A stretch of 64,000 nt of DNA from Octopus vulgaris (GCA_951406725.2 OX597818.1:138694001-138758000); one strand, 5' to 3'. Positions 1-64,000 are shown, counted from the stretch's first letter. The notes: generated by a model from the letters alone, not told the origin. Made by a program: numbers and translations.

Positions 1-257
1 TATGGTCAATTTGATTAAGGTAATGAGATATAGAATAGCTTAGTTGGAAGAAACTCTTTAGGTCTTCTTAGGCTCATCAGAGGAAGAGAGGAAGGTCTTC
101 TCATACTGGAGACCTGACTCAGCTAAAGGTACCCAATGATCCAGAGGAAGTTTTAGACTAAGTAATGGGTTAAGTTTATCACTCACACTAACTGGGATAC
201 ATAAACTCAGTGTTATGTGAAGCCATTGCCAACTATTCTCAGATCTTTATCTTCATT

Positions 258-600
258 TCATCATCATCATCATCATAGTTTAACATCCGCTTTCCATGCT
301 AGCATGGGTTGGACGGTTCAACTGGGGTCTGGGAAGCCCGAAGGCCTGCACCAGGCCAGTCAGATCTGGCAGTGTTTCTACAGCTGGATGCCCTTCCTAA
401 CACCAACCACTCCGTGAGTGTAGTGGGTGCTTTTTATGTGCCAGCGACACAGGTGCCAGGGGAGGCTGGCGAACGGCCATGCTTGGATGGTGTTTTTTAT
501 GTGCCACCGGCACGGAGGTCAGGCAAGGCTGGCATGGCCACGATTGGATGGTGTTTGTTACGTGCCACCAGCACGGAGGCCAGTCAATGCGGTACTGGCT
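258..600 (-). mobile_element. SINE-like repeat family D ((GAT)n tail, GGAAGGGCATCCAGC motif, internal ~60-65 bp tandem units)
   Basis: Matches copies at 10753, 12949, 28936 and 53480; (CAT)n then TTTAAC(A/G)TCCG..CCATGCTAGCATGGGTTGG on +; internal GTGCCACCGGCAC repeats. Confidence 0.85.
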
Positions 601-939
601 ACTTGACCATTTATATTTAATATTTTCTAAACACCATAAGCCTAAGCACTTGCTGGGATTGGTAGCTATACACAACTAACAGTTTTGTGTTCAATTCCAC
701 TCTGGAACTACTTTAGCCCCAAGTCAACCAATGCCTGGTAAATTACAGAAACCCTGAGAAGTCCATTGTCTATATATATATTGTGTGTGTGTGTGTCATT
801 GTGTTTGTTCCACCAATGACAAATGATATTTGTCTGACTGTCTCATAGGCCTACCCTTTGAGAAACACTGATTTAACCTAAATTTGAGACAACAGCAAAA
901 GAAGAAATAAAGATAAGACTTTTTTCCTTGTTCCAAAGA

Positions 940-1130
940 AAAACGATTTCCTACGGCCTTATCGATCGCATTCTCACCTGGAATCGATTTTTATAAATTT
1001 TTTTCAAAACTTATACACACCCCGATACCGTCGGTATCTACACATCAAATTTGAGCGTAATCGGATGGAGTATGCCCGAGATCCTAGAAGCCACACACAC
1101 ACACAGACAGAACGGATTTTATATAAGAGA
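940..1130 (-). mobile_element. Non-autonomous Helitron-like fragment (5' part)
   Basis: Ends ACAGACAG..TTTTATATAAGAGAT on + (5' TC on -), the same layout as the element at 14500-14898. Confidence 0.5.
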
Positions 1131-1148
1131 TTATATATGGATATGTAT

Positions 1149-1182
<34 letters not shown>

Positions 1183-1510
1183 ATATGTGAGTATGTATAA
1201 TTATATATGTATATGTATATATATATGTATATGTATATATATATGTATAATTATATATGTATATGTATATATATATGTATATGTATATTTATATGTGTGT
1301 GTGTGTATATGTTTATATATATATGTATATGTGTATATATTTGTATGTGTATATGTATATGTGTATATATATGTATGTGTATATGTATATGCATATATAT
1401 ACGTGTGTGTTTATATGTATATGTATGTATATATGTAGATGTATGTATATGTATATATATATTTGTGTATGTAATATGTATATATATTTATACATACATA
1501 TATATGTATA
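1131..1510. repeat. (TA/TATG/TG)n compound microsatellite
   Basis: Directly visible; source of the YIYMC ORFs. Confidence 0.95.
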
Positions 1511-1985
1511 AATTAATTAATTCTTTCAATTATATATGTTCATTTACGTCATGTGTGTATTTGTGTAGCTGTATATTAAGTTTGTATGAATTTGTATAGC
1601 ATGCTGATATTTGTACTCAATGTGTGGTCTTGATAGTTAAGTATTCGGCAACATTGTTATCCATCTGCTTGTGTATGTGTATATATGCGAGAGCCATGTG
1701 CTGATGAATGGACATTTATCAGTATATATTTCAACAAAGAACTGCAAACAAAAAAAAAATATCAAGCAGCTTCATTGCTGGTTCCAAAAGTGTTAGATAA
1801 TGGAAACGATTTAAATATTGCACACCTGTGCATACAATACTCTCTTTCAGTTCATTTTACGAATGTAGTACTTTGTGGTGTTTGTAGCAGTTCAGTTTTA
1901 GCAATCTATATTCTGTGTGTATTCTGAAGGTATGTGTACGAACGCGGCCATTTGTGTGCACAAATGAATGATTTATGCATGTGTA

Positions 1986-2243
1986 TACTCTTTTACTCTT
2001 TTACTCTTTTACTTGTTTCAGTCATTTGACTGCGGCCATGCTGGAGCACCGCCTTTAGTCGAGCAAATCGACCCCGGGACTTATTCTTTTGTAAGCCCAG
2101 TACTTATTCTATCGGGCTCTTTTTGCCGAACCGCTAAGTGACGGGGACGTAAACACACCAGCATTTGTTGTCAAGCAATGCTAGGGGGACAAACACAGAC
2201 ACACAAACACACACACACATACATACATATATATATACATATA

Positions 2244-2327
<84 letters not shown>

Positions 2328-2505
2328 ATATACACATATATACGACAGGCTTCTTTCAGTTTCCGTCTACCAAATCCACTCACAAGGGATTGGTCGGCCC
2401 GGGGCTATAGCAGAAGACACTTGCCCAAGATGCCACGCAGTAGGACTGAACCCGGAACCATGTGGTTGGTTAACAAGCTACTTACCACACAGCCACTCTG
2501 CCCCT
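1986..2505 (-). mobile_element. tRNA-derived SINE family A (CORE-like CTTGGGCAAGTGTCTT, internal microsatellite, (GAGTAAAA)n tail)
   Basis: Near-identical to copies at 8527, 12419, 13960, 35204 and 40597; A-box/B-box-like head; TACTCTTT tandem tail on +. Confidence 0.92.
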
Positions 2506-2602
2506 GTGTATGTCTAATTTCAGTACGTATGATGTGGAATTTATACAGTCCATAAACTTGTATGTATGTCTGTCTTTGTTTCTAAGCATGTATCTATTTG
2601 TG

Positions 2603-2988
2603 TGGAAGCACTCCGTCGGTTACGACGACGAGGGTTCCGGTTGATCCGAATCAACGGAACAGCCTGCTCGTGAAATTAACGTGTAAGTGGCTGAGCACTC
2701 CACAGACACGTGTACCCTTAACGTAGTTCTCGGGGATATTCAGCGTGACACAGAGAGTGACAAGGCCGGCCCTTTGAAATACAGGTACAACAGAAACAGG
2801 AAGTAAGAGTAAGAGAAAGTTGTGGTGAAAGAGTACAGCAGGGATCACCACCATCCCCTGCCGGAACCTCATGGAGCTTTTAGGTGTTTTCGCTCAATAA
2901 ACACTCACAACGCCCGGTTTGGGAATCGAAACCGCGATCCTACGACCGCGAGTCCGCTGCCCTAACCACTGAGCCATTGCGCCTCCAC
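2603..2988 (-). mobile_element. tRNA-derived SINE family B, full length
   Basis: tRNA-like head GGAGGCGCAATGGC..GGTTTCGATTCC on -; 12-bp TSD TATCTATTTGTG (2591-2602, 2989-3000). Confidence 0.95.
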
Positions 2989-4020
2989 TATCTATTTGTG
3001 TATAAGTTACATAACTGTGTGTGTATTCAAATGTGACTCAAACATTTGCTGCATTCATTATATGCACTTTGTGTGTGTGTGTATTTAGCTGTATGTAGCG
3101 TAGGGATGCATACGAGCTATTTACTATATGAGTGAGTGTTTCTTATGAAATGTTTCAATTAAGATTCACTGCTCGTTCATTTGATTGGAATGGCACCTGA
3201 TGTAATATTTACTGATCAAGTACAGACTGGTTGTGAACTGTATTGACTGGAAGCGTGAGAGAGAAAACAGCAGCTTTGTATTTCAGGTATTTCTTATACA
3301 ATCACATGCAGAGGGGTTTGATGAAAAGACCGGCTGAGATGCAGAGTACCCAGATGAGAATGTTGATATTATTGCAGTAATAATTGACTGTACAGATTAA
3401 AAAAAAATGCAATAAAAAAACTAGCTTAAAGGCTAACTGTTAGGGGCTTGGTGTAGAAACCCAATTCATCATCCTTTCATTTCTCACCTTCATGCAGCAA
3501 TGTGTCTAAATTAAGAAAGTGATTGCAATATGAATAATCCAGTCAATAATCTAAAAGAATGTGTAAATATTTGCATAGCTATACACTCTTTCCTCTTGCA
3601 CTTCATTTTTTTTTTTATATCCATAATTCTGTGACTGTTGAAGGAAAGTCGGTATTTTTGCATAATGCTATGAGCTGAGTTTCAATAGAATCAGTTACAC
3701 TACATCCATAAATAAACGTTCAACTCCAGGCAGTTTTTTTTAGATTGTTTTCTATAATGTTTTCTTCCATAAGTTTGAGAGAATCCATTTTTAAATATAA
3801 GGCTGTGGGGATAGGGTGCTTGCTGGGTTACAGGCCACAAATGTTCTAAAAATCAGGGTCCATTGTATGAATTCTGCTTTATTGTAGATTACTCTTCTTG
3901 CTTTTGTTAAGGTGTGGGGAACCTGCAACTTTTGAAGCCATTAAGTACAGTCTAATAAAAGATGTCTAGATTCCAATTAAAAATTAACATTTGATTACAT
4001 TCTTTTATTTTGATTTTAAT

Positions 4021-4255
4021 ATATTTCTTTACTACCCACAAGGGGCTAAACATAGAGGGGACAAACAAGGGCAGACAAAGGGATTGAGTTGATTACATCA
4101 ACCCCAGTGCAAAACTGGTACTTAATTTATCGACCCCGAAAGGATGAAAGGCAAAGTTGACCTCATCGAAATTTGAACTCGGATCTTAACGACAGACAAA
4201 ATACGGCTACGCATATTGCCCGGCACGCTAACGTTTCTGCCAGTTTGCTGCCTTC
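4021..4255 (-). mobile_element. SINE family C (Meta-domain-like GCCTTTCATCCTTTCGGGGTCGATAAA)
   Basis: Reverse complement of the 54388 copy; TATTTTGATTTTAATA duplicated on both sides. Confidence 0.9.
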
Positions 4256-4459
4256 TATATTTTGATTTTAATAATCTTGAAATCAAACCATTAAAGGGTC
4301 AATTTATATTAGCTTTCAAATGGTGTTCACAAGAATTTCGGTACCTTCTGACAGCAGGCTGGTTCTAACATTTTTGCAATAAATGTAATTATATTTTACT
4401 GTGTATTTAATAATATTTTCTATAATGCAGTGTTATTAAATTAAATCTAATTTAAAGTT

Positions 4460-4609
4460 GCCTTGTGTGGTAAGAAGCTTGCTTCCCAACCCCATGGTAC
4501 CAGGTTCAGTCCTCACTGTGTTGCACCTTGGGCAAGTGTCTTCTACTATCGCCTTGACCAACTAAAGCTTTGTGAGTGGCTTTGGTAGAGGGTAACTGAA
4601 AAAAGATTG

Positions 4610-4648
<39 letters not shown>

Positions 4649-4820
4649 TTTGTATTTGTATTTGTTCTCCACCACGACTTAACAACCAAGACACCGACAG
4701 AATAAGTACCAAGCTTACAAAAAATACTGGTGTCAGTTCATTCAATTTAAGAGTCCTTCAAGGTGGTGCCCCAGCATGACTGTAGTCTAATTACTGAAAC
4801 AAGTAAAAAATAAAAGATAT
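4460..4820 (+). mobile_element. SINE family A, diverged
   Basis: CACCTTGGGCAAGTGTCTTCTACTAT core and CTGAAACAAGTAAAA tail. Confidence 0.85.
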
Positions 4821-4930
4821 CCCTGCACTAGGCAATACTTTATAGGTAAGCGAAAAGCCAGAGGAAAGTATCCAACCACTTCCAAAACAATAGTTATTAC
4901 TGAAGTAAAAAATATAGTTCCTCGTCTATG

Positions 4931-5165
4931 TTAACCCATTAAGTCCCACTGTCCTATCTATAAATAGGACACTAAATGAGAACATTGAATAAGCTATATC
5001 ACATTGTCTCAGTGTCCTATTTATAGGACACCGAGTATTTCCATTTCTACTTGAAGTAAAGGAATTTTAATAATTATTTATTTCATTATAACCTATTTTC
5101 AATCATCTGCAAAAATTTAAAAGTAATATTCAGAAATTCAAGTACTCTGGGACTTAATGGGTTAA
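4931..5165. mobile_element. piggyBac-type MITE
   Basis: TTAA-CCCATTAAGTCCC ... GGGACTTAATGGG-TTAA termini; internal GTCCTAT..ATAGGAC palindromes. Confidence 0.85.
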
Positions 5166-5422
5166 TATGAAAAAAATAAATGTAAAACAATGAGATAAAA
5201 ATAGCTAACCATAGAAGCACTACATTCATTGTTTACATTCACTGACTGAATTTAAAGTGAGCCACACAGTGTGCAGTTGTTCAACCTACTAAATATAGCA
5301 GCTAAATCTCCCCGTAAATTATTACCCAACCATCTAAAACAAATGCATTGGGTAATATGGTCCTGGATTTATAAAATAATTGGAAGGTTAGAGCTAGGAT
5401 AATTCTGATCATAAGGACTGAC

Positions 5423-5584
5423 CTTATAGCTACATTATTCGAAATAGAAGAATTTTCTGCCATAACAGTATACATTCTCCTATGCAAAATGGTTGTTTCA
5501 TCTCCTAGAAATAACTGCCAAATTTCAATTGCACCATCATGGATAGGAGAAGCATTCATAGGATAATATATTTATTTACAGGTA
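5423..5584 (-). other. Candidate exon of a - strand transcript (ATG at 5559, MNASPIHDGAIEIWQLFLGD..., product unknown)
   Basis: Acceptor TTGTTTGTTTGTTTTTAACAG| and donor AAG|GTCAGT on -; unique sequence; no homology recognised. Confidence 0.35.
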
Positions 5585-5657
5585 CTGTTAAAAACAAACA
5601 AACAACAAAGAACTCAAAGCAAAGCAGGATAGTCGTAGCTTGAATGATTTTTTGGGA

Positions 5658-6036
5658 TTGGAAGCATTCCATTGGTTGCGACGACGAGGGTTCCGGTTGA
5701 TCCGAATCAACGGAACAGCCTGCTCATGAAATTAACGTGTAAGTGGCTGAGCACTCCACAGACACATGTGTACCCTTAACGTAGTTCTCGGGGATATTCA
5801 GCGTGACACAGAGAGTGACAAGGCCGGCCCTTTGAAATACAGGAACAACAGAAACAGGAAGTAAGAGTGAGAGAAAGTTGTGGTGAAAGAGTACAGCAGG
5901 GATCATCACCATCCCCTGCCGGAGCCTCGTGGAGCTTTAGGTGTTTTTGCTCAATAAACACTCACAACGCCCGGTCTGGGAATCGAAACTGCGATCCTAT
6001 GACTGCAAGTCCGCTGCCCTAACCACTGGCCCATTG
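5658..6036 (-). mobile_element. SINE family B
   Basis: Near-identical to the 2603 copy; TTGAATGATT flanks both ends. Confidence 0.93.
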
Positions 6037-6594
6037 AATGATTGGGTCTTACCTGAATCAACTACCACCACTATCACTATCACCGCCAACTTTCTCATAT
6101 TGAAAAATTTGTTTGTGGGAAGTTTCCACATCTTCTGTATTCTTCATACTTTGCTGTCTCTCCTTCAAGAGTGTTATTCAGGACTTGGTAAGGTTATCTT
6201 AACTTTAGAAGTAGTATCCTATTTAGATGACCTAAAGCAAAACTTCTTTTGTATAGAAACCAACCAGAATTATATAAAATTGGCATTTGAAAGCTTTTGA
6301 ACCATTTGGCAAAATGTTAATGAAAGTGATTGTAAATTTATGCTAGATTAATAAATGTCCTTTGAAACTTTGGTATTAAAAGATCACACATGGAAATTCC
6401 CATACACTTTCATATGTGTGTGGATGTAGCATTATGAATGATTAAATTCACTTCCCAGTCACCAGGCCCGGAGTTCAATTCCACTGCAGAGCTTCTGAGG
6501 AAAGCGTTATTCACTATAGTGTTGACTTGTGCTGAGCAAGTGAAAACAGGTGAACAGAAGCTGTTTACATGTTACGTTGATGGATTGTATCTGT

Positions 6595-6922
6595 TAAAAG
6601 ACTCCGCCGGTTACGACGACGAGGGTCCCAGCTGATACGATCAACAGAACAGCTTGCTCGTGAAATTAACGTGCAAATGGCTGAGCATTCCACAGACACG
6701 TGTACCCTTAACGTAGTTCTCGGGGATAATCAGCGTGACACAGAGAGTGGCAAGGCTGACCCTTTGAAATACAAGTACAACTCATTTTTGCCAGCTGAGT
6801 GGACTGGAGCAACGTGAAATAAAGTGTCTTGCTCAAGGACACAACGCGTCGCCGGGAATCGAACTCACAACCTTACGATCATGAGCCGAATGCCCTAACC
6901 ACTAAGCCACGCGCCCTCACAT
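6595..6922 (-). mobile_element. SINE subfamily B3 (different tRNA head, GTGTCCTTGAGCAAGACACTT central domain, family-B 3' tail)
   Basis: TSD GATTGTATCTGT; 3' ~180 bp shared with family B. Confidence 0.9.
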
Positions 6923-7204
6923 GATTGTATCTGTAATGTGTACGCATACACATGCATAGGCTAGAAATGTCTTGTGATCAATTTGATATAGAACCTTTTT
7001 GATATCAATAACTGGCTGCTAACTGAGTGTGTTTGGGACCCATTTTACATAACGTTTTTCTTCATTATAATACACAATTTTTACTCATTTTCACATCCAT
7101 AACTTATCTGCCGACCCTGTGAGCACACATGCAAAACTACAAAGTAGCAGGAGACTAACTCAATGAAAATAAAACACTAAACAAGGATATCCATTCATAC
7201 ATCT

Positions 7205-7475
7205 GTAGAAGTGCATGGGTTAGTTGTTAGGGTGTTGCATTCATGATTCTAAGATTGTATATACGATTCCTTGGCTGGGTGATGCATTGTGTTCTTGAGA
7301 AAAACACTTCTGGTTTCAATTCTTATTCTGGGTGATGTGTTGTACTCTGGAGCAAAACACTTCATTTCATGTTGCTCCACTCAACTGGCAAAAATGAATA
7401 ATCCTGCAATGGATCAGCAACCCATCCCAGGGGGAATATATATGCTGCAGGATCTGGGAAACTGCCCTTTATGAG
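7205..7475 (+). mobile_element. Degenerate SINE with B3-like head
   Basis: TTCTTGAGAAAAACACTT and CATGTTGCTCCACTCAACTGGCAAAAATGA resemble the 6595 copy. Confidence 0.6.
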
Positions 7476-8048
7476 ACTATGGCTTGGGCAGGATCTTTGG
7501 TCCTCTTTTTTTATCTGTCTGTCTGTTGAATGATGTATCAAACATCAATAAGAAAGTGAATGTGAACGAATTGTTGATATGGGACCTGTAGCTATTGTGC
7601 CAAGATTAGATGTCTTTCTTGGAAGTTATAATCACAAGTGAACTAAATGATGTCACAAGATAGTTTTATTAATTAACCTTGAAAAACTGGAATTCATATT
7701 TTTACAGGTATGTGCAAGTGTGCACACACACACACACACACACACATGTAGCTAAAATTTATATAATTTGCTCACTGCCATAATTTTGGGAAGTGGGGAT
7801 AGGGAATATTTAGTCAAGCCTAGTATTTCACTAGCAAATTAATTTTACCCAGTACCGGTGCCCCATAAAAATCACCCAGTACACTGTAAAATGGTTGGCA
7901 TAGTAAACCTTGGCAAAACAGACAATTGAAGCCTTTTGCAGCTCTCTGGCTTTTCAGATCCATTCAAACCATCCAACCCATGCCAGCATAGAAAGTGGAT
8001 GCTAAATGATAATGGAAAGATAAGAAGGTGCTAAATGATAATGAAAAA

Positions 8049-8279
8049 GGCGGCGAGCTGGCAGAATCGTTATCACGCCAGGCGAAATGCTTAGCGCTAT
8101 TTCGTTTGTTGCTACGTTCTGAGTTCAAATTCCGCCGAGGTCGACTTTGCCTTTCATCCTTTCGGAGTCGATTAAATAAGTACCAGTTACGCACTGGGGT
8201 CGATATAATCGACTTAATACCTATGTCTATCCTTGTTTGTCCTCTCTGTGTTTAGCCCCTTGCAGGTAGTAAAGAAATA
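8049..8279 (+). mobile_element. SINE family C, full length, next to a degenerate family D tail (7855-8010)
   Basis: GGCGGCGAGCTGGCAGAA head, GTTCAAATTCC B-box, AAAGAAATA tail; GATAATGGAAAGATAA duplicated in the flanks. Confidence 0.93.
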
Positions 8280-8526
8280 GATAATGGAAAGATAAAAATT
8301 AGAGCTGATATCAGCATGATTTGAACTTACATTGCAAAGTCCTGTGATTAAAAACTACAATTCATTTTGCCCAATGCTCTTATGACTATTCTGCCAATCT
8401 ACTGTCTTGTGTAGTAAATACAAGCTCTTTTATATCATATTGCTCTTAAATCCATTTGTTTCTTTTTGTATAATAAATATGTATCTACTACTTGGTGCTT
8501 TAATGTCCAGAGTTTGAGTAATTACA

Positions 8527-8961
8527 TACTCTTTTACTCTTTTACTCTTTTACTCTTTTACTTGTTTCAGTCATTTTTGACTGCGGCCATGCTGGAGCAC
8601 TGCCTTTAGTCGAGCAAATCGACCCTGGGACTTATTCTTTGTAAGCCCAGTACTTATTCTATCGGTCTCTTTTTGCCGAACCGCTAAGTGACGGGGACGT
8701 AAACACACCAGCATCGGTTGTCAAGCAATGCTAGGGGGACAAACACAGACACACAAACATATACACACACACTTATATATATATATACATATATACGACA
8801 GGCTTCTTTCAGTTTCCGTCTACCAAATCCACTCACAAGGCATTGGTCGGCCCGGGGCTATAGCAGAAGACACTTGCCCAAGATGCCACACAGTGGGACT
8901 GAACCCGGAACCATGTGGTTGGTTAGCAAGCTACTTACCACACAGCCACTCCTGCGCCTAT
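8527..8961 (-). mobile_element. SINE family A, full length
   Basis: Four TACTCTTT tail units; head ATAGGCGCAGGAGTGGCTGTGTGG on -. Confidence 0.95.
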
Positions 8962-9337
8962 ATTTTACACTTGCTCAGTGTGTATAGATCATCATCTTGC
9001 CATCTTGCTTTTTTTAAAATTTTTATCATCTTTTTACCTTTCTAAGTCATACTGCCCACATACACCGGCTGATTTACATCTCAATCCATCAATCTGACAC
9101 TCCTTCTCCAGAGATGCTATGTAGCTGCATACATAGATCTACTTGTTACTCCATAATTTCTTTCAGACTCCCTTACTATATTATCAATTATCTCTCCATG
9201 CAGTCTCTCTTTCCTTGTGTATTAATTTTTAAAAAATTTCATCTACAACTAACTCTTTGTGTCTCCATGCTTCTTTTACATTTTTCCCATCCACTATATC
9301 CATTATCCATTCCTTAAAATATTTTATTACTTTTATA

Positions 9338-9501
9338 GGTGTGGTGTGGCTGTGTAGTAAGAAGCTTGCTTTCCAACCACATGGTTCTAGGTTCAATCCC
9401 ACTGTATGGCACCTTGGGCAAGTGTCTTCTACTATAGCCACGAGGTGACAGGAACCTTGTGAATGGATTTGGCAGACGAAAACTGAAAGAAGTCTGTTGT
9501 A
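9338..9501 (+). mobile_element. SINE family A, 5' half
   Basis: Head and core, then (TA)n. Confidence 0.85.
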
Positions 9502-9518
9502 TCTATTTATAACTTTGT

Positions 9519-9617
<99 letters not shown>

Positions 9618-9668
9618 ATATAATTATAATAGAATAATTACTATGAAGCATTGTGCAGAATATATTGT

Positions 9669-10644
9669 TTGTATAAAGGATTGTGGGTAAGGCCAAAACA
9701 ATGCAAATTAAATGCAAGGTAAATCACAAGAAAACAAATATGTGAATTAATGTAGACTTACCTTGTAGTTAATATTTTGGGGTTATGACCCCATTTTCAA
9801 GATATTGTTGAATGTTGCCAATGTGCATGTGTATGAGCATGTGTGAAGTGGACATGCACAGAAGGGTGTTGCTATAGCAACCAGCTAGTTTCCTGTAGCT
9901 TTCTTCTAATGTTGATCTCAGGTTTCTTTTGGTGTATGAGGATTGCCTCAGAGATTCTCAGGTTGGCCCTGTTCTGCTGTGTTGCCTTGATGTGCACTGT
10001 GAATTCCGAGGTCTGGCATTTCCATAGATGTTTTTTTCACGGAAGTGTCTGCTTGCACGTGTTCCTTAATGTGTACATGTGTTTCCGATGTAGGATGCAC
10101 CACATTTGCCACAGATGATCTCATATACAACGTATGTCCTCTGGTACAATTCAAGGTCATTGATGGGGCAGTTTGACAATGTGCACTCCTCGGAGTAGCG
10201 AGAGGTGTTGTTCTTGGACAGAGCTTTTCTCAGGGAAGGGCCGGTGTGCACTATCTGTATGTCGAGTCCTTCTCTGCAGACTGCGTGTTGTATTGCTGCA
10301 GTAGTTCAGTTGTCAAAGTGTGGTAGCTTTAGGAAGTACATGCCGGACTTGGGAGTATGATGGTTCTTCCAGGGTCTATTGACCTTGATGTTCTTCAGGC
10401 ACTGTTGTTTAGCTAAAGATGGTGGGTAGCCATTCAGCATTAGGTATTTGAAGAACTGTTTGGTGTTGACCACGAATGGTTACCCACCATGCACATCAGT
10501 AACATTTGTCAATTTCTTGAAAACGGGGTCATAACCCTGAAATATTGAATACAAGTTAAGTCTACATGAATTCACATATTTGTTTTCTTGTGATTTACCT
10601 TGCATTTACTTTGCATTTTTTTGGCCTTACCCACAATCCTTTAT

Positions 10645-10648
<4 letters not shown>
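9669..10648 (-). mobile_element. Penelope-like retroelement relic (RT thumb + GIY-YIG endonuclease) with ~160-bp inverted termini
   Basis: Frameshifted - strand peptides KYLMLNGYPPS, YFLKLPHF, YVVYEIICGKCGASYIGNT, IKEH; arms 9669-9829 and 10488-10648 are reverse complements. Confidence 0.85.
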
Positions 10649-10692
<44 letters not shown>

Positions 10693-10752
10693 GGTAGTTT
10701 TGATTTTAGGTTCCCTTGTAGCATGAGGTATTCAAGTGTAGTAATGCCCTTA

Positions 10753-11097
10753 ATCATCATCATCACCATCATCATCGTTTAACGTCCGTTCTCCATGCTA
10801 GCATGGGTTGGACAGTTCGACCGGGGATCTGGGAAGCCAGAAGGCTGCACCAGGCTCTGGTCTTATCTGGCAATGTTTCTACAGCTGGATGCCCTTCCTA
10901 ACGCCAACCACTCCGTGAGTGTAGTGGGTGCTTTTTACATGCCACCTGCACAGGTGCCAGGCGAGGCTGGCAACGGCCACGGTCGGATTGGTGCAATTTA
11001 CGTGCCACCGGCACAGAAGCCAGTCGAGGCGGCGCTGGCATCGGCCACGATTCGGATGGTGCATTTTACGTGCCACCAGTCCAGGGGTCCTGGCATC
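10753..11097 (-). mobile_element. SINE-like family D
   Basis: As at 258-600. Confidence 0.88.
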
Positions 11098-11225
11098 ATA
11101 GATAAATATATTTAAAGGGAAAAAAACCTCATAAATTTTTCCCTTTATGAGGTTTTTTCATGCTGACTACTTGATAAATTCTTATAAAGATTTTATCCTA
11201 TTTTTAAATTTTAAATTATATATAT

Positions 11226-11444
11226 ATGTGTGTATGTGTGTGTGTGTATTTGTCCTCCCCCGCTCACCATTTGATAACCTGTGTTTAAATCCCCGTAACC
11301 TAGTGGTTCAGCAAAAGAGATTGATAGAATAATTACTAGGCTTAAAAAAATAATCCTGGGGTCTATTTGTTCAACTAAATCCTTCAAGGCTTTGCTCCTG
11401 CATGGCCACAGTCAAATGACTGAAATGAATAAAAGAATAAAGAA
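11226..11444 (+). mobile_element. SINE family A, degenerate 3' half
   Basis: CATGGCCACAGTCAAATGACTGAAA tail. Confidence 0.75.
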
Positions 11445-11595
11445 TTTATTTTTGTTGTTGTTGGTACTGTTTCTTGTTTCTTTTTTCTTTTTTTTTTTAA
11501 AGAGAGGATTATTCTACAGTCTTAGAACTAGCAGCCAAATCCCATTCAAATTCTTAAACCTTATAGCATTTAATGTCATCAAGTCCTTAAGATAA

Positions 11596-11984
11596 TGGAT
11601 GGAAGCACTCCGTCGGTTATGACGACGAGGGTTCCGGTTGATCCGAATCAACGGAACAGCCTGCTCGTGAAATTAACGTGTAAGTGGCTGAGCACTCCAC
11701 AGACACGTGTACCCTTAACATAGTTTTCGGGGATATTCAGCGTGACACAGAGAGTGACAAGGCCGGCCCTTTGAAATACAGGTACAACAGAAACAGGAAG
11801 TAAGAGTGAGAGAAAGTGGTGGCGAAAGAGTACAGCAAGGAATCACCACCATCCCCTGCCGGAGCCTCGTGGAGCTTTTAGGTGTTTTCGCTCAATAAAC
11901 ACTCACAACGCCCGGTCTGGGAATCGAAACCGCGATCCTACGACCGCGAATCCGCTGCCCTAACCACTGGGCCATTGCGCCTCC
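11596..11984 (-). mobile_element. SINE family B, full length
   Basis: 11-bp TSD CCTTAAGATAA. Confidence 0.95.
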
Positions 11985-12418
11985 CCTTAAGATAACCTGA
12001 CAGATGGAATGGTCATGACTGGAAATTGTTTGATCATAAATCTTGTTTAATCAGGGCTGGCCCTTAATGTAACAACTAACTGTACTTCTGTCACTCCCCA
12101 GCTTCATTACTGCTCTGACACCTCTTCCTTCTCCCCACTTTACCTATCTGACTTTCATGTTTTCCTCTTTCTTTGTATATTTTCTGTCTTACATTATATT
12201 CTTTATTCTTCTTCCTCCTCCTTCCATTTTCTTCTCCATATCCTCCTAAACATTCTTCCATTTCTTCTTTCACTCTTGTCTGTCTCTCCATTGTGTATTT
12301 GTCATTATGTTTTTCTTTCTTCCTTCCTTCCTTTTATGCATTCTCAATTTGTCCTTTCTATGAGCTTATTTTTTCCCCCTCAGCTTTTTTCTCTTCCTTC
12401 AATACTCTTTCTCTTTTT

Positions 12419-12621
12419 TACTCTTTTACTTGTTTCAGTCATTTGACTGCGGCCATGCTGGAGCACCGCCTTTAGTCGAGCATATCGACCCCGGGACTTA
12501 TTCTTTGTAAGCCCAGTATTTATTCTATCGGTATCTTTTTGCCGAACCGCTAAGTGACGGGGACGTAAACACACCAGCATTGGTTGTCAAGCAATGCTAG
12601 GGGTCAAACACAGACATACAA

Positions 12622-12686
<65 letters not shown>

Positions 12687-12861
12687 CATATATACGACAG
12701 GCTTCTTTCAGTTTCCGTCTACCAAATTCCACTCACAAGGCATTGGTCGGCCTGGGGCTATAGCAGAAGACACTTGCCCAAGATGCCACGCAGTGGGACT
12801 GAACCCGGAACCATGTGGTTGGTAAGCAAGCTACTTACCACACAGCCACTCCTGCGCCTAT
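12419..12861 (-). mobile_element. SINE family A, full length
   Basis: As at 8527. Confidence 0.95.
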
Positions 12862-12948
12862 GTAATAACTTTTCTTCTAAAGAAGAGTCAGACTGCTATT
12901 TCTCTTTTATAATTTCTACTTCACTTGCCTCTTTATATCTCTGGACAA

Positions 12949-13320
12949 ATCATCATCATTATCATCATCATCGTTTAACGTCCGTTTTCCGCGCTAGCAT
13001 GGGTTGGACGGTTCGACTGGGTATCTGGAAAGCCAGAAGGCTGCACCAGGCTCCAGTCTGATCTGGCAGTGTTTCCACAGCTGGAATGCCTTCCTAACGC
13101 CAACCACTCCGCGAGTGTAGTGCGTGCTTTTTACGTGCCACTGGCACAGGTGCCAGGGGAGTCTGGCATCGGCCATGATCAGTTGGTGCTTTTAACGTGC
13201 CACCGGCATGGAAGCCAGCCAAGGCGGCGCTGGCATCGGCCACGTTCGGATGGTGCTTTTTATGTGCCACTGGCACTGGAGCCAGTCGAGGTGGCGCTGG
13301 CATCGGATGGTGCATTTTAT
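12949..13320 (-). mobile_element. SINE-like family D
   Basis: As at 258-600, with 3-4 internal units. Confidence 0.88.
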
Positions 13321-13959
13321 CCCTATAATAAATAAATAAATAAATAAATAAAATACACTATAATTAAAAATAAATGTTTATAGATTTGATTTTAAAATTT
13401 ATCAAAAAAATTATATACAAATATTCATTATACACTTGGCATTTGCTTACTAGAATGCTCTAAAGTTGTTTTTTTTTATATATATATATTTTCTTTTCAC
13501 TCTACATTCTATTTCAACCATTTCCTGAAGATTTCAGCTGAATGCTTTGGAAAATACCAACATTTACATTCTACTGAAACCATTTCTGTTCTTAACCCTT
13601 TTTACCTAATACTATCTTTTCCTGAGATTGTAGCTGTACGAATGCTTTTAACAGAAATGGCTTTTGTTTTAAAACCTACATTTGTCCTGTTCTTTGACAT
13701 GAATTTTTGTTTTTTACTTTTCCATCAAACATTTTACTTTCTGTGAAAAGTGTGCAAGACCTTACCAAATTCTTTTATCTTGCTAGAAAGTAGGTTTTTA
13801 AATTTGGCTAATTGTATTGACCCAAATATATAATTTTGGTATAGTCACAGCTTAACAATTGTTTTCGTTCAAGGACCCCATTATGAACATTATTCACCTC
13901 AGTGATAGATGCTTTTGGTTAAAAGAGTATTTCTTAATTGCAGATATATAGAATCAAAA

Positions 13960-14374
13960 TACTCTTTACTCTTTACTCTTTTACTTGTTCCAGTCACTTG
14001 ACTGCGGCCATGCTGGAGCACCGCCTTTAGTCAAGCAAATCGACCCAATGACTTATTCTTTGTAAGCCCAGTACTTATTCTATCGGTCTCTTTTGCCAAA
14101 CCGCTAAGTGACGGGAACGTAAACACACCTGCATCGATTGTCAAGCAATGCTAGGGCGACAAACACACACATACATATTTATATATATATATATATATAT
14201 ACATATATACGACAGGCTTCTTTCAGTTTCCGTCTACCAAATCCACTCACAAGGCATTGGTCGGCCCGGGGCTATAGCAGAAGACACTTGCCCAAGATGC
14301 CACGCAGTGGGACTGAACCCGGAACCATGTGGTTGGTTAGCAAGCTACTTACCACACAGCCACTCCTGCACCTA
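13960..14374 (-). mobile_element. SINE family A, full length
   Basis: As at 8527. Confidence 0.93.
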
Positions 14375-14499
14375 TGTTTGTGTTAACTTACAAAAATAGC
14401 CATTTCTTAGTAAATTAAACTGTATATAAAATCACTATAAAGATGTAAATATTAAGCTATAAAGGCTGCCAAAAATTAACTTCAATAAGATTATACTTT

Positions 14500-14898
14500 A
14501 CTAGCAGTATCGCGCGGCGTTGCTCGGGTTTGTAAGGGAAATAACTATTAAGCATTTTTAGAGAGTTATAGCCCAAAAATAGCAAAAAAATGCATTAAAA
14601 ATGGAAAAATAAATTATGGTAAATTTTTTTTTAAATCGTTGACTCATCGTAGACATTTTTAGAGAGTTACTTCCCTTATATAATAGCGTAAAAAATGCAT
14701 TAAAATGGAAAAAAATGATGGTAAATTTTTTTTAAATCGTAGACTCATCGTAGACGTGCGCTAATACCCAGAAGGGCTCGATATGAATCACGACTATAAG
14801 ATACCTGGTTCTGGTTAAACTGCACCGCAAAATGTGGGAGTAGTTAGGAATCTAAATCGTAGGAGACAGACACACAACCTCTCTTTTATATATAAAGA
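14500..14898 (-). mobile_element. Non-autonomous Helitron with internal ~100-bp tandem duplication
   Basis: On -: 5' TC(TTTATATATA), 3' CCCGAGCAACGCCGCGCG degenerate hairpin then CTAGT; no TSD. Confidence 0.8.
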
Positions 14899-15484
14899 TT
14901 TATATAGAAAAAAATTCATTAGAATTATAAAATATAGAGGAAGTTTGAATACATTTTGGAAAATCAAAATCTGTGACAGCTAAAAAAATCTTAGTCAAAA
15001 TAACTGTAAAGATCAACATTTTTCTGTGTTTGCGTATTTGTGGAATTGACAATATTAAAGGAACATTGTCAGGTCACTTAAATTAAGAACTCAAAGCAAG
15101 AAGTATGGTAATTAAGACTTTTAATCCTGAACTGTGAATCTGACAATATATCTAGTTTCGCTTGAAGGCTTTGTCAAAATAGTAAACTGAACAGTTACTG
15201 ACATCTTTACAATCAAATAATTACTATCAATTCTGTCATAGTAACACCTGTAGGTGGTGTAAATTGGTCTAAAAGTGTTTGAGCATCTGACAAAAAATGT
15301 CTGCGGTACATATTTACTGTTCAGTTTATGTTCTAAGGTTAACTTTGCCTTTCATCATTCTATCATTGATAAACTAATACACCAGTCATGTACCGAGAGT
15401 TGATTCAACATTTGTGAATAGAATTATACCTGTAGACTCAGTCTAAACAGCTCAAAGATACTGTGAATGGATGAATTCTTTCAT

Positions 15485-16222
15485 TCTTTTACTTGCGGCC
15501 ATGCTGGAGCATCACCTTGAAGGGTTTTAGTCGAAACAAATCAACCCCGAGGACTTTTTCTTTTTTAAGATTAATACTTATTATATTGGTCTCTTTTGCT
15601 GAACCACAAAGTTTCAAGGATGTAAACACACCAACACCAGTTGTCAAATAGCGATGGTGGGGGGGACAAAAACAGACACAAACACATACACATACAGTGG
15701 TAGAAGCTTGCCTCCCAACCACATGGTTCCGGGTTCAGTCCCACTGCGTGGTACCTTGGGCAAGTGTCTTCTACTATAGCCTCAGGCCAGCTAAGCTGTG
15801 TGTGTGTGGATTTGGTAGAAGGAAACTGAAAGAAGCCCATCGTAATATATATATATGTCTGTGTGTGTGTGTATTTGTGTCTGATTGTCCTCTCACCATC
15901 ACTTGACAACTGATGTTGGTGTGTTTACGTCCCCGTAACTTAGCAGTTTGGCAAAAGAGACCGATAGAATAAGTACTACGCTTACAAAGATTTGTTTCAC
16001 TGAAGACTGTGCTCCAGCATGGCCGCAGTCAAAGACTGAAACAAGTAAAAGAATATTTGTATATATATACAGTGGGTTTCTTTCAGTTTCCGTCTTCCAA
16101 ATCCACTCACAAGGCTTTTGATCAGTCCAAGGGTATTGCAGAAGACACTTGCTCAAGGTGCCACGCAATGGAACTGAACCAAGAACCATGTGGTTGGGAA
16201 GCAAGCTTGTTACCACACAGCC
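15485..16222. mobile_element. Nested antiparallel family A SINEs (- 3' half 15485-15695, + copy 15697-16053, - 5' half 16075-16222)
   Basis: Orientation of the tail, core and head segments. Confidence 0.85.
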
Positions 16223-16284
16223 GAATACTTTCTAATTTTGACATCAAGACCAGGAATTTTTGATGGGAGGGGACCATTTGATTA

Positions 16285-17080
16285 CATTGAACCTTGTACT
16301 TGACTATCACTTTTTCTTATTGACCCCAAAACTATGAAAGGCAAAGTTGACCTTTGCAGGATTTGACCTTAGAATGTAAAGAGCTGAAAATATGTCACAA
16401 AGCGTTTTGTCCAAAGTGCTAACTATTCTGTCAGCTTGCCACCTTAATAATCCTTTCTACTACAAGCACAAAGCCTGAAATTTTTGAGGAGGTGGCTAAT
16501 CGATTGCATCGACCCCAGTGCGTAACTGGTACTTATTTCATCGACTCCTAAAGGATGAAAGGTAAAGTTGATCTCTACAGAATTTGAACTCAAAAATTGT
16601 AGTGACAGATAAAATACCTATTTCTTTACTACCCACAAGGGGCTAAACACAGAGGGGACAAACTAGGACAGACAAACGGATTAAGTCGATTATATCCACC
16701 CCAGTGCGTAACTGGTACTTATATAATCGACCACGAAAGGATGAAAGGCAAAGTCGACCTCGGCGGAATTTGAACTCAGAACGTAGCGGCAGACGAAATA
16801 CCACTTAGCATTTCGCCTGGTGTGCTAATGATTCTGCCAGCTCACCTTGCCTCCTTAATAATTATGGTAATTCTTTGTCCTGTAGGTTCCAGGCCTGAAA
16901 TTTTGGGGGAGAGGAGCCAAGTTGATTACATAATCTCCAGTACTTGAGTGATCCTTTATCTTATTAACCATAAAAGGATGAACGCCAATATCAGCCTTGG
17001 TGGAATTTGAGCTCAGAATGTAAAGAGCTGGAAAAAAAAAAAAAAGCCGTCACTAAGCATTTTTCTGATGCTCTAACGAT
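16285..17080 (-). mobile_element. Cluster of about four family C SINEs
   Basis: Repeated TGAAAGGCAAAGT..GAATTTGAACTCAGAA motifs; youngest copy 16620-16845. Confidence 0.85.
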
Positions 17081-17233
17081 TCAAATCCAGCATCTTGTAG
17101 TCACCATTAGAACTCACTCCAAGTCACTGGAATGGCTCAGGATTGTCTGATAAGCTTGTCTGATATGCAATTATTACATAATGAGTCCTTCTTTCCTTAA
17201 AGTCTTTTGTTTCCATTGTCAGTAGTGTAAATG

Positions 17234-17623
17234 TGGAGGCGCAATGGCCCAGTGGTTAGGGCAGCGGACTCGCGGTCGTAGGATCGCGGTTTCGATTCCC
17301 AGACCGGGCGTTGTGAGTGTTTATTGAGCGAAAACACCTAAAAGCTCCACGAGGCTCCGGTAGGGGATGGTGGTGAACCCTGCTGTACTCTTTCACCACA
17401 ACTTTCTCTCACTCTTACTTCCTGTTTCTGTTGTACCTGTATTTCAAAGAGCCGGCCTTGTCACTCTCTGTGTCACGCTGAATATCCCCGAAAACTACGT
17501 TAAGGGTACACGTGTCTGTGGAGTGCTCAGCCGCTTACACGTTAATTTCACGAGCAGGCTGTTCCGTTGATTCGGATCAACTGGAACCCTCGTCGTCGTA
17601 ACCGACGGGGTGCTTCCATCCAA
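17234..17623 (+). mobile_element. SINE family B, full length
   Basis: TSD TAGTGTAAATG. Confidence 0.95.
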
Positions 17624-17890
17624 TAGTGTAAATGCTGCTTCTTTGTTCATATAAACTAATTATGTCTAATATAACGTGTGATTCATCCACTTTCTGTCTC
17701 TTTCCTACCTGCACTCATTTGGAGGTGTATCTTAAAGAAAAAGTACTCAAGAAATGATATGGTTTGTTTATTTAACTGTTTAAAGCTGATGATTCATTCG
17801 GACAGTACCCGTAGTTTCTTGTTAAGTGTGATCCTTCCATCGTTTTGCTGCCCTAAGGATCAATCATGTGGAGTGGAAGACTCTTGACTT

Positions 17891-17930
<40 letters not shown>

Positions 17931-17983
17931 ATAGATCGTTAGCTTCTACACGCATTTTTTCTCTCCTTGTTTTTTCTGTATAC

Positions 17984-18019
17984 CTTTCTGTAGAAGAGCG
18001 TAGGCTCGAAACGTAAAAG
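17984..18019 (+). ncRNA. Variant minimal hammerhead ribozyme motif (Penelope-type)
   Basis: CTTT-CTGTAGAA-GAGC(GTAG)GCTC-GAAA-CGTA-AAAG; core deviates from CUGANGA at one position. Confidence 0.5.
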
Positions 18020-18317
18020 ACATTTTCTATTCCTGAGCGCTATACTAATACATTTGTTTGTACTCCACCTACCTTCATCTTTTGTTTATTTAAGCTGACA
18101 GAATAGTTGATATTCGTTATAGTTGACAGTAGTTGATATATCCGAAAAAGAAGCTCAGTCTAAAACATTAGAGCAGTAATATATTTTTAGACGGTTGATT
18201 AGTATGACTGGTCAGAGAAAGACCAATAGTTTTGCACCTATAAAGCGCTTAGCTGTATAGGTGACTGAGACTCAGATGGAGGCCATCTGAGTTTGACAAG
18301 TCACCTATACTTTATAG

Positions 18318-18536
18318 CAGTGGTTTTCAACCAGGGTTCCGCGGAACCTAAGGGTTCTGCCAGTACAGTCCAGGGGTTCCGCAAGAAGTTACAAAACTGC
18401 TAAAATCGGCAGTAATTTTTAATTCTCCTGTGCAGATATGTGTGCATAAGACTATTAAATTATTGCACAGGGGTTCCTCGAGCCAGTGGAATGTTTCCTT
18501 GGGGTTCCGCTCCAGCAAAATGTTTGAAAAGCACTG
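18318..18536. mobile_element. hAT-type MITE
   Basis: CAGTGGTTTTCAA ... TTGAAAAGCACTG termini; 8-bp TSD CTTTATAG; GGGTTCCGC subterminal repeats. Confidence 0.92.
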
Positions 18537-20651
18537 CTTTATAGGTATGAAACCAGTGGTCACTCTCTGACCGGCCATAACAATCTGCCTTATATATGTC
18601 TATATAGTGCGTGTGTTTGTGAGGGGAAACATTAAAGAGTACTCAATGCATCAAGCAGAGTTTTAAAACACATTATTGTTTAACTATTTTTAGGAGATCT
18701 CGCAATCACCAGTTGGCATATTCAACTAAAAATGCTTTGAATTCGCCATATGATGAATGCTTCTCCAGCGCGAAACTTAAAGCGGATAAGTCGTTCGTAA
18801 GCAATCACCGTAATATATACAAATGTTATACTATTTTGTGGTATATTTATCTTGTTATGCGTGTATATTATCTTAGGCATCTGAACACAAGAACACAAGT
18901 TGTCCCATAAGTAAGGTGGTAGTTAAATATATTTGGTATTGGAACATATTATCGAAGTTATAGTGTGTGTGTGTGCGCACGCTTTTAATTGCGTATGTAC
19001 AAAATACCGCACCATATCTCCATGTGTATGTATTTATACAAACAAACGTACGTATACATATACTCGGAAACAGTACTTGAACTGTGAGGAATTCGTGTTT
19101 AATTCAAGACAGCAGATAAAGTGCCAAAATATGAATGAATGAAAGTATGAATGAACTTGATATAGCTGTAAGAATGATGGCGGTGGTGGTGGTGGTGGTG
19201 GTAATAGTCCAAGGTGTGATAGAAGCAGACTGATACTAGTATATTAGAACAGCTGGCCAGTCACCAACACAAGCATCACCAATGCCATTATTAAATAGTA
19301 AACTTCACCTTGACAACGAGGGACTCTGTATGTGGTCGTTCAGTCTGTTAGAAATAGCAGTCGAATTTCCTTCAACTGCTGCTTTATTATTATATAAGCA
19401 AACACACTTAAGATAATGCACTCTGATCGTAACTGGAATACCATCGTACACATTTCTACTCGTTCAAAGATGAGCCGGGGGTTAAACAACAACAACCTCA
19501 AGCTGTACATTATCATAATCGACTTGCTGATCCTTGCTTTCGTCCTTTTTAGCATCCATAATTGTCGATAAGGTAATAAGGGGCCGACAAATTGTGATAT
19601 TGCAGAAACACTCCGACTCATGCCTGCTTCTCGGACTATCATCATCTTTGCTATTCTTCCTAACGCTTACTCAACTGACAGACATGTGTGTCTACATAAT
19701 TGCCTTCAAATAAAATACACCTTTGGAACTATAAACTATACCTTTATAGCCTTCCTCTCTTGTGTCCCTTCGTCTCATCAAACCTATTTCTGCAACAGCA
19801 CTCACCTCAACGCACACGTTTATCTACCTATCTCTGTTTACCCCACTCCACCCATCAAAAATATGTATAGTTGGTTGTGAGAAGACCAATTAGGCAAATT
19901 TGGTAGGATATACATTGTATTCCTTAAACTGGACAGCATTTAAATATCTATCTGTATATTTGGAAAATACACACGCACACTCATACACCTGTATTTATGT
20001 GTGTGTATGTATATATCTATATCTATCTATATATATACACACACACGTTTGTATCTATTAAGATTGTATAACCGTGTGTCTGTGTGGGAGATATGCTCTG
20101 TACGGAGCTGGAAAGACCATGGTTCAAACGAAGATTCTACACACGTGTTGGATCGTGGGGATGATTTTTTTAGTAGCAAAAGACCCTACGGAGAGTTCAC
20201 CCAATACACAGGCCCTGTGGCTGAATGTGTGTGCGTGCGTGCGCGCGTGTATGCGACCCCAGAATGGCCGCAGTCTGATGACTGAAACAAGTAAAATATA
20301 TATATATATTGTATAGTAATTAAGGGTAAAACTAATTAATTACGAAGTAATCAATAAATTTCACCAAGTAGAATTCGGTATGAAAACAGGACCCTTTTGC
20401 TGAACCCTAATATATATTTTTTGTGTACATAGATGTGTGCGTTTAGATATTGTGATTGTTTTACCATATTTGGGTTTAGTTGTATTTCATCATTAAATGT
20501 GCACACACGTGTAATAGATGTATGTATACACCGCTGCACGTGTGTAGCTATGATGTTTGGTGTGAACAGGTGTATACGAGTACTAAAGTTATAGTTTGTG
20601 TAGAATCTATATGTACAGAAAACAAGGTCGTTTAATAAGTGCGCGCTTGTG

Positions 20652-20735
<84 letters not shown>

Positions 20736-21494
20736 GTGTGTAAATGTGTTTGTGTGCAGAAAATGGTTGGAATGAATGTCGGACATGTAACATTTTCGTA
20801 GTTATTAAGGGATTGGAAAGAAATGTATGTATATTGCGCGGATTTTATACTTGAGGTGTGTCTGTGTGTGAGTTCCTAAATTTATTTAAATGTACATATA
20901 CAGTGTGTGTAGCGTGCAAATAAACGTGTGTGCACGTATATATGTAAATATATATATATATATGTAGATATTCACAATCATAACTATGCATGTTTCTCGC
21001 ACTCTAACTGTAATTAGTATGCGCGCGCGTATGCATATATATATATATATATACGCGCGAGCGTGTATATATGCACACACACGCACGTGCGAAAGGATTT
21101 GCATGCTGTCAGTGAAGGATTTGGCGTGTTGGCGAATTATCGGTCTAGGTAAAAAGAAAGACAGCTCTTGCAATGTCCACCAGTCCGTACCAACCAACTT
21201 TAGTAGAACTATCAACATTGGTAGAACACGTAGTAATAGTTGTAGTAGTATATTATTAGCTGTAGAGGTAGCCGAGAAGTATTATTTATTATTATTATTA
21301 TTATTATTAGGAGTAGTAGTAATAATGGTATTTTGGTTCCGCACCGACTACTGTGTTACATTGGCAGCAGGAAGAATATTTGTTATGCAGTTGATTTGCA
21401 GTGGAAGGTCAGCAGCAGCAGCAGCAGTAGTAGTGGTAGCAGTAGTAGCTGTTTTAATTGCATTAGTAGTAGATCGTAGTAATTGGTGTTCTTT

Positions 21495-22190
21495 AACCGC
21501 AGGTCAGCCCTAATCGAGTAAACTATGATTAAAAAAAAAAGTTTTTTTTTCCCTGTCGTAATTAGCTTGTCTTGATTTTGAGATACAAATGCTTTTATAA
21601 ATGCATCTTGGATTACATTATCTAACGTTCTTTCTTTTAAGCTGCAGGACGTGTTTTGAAGAAGCTTTAGTTGCTATGTTTAGCAGGTCGCACAATCATT
21701 TAAATGTTTCGTTAGTTGTTTCGAAGATGAAAAAAAAAAAATTACCAAAATAATCGCTATTAATTAATAAGATAGTCTCTTTAACACGCCGGGACAGCGA
21801 AGACTTGTTTCGATCCCTAGTATTTCCTTAACACTACTTATAATAGACCCCGAGGAAAGACAAGACCTTCATAGTTCCCCATTTTCTTACCTCCTCCGTC
21901 CAGTCAAATAGAAACCAAGGAAAAGTTTGTCTATATTCTACTTTCTTTTAAGTTCAAATCCCGCCGAACTCCATTTGACAGGTTAATGCATCTTGGGTTG
22001 TTATATATCTCCAAGTCGTCCCTGATTTGGCAGAAGTGTGCTGTGAGATATTCCAGCCGTGACCATCACATCTTTGTGTATATCAGGGACTACATAGTCC
22101 AATGTATCTTTTATTTTAAATAAATTCAAGGGACGTTTCGCTGCTATTTTCAGCTGGTCGATCCATCACGTAGAGGTCCTCTCCGTCCGG
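21495..22190. repeat. Two copies of an old degenerate interspersed family E (GCTGCTATTTCTAGC motif)
   Basis: CCAGC(C/T)GTGACCAT and GCTATTT(T)C(T)AGC motifs recur at 40230-40450, and inverted at 11500-12070 and 57530-57700. Confidence 0.55.
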
Positions 22191-23029
22191 GTTGTCAAAA
22201 TAAAGTACCTGCAATATACTCTAATCAATTTAATCTTATATATTCACTCTCTATGGAAGAAATTGTGGTAGTGTTGTTTGTAGTAGCCACGTATTTCAAT
22301 CACAGTGGTAATAAGTAATTAAAAGTTTGGTGATTATTTATTTGTGTTGATACATCATCGATCATTCACTCTCTCGTCTTGTCGGATTCGTTATTTAGCA
22401 ACGACCCGTTACAATCTGCGTTCAAATCCCATCGTGGCCGACTTGGCTTTTCAGCCTCCCGGGATGGTCGGTCGATAAATTAAATTACAAGTAGTGGAGT
22501 TTGTTTAGTTGATTTATATTTCTTGTAATGCATCCTAAATGTGAATAGAAATACTATATAGATAACGAACATGATCTTGGGACGTGAAAGAAAGTAGCAA
22601 ACGACTTAATCAGATTTTTTCCATCCAAAAACCATTCCAGTGAGTTTGGCAGTTTTTCACAGTTCAAGCCGTTCGTTCGTCCGTTCTCTGCTTCTTAATG
22701 TTTTCTTTTCTTCTTGCTTTTACTTGGCTGTCAAAGTTTGGGCATGGAAGGAAATGGGTTAATATCTTGTTTATGCTTCGGGGCTGCTTTGCCGCGCATG
22801 GTGGGTGTCCTCACACAGTAGCACCTACCACTGATGGTCACGAGAAGTCGGTCCTTTTTTTTCCCGTCAAGACAAGTCACCTTTATCTCTTTCGACATGA
22901 CTACTCTTACTGTTGTTATATGATATAGGTGTGTCTCTCCTTTCTTCAGTCATTCGTTTATTAAATATAGGTAGGATGTCGGAGGCAGATGGACAAGTAA
23001 TAACGGCAGCAGCACCGACTGCTGCTGAT

Positions 23030-23780
<751 letters not shown>

Positions 23781-24279
23781 TATAAACAGCAGTAGTAATA
23801 GTAGTAGCTTTTGTATAATACATGAAGTTGTTGGTAGAATTAGTAAGTTGTAGTAGTGATTGTTAGTCACAGAGGAGAACTTAGAATATAATTATATATT
23901 TTTTATTTTTTTATATACTCCTTAAATTCTTTCTTTCTTAACGTTTTTTCAAGCCTTTGCTTTCTTCTCTCTTAACCTCTTCTACACCTTTAACTCTTTC
24001 TTTTCCTCTTACCGCCCCTCTCTCTCTTTCCATTTACACCTTTTACTATTTTCTCTCTCTCTCTTTCTCTCTCATTCTTTTCTTTTCTTTTTTTTTTTAC
24101 TTCTCGTCTTTTCCTTTTACTATTCAATCCTTCTGTCATTCCCATCTTTTGTTTTTCTTCCCTCAATTTCCCTACATTTCCTCCAAATATCCCCCTTTCT
24201 TCGTCTCTCTCTTTCATACTCATACAATTTCTCTCTCTCTCTCTCTTTCACTCTCTCCCTCTCACTGTTTCTCTTTCTC

Positions 24280-25139
24280 AACAGATAATCAGCCGGTCAG
24301 TCAGATAGGCTGCATACACACACACACACACACACGAGTGTACGGACGCATACACAACAACGAAGCATTCATACACACACACACACACAGAGTGATAGAG
24401 CATGCAATGTAACACACACACACACACACAAACTGACTGACTGACAGACAGACAGGCAGACAGACTCACCACCACCAGCCAAGCCAGCCAGCCAGCCAGC
24501 CAGCCAGCAGACAAACCCCTCATTGCCTGGATGGATGGACTGGTTCCTTCCTGGCTTTTCTCCCGTGTTTACCACCACCACCGCCGTCACCATTGTCAGG
24601 GAGTGAAAGAAAGGGGCAGAAGAGGAAGAAGAAGAACCTTAGAGAGGAAGAGAGAGAAACGTGGAGGAGAAGGAGGAGGAAGAGGAGGAGGTGGTGGTGG
24701 TGGTGGTGGAGGGGAGAGAGAGTGAGAAGGAAGAGGAAAGAAGAAAACGGGACAAGAAAAAAGGGACAGTTAAGTAGTGGGAGAGAAAGAGAGAGAGAGA
24801 GAAAAGTAAGAGAAGAAGAAGAAGCCAAAAAATAATGGTTAATAATAAAAGGAAGTCTAGTGTCACATGAATTGATGATGACAAGTTATAAGAGTTAAAC
24901 GACCGAGCAAAAGCAACACATGGCACCACACTGTTGCTATTCTCCCGCACGCACACATACAAATCCATCCATAGCACTCGCATGTACAAGCATTCACGTA
25001 TATTACAAGAACCCCCGACAAACTGTGTACCTCCTCCGGCCCAGCCAGCCAGCCAGCAAACCAACCAGCCAGCCAGCTAACCGAACCAGGCAGTCAACCA
25101 AACCTTCCGTCGTCTCTCTTTACCTATCTATCTATTTAG

Positions 25140-25196
<57 letters not shown>

Positions 25197-25288
25197 GCTC
25201 TTTCTCTAACTCTTTAACTCTCTATCTATCTATCTATCTGTCTATCTATCCATCTAACTCTCTATCTATCTATCTATCCATCTAACTC

Positions 25289-25364
<76 letters not shown>

Positions 25365-25768
25365 TTATTTATCCATCCATCTATCCATCCATCCAACGCA
25401 TTTGTTATCTCTTCCAACTATACTATACGTTCGTCGAATCTGCGCTTTATACCACCACAGTGTATGGTATTATCAGTAATATTTAACGCGCAACATCATC
25501 ATCATCACCATTATCTTCGTTGTATGAAATAGGTGTTTTGACTTGGAAACTATTATTTCATTGTCCAACTGGATTCCTGGTTTTTTCTTCAGTAATTTTT
25601 TTTTCTCAATTTCTGTTACATCCTAAGAAATTATTTACTACATACGTACACACTAACACACACACACGTAAAGTTCTGTCATATTTTTCCCCCTCTTTGT
25701 TACCACTACCACCATCTCAAACCACCACCATACCAAATATATATATCATCACTCGTGGAACCGCCACT

Positions 25769-25803
<35 letters not shown>

Positions 25804-26219
25804 TGCCATTCTCCACTGCCCTCTCAGCGTCAGTTTTATTATACAAACGCCTGGAACCACCACCACTCAACAACGTATCTTTATCAAATTCCGTGTTTTG
25901 TGAATGACGATCATCGTGGCTAATTGTCTAACCACCACCACCACCACCACCACACCACCACCACCAGCAGCATCATCATCATCGTCTTGAAAACATCAAC
26001 TCCATCCCAGTATATAAATAAGCAAGAAAAAAAAAATCTAAGGAGAAAAATGACAAGGAAAACCGCAACAAAAACAACAACACACACACCAACAATGAGA
26101 AAATATCTGTAAAACAGACCAGTTTTAATCACAAGCACTACACAAAACAAAGCCGAATAATAATCATGCCTCCTTACAGTGGGCACAACGAGAACAACCA
26201 TAATAATAATAACAACAAC

Positions 26220-26253
<34 letters not shown>

Positions 26254-26542
26254 GTAATGAAGAAGATGACGATGATGATGATGTTATTGTCGACGGTCAG
26301 TGAGTATTACCACCACCAACCACCAACACCACGACCCACCCTTTTAGCTGGCAGTTGTTAAGTCTTGTTTCTATTGAAACCTACACACATACACACATAC
26401 ACATACACACATACATACACACATACACACCCCTATCTTCTACTTCTTCTTCCCTTACTACTTTCTTCATCTGTTGCTGCTGTTGTTGGTGCTGCTGCTG
26501 CTGCTTGCTGCTGTCAGTTAAAACTGGACAGCCTCATTAAAG
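24280..26542 (+). other. Candidate microsatellite-rich first exon/5' UTR of a + strand gene (start uncertain)
   Basis: Ends at AAG|GTATGT (26543); follows the CpG-rich zone; no TE insertions. Confidence 0.35.
25125..25365. repeat. (TATC)n tetranucleotide array
   Basis: Directly visible. Confidence 0.95.
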
Positions 26543-27285
26543 GTATGTCTGTCTTTTCATTCCGATTAAACATACACAAACGTGCACACACACACACACA
26601 CATGCACACACACACATACACACACACACATATGCACAGACATTTACTCTCTCTCTATCTTATCCCCCCACACCCAGAACTTTTCCATTTTTCAAATTCT
26701 ATATTAACTTTATTTTTGGCTTGACAATAAATGTAATAAAAATATTAACTATCAAAAAAAAAAAAAAAAAGATACAAAAGAACTTAACTATATATTAGTG
26801 TGTTTCTATTAATTAATACTGTTAATAATTATTCATGTTGATTGCTTTACAAAGAACAAGAACATAAGTTAAATTAAGGCCTTTAAAACCAGTCTTAATA
26901 TCAAGCAGGGCCTTTTCTTTCACCAGGCATTTCTGTTGTGACTGTTTTCTCCTTATTTATAACACCCAAAGCATTAGCTTTACTTTTTTTTCTTTTATCT
27001 TTAAGATGGGTTGGATGTAATTTAAAGGAAATCTGACTCCTATTTCTAGCAAATCTCTGACCTTGTACTCTCTATCCCCCCCCGTCCCCCTACCAGCTGA
27101 GGCCGAATTCCATAACGCCTGTGCATTGACGCACACACACACACACACACACACATGTATATTTAAAATACAGATACAAGAAACAGCATACATACAAACC
27201 TAGAGAGAGCATAAGATAGACAATATAGGTTTTCGTTATTTTTATATTTTACACTGCCATAGAAACAGACAACTCATATACTGTT

Positions 27286-27320
<35 letters not shown>

Positions 27321-27342
27321 TTCTACTTGTTTCACTCCGCAG

Positions 27343-27376
27343 GTATGTCACTATTTCTGTATGTGCTGATACAAAG
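27343..27376 (+). other. Candidate 34-nt exon / recursive-splice exon (ATG-MSLFLYVLIQ)
   Basis: (CT)n..TTGTTTCACTCCGCAG| acceptor; AAG|GTATGT donor at 27377. Confidence 0.45.
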
Positions 27377-28826
27377 GTATGTTGTGCCTGGGATTCCATG
27401 TACATGCTCCCTCCCGCAAACACACACACATACATACTTTCTAAACTCCTACAACTGTATGAGAATTGAACAAATATTCTTGCGGTTCCATTCGAGCAAA
27501 AATTGTCTGATGAACGGCCACGAGAAACTCAGAGTAACAGATTTTGTTGAATTTTCTGCTGCTTAAAATAAAGTATATATATATAGATATAGATATATAT
27601 AGATATACATACCATAATTAAAACTGTTGCATATTAATAAACTAACTGAATTTTTTATATTCTTTTAATTACTATCACAACAGTTTAGTCCATATGTATG
27701 AGTTGTGTATGTGCACATAACACTTATACATGAGAACACACTTATTGAATATGTGTGTGTATTTTTTACACATAGACTTGTCAAGGAAAGGTTAGCCCTG
27801 TGTGTGTATTTTATTTGTCTATATTGCTTCCATGTGATGTGTTTGGTCATAAACTTCCTTTCTTTACTCTGAAACGCTCTCCTCAGTCACCTCAGTAAAT
27901 AAAGCCAGTCTCTTTCGCAAGATGAACAGAAGGAAGAAATTTGCTTTGGAGAAGAGATAAAAATTGATAAAAAAAAGAAAGTTCTAAGAAATATAATTTG
28001 CTCTATGTTAGACACCCCCCACCAAAGTGAGTAAAAGTACTTTTGTATAAATGCAAGTGTGTGTGTGTGTGTGATGATGTCCAACCCATTCCAGTATGGA
28101 AAATGGATGTTAAATGATGATGATGATGATAATGATTATATACACTCACACATATATGTATACACCCATGCACCACTGTGCACCTAAAATTTATCCTCAT
28201 CACCAGCACCTGCCAGTCTTACATTATTATCTCTTTCTCTCCTTTTTCACATTCTCTTTCTGTGAGTGAGTGAGTGAGTGAGTGTGTGTGTATGCATTAG
28301 TATATGTATGTGCACACATATATATGTATATATATATATATGTTTGTGTATTTGCATACACATATATATATGTGTTTGTATGTGTGTGTGGTGGGGTGGC
28401 TACCAACGTTCTGTTATAGTTATTCAATTCTTTTGAAAGAACAGACCAACATATATACATTATACATACATGCACATGCAATACAATGTGTACATAGAGG
28501 GATGGGCCAGCATGCAGTGTCCCAGTGTCCATCTACCAAATTTCAGCATCCGTTGATTTTCTAGGAAACACTTGCCTGATATGACATGCAAGTGGCATTG
28601 AACCCAAAAGAAGACGTGAAGCAAACTTGGATACCCATGCACATGTGGGCATTCATGCTTCCTTTCTGCATGGCTTTGCAGTAGTCAACATTGACACTGT
28701 ATGTCTGTGTGTGTGTATCTACGTACATGTAGATGTATGCACACACACACACACACACAGATGTATTTATATTTTGATGTGTGTACACATGTATATATAT
28801 GTAGATGCACACATATGTATACATAA

Positions 28827-28865
<39 letters not shown>

Positions 28866-28868
<3 letters not shown>

Positions 28869-29085
28869 TCATCATCGTTTAACGTCTGTTTTCCATGCTA
28901 AACGGACGTTAAACGATGATGATGATGATGATGATATCATCATCATCATCATCATCGTTTAACGTCCGTTCTCCATGCTAGCATGGGTTGGGCGGTTCGA
29001 CCGGGGTTCTGGGAAGCCAGAAGGCTGCACCAGGCTCCAGTCTAATCTGGCAATGTTTCTACAGCTGGATGCCCTTCCTAACGCC

Positions 29086-29088
<3 letters not shown>
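28866..29088 (-). mobile_element. Family D fragments with fold-back tail
   Basis: D tail present three times in alternating orientation. Confidence 0.85.
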
Positions 29089-29123
<35 letters not shown>

Positions 29124-29259
29124 TTATGTATACATATATATACATATATATACTTATGTATATATGTATATGTGTGTTTGTGTGTGTGTATGTATATGTG
29201 TATATGCATCTAGCTATCTCTATAATTTCCTTTCACTGTCACCACCCATAAGAGTTACA

Positions 29260-30110
29260 GCTGGGATGTGTGTCAGACAAGGAGATTTCATCTCTCTATA
29301 GTTCTTTGTCAAATCTTGAAATGGTCATCAGAAACATTGCTTGGAAAGGTGGTATTACCATGAGCAACAAGCTACTAACATACTTCTGATTCACAGTTGT
29401 TACCATGCTTATCGTAGAAACTTCAGACCAGCTGCAGTCCATTCTGACAATGCCGGTTACCCAAACTTCAGCAGTTGGCCTCAAAATAAACTACACAGAA
29501 ATAAAAATACATGCAATCCCAAAACGTAATATATGAACAAATAATGGTGGGAAACAATAAAATTGTGGTAAAGGAGTACTTCTAGGTACACTCAATAAAT
29601 ATATTTGGAGATATGAATACTGAAATCTCATGCAGACAAGAGAAGGGTGGAGGGCATTTGCTTTGATTAAAAGATGTGTCCAAATTGCAAATTTCCAACA
29701 CTCTGCATGCTAATGTCTTCATTAACACCGTCCTGTCTGCACTCTTTGTACTCAACTTAGACATAGGCTATTACAAAAAAGGGAAAACAGTAGCTAGCTA
29801 CAACATACAGGGTTATGGAAAGTTCCATGTTGGAAATATTGTGGGTACAAGAAGAGAGTGGAGTTAATGATGTGACTGCAAAATACCAAATGTGCAATTT
29901 ACACAGGATTGGACATGCTGCAAAGTTCACAGACAATAGATAGACCAGTGTAGTCGCTGAGTTGTATCCAAGTGCATAGAAGAAAGCACTTAGAAGACCT
30001 TTAAGATGAGGAAAAGATGACATATGCAAAAAATATGGGCCCAAATGGAAGAAGGAAACCATTGTTATGACCTGACCTGTGATATATATAGGGACATCTG
30101 ATAGTCTGGT
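29260..30110 (+). pseudogene. RTE-clade LINE reverse transcriptase relic
   Basis: Frameshifted motifs VRQGD.IS, LEMVIRN.AWKGGI, ANVFINTVLSAL, IGHAAKFTDNR*T..AELYP (RTE pattern WAGHVAR..DNRWT..EWYP). Confidence 0.85.
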
Positions 30111-30228
30111 TGATCAGAATGATGTGTATATATGTATATATATATATATATATAGTCAATAAATATTTAAATAAAGAAGAAAATTTGACAACTAATGTAT
30201 GAGCTTAATGCTTGAGAAGTTGAAATAA

Positions 30229-30270
30229 TCATCTTAATGTTTCGGACATTAGTCCTTCATCAGGAAGGAA
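30229..30270 (-). ncRNA. Minimal hammerhead ribozyme core, probably a Penelope terminal relic
   Basis: On -: CTGATGA-A-GGAC(TAAT)GTCC-GAAA-CATTA; helices I and III eroded. Confidence 0.55.
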
Positions 30271-31273
30271 AATAATCACATCACAGAAGGAGAGGGAGGT
30301 ATAGAGAAATAGAGAGTGTGTAAAATGCACACCACTTATACACCCATGCGTGCATATTCCAAAATTAGAAAATAAATAAATAAATAAAGTAAAATAGAAT
30401 TTGAAAGGAGGTAAGGGATGCAAGCAGAAGGAGAAGGGTTAGAAATTAGTGGTATGTTGCTCAATGGTAAATATTCTGAAGAAAGGAAAGTGGGAAGTAT
30501 ACACACATGTGTCAGTGTTTCTGTCTAGGAGCATGTATATATGTGTGTGTTTATATCTATATACACACACTCATATATACATAACTTTGTATGTGTGTAT
30601 ACACACATACGCACACGTCACACACAATGAAGTTATTGCTGCTTTCGTCTACCAAATTTCCTCAGTTGGCATTAGTTGAGCCGAGTCTTATACTAGAAGA
30701 CTTCTATTGTACTGTAGATTGGCACCAAATCCAAAACAACTTGATTGTGAAGCAAACTTTTTAATCATACAGCCTTACCTCTAACACACACATGACAAAT
30801 GTATGTATGTGTGTGCGTGTGTATGTATATATATATATATGTACACAGATATATGTGTGTGCATTGTGTGTATAATTAGGTATCTATATGTGTTTGTATG
30901 TAATAACTATATTTACGACATAAATAAATTTAAATACAAAAATCTGACTGGCTTAAATAAGAATACAAGCACATTCTTTCCCTATAATTGACGTATGGGG
31001 GAAAATAGGTGGGAGTCTCCTTACAGACTGTTTCAGTTTGACTGCTCCTCAGAGTAGCTCCTGGCTTAGCACGGATCAGCTGCTTATAAAATGGTCAGTT
31101 ATAAATTAGACTAGCACCATTGTTAATAGGCTAATTTGCGTATTTGTGCTTTAATTAATTATACAGTATCTATGCATCTAGCTCTGTGTGTGTGTGTGTG
31201 TGTGTATAATGTATACATATGTATACTCGTGTGTGCACATACATCCGTTTACAATTATAGACATGCATACATT

Positions 31274-31309
<36 letters not shown>

Positions 31310-31740
31310 CACACACTGATGTCCATAAATATTTACATATATACACACATGCTTGTATGTGAAGTTATGATTATGTTTTGCTAGTATACAAATCTGTAGT
31401 TTTTTTTCTTTTGTTAGAAGTATAGCATCTCCATTGGCAGCAGCCAGTTGGTGTGTAGAACAATACCTCTTCCTATTAGTTGCCTGTAAGCATCAGTAAC
31501 ATGAACAAATCCACAATTCTAGAGGCTATATGATGAGAGCAGTCGTCATCATAAGTGTTCGTATTTAAAAGTTGCTTAGTTCCAAGATAGTCTTTTCCGG
31601 TTTTTTTTTATTTCATTTTCACGGAGTTATTTTCTTTGGCGTTTACACATAGAACATTGAGATTTCCCCCCTCTTCAATGTTATGTTGTTTGGGATAAAA
31701 GGAATCCTCTCTTTTTCTTTTATATACCTGTCAGTTTTCT

Positions 31741-31778
<38 letters not shown>

Positions 31779-31861
31779 ACACACATGCACACACATATGT
31801 AGAGGTATGTGTGTGTGTATGTTTAAGTATGTATGCATGTATATTTATATATTTGTGTATA

Positions 31862-31982
31862 TATCACCGTGATCACCGTGACCGACCAGGCTATCAGATG
31901 TTGTTACACATCGCTGGTCACAATGCGCTTCACATTGTTTTAGCCTTCAAATGACGCCACCCCGCTGGCTAAGCGAGCAGGC
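31862..31982 (-). mobile_element. SINE subfamily B2, 3' fragment
   Basis: Reverse complement of the tail at 47790-47910. Confidence 0.9.
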
Positions 31983-32949
31983 CATATTTGTGTATATATA
32001 TATATACACACACACACATATATATATATATAACTTTAACAATTAAGGATAACTTCTTAATAAGGAATCTTAACAAGAAATTATCAGGTAGTTAGCGTGA
32101 AAAACCTCATAAGAGAAAAATTCGAAAATAATTTTTTTCTTTTGAACATATTAATTTATATTATATTAATTTATATTATATTAATTTATATTAATTTATA
32201 TTATATATATATATCTAGTGTGTGTACATAATATATATACAGAGTGACTAGCAATTTATTTATGATCCATATGTATATACAGATTACATGTGTAGTTGTA
32301 ATAGGGGCACACTCATGCATGCACACAAGTGTGTGTGTGTGTGTGTGTGTGTGTAATTGTGCAAGTGCTCCCAAGTTCATTTCTGAACCTGATATGAGAC
32401 GGAACAAACATGATGGAAGAAACTTTGGTTAGTTTGGAGTTGCTCTTCATAAACAATGACTGTTAATGTGATGTTTTAAAGGTTTGCTGCCGAGGTTTCA
32501 TCGCAAGAGATGTTTAATAATGTGTACAGGCGCACACAATCATATGCACAGCTACATAACTTTGTGCTCTTGTTCCTCACATTCTCATTCTCTCACTCTC
32601 TCTCTCTATCTCTCTCCCTTATGGTTATCACCCCATCTGTTTTATGTGTCTATCTATCTTTCCTTGAATAGTATTAGATTTATCTTTCTTTCCGGTTTTA
32701 CAGTTTAATGAGAAGAATTAAACTTCAAAGGAATTTTTGTTTTTAAAGATTTATAAAAGCCTGCTGCTACGCTCATAATGTACACAACACACATTCATAC
32801 ATACAGTCCCACACACAGACACAGTCTGCTAGATCCTAAAAAATTAAGGTCCACTGTTGAATTCTGTTGGGTTAAAGTATGCATTGTTGTGTGCATGTTA
32901 GATTAAATACCAATTATTATTAATTAAAATAATAATAATAATAATAATA

Positions 32950-33165
32950 ATCCTTTGTACTATAGGCGCAAGGCTTGAAATTTTAAGGGAGGGTGCCAGT
33001 CAAATTATACCAACTTCCGTGCTTAACTGTTACTTATTTCATTGACCCTGAAAGGATGAGAGGCAAAGTTGACCTCAGCAGAATTTGAACTCAGGGAAAT
33101 AAAGACAGATGAAATGCTAATCATTTTGTCTGGCATGCTAATGATTCTGCCAGCTCCCTTCCCTT
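32950..33165 (-). mobile_element. SINE family C, degenerate
   Basis: GGCAAAGTTGACCTCAGCAGAATTTGAACTCAG. Confidence 0.8.
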
Positions 33166-33609
33166 AATGATGATGATGATGATAGTAATAAAGCAATTTA
33201 TATATTTAGAGAGTTAAGTAAATTGTAAACCATCAAGATGCTGGCGTGTTCATACAAGTTTCTTTTTTCAGTACGCCACCCATCCCACTGACAGTTGGCA
33301 TAGTCTTCTTCTAAGTCTGGTTAACTTTTTATTTTGCTCTGCTCATCTGTAGTCAATGCTACAATGTCAGTTCGTGTATTAAGTTCACCAAGGGATCATT
33401 TTCAGAGGAGTGTGTGTGTTTGTATGTCGGTGCTTTCTAACCTTTGTGTTGGAAAATAGATTACAACTGTGTCATGAGAGGTGAGAATATTTTTATCTCT
33501 GTTTTTTTTTTTTAGTTTTTCAAATTGAAAATGGACCAGCAATTAACTATTTTGGCTGCACGTATGTGGGTGTGCATGCAAGCGTGCATGTGTGGTGTGT
33601 GTGTATGCA

Positions 33610-33862
33610 CGTGTGTGTCTTTGTGTCTGTGTTTGTATGCCATCACTGCTTGACAACCGATGTTGGTGTGTGTTTACATTCCTGTAACTTAGTGGTTTGG
33701 CAAAAAGAGACCAATAAAATAAGTACCTGGTTTACAAAAAGAAAAAAAAAAGAAGTAGGAAAAAATAAGTACTGGGTTTGAGTTGTGTGATGAAAAATTC
33801 TTCAAAGATGTGACCCCACAGCACCGCTTTCTAATGACTGAAACATGTAAAAGATACAAGAT
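33610..33862 (+). mobile_element. SINE family A, degenerate 3' half
   Basis: TTGACAACCGATGTTGGTGTG ... TGACTGAAAC. Confidence 0.75.
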
Positions 33863-34427
33863 ACTTTTACATGAAAACCTAAATACATTTAATTTCAGGA
33901 TTATATAGCGAAAAGTTTAAATAGAAAAATATATCTTATATTGTTTTCTCAGTTTTAGTTGGCACAAGCATCACCAACCATAAAAGGCTAGAAAGAACTG
34001 TTGTATATGATATATATATCTATGTGCGTATTAAGAGAGATATGTGTATGTGTGCAAGCCTGCATAAACTCAAACACTCTCGCAGTGCATACTTAGAAAG
34101 AATTGCTACATAAATAATCAGTTCTTAACTATATGACTGTTTAACTTTTAATAATGTTAGCTGCAAAGAAATATACACGCCTTCATCTTTGCCATGTTTC
34201 ATATCAAAGAGAAAGATAATGAATAGACAGATAGAAAGCCATTATATAGGATCTGTGAAACATTTTAAATAACTCCATAGATGCTTTATGTATGTATATA
34301 TATATGCACGGCTGGCTGTCGTTAAGTTGTCATTCTACTACAGGCTAAATACCCCTTTAAAATTGCTGAGCTGGGTATCTTCATATCTTCATTTCCATTA
34401 CTCATCATACCTTGTTAGGAACTGATA

Positions 34428-34429
<2 letters not shown>

Positions 34430-34524
<95 letters not shown>

Positions 34525-34856
34525 ACTTAAAGATCTGAAAGTAACCATAAACCTTGTATGTCTTAAATCTTTCTCCTATCTTAAAGAAACACTTCTAGAA
34601 AGTTCTATACTGGTATTGAAATTCTCACAACTGACTAAGCTATACTTGGTCTCTCTTTCTCCCTCCCTCTCTCTCTCTCTCTCACTCCCTCTCCCTCTCT
34701 TTTGTTTTCTCTCTTTCTCTATTCATTTATTCTTGGTTTCTCTCTTTCTCTCTCTCTCACACATTCACTTTATGATTCTCTTTCTACTACTTATCTTTAT
34801 CTTTTCTTTCTCCCTCATTTATACATAGCTTTCTCTCTTTTACCTGTTTATGTGCT

Positions 34857-34936
<80 letters not shown>

Positions 34937-34996
34937 GCTTGTCTTTCTCTATTTTTTCCAAAAATTACTTATTGGTCATTCTTTTCCTGTTTTCAT

Positions 34997-35090
<94 letters not shown>
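34430..35090. repeat. Three long (CT)n tracts in a pyrimidine-rich block
   Basis: Directly visible; source of the SLSLS ORFs. Confidence 0.95.
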
Positions 35091-35094
<4 letters not shown>

Positions 35095-35203
35095 CCTTTT
35101 AAGTAAAATGTTTTATTTCTTAAAAGATTTTCCTCTACTTTTCTATTGAGTTTTCTGTTTCAATCCTCCTGTAGGGCATCTTTCTGTGTTTATATATATA
35201 TAT

Positions 35204-35573
35204 ATAGGCGCAGGAGTGGCTGTGTGGTAAGTAGCTTGCTAACCAACCACATGGTTCCGGGTTCAGTCCCACTGCGTGGCATCTTGGGAAAGTGCCTTCT
35301 GCTATAGCCACGGGCCGACCAATGCCTTGTGAGTGGATTTGGTAGACGGAAACTGAAAGAAGCCTGTTGTATATATGTATATATATATGTATATATATAT
35401 ATATATATATGTAGGTGTGTGTTTGTCTCCCTAGCATTGCTTGACAACCGATACTGGTGTGTTTACTTCCCCGTCACAAAGAATAAATCCCAGGGTCGAT
35501 TTGCTCGACTAAAGGCAGTGCTCCAGCATAGCTGCAGTCAAATGACTGAAACAAGTAAAAGAGTAAAAGAGTA
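35204..35573 (+). mobile_element. SINE family A with internal deletion
   Basis: Head to (GAGTAAAA)n tail; ~50 bp missing after CCCCGT. Confidence 0.92.
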
Positions 35574-35838
35574 TATATGAGCACACTGTGTACCATTCTC
35601 AATAACTCAACCACCCATTGCCACTTCCTCTTCCTCCTCCTCCTGCTATCTCTATGTATATAGGCATGCAGTAGAGAGTACAATTCAGAATTTAGTTTGA
35701 TAACTTGTTAGATTTCATCCTATCTCTTATGTCAAAAGGTTTCTTATTTTCTTGTTATACTAAATTTGCAAGATTTCAACCATCTTATACATTCACACAC
35801 ACACACACACATTCTCTCTGCTTTCTTTTATTATACCA

Positions 35839-35882
<44 letters not shown>

Positions 35883-37969
35883 TGATAATAATAGAAATAA
35901 TGCTATAGTAATGATATAGTGATAATATTGACATATACGTGCATGGTAAGGATTTTTTTTAAAAGGATATAATTCTTGACAACCGATCATAAAATTGGAA
36001 GTGGAAAAGGGAAATTAAATTTGTGTTTTTTTTTTTGCGAGTGCGATTTTTACTGTTTTGATAGAAGTTGTTCTGACTTTCAATCCAGACAGGTGCCAAT
36101 CGAATCTAGTCAGGTGCTGGCTCCTATCTCTTATCTCTCACCCATTTGTCTTCAGTCAAACTCTCTTCGTAATTACAGCAGCATCATTCATACATCTTGC
36201 GAGAATGTTTGTTGAATAAACTGAATATTATTTCTACAAGTCTATTCATACAATAAGTTGCATCACTTATCATACACTAATGCTTAACGCTACGCATTAG
36301 CTACTGCATGTATCATAAGGTAGTTGGTTGGCATCACATTCTAACTGCACATGAAGTTTATGTACAATCATCTCTTTCAAAACTATTTTCTTCTCTCTAT
36401 TTTTCTCTCTTCTCGTTCTCCTTCCTCTCCTCTAAATATCTTGCTCTCCTCATTTCTCTCTCATTTTTATTGTTTTTGTTTCTATTCTTATTATTCTGAA
36501 TTGACATTTTATTTTTAATTATTGTTTCCTTTCTATTTCGGTTGATCCGATTCATTTCCATGTTCCAGCCACCTGTTGTTTGTTTGTCATTTGATGGGTT
36601 GCTGCGATCCATGGTCGGGCAGTCTCTCTCTACTACTAGTTATTTATAATTCATTAGTTTAGTTATCTTCTGTTATCGGGTTGTCCTAGCTATGTCGTAA
36701 CTAAATTCAACTTGGTCAGGTCTCACGTTGACTTGTTTTAGGGGTTGTTGAGGTCAGATACAGTGTTGTCAGTCACCCGTACAATTTATAACTAGTTTGG
36801 AATGTCATATAATCAGATTTCAAATCTTATCAAATTTGCCTTTTGTAAATAGGTAAAAAGTATCAGTAAATTATTCTGGTAGTCATAATATCATCAATAC
36901 TCATTTGCCCTTACAAAAATGTGTAAAGTCTTCTGTATAAAGTTAAAAAACAAAATGTTTATTAAAGAATTTATTGTTAGTAAAATGTAATTAGTAAATA
37001 GTTTTCTACATATAAGATGCATTGGGAATAAAAGGAATTAAATTTCTCACGAAATAATGACAATAAAAAAAAAATGGAAAAAAAATAGTAAAAAATTATT
37101 GTTTAAGCAGTGCTCCAGCATGGCCTTAACTGTGCTGGTTAAAGCAAACTAATGAACTTCTGAATGAAAAAAAAAGAGAGAAAAAAGAAAGACGGAAATA
37201 AAAGAGTTTTTCATTTTGTCCACCACCAACTTCTTCCACTACTTATAAACCAACCAACCAACCAACCAAACAACCAACCAACTTCACCAATCAATCAATC
37301 AATCATTTATTACTTTACTGGTCAGCAGCCAAGTCAGACATGAATGACATCATGCTAACCAATATTAACTTACCCCCCACCCCCCACATACTGTAATCCT
37401 CATTTTGTGTACTGACTATTTTTTTTTTTGTGTCTTAGTATTTTTTGTCAACTCTTAGAGAGAGTGGTAGCCTTAACAAACTTACTCTGCTTATTGAGGA
37501 AAAAGAAATAGAAAAAAAAAGAAGAAAAAATATACAGCAACAGTGCACGCACGCACCCCTTTAACTCATTCACCCCTTCCTCTTCCGAGGAGGTCTGAAT
37601 GACCTGTGTATGGTAACATCAAAAGAACCCCTTACAAACACATAACCCCTTCTGCAATCATACATCACTGTATTAATGATTTCCTTCTTTATATGAACTT
37701 CCAACATTCTTCACTGAGACCCTTCCCCTCTTGCCACTGCTACATGTACACCCATTCCACTTTACGTTTCCTTTTTTCGTAAGAATCTTCCACAAGATTC
37801 TCATTATTTATCATCATCATCATCATCATCATACTATTTTCATTTACTTATTTTATTAATTTTTTTTTTTTCCTCCACCTTATTACCTATTATCGTGTAT
37901 CCTTTTTGTTGTTATTTGTTATTGATTAATTTTTCTGCCTGCTGCTAGCTTTCACAAAGTTTTGTTCAG

Positions 37970-38309
37970 GTGTGGACAAATTACTACAAGCACACTTGTT
38001 GCATGTGGCTGAAAATCAACATGACGGTAGTGCATATAGATCATCAGTTAGCAGGGAACGATCTCGTTTCCTTACATGCCTCCATCCATAGATGATATTC
38101 AATTATCTGTTTATATATAATTAAAGAAAAAAAGTTGAAGTGAGAAAAAAAAAAATATACGGGCAAAAAAAAAAAAAGAATTAAAAAAAATCTGGAAGGA
38201 AGTCACCGTGTTCTTGTGTTCCCTTGGAGTTTGCAACTATGTTATGTTACTTAAGGTGGAAATAACAGGTGGAAACTGTACATAATTTGTTACCGGCATG
38301 TACCACCAG
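37970..38309 (+). other. Candidate exon ending ATG TAC CAC CAG (MYHQ)
   Basis: Donor CAG|GTAAGA at 38310; possible acceptor TTTTGTTCAG| at 37969. Confidence 0.35.
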
Positions 38310-38844
38310 GTAAGAAGAAATTGTTACACTTTGGCAACTTACCTGCTCCCCCTGTCCATTTACTTTCAAGTTTATTATTTACTATATTTTTCATAAAAGT
38401 ACTCTTAAAATAAACAAAAGAAATTGTTAAGAAATTGTTGATGTTGTGATAGAGCAGTGATTTGGCAGAATTTTTGGACAAAATACCTTGTAGTATTACT
38501 TCTGGCTCTCTCTCTGTTCTCAGTTCAAATCCCTCCGAGGCTAGGTTTACTCTTTATCTCTTTAGGGTTTAACAAAATAAAGCACCTGTCAAATAACCAA
38601 GGCCCGTAGTGTTGTTTAATTTCTCATCGCTCAAAAAATTTCCTGTTTTGTACCTAAATAGAAACAACTGATATCATTTGTAATGATTATGAATGCTTCA
38701 ATGTTGAAAGTTTGTTGAATTTATAGCTGTCATCCCTCAAGGGATAACAGCATTATTATTGTTATTGAATGTCCTTACGAAAGGTGTGAATGCCACCAGA
38801 TCTCATGAATTTTCATGGCAATGTAAAAAAGTTATTATTGGGTC

Positions 38845-39415
38845 CACTTTGCCCTTCGTCCTTTTAGGGTCAATGAAATAAGTACCAATTGAGCACTGGA
38901 GTTGATTAAATCAACTTACCTCCTTCCCTGAAACTGCTGGCCTTGTGCCAGAATTTGAAACCATTACCGTTATTAAGACAGTGAGCTGGCAGAATCATTA
39001 GCATACTGGACGAAATGTTTAGTGGCATTTTGCTTGTCTTTACATTCTGAGTTCAAATTCTGTTGAGGTCAACTTTGCCTTTCCATCCTTCAGGGTTGAT
39101 GAAAAAAGTACCATTTACATATTGGAGTCAATATAATCGACTAGCCTTTCCTTCAAAATCTCAGGCCCTGTGCTTTAGTAGAATGGATTATTATCAATAT
39201 TAACGTAGCGAACTGGCAGAATTGATAGCGTGCTCAATGAAATGCTTAGTGGTATTTCACCCCTCGCTACATTCTGAGTTCAAATTCTGCCGAGGTAAAC
39301 ATCACTTTTCATCTTTTTAGGGTTGATAAAATAAGTACCAGTTGTACACTGGGGTCAATGTAATCGACTTAATCCCTTCTCCCAATTGCTACCCTTGTGG
39401 CAAAATTTGAAACCG
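38845..39415 (+). mobile_element. Tandem run of about three degenerate family C SINEs
   Basis: Repeated CTGGCAGAAT..TTCTGAGTTCAAATTC..TAAGTACCA. Confidence 0.8.
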
Positions 39416-39803
39416 TTATTATTATTATTATAAGACCAATGGACAGTGGAAATGTTTGAGCATTGTTTGTTACCTAAAATCCATTCAAATTCCTCTTGGG
39501 GTCCACCTGTAGTTTTCTTGTCTTGTGATTGGTAAACTAAGTACCAGTTACAGACCAGCTGATTCATGTGTTTGATTACTGATGTAATCAAACGCACATC
39601 ATTAGCTTTGCGTCTGTCTAGTCGTTAGGTAAGATGACAGACATTAAAGGATGCTAAGTTATAAGTTAGTAAAACTAAAGTTGTTAATATATTTTGCTAT
39701 TTAATGTATACTTTTGATTGAAATACATCTAGAAAATAAATTAGCCTTGTGACCCTGGCATATAACTATATGTGCTAAAAGTTTTCACTAGTTAGATCTT
39801 TGT

Positions 39804-40031
39804 TTAACCCTTTTGTTACTGTATTTATTTTGAAATGCTCTGTGTTACTTTCAATTACTTTAAATATTACAAAGAATTTAGTAAAATAACTTGGTTATCA
39901 TTAAGCTGGTGTTAGGAACATAAAATGTGACTAAGGTTTGGTGGATTATTTTAATTCAAAACTTATGGAAAGAAGACATTTGTACTTAGAGCCAGAGCCG
40001 GTTTTAGCCGGGTTGGTAATGAAAGGGTTAA
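39804..40031. mobile_element. piggyBac-type MITE
   Basis: TTAA-CCCTTT ... AAAGGG-TTAA. Confidence 0.8.
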
Positions 40032-40596
40032 TAGTTTGGTATTTTATTCATTTATAGATTACCTGTCTGTTTTGTTTGTCTCTATTGGATGTAAAATATT
40101 GTGCATGCATGTGTGTGTGCATGGACACATGTCCACCAATAGGAATTGGTGATTATGTGTCTGTGACTAGTTTCTGCCCGTTATATAGATAGCTGTTATA
40201 CAGAAAAGTACCACCACTTAGAGATTATCTCAAAGTTGTTGTTTAGCCAAAGTTCTCTCATTATTGAGCAGACCTATGACAAAAGATATTTCAGCTGTGA
40301 CCATTCCTATCTAAGTATGTTGCTCTGAAGACCACATTTATCTAATATGTATTTCTTTTCCTAAGATAGTAGGTTTTGGTTGGAGAGAAAGATTTTAGCT
40401 GCTATTTCTAGCAGTTCAATCGACTGTATAGAACCATCATTATTGGCTTGCTTGTATGTAACCTCTCCAAAAAGTTTTTGTGTCATGACACAACTTTTCA
40501 TCTGACCGATTTGCAGAGGTCAAAAATGTTAGGGGTTTTTCTTGCTGCTCCATCCCCACCCTAATTTTCTCCGTATTATTATGTCTCTTTTTTTTT

Positions 40597-40998
40597 TACT
40601 CTTTTACTTGTCTCTGTCATTTGACTGCGGCCATGCTGGAGCACCGCCTTTAGTCGAGCAAATCGACCCCGGGACTTACTCTTTGTAAGCCTAGTACTTA
40701 TTCTATCGGTCTCTTTTGCCGAACCACTAAGTTACGGGGACGTAGACACACCAGCATCGGTTGTCAAGCGATGTTGGGGGGACAAACACAGACACAGAAA
40801 CACACACACACACATATATATATATGCATATATACGACGGGCTTCTTTCAGTTTCCGTCTACCAAATCTGCTCACAAGGCTTTGGTCGGCCCGAGGCTAC
40901 AGTAGAAGACACTTGCCCAAGGTGCCACGCAGTGGGACTGAACCCGGAACCATGTGGTTGGTAAGCAAGCTACTTACCACACAGCCACTCCTGTGCCT
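40597..40998 (-). mobile_element. SINE family A
   Basis: As at 8527. Confidence 0.93.
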
Positions 40999-41181
40999 GT
41001 CTAGATATTTTTCATTATCACTGCAGTATCATTTGATTTGACTATTATTTGCTAGGAGTCACTACCACCACCACTTTCATCATCATCATCATCATCATCA
41101 TTTCTGTTCTAACTACTCTACCTCTGTGTTCAAATCTACTTGAAGATGTGTGTGAATGCACAAGGTATTCATTCATAGAGT

Positions 41182-41410
41182 CGAGCTGGCAGACTCGTTA
41201 GCACGCCAGGCGAAATGCGTAGCCGTATTTCGTCTGCCATTACATTCTGAGTTCAAATTCCGCCGAGGTCAACTTTGCCTTTCATCCTTTCGGGGTCGAT
41301 AAATTAAGTACCAGTTATGCACTGGGGGTCGATATAATCGACTTAATACCTCTGTCTGTCCTTGTTTGTCCCCTCTATGTTTAGCCCCTTGTGGGTGGTA
41401 ATAAAGAATT
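41182..41410 (+). mobile_element. SINE family C
   Basis: TSD AGGTATTCATTCATAG. Confidence 0.93.
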
Positions 41411-41832
41411 AGGTATTCATTCATAGGGTCCTTGTGTGGTGGAAATTTAATGACCCCCATTTTCTGTAAGATGTAAAAGTTATTGAATAGTTTTAAAAGT
41501 TCAAGTATGGAGACACCCCCCTTTGTATGTATTATCTCTTTAAATGAAACTGAAAGAGTTAGAGAGAGGAGTGGTGATGGTGGTGGTGGTGGTGGTGGTG
41601 GTGGTAGGTGTTTCGCTTTATCCAGAGGACAGTCATCTTACCTTTCAAGCTAAACTTTTCTGTGAAACTTCTCAATAGTGTAAAAGATCAGAAAGTGAGA
41701 GGAAAGTTTTCTGGAAATGCATTTTCATTTTCACTATCAATAAGTTCTTTCCAACAAATTATATAGGTAAATGTAAAACACAACCCCCACCTCTATTCTC
41801 ATATATATATGTATAGCACCTCTCTGTCTGTA

Positions 41833-41879
<47 letters not shown>

Positions 41880-42022
41880 CAGTGTAGGACTTCAATTTTA
41901 CACAATCTTTTGTGGATGTTCTTTCTATATTTGTGTTTTATGTATACAATGTGTGTATATTGTATGTGTGAGTGTATGTATATATACATATATATCTGTA
42001 AATGAATGTATGTGTGTCTGTA

Positions 42023-42076
<54 letters not shown>

Positions 42077-42231
42077 TATATTTATTTATACACACACATA
42101 TGTATGTATATATATATTTATACACACATACATATGTATATATATATAATATATATTTATACACACATAAGTATATATACATACATATATATATATTTAT
42201 ACACACATATGTATATATATATACATTATAT

Positions 42232-42277
<46 letters not shown>

Positions 42278-45200
42278 GCTATTAAATAGGGAAATAGGGT
42301 CTGCAATTTAAGATAAGTGTTTTTTAGTTGGTAACAACAACAACAAGTAATGGATAACACACTTGTAAGTTTTCCTTAATAGTTCCAGAAAATTGATATT
42401 TATTGGATGGCTGATGTTATTCAATATGTTCCAAGTCTTGTGTGTGTGTGTGTGTGTCTGTGTTCTACACAATACTTATTCATTCTATTTCTCTGTTTTT
42501 TTTGTTTTGTTTTCCCTCTCTTACCCTATGTTCTAAGTATAGCGGTATTTCTATTTCTTTACACACTTATACAACAAGCACACCTTCTCACACACACACA
42601 CACACACACACACGTGTATGTACCTAAAGAAACCTTATGTATTAAAAGAAACTATATCTTATATATGCTTACACTTGGAAAAACACCTTGTGAAAGAATC
42701 TCTGATGACATTCTCATACGTGCGCACACACACGCACACACACACACACACATTTAGGCGCACAGTTTCACTTCTGCAACTTTCTGAGCGTTTTCATATA
42801 TCTTCCTTTTTATTAATTCTTTTATTATTTATTCTCCTTTCAATATGCTTTACTCTGTCTGTCTCTCTCTCTCTCTTGTTTCTCTAACTCTTTCTCTTCA
42901 TTTCTATATCTCTCTCATCTTTAACACTCTCCATTGCTCTTCAATTTTTCTCTGTCTCTTCCCATCTTTAGCACTCACTTTTCCTCCTCATCTAATTTTT
43001 GATTTTATTTACTCCATGTGTATATTCCTGTATGTTTCCATCATTCGTGTGCATATTTCTGTCTTTCATTTTCTCTCTTTTCCCCTACCCTTTTCCGGTT
43101 AATTTGTCTGTCTGTCTCTGTTGCACCCCACTCCCCACACGCGTGTGCGCACACACACACACACACAGACACACTCACACACACTCTTTCTCTCATCCTC
43201 TCTTTCCTTTTCTTTTTAAACTGTATTCAAAGTTTTCTTTTATTTGAAATTACAAGATCAGATGTTTAACATTTCTCTATTTTACTTTACCTTTTTATTT
43301 TCCCATCTATTGTTCCCATCTCTAACATGACCCCAAATCTGCCAGAATCTGCCTTCATCAACACTGTTGCTACCAGCATCATAATAATCACCATAGCGCT
43401 TCTCTTGGTTTTGTCATCAATGCCACTATATTGTATAGTTGTATTATTAAGAAGTTTGCATTGCTGTCACATGGCTCCTGGTTCGATCCCATTTCATGGT
43501 CTTTTACCGAATGTAGCCTCAAGTTGGCCAGTGTCTTGTGGATGGAATTTGGTTGACGGTGACTCTGCAAAGCCAGTTGTGTGTGTATATGTATCTATGT
43601 CCTTGTCTTGTTTAAAGTTGTGTCCCTGTATACCCTGTAACATAGCAGATTGATAAAATAAGTGCCTGACTACAATCCCTGGAGGGATGTGTCTTAGCAA
43701 GGGGTTTATTGTATTATTGTCAAGTTTTCCTTCTTATTGATGAACGAATAACCTTATAGCTTCATGAACAAGTAAGAATTGATGGTAATTATGATGACAA
43801 TGTTGCCAACAGTTGCTGTTAGAGAGGAAGAATGCCAAAATCATTTGCGTTGGAAGAAATGCCGTGTAGTATTTAATCCAGATATTTATGGTCAAAGTTT
43901 GATTCTTACTGAGGTCAGCTTTACCTTTTCATCCCTCTGGGTTTCTAAAGTTCCTGTCAAAGACAAGGTCTGTCGCAACCTCTCCTCTCAAAATTGCTGG
44001 CCTTGTGCTTATTTTAGAAACCATTATTATTGCTGCTATTATATCAAATATAATTTGAATTGTTTTGTTTGAGCTTCATATAGAGAACATCTACAATTCA
44101 AACAGGAAAGAAAGAAAAAAAAGGTGATTTGAAGGGGGGGAAAAAAACGTAGCCAAATGGAAATCCTTTCAAAAAAACACTCAATGAAACTGTTGTAATA
44201 TTGTGACCCATTACCAATACTCATATTGATTATTGCCAGAAACCATTTACAAAACAAATATCATCAGAGATGAAACTTAGGTTTGCTGTTAGGCTGAGAA
44301 TTATTGGGAATTATTTTCCATATAACAATGTTTACCCTTAATTTCTGCCCCTTTTTCACTCAAGTTTACATTTTGAACAACCAACAGGTGTGCGCGTGTG
44401 TGTGTGTATGTGTGTGTGTGATTATATGTAGCTGTGAGACAGTTTTAGACTTCTCATCATGCCACTCCCTGCTGAATAAATGACTAAATGAAACTGAGCT
44501 GGTCAGCTGTTCTGCGACTGTCTACGCTGCTTGCCATTGTGATGTCATAATTTCTTCTTTTTTTCTCTTTTAAATCAAACTACATTTGTTAGTCTTCTGT
44601 GATTCCACCCTCTCCCTGAACATAGTCACACCACTCACTACTGCGGTGTATGCAAGTTAATGCTGAGATTTCTTATCTTAACATTCTGAGAGACTTGTTT
44701 CTCTGATTAACAATTAGCTAACATTTAATATTTACGCTACCACCTGTCTACAGGTGTGCATGCGTGTGTGTGTGTGTGTGTGTGTGTGCATGATCACAGA
44801 GGTAATGACATTAATGGTTGATATAAGCAGTCTTGTGAGTTGAAGAGAGCCAAGAAGAGAAAGAGTTAGGGGTCATAGAAAGAAGTAACGCAAATGATGA
44901 AAAAGATAGTTTAGCCATTGCCCAGAATACCAAGGGTCCAGAAACGGAAAATATGAACAGTTGGTACAATCCGAAGAATATCATATAGCAGACCACCACC
45001 ACCAGCCTCATGCTGTGCTATAAAAAAATAGAAGAAATTGTAAATGCTAATGACAACTGGAATTATGACCTACCACATTATCATTTTCAAGTGAACATTT
45101 CTTATCACAACTTTTGAATAATTGAGTTCCTCTTTTATGCATTCATATTGTAAATAATTACAGAATTGCGAATAGTTTCCAGAAAGCTGATAACTTGGGT

Positions 45201-46184
45201 ATTCCTTTTGTATCTTCTGCTGTTTGTGTGTGCAGGTGTATGTATGTAATGTATGTATTGTCATACTGACCTATCAGCAACAATGGAATTGAAACAGGAA
45301 TTTGAACAAGTCATGTTGCAATTTCGAACAATCCAATTCCGACTCTTCTCTTGTTTGAGTTGTTGGTTATTACCTTCCGTTCTTTCTTTTTATTAACTTT
45401 TTTTTTTTTTTTTTTAATATTTTAAAACAAAATTTGACTTCTATTGTAACAATTGTGGCATCTTAGACCATCAGCTTGAAAGTTGGTTCTATTTATAATC
45501 TAAATCTAGCATGGTAATTCCTACGGTTGAATGGGTGTACCAGTCAACGATGGGTCCAACCCCACGCATTCCTGGCTGATTATTAATAAAAAAAAAAAAA
45601 AAAGGAAAAGGAAAAAAGAAACAATCTTTGAATCTTGTCTATGTGATGCTGTCAGATCAGAACTTATTAAGTTGTTGTTGGTGTCTTGGCAATTTTGGCA
45701 CAAAGCTTGTAAGTATTATACTATTTTCTGTTATATATGTTTTAGTCGCTTCATTGTTATTACTATTTAGTACTATGTCGGCTCTGACTACACAGAGCCG
45801 CGACCATCCCATTCTTCTTTTTCAACATTGTATATTTAGGTACATATTATCCAATGTGTTCTTCTATTTTTCAATGTATGCCATAACACGAGGCAGACTT
45901 TGTGCTATTTCTGGCATGTTGAACATTCACAAAGAAGCGTTTTTCATTGGTTTCGACTCCATGCAACGTATACCTGTCTACCACATTTATCTGAGTTTGT
46001 CTCTTTTGGTCCTGATGGATCTTAACGTGGGCTCGTTGACTTAATCTTAGAATATATTAGCATTCGTTAGTCGTGTGCATTGTTTCATCTACTGTGTGTC
46101 TTTTGTGTATCTCAGACTGAGAGAGAGAGCACGGGCTGAATGACTGCTAAAGTGTCGGTAGTTATCGAAGCGCTATACATAACA

Positions 46185-46408
46185 GCGGCGAGCTGGCAGA
46201 AACGTTAGCACGCCAGACGAAATGCGTAGCCGTATTTCGCCTGCCGTTACATTCTGGGTTCAAATTCCGCTGAGGTCGACTTTGCCTTTCATCCTTTTGA
46301 GGTCGATAAATAAATTAAGTACCAGTTACGCACTGGGGGTCGACGTAATCGACTCAATTTGTTTGCCTGTCCCCTTTATGTTTAGCCCCCTGTGGGTAAT
46401 AAAGAAAC
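46185..46408 (+). mobile_element. SINE family C
   Basis: Full head to tail; TATACATAAC in both flanks. Confidence 0.9.
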
Positions 46409-47319
46409 ATATACACATATACATAACTAGTGCTTTTCTGTGTAACGAGTGAAATAGAACACGTAGCAAACTCCATAGTATTGGTTTTAGTTTTGCTCAT
46501 GTTGTCCACCACACCGAAGTATCGCTACTTCATGCCCTGATTACATCTTTTACCTGAGTGGGAGGAAGAAAGCAAAAACAGTTGCATGTGTTTACATGGC
46601 TGGTTGCGATGGCAGTCTGTATAATAAAGCCATCTTTTGTGTTTGTCTCACGGATGCAGAAAGAGTGGGAGAGAAAGGGAGAGAAAGGGGCTAGAAGAAT
46701 CATAACTGCAGCAGTACCAGTGACATGCTAAAATCAGTGCGATGATGCATAGCAACTCTTCCTACGTATTCTTCTAAACTTACGAAAGTATGGGCTGTTA
46801 TTATTGCAAGTGTGTGTGCGATATTAGAGGTGTTGTGTATGCATAGCTCTGTGTTGTGATCTCATTTGCTGAGAGAGCGTGAGAGAGAGAGAATGATGGA
46901 GTAGCACATACAGGCAAATCTGTGTATGTCACTTATTGCTGTGTATAGTTAGTCGTCGTGGTAACGGTGTGAGTAGTAGTAGCAGTAGTACTTAGTTGCA
47001 AAGTTGGTGGTGCACAGCTTCCCCCTATGGGTAATTATCATCACACGTGAAATACAGAGAAATGTATGTCATAATCATTTTTATAACTCTGTCCATTGTT
47101 GATTGGATACTTAAGGAATACTGTAATTAAAGCATTGAAATATTCTAAGAAATATAAGGCCATGTATGGTCTAATACATTAGCTAACTATGTATGTGTAG
47201 TAATATAAATGTGTGTGTGTGTGTGTGTGTGTGTGCATGTGTTTACGTGTATATGTATGCACAGATACATGTGTGTGTGTGTATATATGTATGTATGTAT
47301 ACTTGTGTGTATATATATT

Positions 47320-47510
47320 AGAGCTCTGCATCCTTTTTTTACTGGCAGTACACTTATATTGTTTACAAAATTTGGCGGCACACTTGAAGTAAAAAATATA
47401 AATAGATGTATAGGGGGAAAAAAATTATATTCAGGTTACACTGTGGCACACCTAGCATCATCTCCTGGAACACCAGTGTGCCATGGCATACTGGTTGCGG
47501 AGTACTGGTA
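47320..47510. mobile_element. Degenerate hAT-like MITE
   Basis: GGCACAC subterminal repeats; ..GTGTGCCATGGCATACTGGTTGCGGAGTACTG end. Confidence 0.45.
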
Positions 47511-47598
47511 CATATATATGTGTGTGTGTGTGATTAAACATTTTTCTGTTTATACAATATATATATATATTATATATATATGTGTGTGTGTGTGTGTG

Positions 47599-48282
47599 TG
47601 GAGCGCAATGGCCCAGTGGTTAGGGCAGCGGACTTACGGTCGTAGGATCGCGGTTTCGATTCCCAGACCGGGCGTTGTGAGTGTTTATTGAGCGAAAATA
47701 CCTAAAGCTCCACAAGGCTCCGGCAGGTGGTGGTGGCGATTCCTGCTGTACTCTTTCGCAACAACTTTCTCTCACTCTTTCTTTTGTTGGCCTGCTCGCT
47801 TAGCCAGCGGGGTGGCGTCATTTGAAGGCTAAAACAATGCGAAGCGCATTGTGACCAGCGATGTGTAGCAACATCTGATAGCCTGGTCGGTCACGGTGAT
47901 CACGGTGATATATATATGTATACACACACACACACACATAATGCATGTATGTATGTATGTATGTGTGTGTATGTGTGTGGAGGCGCAATGGCCCAGTGGT
48001 TAGGGCAGCGGACTTGCGGTCGTAGGATTGCTGTTTCGATTCCCAGACTGGGCGTTGTGAGTGTTTATTGAGCGGAAACACCTAAAGCTCCACGAGCTCC
48101 GGCAGGGGGTGGTGATCCCTGCTGTACTCTTTTGCCACAACTTTCTCTCACTCTTTCTTCTGTTGGCCTGCTCGCTTAGCCAGTGAGGTGGCGTCTGAAG
48201 GCTAAAACAATGCGAAGCGCATTGTGACCAGCGATGTGTAGCAACATCTGATAGCCTGGTCGGTCACGGTGATCACGGTGAT
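47599..48282 (+). mobile_element. Tandem pair of SINE subfamily B2 (47599-47910, 47978-48282)
   Basis: Family B head with alternative tail ending (TCACGGTGA)2. Confidence 0.92.
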
Positions 48283-48585
48283 ATATATATGTATACACAC
48301 ACACATACACATAATGCATGTATGTATGTATGTGTGTATATATATATATATATGCGTGTATATATGTAGATATATATCTATATATATGCATGTATATAGT
48401 GTGTATATATATATATATATCAAACTTTTTTTTTCAGAATGAAGGTCTTACAGCTGTTTCCGGGATATTTTATATAACAGTTCACTGGAGACGGTGTGAG
48501 AAAATGGTTAAGGAATAGTTAATTTGGTTATGATATGAAATACAGAGTATCTAAATTAACTATTGCTTAACCATTTTCTCACACT

Positions 48586-48633
48586 GTCTCTGATGAAGGG
48601 ATATATAAAATATCCCAGAAACATCTGTAAGAC
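48586..48633 (+). ncRNA. Type I minimal hammerhead ribozyme within fold-back 48444-48634
   Basis: GTCT-CTGATGA-A-GGGATAT(ATAAA)ATATCCC-A-GAAA-CATCTG-TA-AGAC. Confidence 0.7.
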
Positions 48634-48879
48634 CTATTTATAAATATTCTGAAATCTTTCAGTCTTCGATTTTTATCTCATTCGGTTAATATTTTTATAT
48701 ATATGCAAATATATACACATTTATATATGTATGCGTATATACATATACACACATATACATATATATATATGCATATATATTATGTAGATGCTATCTATCT
48801 GTCTATATTTATATATATATATATATGCTGTCTATATATATGCATATATATGCTGTCTATATATATGCATATATATATC

Positions 48880-48894
<15 letters not shown>

Positions 48895-48912
<18 letters not shown>

Positions 48913-49091
48913 ATTTGTGTTTTTTCTTCACCATCGTTTGACAACCAATGTTCATGTGTCTACGTCCCCGTAACTTAGCAGCTCGCAAAAGACCGTGATT
49001 GCAAAAAATAAGTCCTGGTGTTGATTTGTTTGACTAAAGGTTGTGCTTCAGCATGGCCACAGTGAAATGACTGAAACAAGTAAAAGAATAA
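48895..49091 (+). mobile_element. SINE family A, degenerate 3' half
   Basis: ACGTCCCCGTAACTTAGC ... TGACTGAAACAAGTAAAAGA. Confidence 0.8.
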
Positions 49092-49192
49092 ACTTATATG
49101 TATATATAAATATATCTATATATATGCATATATATATATATATATATATATTCATAGACATATAAACTGGCAAAATGACCATTCTGAAATAT

Positions 49193-49275
<83 letters not shown>

Positions 49276-49278
49276 ATA

Positions 49279-49359
<81 letters not shown>

Positions 49360-50363
49360 GCATATATATATACATATATATATATATATTTGTAGGAGCA
49401 CTTCTGTTTGTAGATATATGTGTGTATAGGCCTATATATGTGTACATTATATATGCATGTCTTTATATACATACATGCATGCATATATATATTATAAATA
49501 TGAACTTATAAGCATGTGTATGTGTTGTGTATATATGTATAGGTATGTTTACATATATATATGTGTGTGTGTGTATATGCATTACATATAGACTTTTTCA
49601 CTTTCCGAGCACATTTGTGTGTTTGTGTGTGTGAGTGTACACACACTCACTCACACACACAAACACCTAAGTATACATACATTACATATATATGTGTATA
49701 CTTAGGTGTTTGTATGTGTAATATGTGCTTGTGTGTGTGAGTGTACACACACACACACATATATTACACATACAAACATCTAAGAATATATATATATATG
49801 TTATGTATGTATGTATGTATAAAATTTTATCATGTTACTTGGGAACAGGTGATGGCTTGCATCAGTGCAGGTATCCAGGTGTAGATAACCTTGCCCTACT
49901 GGAATCTTGTCTCACCAATGTCACCCTTGAGAAGTAGATGTTAAAATGATATTGATGGTATGTGTGTGTGTGTGCAATATTTACTCATCTTCCGCTCATG
50001 TTTCATTGATCTTATAGCGAGAAATGCGTCTTGTACTCCAGTTATAATGGTTTTTAATAGTTTCTCTAGATTATACCAAAATATATGTTATCTGTTTTGC
50101 TCTTGGCTGCCCTCAGCTAATCTAAGCATGATGGTCCCTTTAGTTGTGTTGATTATAAGAATGCATAATGATGATAATACTAATAATAATAATAATAATA
50201 ATGATAATAATAATAGAAATATTAAAATTACTAAGTCTCTCTAAAGGAGATTACGGCAGCGTTACTGGATATTAATAGTTATCGGCATACTAATATGGCA
50301 GTCTATAGTCTTATATTTATAGACTGCCATAACTATTGATAATAATAATTGTGATAACTATTG

Positions 50364-50436
<73 letters not shown>

Positions 50437-50449
50437 TGATTTCTAATTT

Positions 50450-50655
50450 TTGGCACCAGACCAGCAGTTTTGAGGTTGGGGCTAAGTTGATTGCATCAAC
50501 CTCAGTGTTCAACTGGCACCTATTTTATCGACCCTGAAAGGATTCGAAAGGTGAAGTTGACATTGGTGGAGTTTGAACTCAGAACATGCAGATGGATGAA
50601 ATCCCGCTAGGCGGTTTTGCCTGACGTGGTAATGCTTCTGCCAGCTCACCACCTT
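50450..50655 (-). mobile_element. SINE family C, degenerate, after (TAA)n
   Basis: TTTGAACTCAGAAC..TTCTGCCAGCTCACC. Confidence 0.75.
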
Positions 50656-51384
50656 GATAATAACAATCTTTTTAAAATATTTTAAATAAAAGTATCACTA
50701 CAGTTTTGCACATGATAATTCTTGCAGTAATTTAATGGTTGCATGGATCATCAAAGCACCACTTTTCATTTTCTCCATGCCAACATAGTTGACATCTCTT
50801 TACATCTTCCATTTAATTACATTTTACAATGACCCTCTTAAACTGGATTCCTTTAAATTTCAGGATATTTTAGCAGAAAATATTTTGTATATCATTTAGA
50901 AGGACAATCTATTTGAAGTTTTAGCAAACTTTTCAATGTTTCTATTAATTAATCTTAGAAATCTAAACCATCTTATACATACAGAATGTGTTTCAACAGT
51001 CATTTGATATCAGTTTAACCTATTGGTCTCTCATCAATATCGCAGATTCTTTAGTCACAATTAATGAAATGAATATGATTACTATTTCTTTAAAGATAGA
51101 AGAAACCTCTTTTGCTCAATGTATTTATGAATAAATGAATTTAGTTCCTTCTCGGATATCCTGTTCTCCATTTTTCATTAACACACCTACAAATGAAGTG
51201 ACGTCATTTTTCACTCCAATCCATCACATTCAAATGTGTGTGTCCGTGTGTCCGTGCATGAATTTGGAATATGTACACACATACATACACACTAAATTAT
51301 GAATTTTTCTGATCCTTTGATCTGATTTCTATATATGTTATGTATATAGACACGTGTATTTGTGTGTATGTATGTATGTATGTA

Positions 51385-51415
<31 letters not shown>

Positions 51416-51769
51416 AGCATCGCATGGGTACCGGCATCTCTCACATTTCATCATTCTCACCATTTCCTGTCTGAGAGCCAAGAGATGCTCTGTGAGGGAT
51501 AACGATGACAGATTATGTATGATAAATAAATGAATATATAAAAAGAAAAATATACAAACCAACAAGTAAATCTCAAGGCTGCTAAGTACTCTGGTAGGTG
51601 TGGTACTGTTGTAACAATATCGGTCTTCTGTCATAGAGGACTGAGAAAATTGTCTTTGTATTTATTTTGAATTATCATCTTCAGCCTTATTAAGTTTCAT
51701 TGTAGTAAAAATGTTCAAATGTTACCTTCTGCTTTTATAATAAGGTATATTTATATTTAAAGGTATATT

Positions 51770-51801
<32 letters not shown>

Positions 51802-51965
51802 TAAGGTGGTGCTCTTGCATGGCCACAGTCAATTAACTGAAACAAGTAAAAGAATAAAAGAATATGTGTGTGTGTGGATTTCATTGTTATGAAAATTGTA
51901 AAGTATGATCATAAATTTTGGAACTCGATCTGTAATCTTGCTCTTGCAGAATAAATTCTAACAAT

Positions 51966-52193
51966 TTAACCCTTTAGCATTTAAACCGGCCATATCCGGC
52001 CCAAAGTATTCTGCCTGTTTTATGGTCAGACTGGCCAGATCTGGTCTCTCACACTAACCCTACAATATCGTTTTAAAAATTACAGGTACCTCATCAAAAT
52101 CTCATAGATTCAAGATAATGCATGATTAGTTCAAAACAATTTAGATAAAAAAGGATTAATTTTGGCAGAATAATGCGAACACTAAAGGGTTAA
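51966..52193. mobile_element. piggyBac-type MITE (same family as 60470)
   Basis: TTAA-CCCTTTAG ... CTAAAGGG-TTAA. Confidence 0.9.
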
Positions 52194-52346
52194 AGCACTA
52201 CACTTCCTTCTCAGGGTTTAAGCTGAGGTCAAAGTATAGGAAATGATTTTCAAAACTATAGTCAAGATACATGCATGCATGCATACATATATACATACAT
52301 ACATACATACATACATACATACATACATACATACATACATCATACA

Positions 52347-52377
<31 letters not shown>

Positions 52378-53332
52378 GTATATGTATATAAGTATTTGTC
52401 TATTATGTGTCACTATAACTACTTATGTAGTGTGAGGTGAAATATTTTGTGAATACTGTGTGCTTGTGTATGTTTTCTTGGGTCACAATGGGTGTCTCTG
52501 TAAATCAACCTTCACTACCACCTCTAAATATCAACACCAATACAATCACCATCAACACCAAAGCCAATATAGCTATCACTAACTGACTAACTCATGGATG
52601 ACAAACAGCAGCAACAATAATAGAGCGATGTAAACAATACTATCTAAAATAAAGACAATGGCATGAGATAATAATGTGGTACCTTAACATATAAAAGTTG
52701 AAGAAATGTTTTTGATCTTAGGTCAACGAGGGTTGCTTTGAGATTAAAGATTAACAACAGTACAGTTAACAAAAACAATATAACCCCCATCACCACCGGC
52801 TATATATCATCACCATCAAAACCAATACAAGTAACACCATAATCACTACACTGACATTTGAATAACCAACTTGATAACAACAACAAAAGTATCAGCATCA
52901 TAACAATGTCTGTAGCTACACATGTTATATGTCAACACAACAGAATGTGTGTGTATGTATGAGTAGCTTGTGTGTGGAGTTTGTAGGGCTTATAATCAGA
53001 TGTGCAAGGGGCAAAATGCCCATGGACCTAGTAACTTTTAAAACATGCTAAAGCTTTTAAATCTACTCTTTCCAATTGTCTTTGAAGTATCAAAATTTTT
53101 GTTATGCCTAACTGTGACCTATTACTCAGACAGTTCTACTAGAATTGTGTCAATGACCAGGGTTCAAATGGTTTGATGAAAGTTTTGACTCCAAGAAGGA
53201 TGTGAAATGCGAGTTAAAAAGAAGTTTTATTTTATTTAAATTGCGAATATGACTCTGGCATGATGTAAATGGTGTGTGTGCACACATGTATGTGTGGATA
53301 CATGTATGTACGTGTGTGTGTGTGTGTGTGTA

Positions 53333-53376
<44 letters not shown>

Positions 53377-53479
53377 AACACACATATATGTATGTGTATG
53401 TTGTGCTTGAGAAAAAAAAACAACCATCAAGCCAAATAAAACTGCAGATGTGGCAGATACCAGTGTTATGCAAATGGCA

Positions 53480-53660
53480 CCTAAAAGCACCCAGTACACT
53501 CTTGGAGTGGTTAGCACTAGGAAGGGCATCTAGCCATAGAAACACTGCCAAAACAGGCTGGAGTCTGGTGCAACCTCTCAGCTTGCCAGCCCTGGTCACA
53601 CAGTTCAATCCATGCCAGCATGAACAACGGATGTTAAATGGTGATGATGATGATGATGAT
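53480..53660 (+). mobile_element. SINE-like family D, degenerate
   Basis: GGAAGGGCATCTAGC ... GGATGTTAAAT then (GAT)n. Confidence 0.8.
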
Positions 53661-53678
53661 ATGTATATATATATGTAT

Positions 53679-53840
53679 TAGGCGCGAGTGTGGCTGTATG
53701 GTAAGAAGCTTGCTTCCCAATCACATGGTTCCGAGTTCAGTGCCACTATGTGACACCTTGAGCAAGTGTCTTCCACCGTAGCCTCAGGCTGACCAAAGCC
53801 TTATGAGTGGATTTGGTAGATGGAAACTGAAAGAAACCCG

Positions 53841-53900
<60 letters not shown>

Positions 53901-54080
53901 ATATATTTGTTTGTGTGTCTGTTTGACAAACGATGTTGGTGTGATTATGTCCCCCGTAACTTAGCAGTTTGGCAAATGAGACTGATAGAGTAAGTACTAG
54001 GCTTACAAAGAATAAGTCCTGGGGTTGATTCATTCGACTAAAAGCAGTGCTCCAGCATGGACTAAAACAAGTAAAAGAAT
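53679..54080 (+). mobile_element. SINE family A
   Basis: Head, core, (TA)n, tail. Confidence 0.88.
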
Positions 54081-54387
54081 ATATATATGTATGTATGTAT
54101 GTATATATGCACATAGATATAAACCTTGATACACAGGAACCTTACAAAGCACATCTTAATCTAATAGAGGTATTTATTCACCGTCATTGCTTTAGGACTA
54201 ATGAGAAATTAATTGGGGCTTACATAGTATCTATCTGGGACTCATTTCTGTCATAATTTGGGACACATCTTATGTCTAATCAAAATATTTATTCAGTGAG
54301 AGTACTTTACAACTAAATGAAGTTTGTCACAGCTATAATGAGAGTCTAAGTGAAAGAAAGGAAGAAGCAGAATGTATCCCAGATTAA

Positions 54388-54618
54388 GGCGGCGAGCTGG
54401 CAGAAACGTTAGCATGCCGGGCAAAATGCTTAGCGGTATTTCGCCTGGCGCTACGTTCTGAGTTCAAATTCCGCCGAGGTCGACTTTGCCTTTCATCCTT
54501 TCGGGGTTGATAAATTAAGTACCAGTCACGCACTGGGGTCGATGTAATCGACTTAATCAGTTTGTGTGTCCTTGTTTGTCCCCTCTGTGTTTAGCCCCTT
54601 GTGGGCAATAAAGAAATA
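54388..54618 (+). mobile_element. SINE family C, young
   Basis: TSD AGAATGTATCCCAGAT. Confidence 0.95.
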
Positions 54619-55373
54619 AGAATGTATCCCAGATATACCCACATAAAGCAAATATATTTATTTACCTATTAATATCTGATGAACTATCCACTGTATTCAT
54701 GTATGTGTGTATACACTAATACAGATGTGAATAACAATTATAATAAATCAACAGATAGACATTATTGAAATTCAATTTGGTGACTAATCCAGTCTCAACT
54801 ACCAAACAGTCGGTGTTGCCGTGCCATTTGTATTTATTGGTAGGAGAACATAATTTATAGATTGGTTGGTCTATTTACTTGATGGCTGTGTAAATAGTTA
54901 ATAGCTTTCTATCACTTCTCTTTCGTCTACCCCCTGTCCACACTTACATCTTTCATTGTATAATGAAAAAAGATACAGTTGTATTGAGATATAAAGGTGA
55001 TGAAGATAATGTTGATCAGTTCTATGTAGGAGTATTTGAACTCCTTACCTACCCTTCGTGTTCATATCACTCTGTTTCTACCCAATTTTACCCTCTTTGC
55101 TTTCATCATCTTACTTTGGTTCTTTCTCTCTCTTCACTCTGTCTTCTATTCACTCTCTGTCGTATTTGCCTAGAATGAATCGAGACAATGTAGTAAGGAC
55201 TCCCTAAGTGTGTTGCCACTAACTTGACAACCTCTCTAACTGTGATATCACAATGAAATGCACCCAGCACGCTCTGTAAAGTGGTTTGGGTTAGGAAGGG
55301 CATTCAGCCATTGATATAATGCCAAAATGAAATGCATGATTGATATGTGGTTCTCTGACACATGTAGGAGGAC

Positions 55374-55485
<112 letters not shown>

Positions 55486-55526
55486 GTATATATGTATATA
55501 TGTATGTATATATGTATATATATATG

Positions 55527-55572
<46 letters not shown>

Positions 55573-56380
55573 GAACAAACTTACTTAGAAATGGATGCGT
55601 GCGTTCTGTCGTATAATAACAAATTAATAAATAAAACATATGCATATATACATACATATATGTACGTACCTACATCTACATGTATATATACATGCATATA
55701 TGGGTACAGGACACCAAAAAAACGTCGAACACAATGAGAAACGAAAACATAGACACAAAACCAAGGAACTGGACATTTTTCTTAAACAACGAAAAAATAG
55801 AGTACAGGACAAATAACACAAGGAAAATTCCCCTTCTTCAGTTGCCATGGTTTCATCTACTCCGCATTTCGAGATAGATAGATTCTTTGTTGCTTTGATA
55901 AGGTTAGGGAAACTTGGGTGTAGCAATGCAGTGCATCATCAGCTTTGAAAGGAATGGATGACAGTACGGATGACTTTTATTCCTGTTTGTCTTGCCACAT
56001 ATATATATCTTTATGTCGTCATCATCTTCATCATTTTACATCCTTTTTCCATGCAGGTATAGGTTGGACAGGTTGTTACAGTCTGAGTCAGTTCCTGTTT
56101 GGAATTACTATCCTCATCGAAGGGTTGGTGATCATGTCTCACTTATGGATTCCATTTTTGACAGGGTAGCTACAGCTAGATGCCCTTCATATACTGTATA
56201 GAATACATTGGGTGGGTGTGTGTATTTGTTGCTCTAAGCACTAGATTATCGTATCTTTGGTAAGATTAAAGTGGTCTCTCTATCTTTTGTTGTTTTTGTT
56301 CTTTCACTTGTCAGTTCACTGAGTGTATCGTGTGTGTGTGTGTGTGTGTGTGCATGTGTCTATATTAGCAATTAATATAA

Positions 56381-56611
56381 AGGTGGCGAGCTGGCAGACA
56401 CGTTAGCACACCGGGCGAAATGCGTAGCCGTATTTCGTCTGCCGTTACGTTCTGAGTTCAAATTCCACCGAGGTCGACTTTGCCTTTCATCCTTTCGGGG
56501 TCGATAAATTAAGTACCAGTTTCGCACTGGGGTCGATGTAATCGACTTAATCCCTTTGTCTGTCCTTGTTTGTCCCCTCTATGTTTAGCCCCTTGTGGGT
56601 AGTAAAGAAAT
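56381..56611 (+). mobile_element. SINE family C, young
   Basis: TSD TATATTAGCAATTAAT. Confidence 0.95.
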
Positions 56612-57986
56612 ATATATTAGCAATTAATGTTATGAAAGGTTTTTGTCTTTAGACCACAATTTGGCTGCTATTTCTAGTTGAGACACTTCATAGAAGTTCC
56701 CAAGTTGATCAGTGCATCATTAACGTATATTTCAAGAGAAAGTTTGTGTTGATGGCTTTGTAATGGCTTTTGTTATTTTTGCTGCTATAGATCATGGTCA
56801 AAATATCTTAGTCACACTTGTATTAAGCACGCTGTTTTTACAAACATCCATACAAATATGAAATTAATTCTCTTGTCTCTAAAGATCAAACTATTAGATG
56901 GATAAACAAAGCAGGCCATTACAACTATACAAATCTTTTGACCCAACAAACCTAATTACTAAACCAATGCAAAGATTGGAATTGTAAATTTAATAAATAG
57001 AATAATTAATTAAAAAACAGAAACAAAGATAATGATCACTTATTATGCATAAGTAATTAACAGTGTAACAATATTTTTTTCATTGTTGTTATTTTGATGT
57101 CAAAGGTCATGTCTTGATTCAGTGCAACCAGATTGTTGTGTTTTGTTGTTTTTTTAATTCATTTATTTTAATTTATTTATTTATTTATTGTTATTCTTTC
57201 ACTATAATTCTCTGCTAGAAATGATAAGCAGAATTGATCATTTCAATATGTGAGAAAATTTGATTTGTTGCTGACCAGCCTTTAGAGTAAATGTCAGTTC
57301 CTTTACCAAGAAGTCAACAGTTTATTTTCCATCCCTTTGTGCTCTGATGTAGTGGTCATGGTTAGACAATTCATTCTAAAATCATCTGTCTAGTAATATA
57401 CATCAAAAACTGTAAATTGGTATCAGGAGGAGGTACAGCTTGCTGTAAATGGTGAAATGCTTTGTGAAATTAATTTACTTAACCAATCTGCTATCCTGGG
57501 TTCAAATTCTTCCCATGCGTAAAACTAACTAAAGGAACCTCTGTGCAGTTGCTCAACACGCTTGCAATAGCAGTCAAAACTTCTTCTCACACGCTACCAT
57601 CTGTTGGAAATTTTAGTCAAAAGTCAGATTGGTTACTGCTGGAATGTCTTTAATCAAAGATTTTGCTCAGTCATGACTGATCTGGAGCCAGACAACAAAA
57701 ACAATAATTAGCTATTGACTGGAAACTTATCTCTACAGTGAGAAATGTTTGCTTTGGACTGAGGACTGGAATTAACTGAATTACACTGCAACATCTCTCT
57801 GTAATGGATGAAAGGTTATATAAAAAAAAAAAAAGATGATACAAAAAAAATGAAGCAATAAAACAGTAGTAGCTGAGAAGGAATCTTTAATATGAAATTT
57901 AAATGGAAAAAATTTGCCGGCATCCAAACAACTTTTAGCTTGGTAAAAACAATTGTAAAATGTTAAAGGAGAATACCGTGTGTATG

Positions 57987-58026
<40 letters not shown>

Positions 58027-58760
58027 TAAGTGTATGTATAACAGAGAGGAAGAGAAGGAATAAACAATAAAAGAGTGCATGTGACAGAAAATAATTTGTG
58101 CATTAGAGATTTTATTAAAGTTTCAGAATGGCTTAGTTTGTTAAAATTGGAGAGAGAAAGAAAGAAAGATAGATAGATAGAGACAGAGAGAGAGAGAGAG
58201 AGAGAGAAAGATAAAAGGCTTACATAAAAGATTTTGTTGAATAGCCACAGACTGTTGCGAGTAGAATGTGTGTACATCAGTGTAGTGTGAATGTGTGGGT
58301 GTGTACATAATTATAGCCTTTGCTTAAATGAATATGTTAAAGGTTCTTAAGAATACCGTGTGTGTATGTGTATATATATGCATACATGCACGTGATCACC
58401 TCAGTTTATGTGTGTGTGTCGTTACACGTCCATATAAGTGGCCTACACTTTGACACTGGAGATTCTAATAGATTGTAATTTTAAGCTTATGTGTGTGTAT
58501 ATATATATATGTCTACAGGCAACCATCTGCTTATGTGTACCTGTGTGTAAAAATAATTACACCTTCACATAAGTAATTACACCTTTATCTTGGAGATTCT
58601 AATAGCTGCAGAACTAGGAAGTAAGGTGCATTTGTATGGGTGCATATGTAACTGTGCATACAGTTGCATGCTTAATTACCTGTTTTTATAAGAGATTCTA
58701 ATAGCTTCCGAATGATAAAGTTCATGTGTGTGTGTGTGTGTGTGTGTGTACATGCATACA

Positions 58761-59144
58761 TGGAGGCGCAATGGCCCAGTGGTTAGGGCAGCGGACTCGT
58801 GGTCATATGATCGCGGTTTCGATTCCCAGACCGGGCGTTGTGAGTGTTTATTGAGCAAAAACACCTAAAGCTCCACGAGGCTCCGGTAGGGGATGGTGGT
58901 GATCCCTGCTGTACTCTTTCACCACAACTCTCTCTCTCTTACTTCCTGTTTCTGTTGTACCTGTATTTCAAAGGGCCGGCCTTGTCACTCTCTGTGTCAC
59001 GCTGAATATCCCCGAGAACTACGTTAAGGGTACACGTGTCTGTGGAGTGCTCAGCCACTTACACGTTAATTTCACGAGCAGGATGTTCCGTTGATTTGGA
59101 TCAACCGGAACCCTCGTCGTCGTAACCGACGGAGTGCTTCCCCC
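58761..59144 (+). mobile_element. SINE family B, full length
   Basis: TSD ACATGCATACA. Confidence 0.95.
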
Positions 59145-60469
59145 ACATGCATACACATGATTTCACACACAATTATCACTTTATATAAGAGATTCTAATA
59201 GTCACACAATGAAAAGTTTAAATGTGTTTATGGATATACTTATATGTGTGTACCTAATTACCTTCATTTTACATAAATAAGATCATCTGCGGAACAGGAA
59301 GCAGATGGCATCACCAAAAAGAAATACAACAGGTTCAACTTAGTTCTCCCCTAAATAAACTGTTATCAAGGTATTGAACCTATGCTACATTGAACTATAG
59401 GTGACTTGGCAAGAATTAGCAGTTATCACACAGCGTCAACTAAAACTTTTGAAGCTTTGCAAGGAGAGGTTATAGTATCTATAAATATGTATAGATCATA
59501 GGTCAAAAATTAAGGCCTTGTATTGCATTGTGTCCTTCCTGAGAGGCTCATTACTCTGTTTTATCCAGATTATGAAGTCAGAAAATAAAGGCTATATTAG
59601 TATCACTTTATTTTGTGCTGGTTAGCCTAATGAATGGTATCCAGCTGTAAAAACACAAAACTTCAAGCAAACTGGCCTGACCTGGGATCAGTGAGTAAGG
59701 GAATTTCTTTGCCATTTGCTTAAATTTGCTAAAAGTAGCTGCCAAATAAATTGCTACTCAAACAAATCTTTACTTTCAAGGGTGTTAGGACCACATGTTT
59801 TTGCAATTAAAAAAGTTCTATAACAATATTGCATACTCAATTTAAAGCTTACGTAGTAGAAATGATTAAGGCAGGTAGTTTCATAATGTGGTATATGGCT
59901 ACCATATTAAGAGTTGACTTAATCCTCTCAAAACAGTAACCATTTAGTTTTATCCCAATCAGCAAGTAAAGTAAAATAAAAGAAGACAACAAACAGGGTT
60001 ACAATTTTATGGGTACAAGTTTGAGTTGTAACCATGTGGTTTTGATTAGATGGAAACTGTATGGAAGTTTGTTGAGCCGTTTTTTTTAAAGGCTACTAAA
60101 ATGCAAATGCAGTTAAATGTGTTCACAATTTTCACATCACATCAATGTATTCACATTTTCCTGTTTAGTAGAGCTATTGTTTTTAGCTTTATTTGCATTT
60201 GAGCCGTTCTTTAGAAGACTATTTTCAAATTTCTCAATGCTTCAAATGAACTAAAATGTGTGCCGAGTGTTTGATGTGCAATCCAAACATGTCGCGTTGC
60301 TTTCTTTTATGTCAAAAACTATTAAGTTAGCTTTTCAATAAACTGAGATTGTTAAAATAAGTATCAGACGAAAATACATACCAAGGAACTTTTTTAATCA
60401 AGTACGCCAATGTTACCCTCTTGATTTGAAAGGAAGAAAATTATAGACTCTTTGAATTCAAAGGGTTTA

Positions 60470-60698
60470 TTAACCCTTTAGTGTTCACATTATTCTACCA
60501 AAATTAATGCTTTTTTATCCACATTACCTTGAACTAATCATGCATTATCTTGTAGCTATGAGATTTTGATGAGGTAGCTGTTAATTTTTAAAACGATATT
60601 GTAGGGTTAGTGTGAGAGACCAGATCTGGCCAGTTTGAACATAAAACAGGCAGAATACTTTTGGCCGGATATGGCCGGTTTAAATGTTAAAGGGTTAA
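60470..60698. mobile_element. piggyBac-type MITE, inverted relative to 51966
   Basis: TTAA-CCCTTTA ... TAAAGGG-TTAA; reverse complement of the 51966 copy. Confidence 0.9.
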
Positions 60699-61577
60699 AT
60701 CTATTTATATGGAGAACACAATTATAGATATAAAATGTATATAACAGATGCGATAAAATAAATTGATATCCTCATTATGAAACAAAAGTATTTTTCTAGA
60801 AACTTTGTCACTTTGGGTTTTGGAGAAATGGAGTTGTTTCATTTTTGTTACAATTACATCAAAATTGGGGCATTTTGATGCCAGAGCAATTTGGATGCAG
60901 TCTTTCAGGTCCAATTGATTACTCTGCTTTGTTTTTATATCCCTTAGAGTGGAAAATCCTTGTTTGCAAAGCTAGGTTGTTGGAAAAGGCTTTTTAGTGG
61001 TTGGTACGATCAACTAAAACCCCCAAAATGGCACACCCAGCATGGCCAGAGTTCAATGACTGAAAGTAGTAAAAGAAAGAGAGGAGGAAACAAAAACTAT
61101 TTTCATAAGGTATATTGAATACAGGTATCGTTTTGTGGGTCAGCATTGTTTAGACACATAAGTTGCTGCTCATTATTCTTTGCTTGCATAACAGTTGGCA
61201 GCAGAATCAAGGCAACAGAATTCCTTACCTGTTGAAATATGTGAAGTAGCTTTCATTGTGCTCTTTTGTAGTGAAAGAATGCTACTGTTTGGCACAAATT
61301 CTTCAAGGTACTTAGTGCTTCTCCCGTCTGGAATTCCATATTTTTTTAAACAAGAAACTGACTCAGGCTTTTTATTATTTCTCATCCTGTAGCTTCCATA
61401 AACATTTTAATATACAAAAGCTTTTCCGCCTCTCTGCCCATACAGCCACCCATCTACACACTCATTTACTTAAGTTCACTACATATATTTAAACATAGAA
61501 CTTTTCGAGCACTCACTAACTGTTATGCAAAAACTATCAAAAGTACACGTATTGTCAGATGTTTATATATACATATG

Positions 61578-61948
61578 TAGGTGCAGGCATGAATATGTTG
61601 TTAAGAAGCTCACTTTGCAACCACACAGTTCAGGTTCAATCTCACCATGTGGCACCTTGGGCAAATGTCTTCTACTATGGCTGTAGTCCAACCAATGCCT
61701 TATGAGTGAATTTGGTAGTTGAATGTGTGTGTGTGTGTGTGTGTATGCTTGTGTACCCACCATCGCCACTTAACAACTAGTATGAGTTTTTTTTACATTC
61801 CCTCAACTTAGTGGTTCAGCAAAAAAAAAAAAAACAAGAAAAAACTGACAGAATAAGTATTGAGGTTGATCTGTTCAACCTAAGATCTCTTCAAGACAGT
61901 GCCCCAGCATGGCCACAGTCCAATGACTGAAACAAGTAAAAGGTAAAA
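61578..61948 (+). mobile_element. SINE family A, degenerate, in the hairpin loop
   Basis: GGCACCTTGGGCAAATGTCTTCTACTAT core; TGACTGAAACAAGTAAAA tail. Confidence 0.85.
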
Positions 61949-62537
61949 TAACAATCACATATATATACATATAAACACATACATGCCTCTGTTTCTCTTT
62001 AGGCATACAGGTAAATGTTTATATTATTATACAGATGTTATCTACAAGTCTATTGACAAGTAACACTTAAGTATTTGTATGTGAATAGATATTCTCATTA
62101 TTACGTGCAGTGTGTATGTATAAATGTATAAATAAGTGTATGTCTCAAGTATTCACAAAAGCACTCAGACAATCACCTGTTTCTCTCATATGATAAGTAG
62201 ACTATCTCTAAATATACTTATACCAACGTAATTACTTAAAAATTGCAGGCATCAAAGTGAATAATCAGAATAGTGCACACACATTCTTCCCTTGTGTGTG
62301 TGTGTGTGTACATGCAAATACGTATATGTATTTATGTGAGTTGGTTTGTAAGAATATATAAATGGAAAAAGGTGCTTTTCAAGTGTTTGTGCATAAGAGT
62401 TAGTGAATGCTCAAAAGTTCTATATTTAAATGTACGTAGTGTTCTGTTCGTAAGTAAATGAGTGTGAGGGTGGGTGGCTGTTATGAGTGGAGAGGTGCGA
62501 GAGCTTTTGTATATTAAAATGTTTGTGTAAGCTACAG

Positions 62538-62697
62538 GATGAGAAATAATAAAAAAGCCTGAGTCAGTTTCTTGTTTAAAAAAAATATGGAATTCCAGAC
62601 GGGAGAAGCACTAAGTACCTTGAAGAATTTGTGCCAAACAGAAGCATTCTTTCACTACAAAAGAGCACAATGAAAGCTACTTCACATATTTCAACAG
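62538..62697 (+). other. Candidate 160-nt exon in the right arm of the inverted duplication
   Basis: Strong donor CAG|GTAAGG at 62698; weak acceptor CTACAG| at 62537. Confidence 0.35.
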
Positions 62698-63203
62698 GTA
62701 AGGAATTCTGTTGCCTTGATTCTGCTGCCAACTGTTATGCAAGCAAAGAATAATGAGCAGCAACTTATGTGTCTAAACAATGCTGACCCACAAAATGACA
62801 CCTGTATTCCAATATACCTTATAAAAATAGTTTTGTTTCCCTCCTCTCTTTCTTTTACTAGTTTCAGTCATTGAACTCTGGCCATGCTGGGTATGCCATT
62901 TTGGGGGTTTTAGTTCATCATACCAACACCTAGTATGTATTTTAGTCTGATACTTACTTTATCAATCTCTATTTATTGAAAAGCCAAGTTAATAAATTTT
63001 GACTTAAAAGAAAACAGCTCTACATGCTGAATTGCAAAGCATGCACTTGCATGCATTCTGGTTCATTTGAAGCATTGAGAAATTTGAAAATAGTCTTCAA
63101 AAGAACTGCTCAAATGCAAATGAAACTAAAATGTCATACAAAGTGTTTTAAAACACGACTGTGAGTGTGGAATCAATATAAAAACTAAGCAATTGTCATA
63201 TTA

Positions 63204-63507
63204 CAGGGATTCCCTGACTTGCGTGAGTGAGTTCAAATTGCGCGAAATTCGACTTGCGTGAGCCAACTTTTGATATCGAGTGTTCAGGTTGCGTGAGTTG
63301 TATTCTCGACTTGCGCTTGTTGTAAAAATATTTATTATCCATGGTTGCATTGCCTTGTCTGTTATCTTGTTATCTATCCATCATTTCAAATATACATAAA
63401 GTAAAAATAATTGTGTTTGAGTAATTGATAACAATATCTGGTACTCGACTTGCACGAATTTCGAATTGCGCGTCCCCCAACTACTCGCGCAAGTCGAGGA
63501 GTCCCTG
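63204..63507. mobile_element. Tc1/pogo (Tigger-like) MITE
   Basis: TA-CAGGGATTCC ... GGAGTCCCTG-TA; GACTTGCG subterminal repeats. Confidence 0.85.
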
Positions 63508-63835
63508 TATATATATGATGAATACTTTTAACCGTGTTGGTATGTTTAATGATAATCTCAACATAGAGACTCTCAAGGGTAAAAACTGAAATCTATGAAA
63601 TTTAAAATGTTGTCATTGCGTATGTAATGCTACTGTGCACAGATAAGCCAAGAGAAAATGAAAATGTAAAAGGTACAAATGTATAGAAGGGATCATATAT
63701 GAACTACTTGAGAGAAGACTGAGTTGGTACAGGCATAGGATTAATGCATATGAGAAGATGATGAGGGATAGAAGTGTTGAGTAGTCCAAATGAAAGGATT
63801 CTGTGAAAGGAGGCTGAGGAAGACAGATGAGGTAG

Positions 63836-64000
63836 TACTCTCTTTTACTCTGTTACTTGTTTCAGTCATTTGACTGCGGCCATGCTGGAGCAATGCCTTT
63901 AGTCGAGCTAATCGACCCCGGGACTTATTCTTTTGTAAGCCCAGTACTTATTCTATCGGTCTCTTTTGCCGAACCGCTAAGTGACGGGGACGTAAACACA
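63836..64000 (-). mobile_element. SINE family A, cut by the window end
   Basis: TACTCTCTTTTACTC tail and family A 3' body. Confidence 0.92.

What the first reader, a model, noticed from the sequence alone, without database searches (positions are those of the whole stretch)
60181..63131. Old inverted duplication with a near-perfect core: candidate long dsRNA (ADAR or hairpin-siRNA locus)
Seen: about 750 bp of mostly unique sequence is duplicated in inverted orientation around an ~825-bp loop. Identity is strongly graded by eye: ~99% over ~265 bp (61131-61395 vs 62529-62795), roughly 90% next outward, and roughly 75-80% at the outer and inner ends. The left arm is interrupted by ~620 bp (60382-60999) containing a MITE, and an already decayed SINE tail is in both arms, so the duplication is old. 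Inference: the core has been kept identical, either by arm-to-arm gene conversion or by selection for pairing. Established: coleoid cephalopods have very extensive ADAR A-to-I editing that depends on such duplexes, and long hairpin loci yield endo-siRNAs in other animals.
Basis: partly seen in the sequence, partly recalled or inferred. Interest (0 to 1): 0.75.

Follow-up and report, generated by a model that had tools for sequence, protein, structure and literature searches.

The report
Mirror-copied conserved element in octopus intron
Inside a giant intron of the octopus PDZRN3 gene, an old mirror-image duplication contains a 230-letter exon-like element that is conserved across related species, and its two copies stay identical most likely because they keep overwriting each other (gene conversion), so the RNA hairpin they are predicted to form is likely a by-product, although it would cover a possible splice site.

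Summary
The inverted duplication is real, two-copy in the genome, and graded: 84.5% outer, 91.7% middle, 98.9% core, 81.4% inner. It lies in a 375-kb intron of the + strand PDZRN3/4 gene, among alternative first exons, so upstream pre-mRNAs would span both arms. Contigs from other individuals and four other species carry the core. Two bases derived in the window's lineage sit on both arms, which points to ongoing arm-to-arm gene conversion. A sub-block (62499-62725) is about 3% diverged in the most distant species while the next flank is over 20% diverged, so its sequence is likely under purifying selection. It ends 28 nt after a consensus-type splice donor and shows no coding signature; splicing at that donor was not observed. 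Hairpin siRNA is unlikely because molluscs reportedly lack Dicer-2 and siRNA Argonaute. ADAR editing is untested, and this gene region holds 17 comparable potential duplexes. Verdict: a known process (conversion prolonged by selection) at a new locus. The scan noted patchy conversion on other DNA of this genome (unchecked notes).

The parts
60182..60381 (.). Left outer arm, cut off from the rest of the arm by the insertion; 84.5% to 62933-63130
60382..60971 (.). Dispersed-repeat insertion in the left arm only, with short inverted ends (DNA-transposon-like, inferred)
60470..60700 (.). MITE nested in the insertion
   Evidence: 93% to window 51964-52193; inverted ends
61000..61534 (.). Left main arm (middle 91.7%, core 98.9%, inner 81.4%)
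61131..61395 (-). Left near-perfect core (homogenised block)
61201..61422 (-). Mirror copy of the conserved exon-like element; antisense to the host gene
61535..62384 (.). 850-nt spacer holding a SINE (about 61560-61948) and unique sequence
62385..62927 (.). Right main arm
62499..62725 (+). Element conserved across species; exon-like, non-coding (alternative first exon or poison cassette exon of PDZRN3, inferred)
   Evidence: X10: 7 substitutions in 222 nt, then unalignable; no synonymous bias
62529..62795 (+). Right near-perfect core (homogenised block)
62692..62703 (+). Consensus-type 5' splice donor, cut 62697/62698, in the middle of the predicted duplex; use not shown
62844..62990 (+). Decayed SINE that predates the duplication
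62933..63130 (.). Right outer arm
38298..38309 (+). Coding part of an alternative first exon of the host gene (leader MYHQ, followed by GT)
45646..45708 (+). Coding part of an alternative first exon of the host gene (21-residue leader, followed by GT)

Best explanation
An old inverted duplication in the 375-kb intron of PDZRN3 contains a 230-nt element that is conserved across species and is likely a non-coding exon of that gene, and arm-to-arm gene conversion likely keeps the two copies identical around it. Purifying selection on the sense (right) copy would slow divergence there, which keeps the arms similar enough to go on pairing and converting, while the unconstrained ends, one of them cut off by a transposon insertion, dropped out and decayed to 81-85%. 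The antisense (left) copy would be a passenger. Pre-mRNAs from upstream promoters would fold into a 265-bp duplex that ADAR may edit, as a by-product. Shown: anatomy, host gene, two-copy status, presence in other runs, shared derived bases, local conservation. Inferred: conversion as the mechanism (about 0.9), selection on primary sequence (about 0.8), exon identity (about 0.45; enhancer or promoter element otherwise), hairpin without selected function.
For: Host gene: the intron runs from G000:C5:138417859 to 138792572, + strand, with three mapped alternative first exons upstream of the repeat. Conversion: 62755 is G on both arms of the window and in X1, but A in X5 (same organism), X2, X7 and X9; 62586 is T on both arms and in X3, but C in X7, X9 and X10. 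Organism D differs from the window by 7 substitutions in 335 nt while the arm ends differ by 15-19%, so these bases are younger than the duplication. At the paired site 60274/63039, X5 carries the window's two alleles on the opposite arms. Selection: X10 aligns with 7 substitutions in 222 nt (62499-62725), then 7 in 30 in the adjoining loose end and no alignment at 80% over the remaining 125 nt; X2 has 6 in 241 in the core against 18 in 193 at 61479-61671 (P = 0.0025). 62726-62795 is identical between arms but not conserved in X10, so conversion alone does not give the conservation; Fawcett and Innan 2011 (PMC3924837, passages) state that neutral rates are unchanged by conversion, that purifying selection prolongs conversion, and that transposon insertions end it. 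Exon-like: the block brackets an AG at 62536-62537 and a donor at 62697/62698 by about 38 and 28 nt; no in-frame ATG follows the in-frame stop 27 nt before the donor, which would fit the database isoforms that start at MKSRS in 4 species. No G-U bias among arm mismatches (17 on +, 18 on -).
Against: No spliced read or contig at the donor was seen; the one X2 contig runs unspliced through it, and organism E has C at the -1 position. Donor-type motifs of this strength are not rare (5 in 98.5 kb on the + strand; about the chance number by my hand estimate), and the upstream AG lacks a pyrimidine tract (45% C+T). All cross-species data are short-read contigs that collapse the arms, so two arms in species D, E and F are inferred (branch at half depth in X7, 5.3 versus 10.4; the two 73-nt paths in X9 could be alleles), not shown. 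X8 gave no laid contig. Other derived states sit on the right arm only (62551, 62799, 62809, probably 62642). The conservation boundary was picked after seeing the data, so its P value (3e-4) is inflated. Conversion and compensatory selection leave the same pattern in a perfect repeat, so function of the duplex is not excluded.
Confidence: 0.6

Rival explanations
1. The duplex is selected as a splice-site mask: in pre-mRNAs from upstream promoters the left arm pairs with the element and hides its donor (and acceptor), while transcripts that start at the element lack the left arm and splice freely; ADAR editing could loosen the mask.
For: 264 of 265 core positions are predicted to pair across the arms, with the donor in the 153-nt perfect run; the homogenised block covers the whole exon-like segment; at least three upstream first exons and a PDZ exon would give read-through transcripts; both arms persisted through 15-19% divergence of their ends.
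Against: No G-U bias (17 versus 18); conversion under one-copy selection predicts the same pattern; the other three first exons lie in unique sequence without any inverted copy; use of the donor is not shown.
Confidence: 0.14
2. Both copies are functional cis-elements (duplicated enhancer or back-to-back promoters, the left one driving an antisense RNA), each under selection.
For: Head-to-head layout; primary-sequence conservation; an AP-1-type heptamer at 62560 (motif recalled, located); the X3 contigs listed for the arms cover 62403-62629 only.
Against: Separate selection does not explain 70 nt of perfect identity beyond the conserved block or shared new alleles; no strand or start data.
Confidence: 0.12
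3. The repeat is selected as a dedicated ADAR substrate.
For: A host pre-mRNA would span both arms; predicted duplex -477 kcal/mol; intronic editing is abundant in squid (16,738 robust intronic sites; PMC9068888 passages).
Against: The nearest shared coding exon is 36 kb away, so no recoding target; 17 inverted pairs of at least 150 nt and 90% lie in this 724-kb region and 26 in 1.324 Mb, so duplexes are common; a generic substrate would not need conserved primary sequence.
Confidence: 0.08
4. Hairpin-RNA locus producing endogenous siRNAs.
For: Long near-perfect stem predicted.
Against: Dicer-2 and siRNA Argonaute are reported absent from Mollusca (PMC11114477 abstract and passages), and no dedicated endo-siRNA pathway was found in a mollusc survey (PMC12479628 abstract); no third genomic match as a trans target at E up to 10; loop of 1.1 kb between the cores; no Rfam match at gathering score.
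Confidence: 0.02
5. Assembly or polishing artefact, or the long terminal repeats of a foldback transposon.
For: Near-identical cores can be homogenised by polishing; a young multi-copy element forms a 1-kb inverted pair elsewhere.
Against: Independent runs collapse the arms in the same core and carry the window's alleles (X1 at 62755, X3 at 62586); the arms still differ at 3 core columns; two copies genome-wide; no target-site duplication seen at the ends; identity is graded, not uniform.
Confidence: 0.04

Closest known systems
Interlocus gene conversion prolonged by purifying selection, ended by transposon insertion (Fawcett and Innan 2011, PMC3924837, passages seen); arm-to-arm conversion in Y palindromes (Rozen 2003, seen only as a reference-list entry; content recalled)
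   Same: Inverted duplicate with shared derived bases; identity peaks over the constrained segment; the part beyond an insertion has decayed.
   Different: Arms are 0.75 kb, non-coding and intronic, on a large assembled chromosome-scale contig; only one copy is in sense orientation to the host gene.
Alternative internal promoters and first exons of LNX3/4 (PDZRN3/4) genes (Flynn 2011, PMC3162930, passages seen)
   Same: Several short first exons in the intron before the shared exon; the element sits among them with a donor of similar form.
   Different: Exon use is not shown; it has no in-frame start; it alone has an inverted copy.
Intronic inverted-repeat duplexes edited by ADAR in coleoids (Albertin 2022, PMC9068888, passages seen)
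   Same: Long duplex predicted in a pre-mRNA intron.
   Different: Built from two-copy unique sequence with conserved primary sequence, not from dispersed repeats; editing not shown.
Drosophila hairpin RNAs and expressed inverted duplicates (Chen 2011, PMC3176832, abstract seen; hpRNA features recalled)
   Same: Inverted duplicate of non-repetitive DNA able to fold.
   Different: Intronic, long loop, no trans target found, and the processing pathway is reported missing in molluscs.

Membership tests
Inverted duplicate under concerted evolution | Two-copy inverted arms older than their most similar block | tested here: met
Inverted duplicate under concerted evolution | Lineage-derived bases present on both arms | tested here: met
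   62586 and 62755
Inverted duplicate under concerted evolution | Both arms resolved in other species, more alike within than between species | tested here: inconclusive
   contigs collapse the arms; branch at half depth in X7; X9 paths may be alleles
Alternative non-coding exon of PDZRN3 | Sense-strand consensus donor and exon-shaped conservation | tested here: met
   organism E has a weaker -1 base
Alternative non-coding exon of PDZRN3 | Spliced transcript joining 62697 to the shared exon | tested here: inconclusive
   none seen (the next exon lay outside the stretch and 1243 loose ends were not shown); no protein record of such a frame
Protein-coding exon | Synonymous bias and homologous proteins | tested here: not met
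   6 of 6 distinct listed substitutions change the residue in the open frame; no homologue
ADAR substrate | One transcript spans both arms and can pair | tested here: met
   gene structure and fold; predicted, not observed
ADAR substrate | A-to-G clusters in RNA absent from DNA of the same animal | not testable with these tools
   only contigs were served
Hairpin endo-siRNA locus | Dicer-2 and siRNA Argonaute in the lineage | not tested
   not searched in this genome; reported absent in Mollusca
Hairpin endo-siRNA locus | Phased 21-23-nt reads from the stem | not testable with these tools
   no small-RNA reads served
Foldback or long-TIR transposon | Dispersed copies and target-site duplication | tested here: not met
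Recursive splice site | Conserved AG directly before the GT, with a pyrimidine tract | tested here: not met
   AG lost in organism E; tract 55% C+T

The most novel reading that the evidence does not exclude
A promoter-dependent splice switch built by inverted duplication: the antisense copy, kept in register by gene conversion, locks the exon's splice sites in a 265-bp duplex in every pre-mRNA that starts upstream, and only transcripts that begin at the element (or duplexes loosened by ADAR) can use the donor, so that PDZRN3 isoform choice in octopus is set by a self-repairing RNA mask.
Probability: 0.12. Interest if true: 0.72.

Novelty: new member of a known kind. Interest (0 to 1): 0.36.

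Why it matters
As it most likely stands, it is a clear small example of selection on one element keeping a duplicate in concerted evolution, and a warning that a perfect inverted core need not mean selection for double-stranded RNA. It also flags an unannotated conserved element in an octopus PDZRN3 intron. If the mask reading holds, it would link gene conversion, RNA structure and possibly ADAR to isoform choice, with a simple minigene test.

Tried and rejected
Coding exon: the left copy has an open 55-residue frame and net indels keep that frame class in organisms D, E and F (about 1 in 27 if independent), but 6 of 6 listed substitutions are non-synonymous, X3 and X5 contigs are frameshifted, and three protein searches found no homologue (0 of 5 candidates; none; 3 hits, all unrelated repetitive proteins). 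Local RNA structure in the core: none (z 1.74 and -0.42). Rfam: 3 sub-threshold hits, none in the arms. Expression: no RNA holder on record was listed; X1-X3 are only guessed RNA. Editing in contigs: X3 has 0 substitutions over 62529-62629, and change types show no A-to-G excess but are dominated by repeats; contigs drop rare variants, so no verdict. The X1 core contig is not at double depth (5.9 versus 5-10 in flanks) and the left core bin is empty; depth of contigs is not interpretable. Alleles in arm-specific contigs of X1 and X5 often equal the other arm's base (6 of 10 shown sites), but private mutations in the window explain that without conversion, so only the reciprocal site was counted. 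Two leaders (MSWE, MVGSHSALASLK) were not found in the 724 kb. The 1-kb inverted pair on C11 looked like a parallel case but is a uniform, multi-copy element. Literature: a search for inverted exon copies acting as editing partners returned 0 papers; searches listed no title or abstract on this locus or this arrangement; no supplements were read, and editing-site tables of PMC9068888 could bear on the ADAR question.

Full report
Observation. Global alignment gives 84.5% for the outer arms (60182-60381 / 62933-63130), 91.7% for 61000-61130, 98.9% for the core (61131-61395 / 62529-62795; one mismatch and two homopolymer gaps in 267 columns) and 81.4% for the inner part. The gradient is significant (chi-square P = 1e-8; a 153-nt perfect run in 0 of 20000 permutations). 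The spacer is 850 nt. A dispersed repeat with a nested MITE interrupts the left arm and splits a SINE that is already decayed (100 of 153 columns to a young copy), so the order is SINE, duplication, insertion. Core and inner arm have two matches in the genome; the outer arm has only weak extra hits.

Context. Fetching the flanks showed an exon 36 kb downstream that matches proteins named PDZRN3 in Octopus species at 100%. The gene is on the + strand; the intron that holds the window runs from G000:C5:138417859 to 138792572. Database isoforms differ in short leaders; three map into this intron upstream of the repeat, each followed by GT (window 38298-38309, 45646-45708, and C5:138593692). Any pre-mRNA from these promoters would contain both arms, and folding pairs 264 of 265 core positions. 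That is a prediction, not an observation.

Not an artefact. Of 24 runs listed, 8 were laid; 7 of the 8 gave contigs in the core. In X5 one 387-nt contig covers 62514-62902 and arm-specific contigs abut it; X1 and X3 carry the window's own core alleles. The runs are short-read contigs that merge near-identical arms, so they cannot give arm-by-arm sequences of the core.

Conversion. Position 62755 is G on both arms of the window and in X1, and A in X5, X2, X7 and X9. Position 62586 is T on both arms and in X3, and C in X7, X9 and X10. Organism D is about 2% from the window in the core (7 in 335) and its inner contig end matches the left-arm version at 29 of 30 letters (read by eye), whereas the arm ends are 15-19% apart; these two bases therefore arose long after the duplication and were copied across. 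At 60274/63039 X5 has the window's two alleles on the opposite arms. Against this, several derived states are on the right arm only (62551, 62799, 62809, probably 62642), and the presence of two arms in D, E and F is inferred from a half-depth branch in X7 and two 73-nt paths in X9 that might be alleles.

Selection on sequence. X10 aligns over 62499-62725 with 7 substitutions in 222 nt, then continues 342 letters unaligned; its first 30 loose letters differ at 7 places. X2 has 6 substitutions in 241 nt in the core and 18 in 193 nt at 61479-61671, a piece that is partly SINE (P = 0.0025). In X9 and X7 differences cluster at 62480-62497. The stretch 62726-62795 is identical between the window's arms yet not conserved in X10, so the homogenised block and the conserved block differ. 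Fawcett and Innan (PMC3924837, passages) state that conversion does not change the neutral rate, that purifying selection keeps similarity and so prolongs conversion, and that transposon insertions disrupt it; all three fit.

What the element is. It brackets a 160-nt segment between an AG (62536-62537) and a donor (62697/62698) that resembles the donor of the MYHQ exon. It is not coding: 6 of 6 listed substitutions change the residue in the open frame and three protein searches failed. An in-frame stop lies 27 nt before the donor with no ATG after it, so a spliced transcript would start translation at MKSRS, as database isoforms of four species do; this fits but does not prove a non-coding first exon. 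A poison cassette exon or an enhancer remain open. Against an exon: no spliced contig was seen, X2 runs through the donor, E has a weaker -1 base, the acceptor lacks a pyrimidine tract, and such donor motifs occur 5 times in 98.5 kb.

Mismatches between arms show no G-U bias on the transcribed strand (17 versus 18). In 1.324 Mb of genome examined, 26 inverted pairs of at least 150 nt and 90% lie within 5 kb, 17 of them in the 724 kb around this gene, so a long duplex alone is ordinary; squid introns are widely edited (PMC9068888, passages). Among 8 low-copy spaced inverted loci in that sample, this is the only one with over 500 aligned columns that is two-copy genome-wide (2 of the other 7 were checked genome-wide: one multi-copy, one two-copy and 190 nt). 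Hairpin siRNA is unlikely: Dicer-2 and siRNA Argonaute are reported absent from Mollusca (PMC11114477, abstract and passages; PMC12479628, abstract and outline), and no third match exists as a target. I did not search this genome for those genes.

Verdict. Known kind, new locus: a conserved exon-like element caught in an inverted duplicate and kept in two identical copies by conversion (confidence 0.6 for the whole account). The boldest reading not excluded is a conversion-maintained RNA mask over the splice sites (0.12). Other papers were seen as follows: PMC3176832 abstract and outline, PMC3162930 passages, the rest as search listings. Earlier notes of this scan report patchy or exon-biased conversion elsewhere in this genome; none was near this locus and none was checked here.

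Noticed in passing
window 9660-9829 / 10488-10657: Second low-copy inverted pair (89%, 658-nt spacer) flanking short frames at 9948-10305 (-) that by eye resemble a GIY-YIG endonuclease of a Penelope-like element (motif recalled; Pfam found nothing).
   Followed up: partly
G000:C11:40016473-40019713 (L096): 1-kb inverted pair, identical apart from microsatellite indels; a multi-copy element whose copies often stand as close inverted pairs. Its first letters recur in a 155-nt hairpin at C5:138335300.
   Followed up: partly
G000:C11:40101061-40102261 (L105): Genome-wide two-copy inverted pair, 190 nt, 94%, 822-nt spacer: spaced inverted duplicates of unique DNA recur in this genome (8 low-copy loci in 1.324 Mb).
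   Followed up: partly
G000:C5:138593692-138593712: First exon with leader MDFVILK; near-identical leaders occur in limpet, clam and cuttlefish-cluster proteins, so this internal promoter looks ancient in molluscs.
   Followed up: partly
window 60214-60251 / 63061-63098: 38-nt perfect patch in the otherwise 85% outer arms; contigs of X1 and X5 break at it, suggesting a second small conversion tract.
   Followed up: partly
window 58444-59218: Four dispersed copies of a 14-nt core within short degenerate direct repeats (D9, D10).
   Followed up: no
G000:C5:138381389-138381760 and 138455956-138456321: Short-loop near-perfect hairpins of about 370 nt (95-97%), low copy in the sample, in introns of the same gene.
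   Followed up: no
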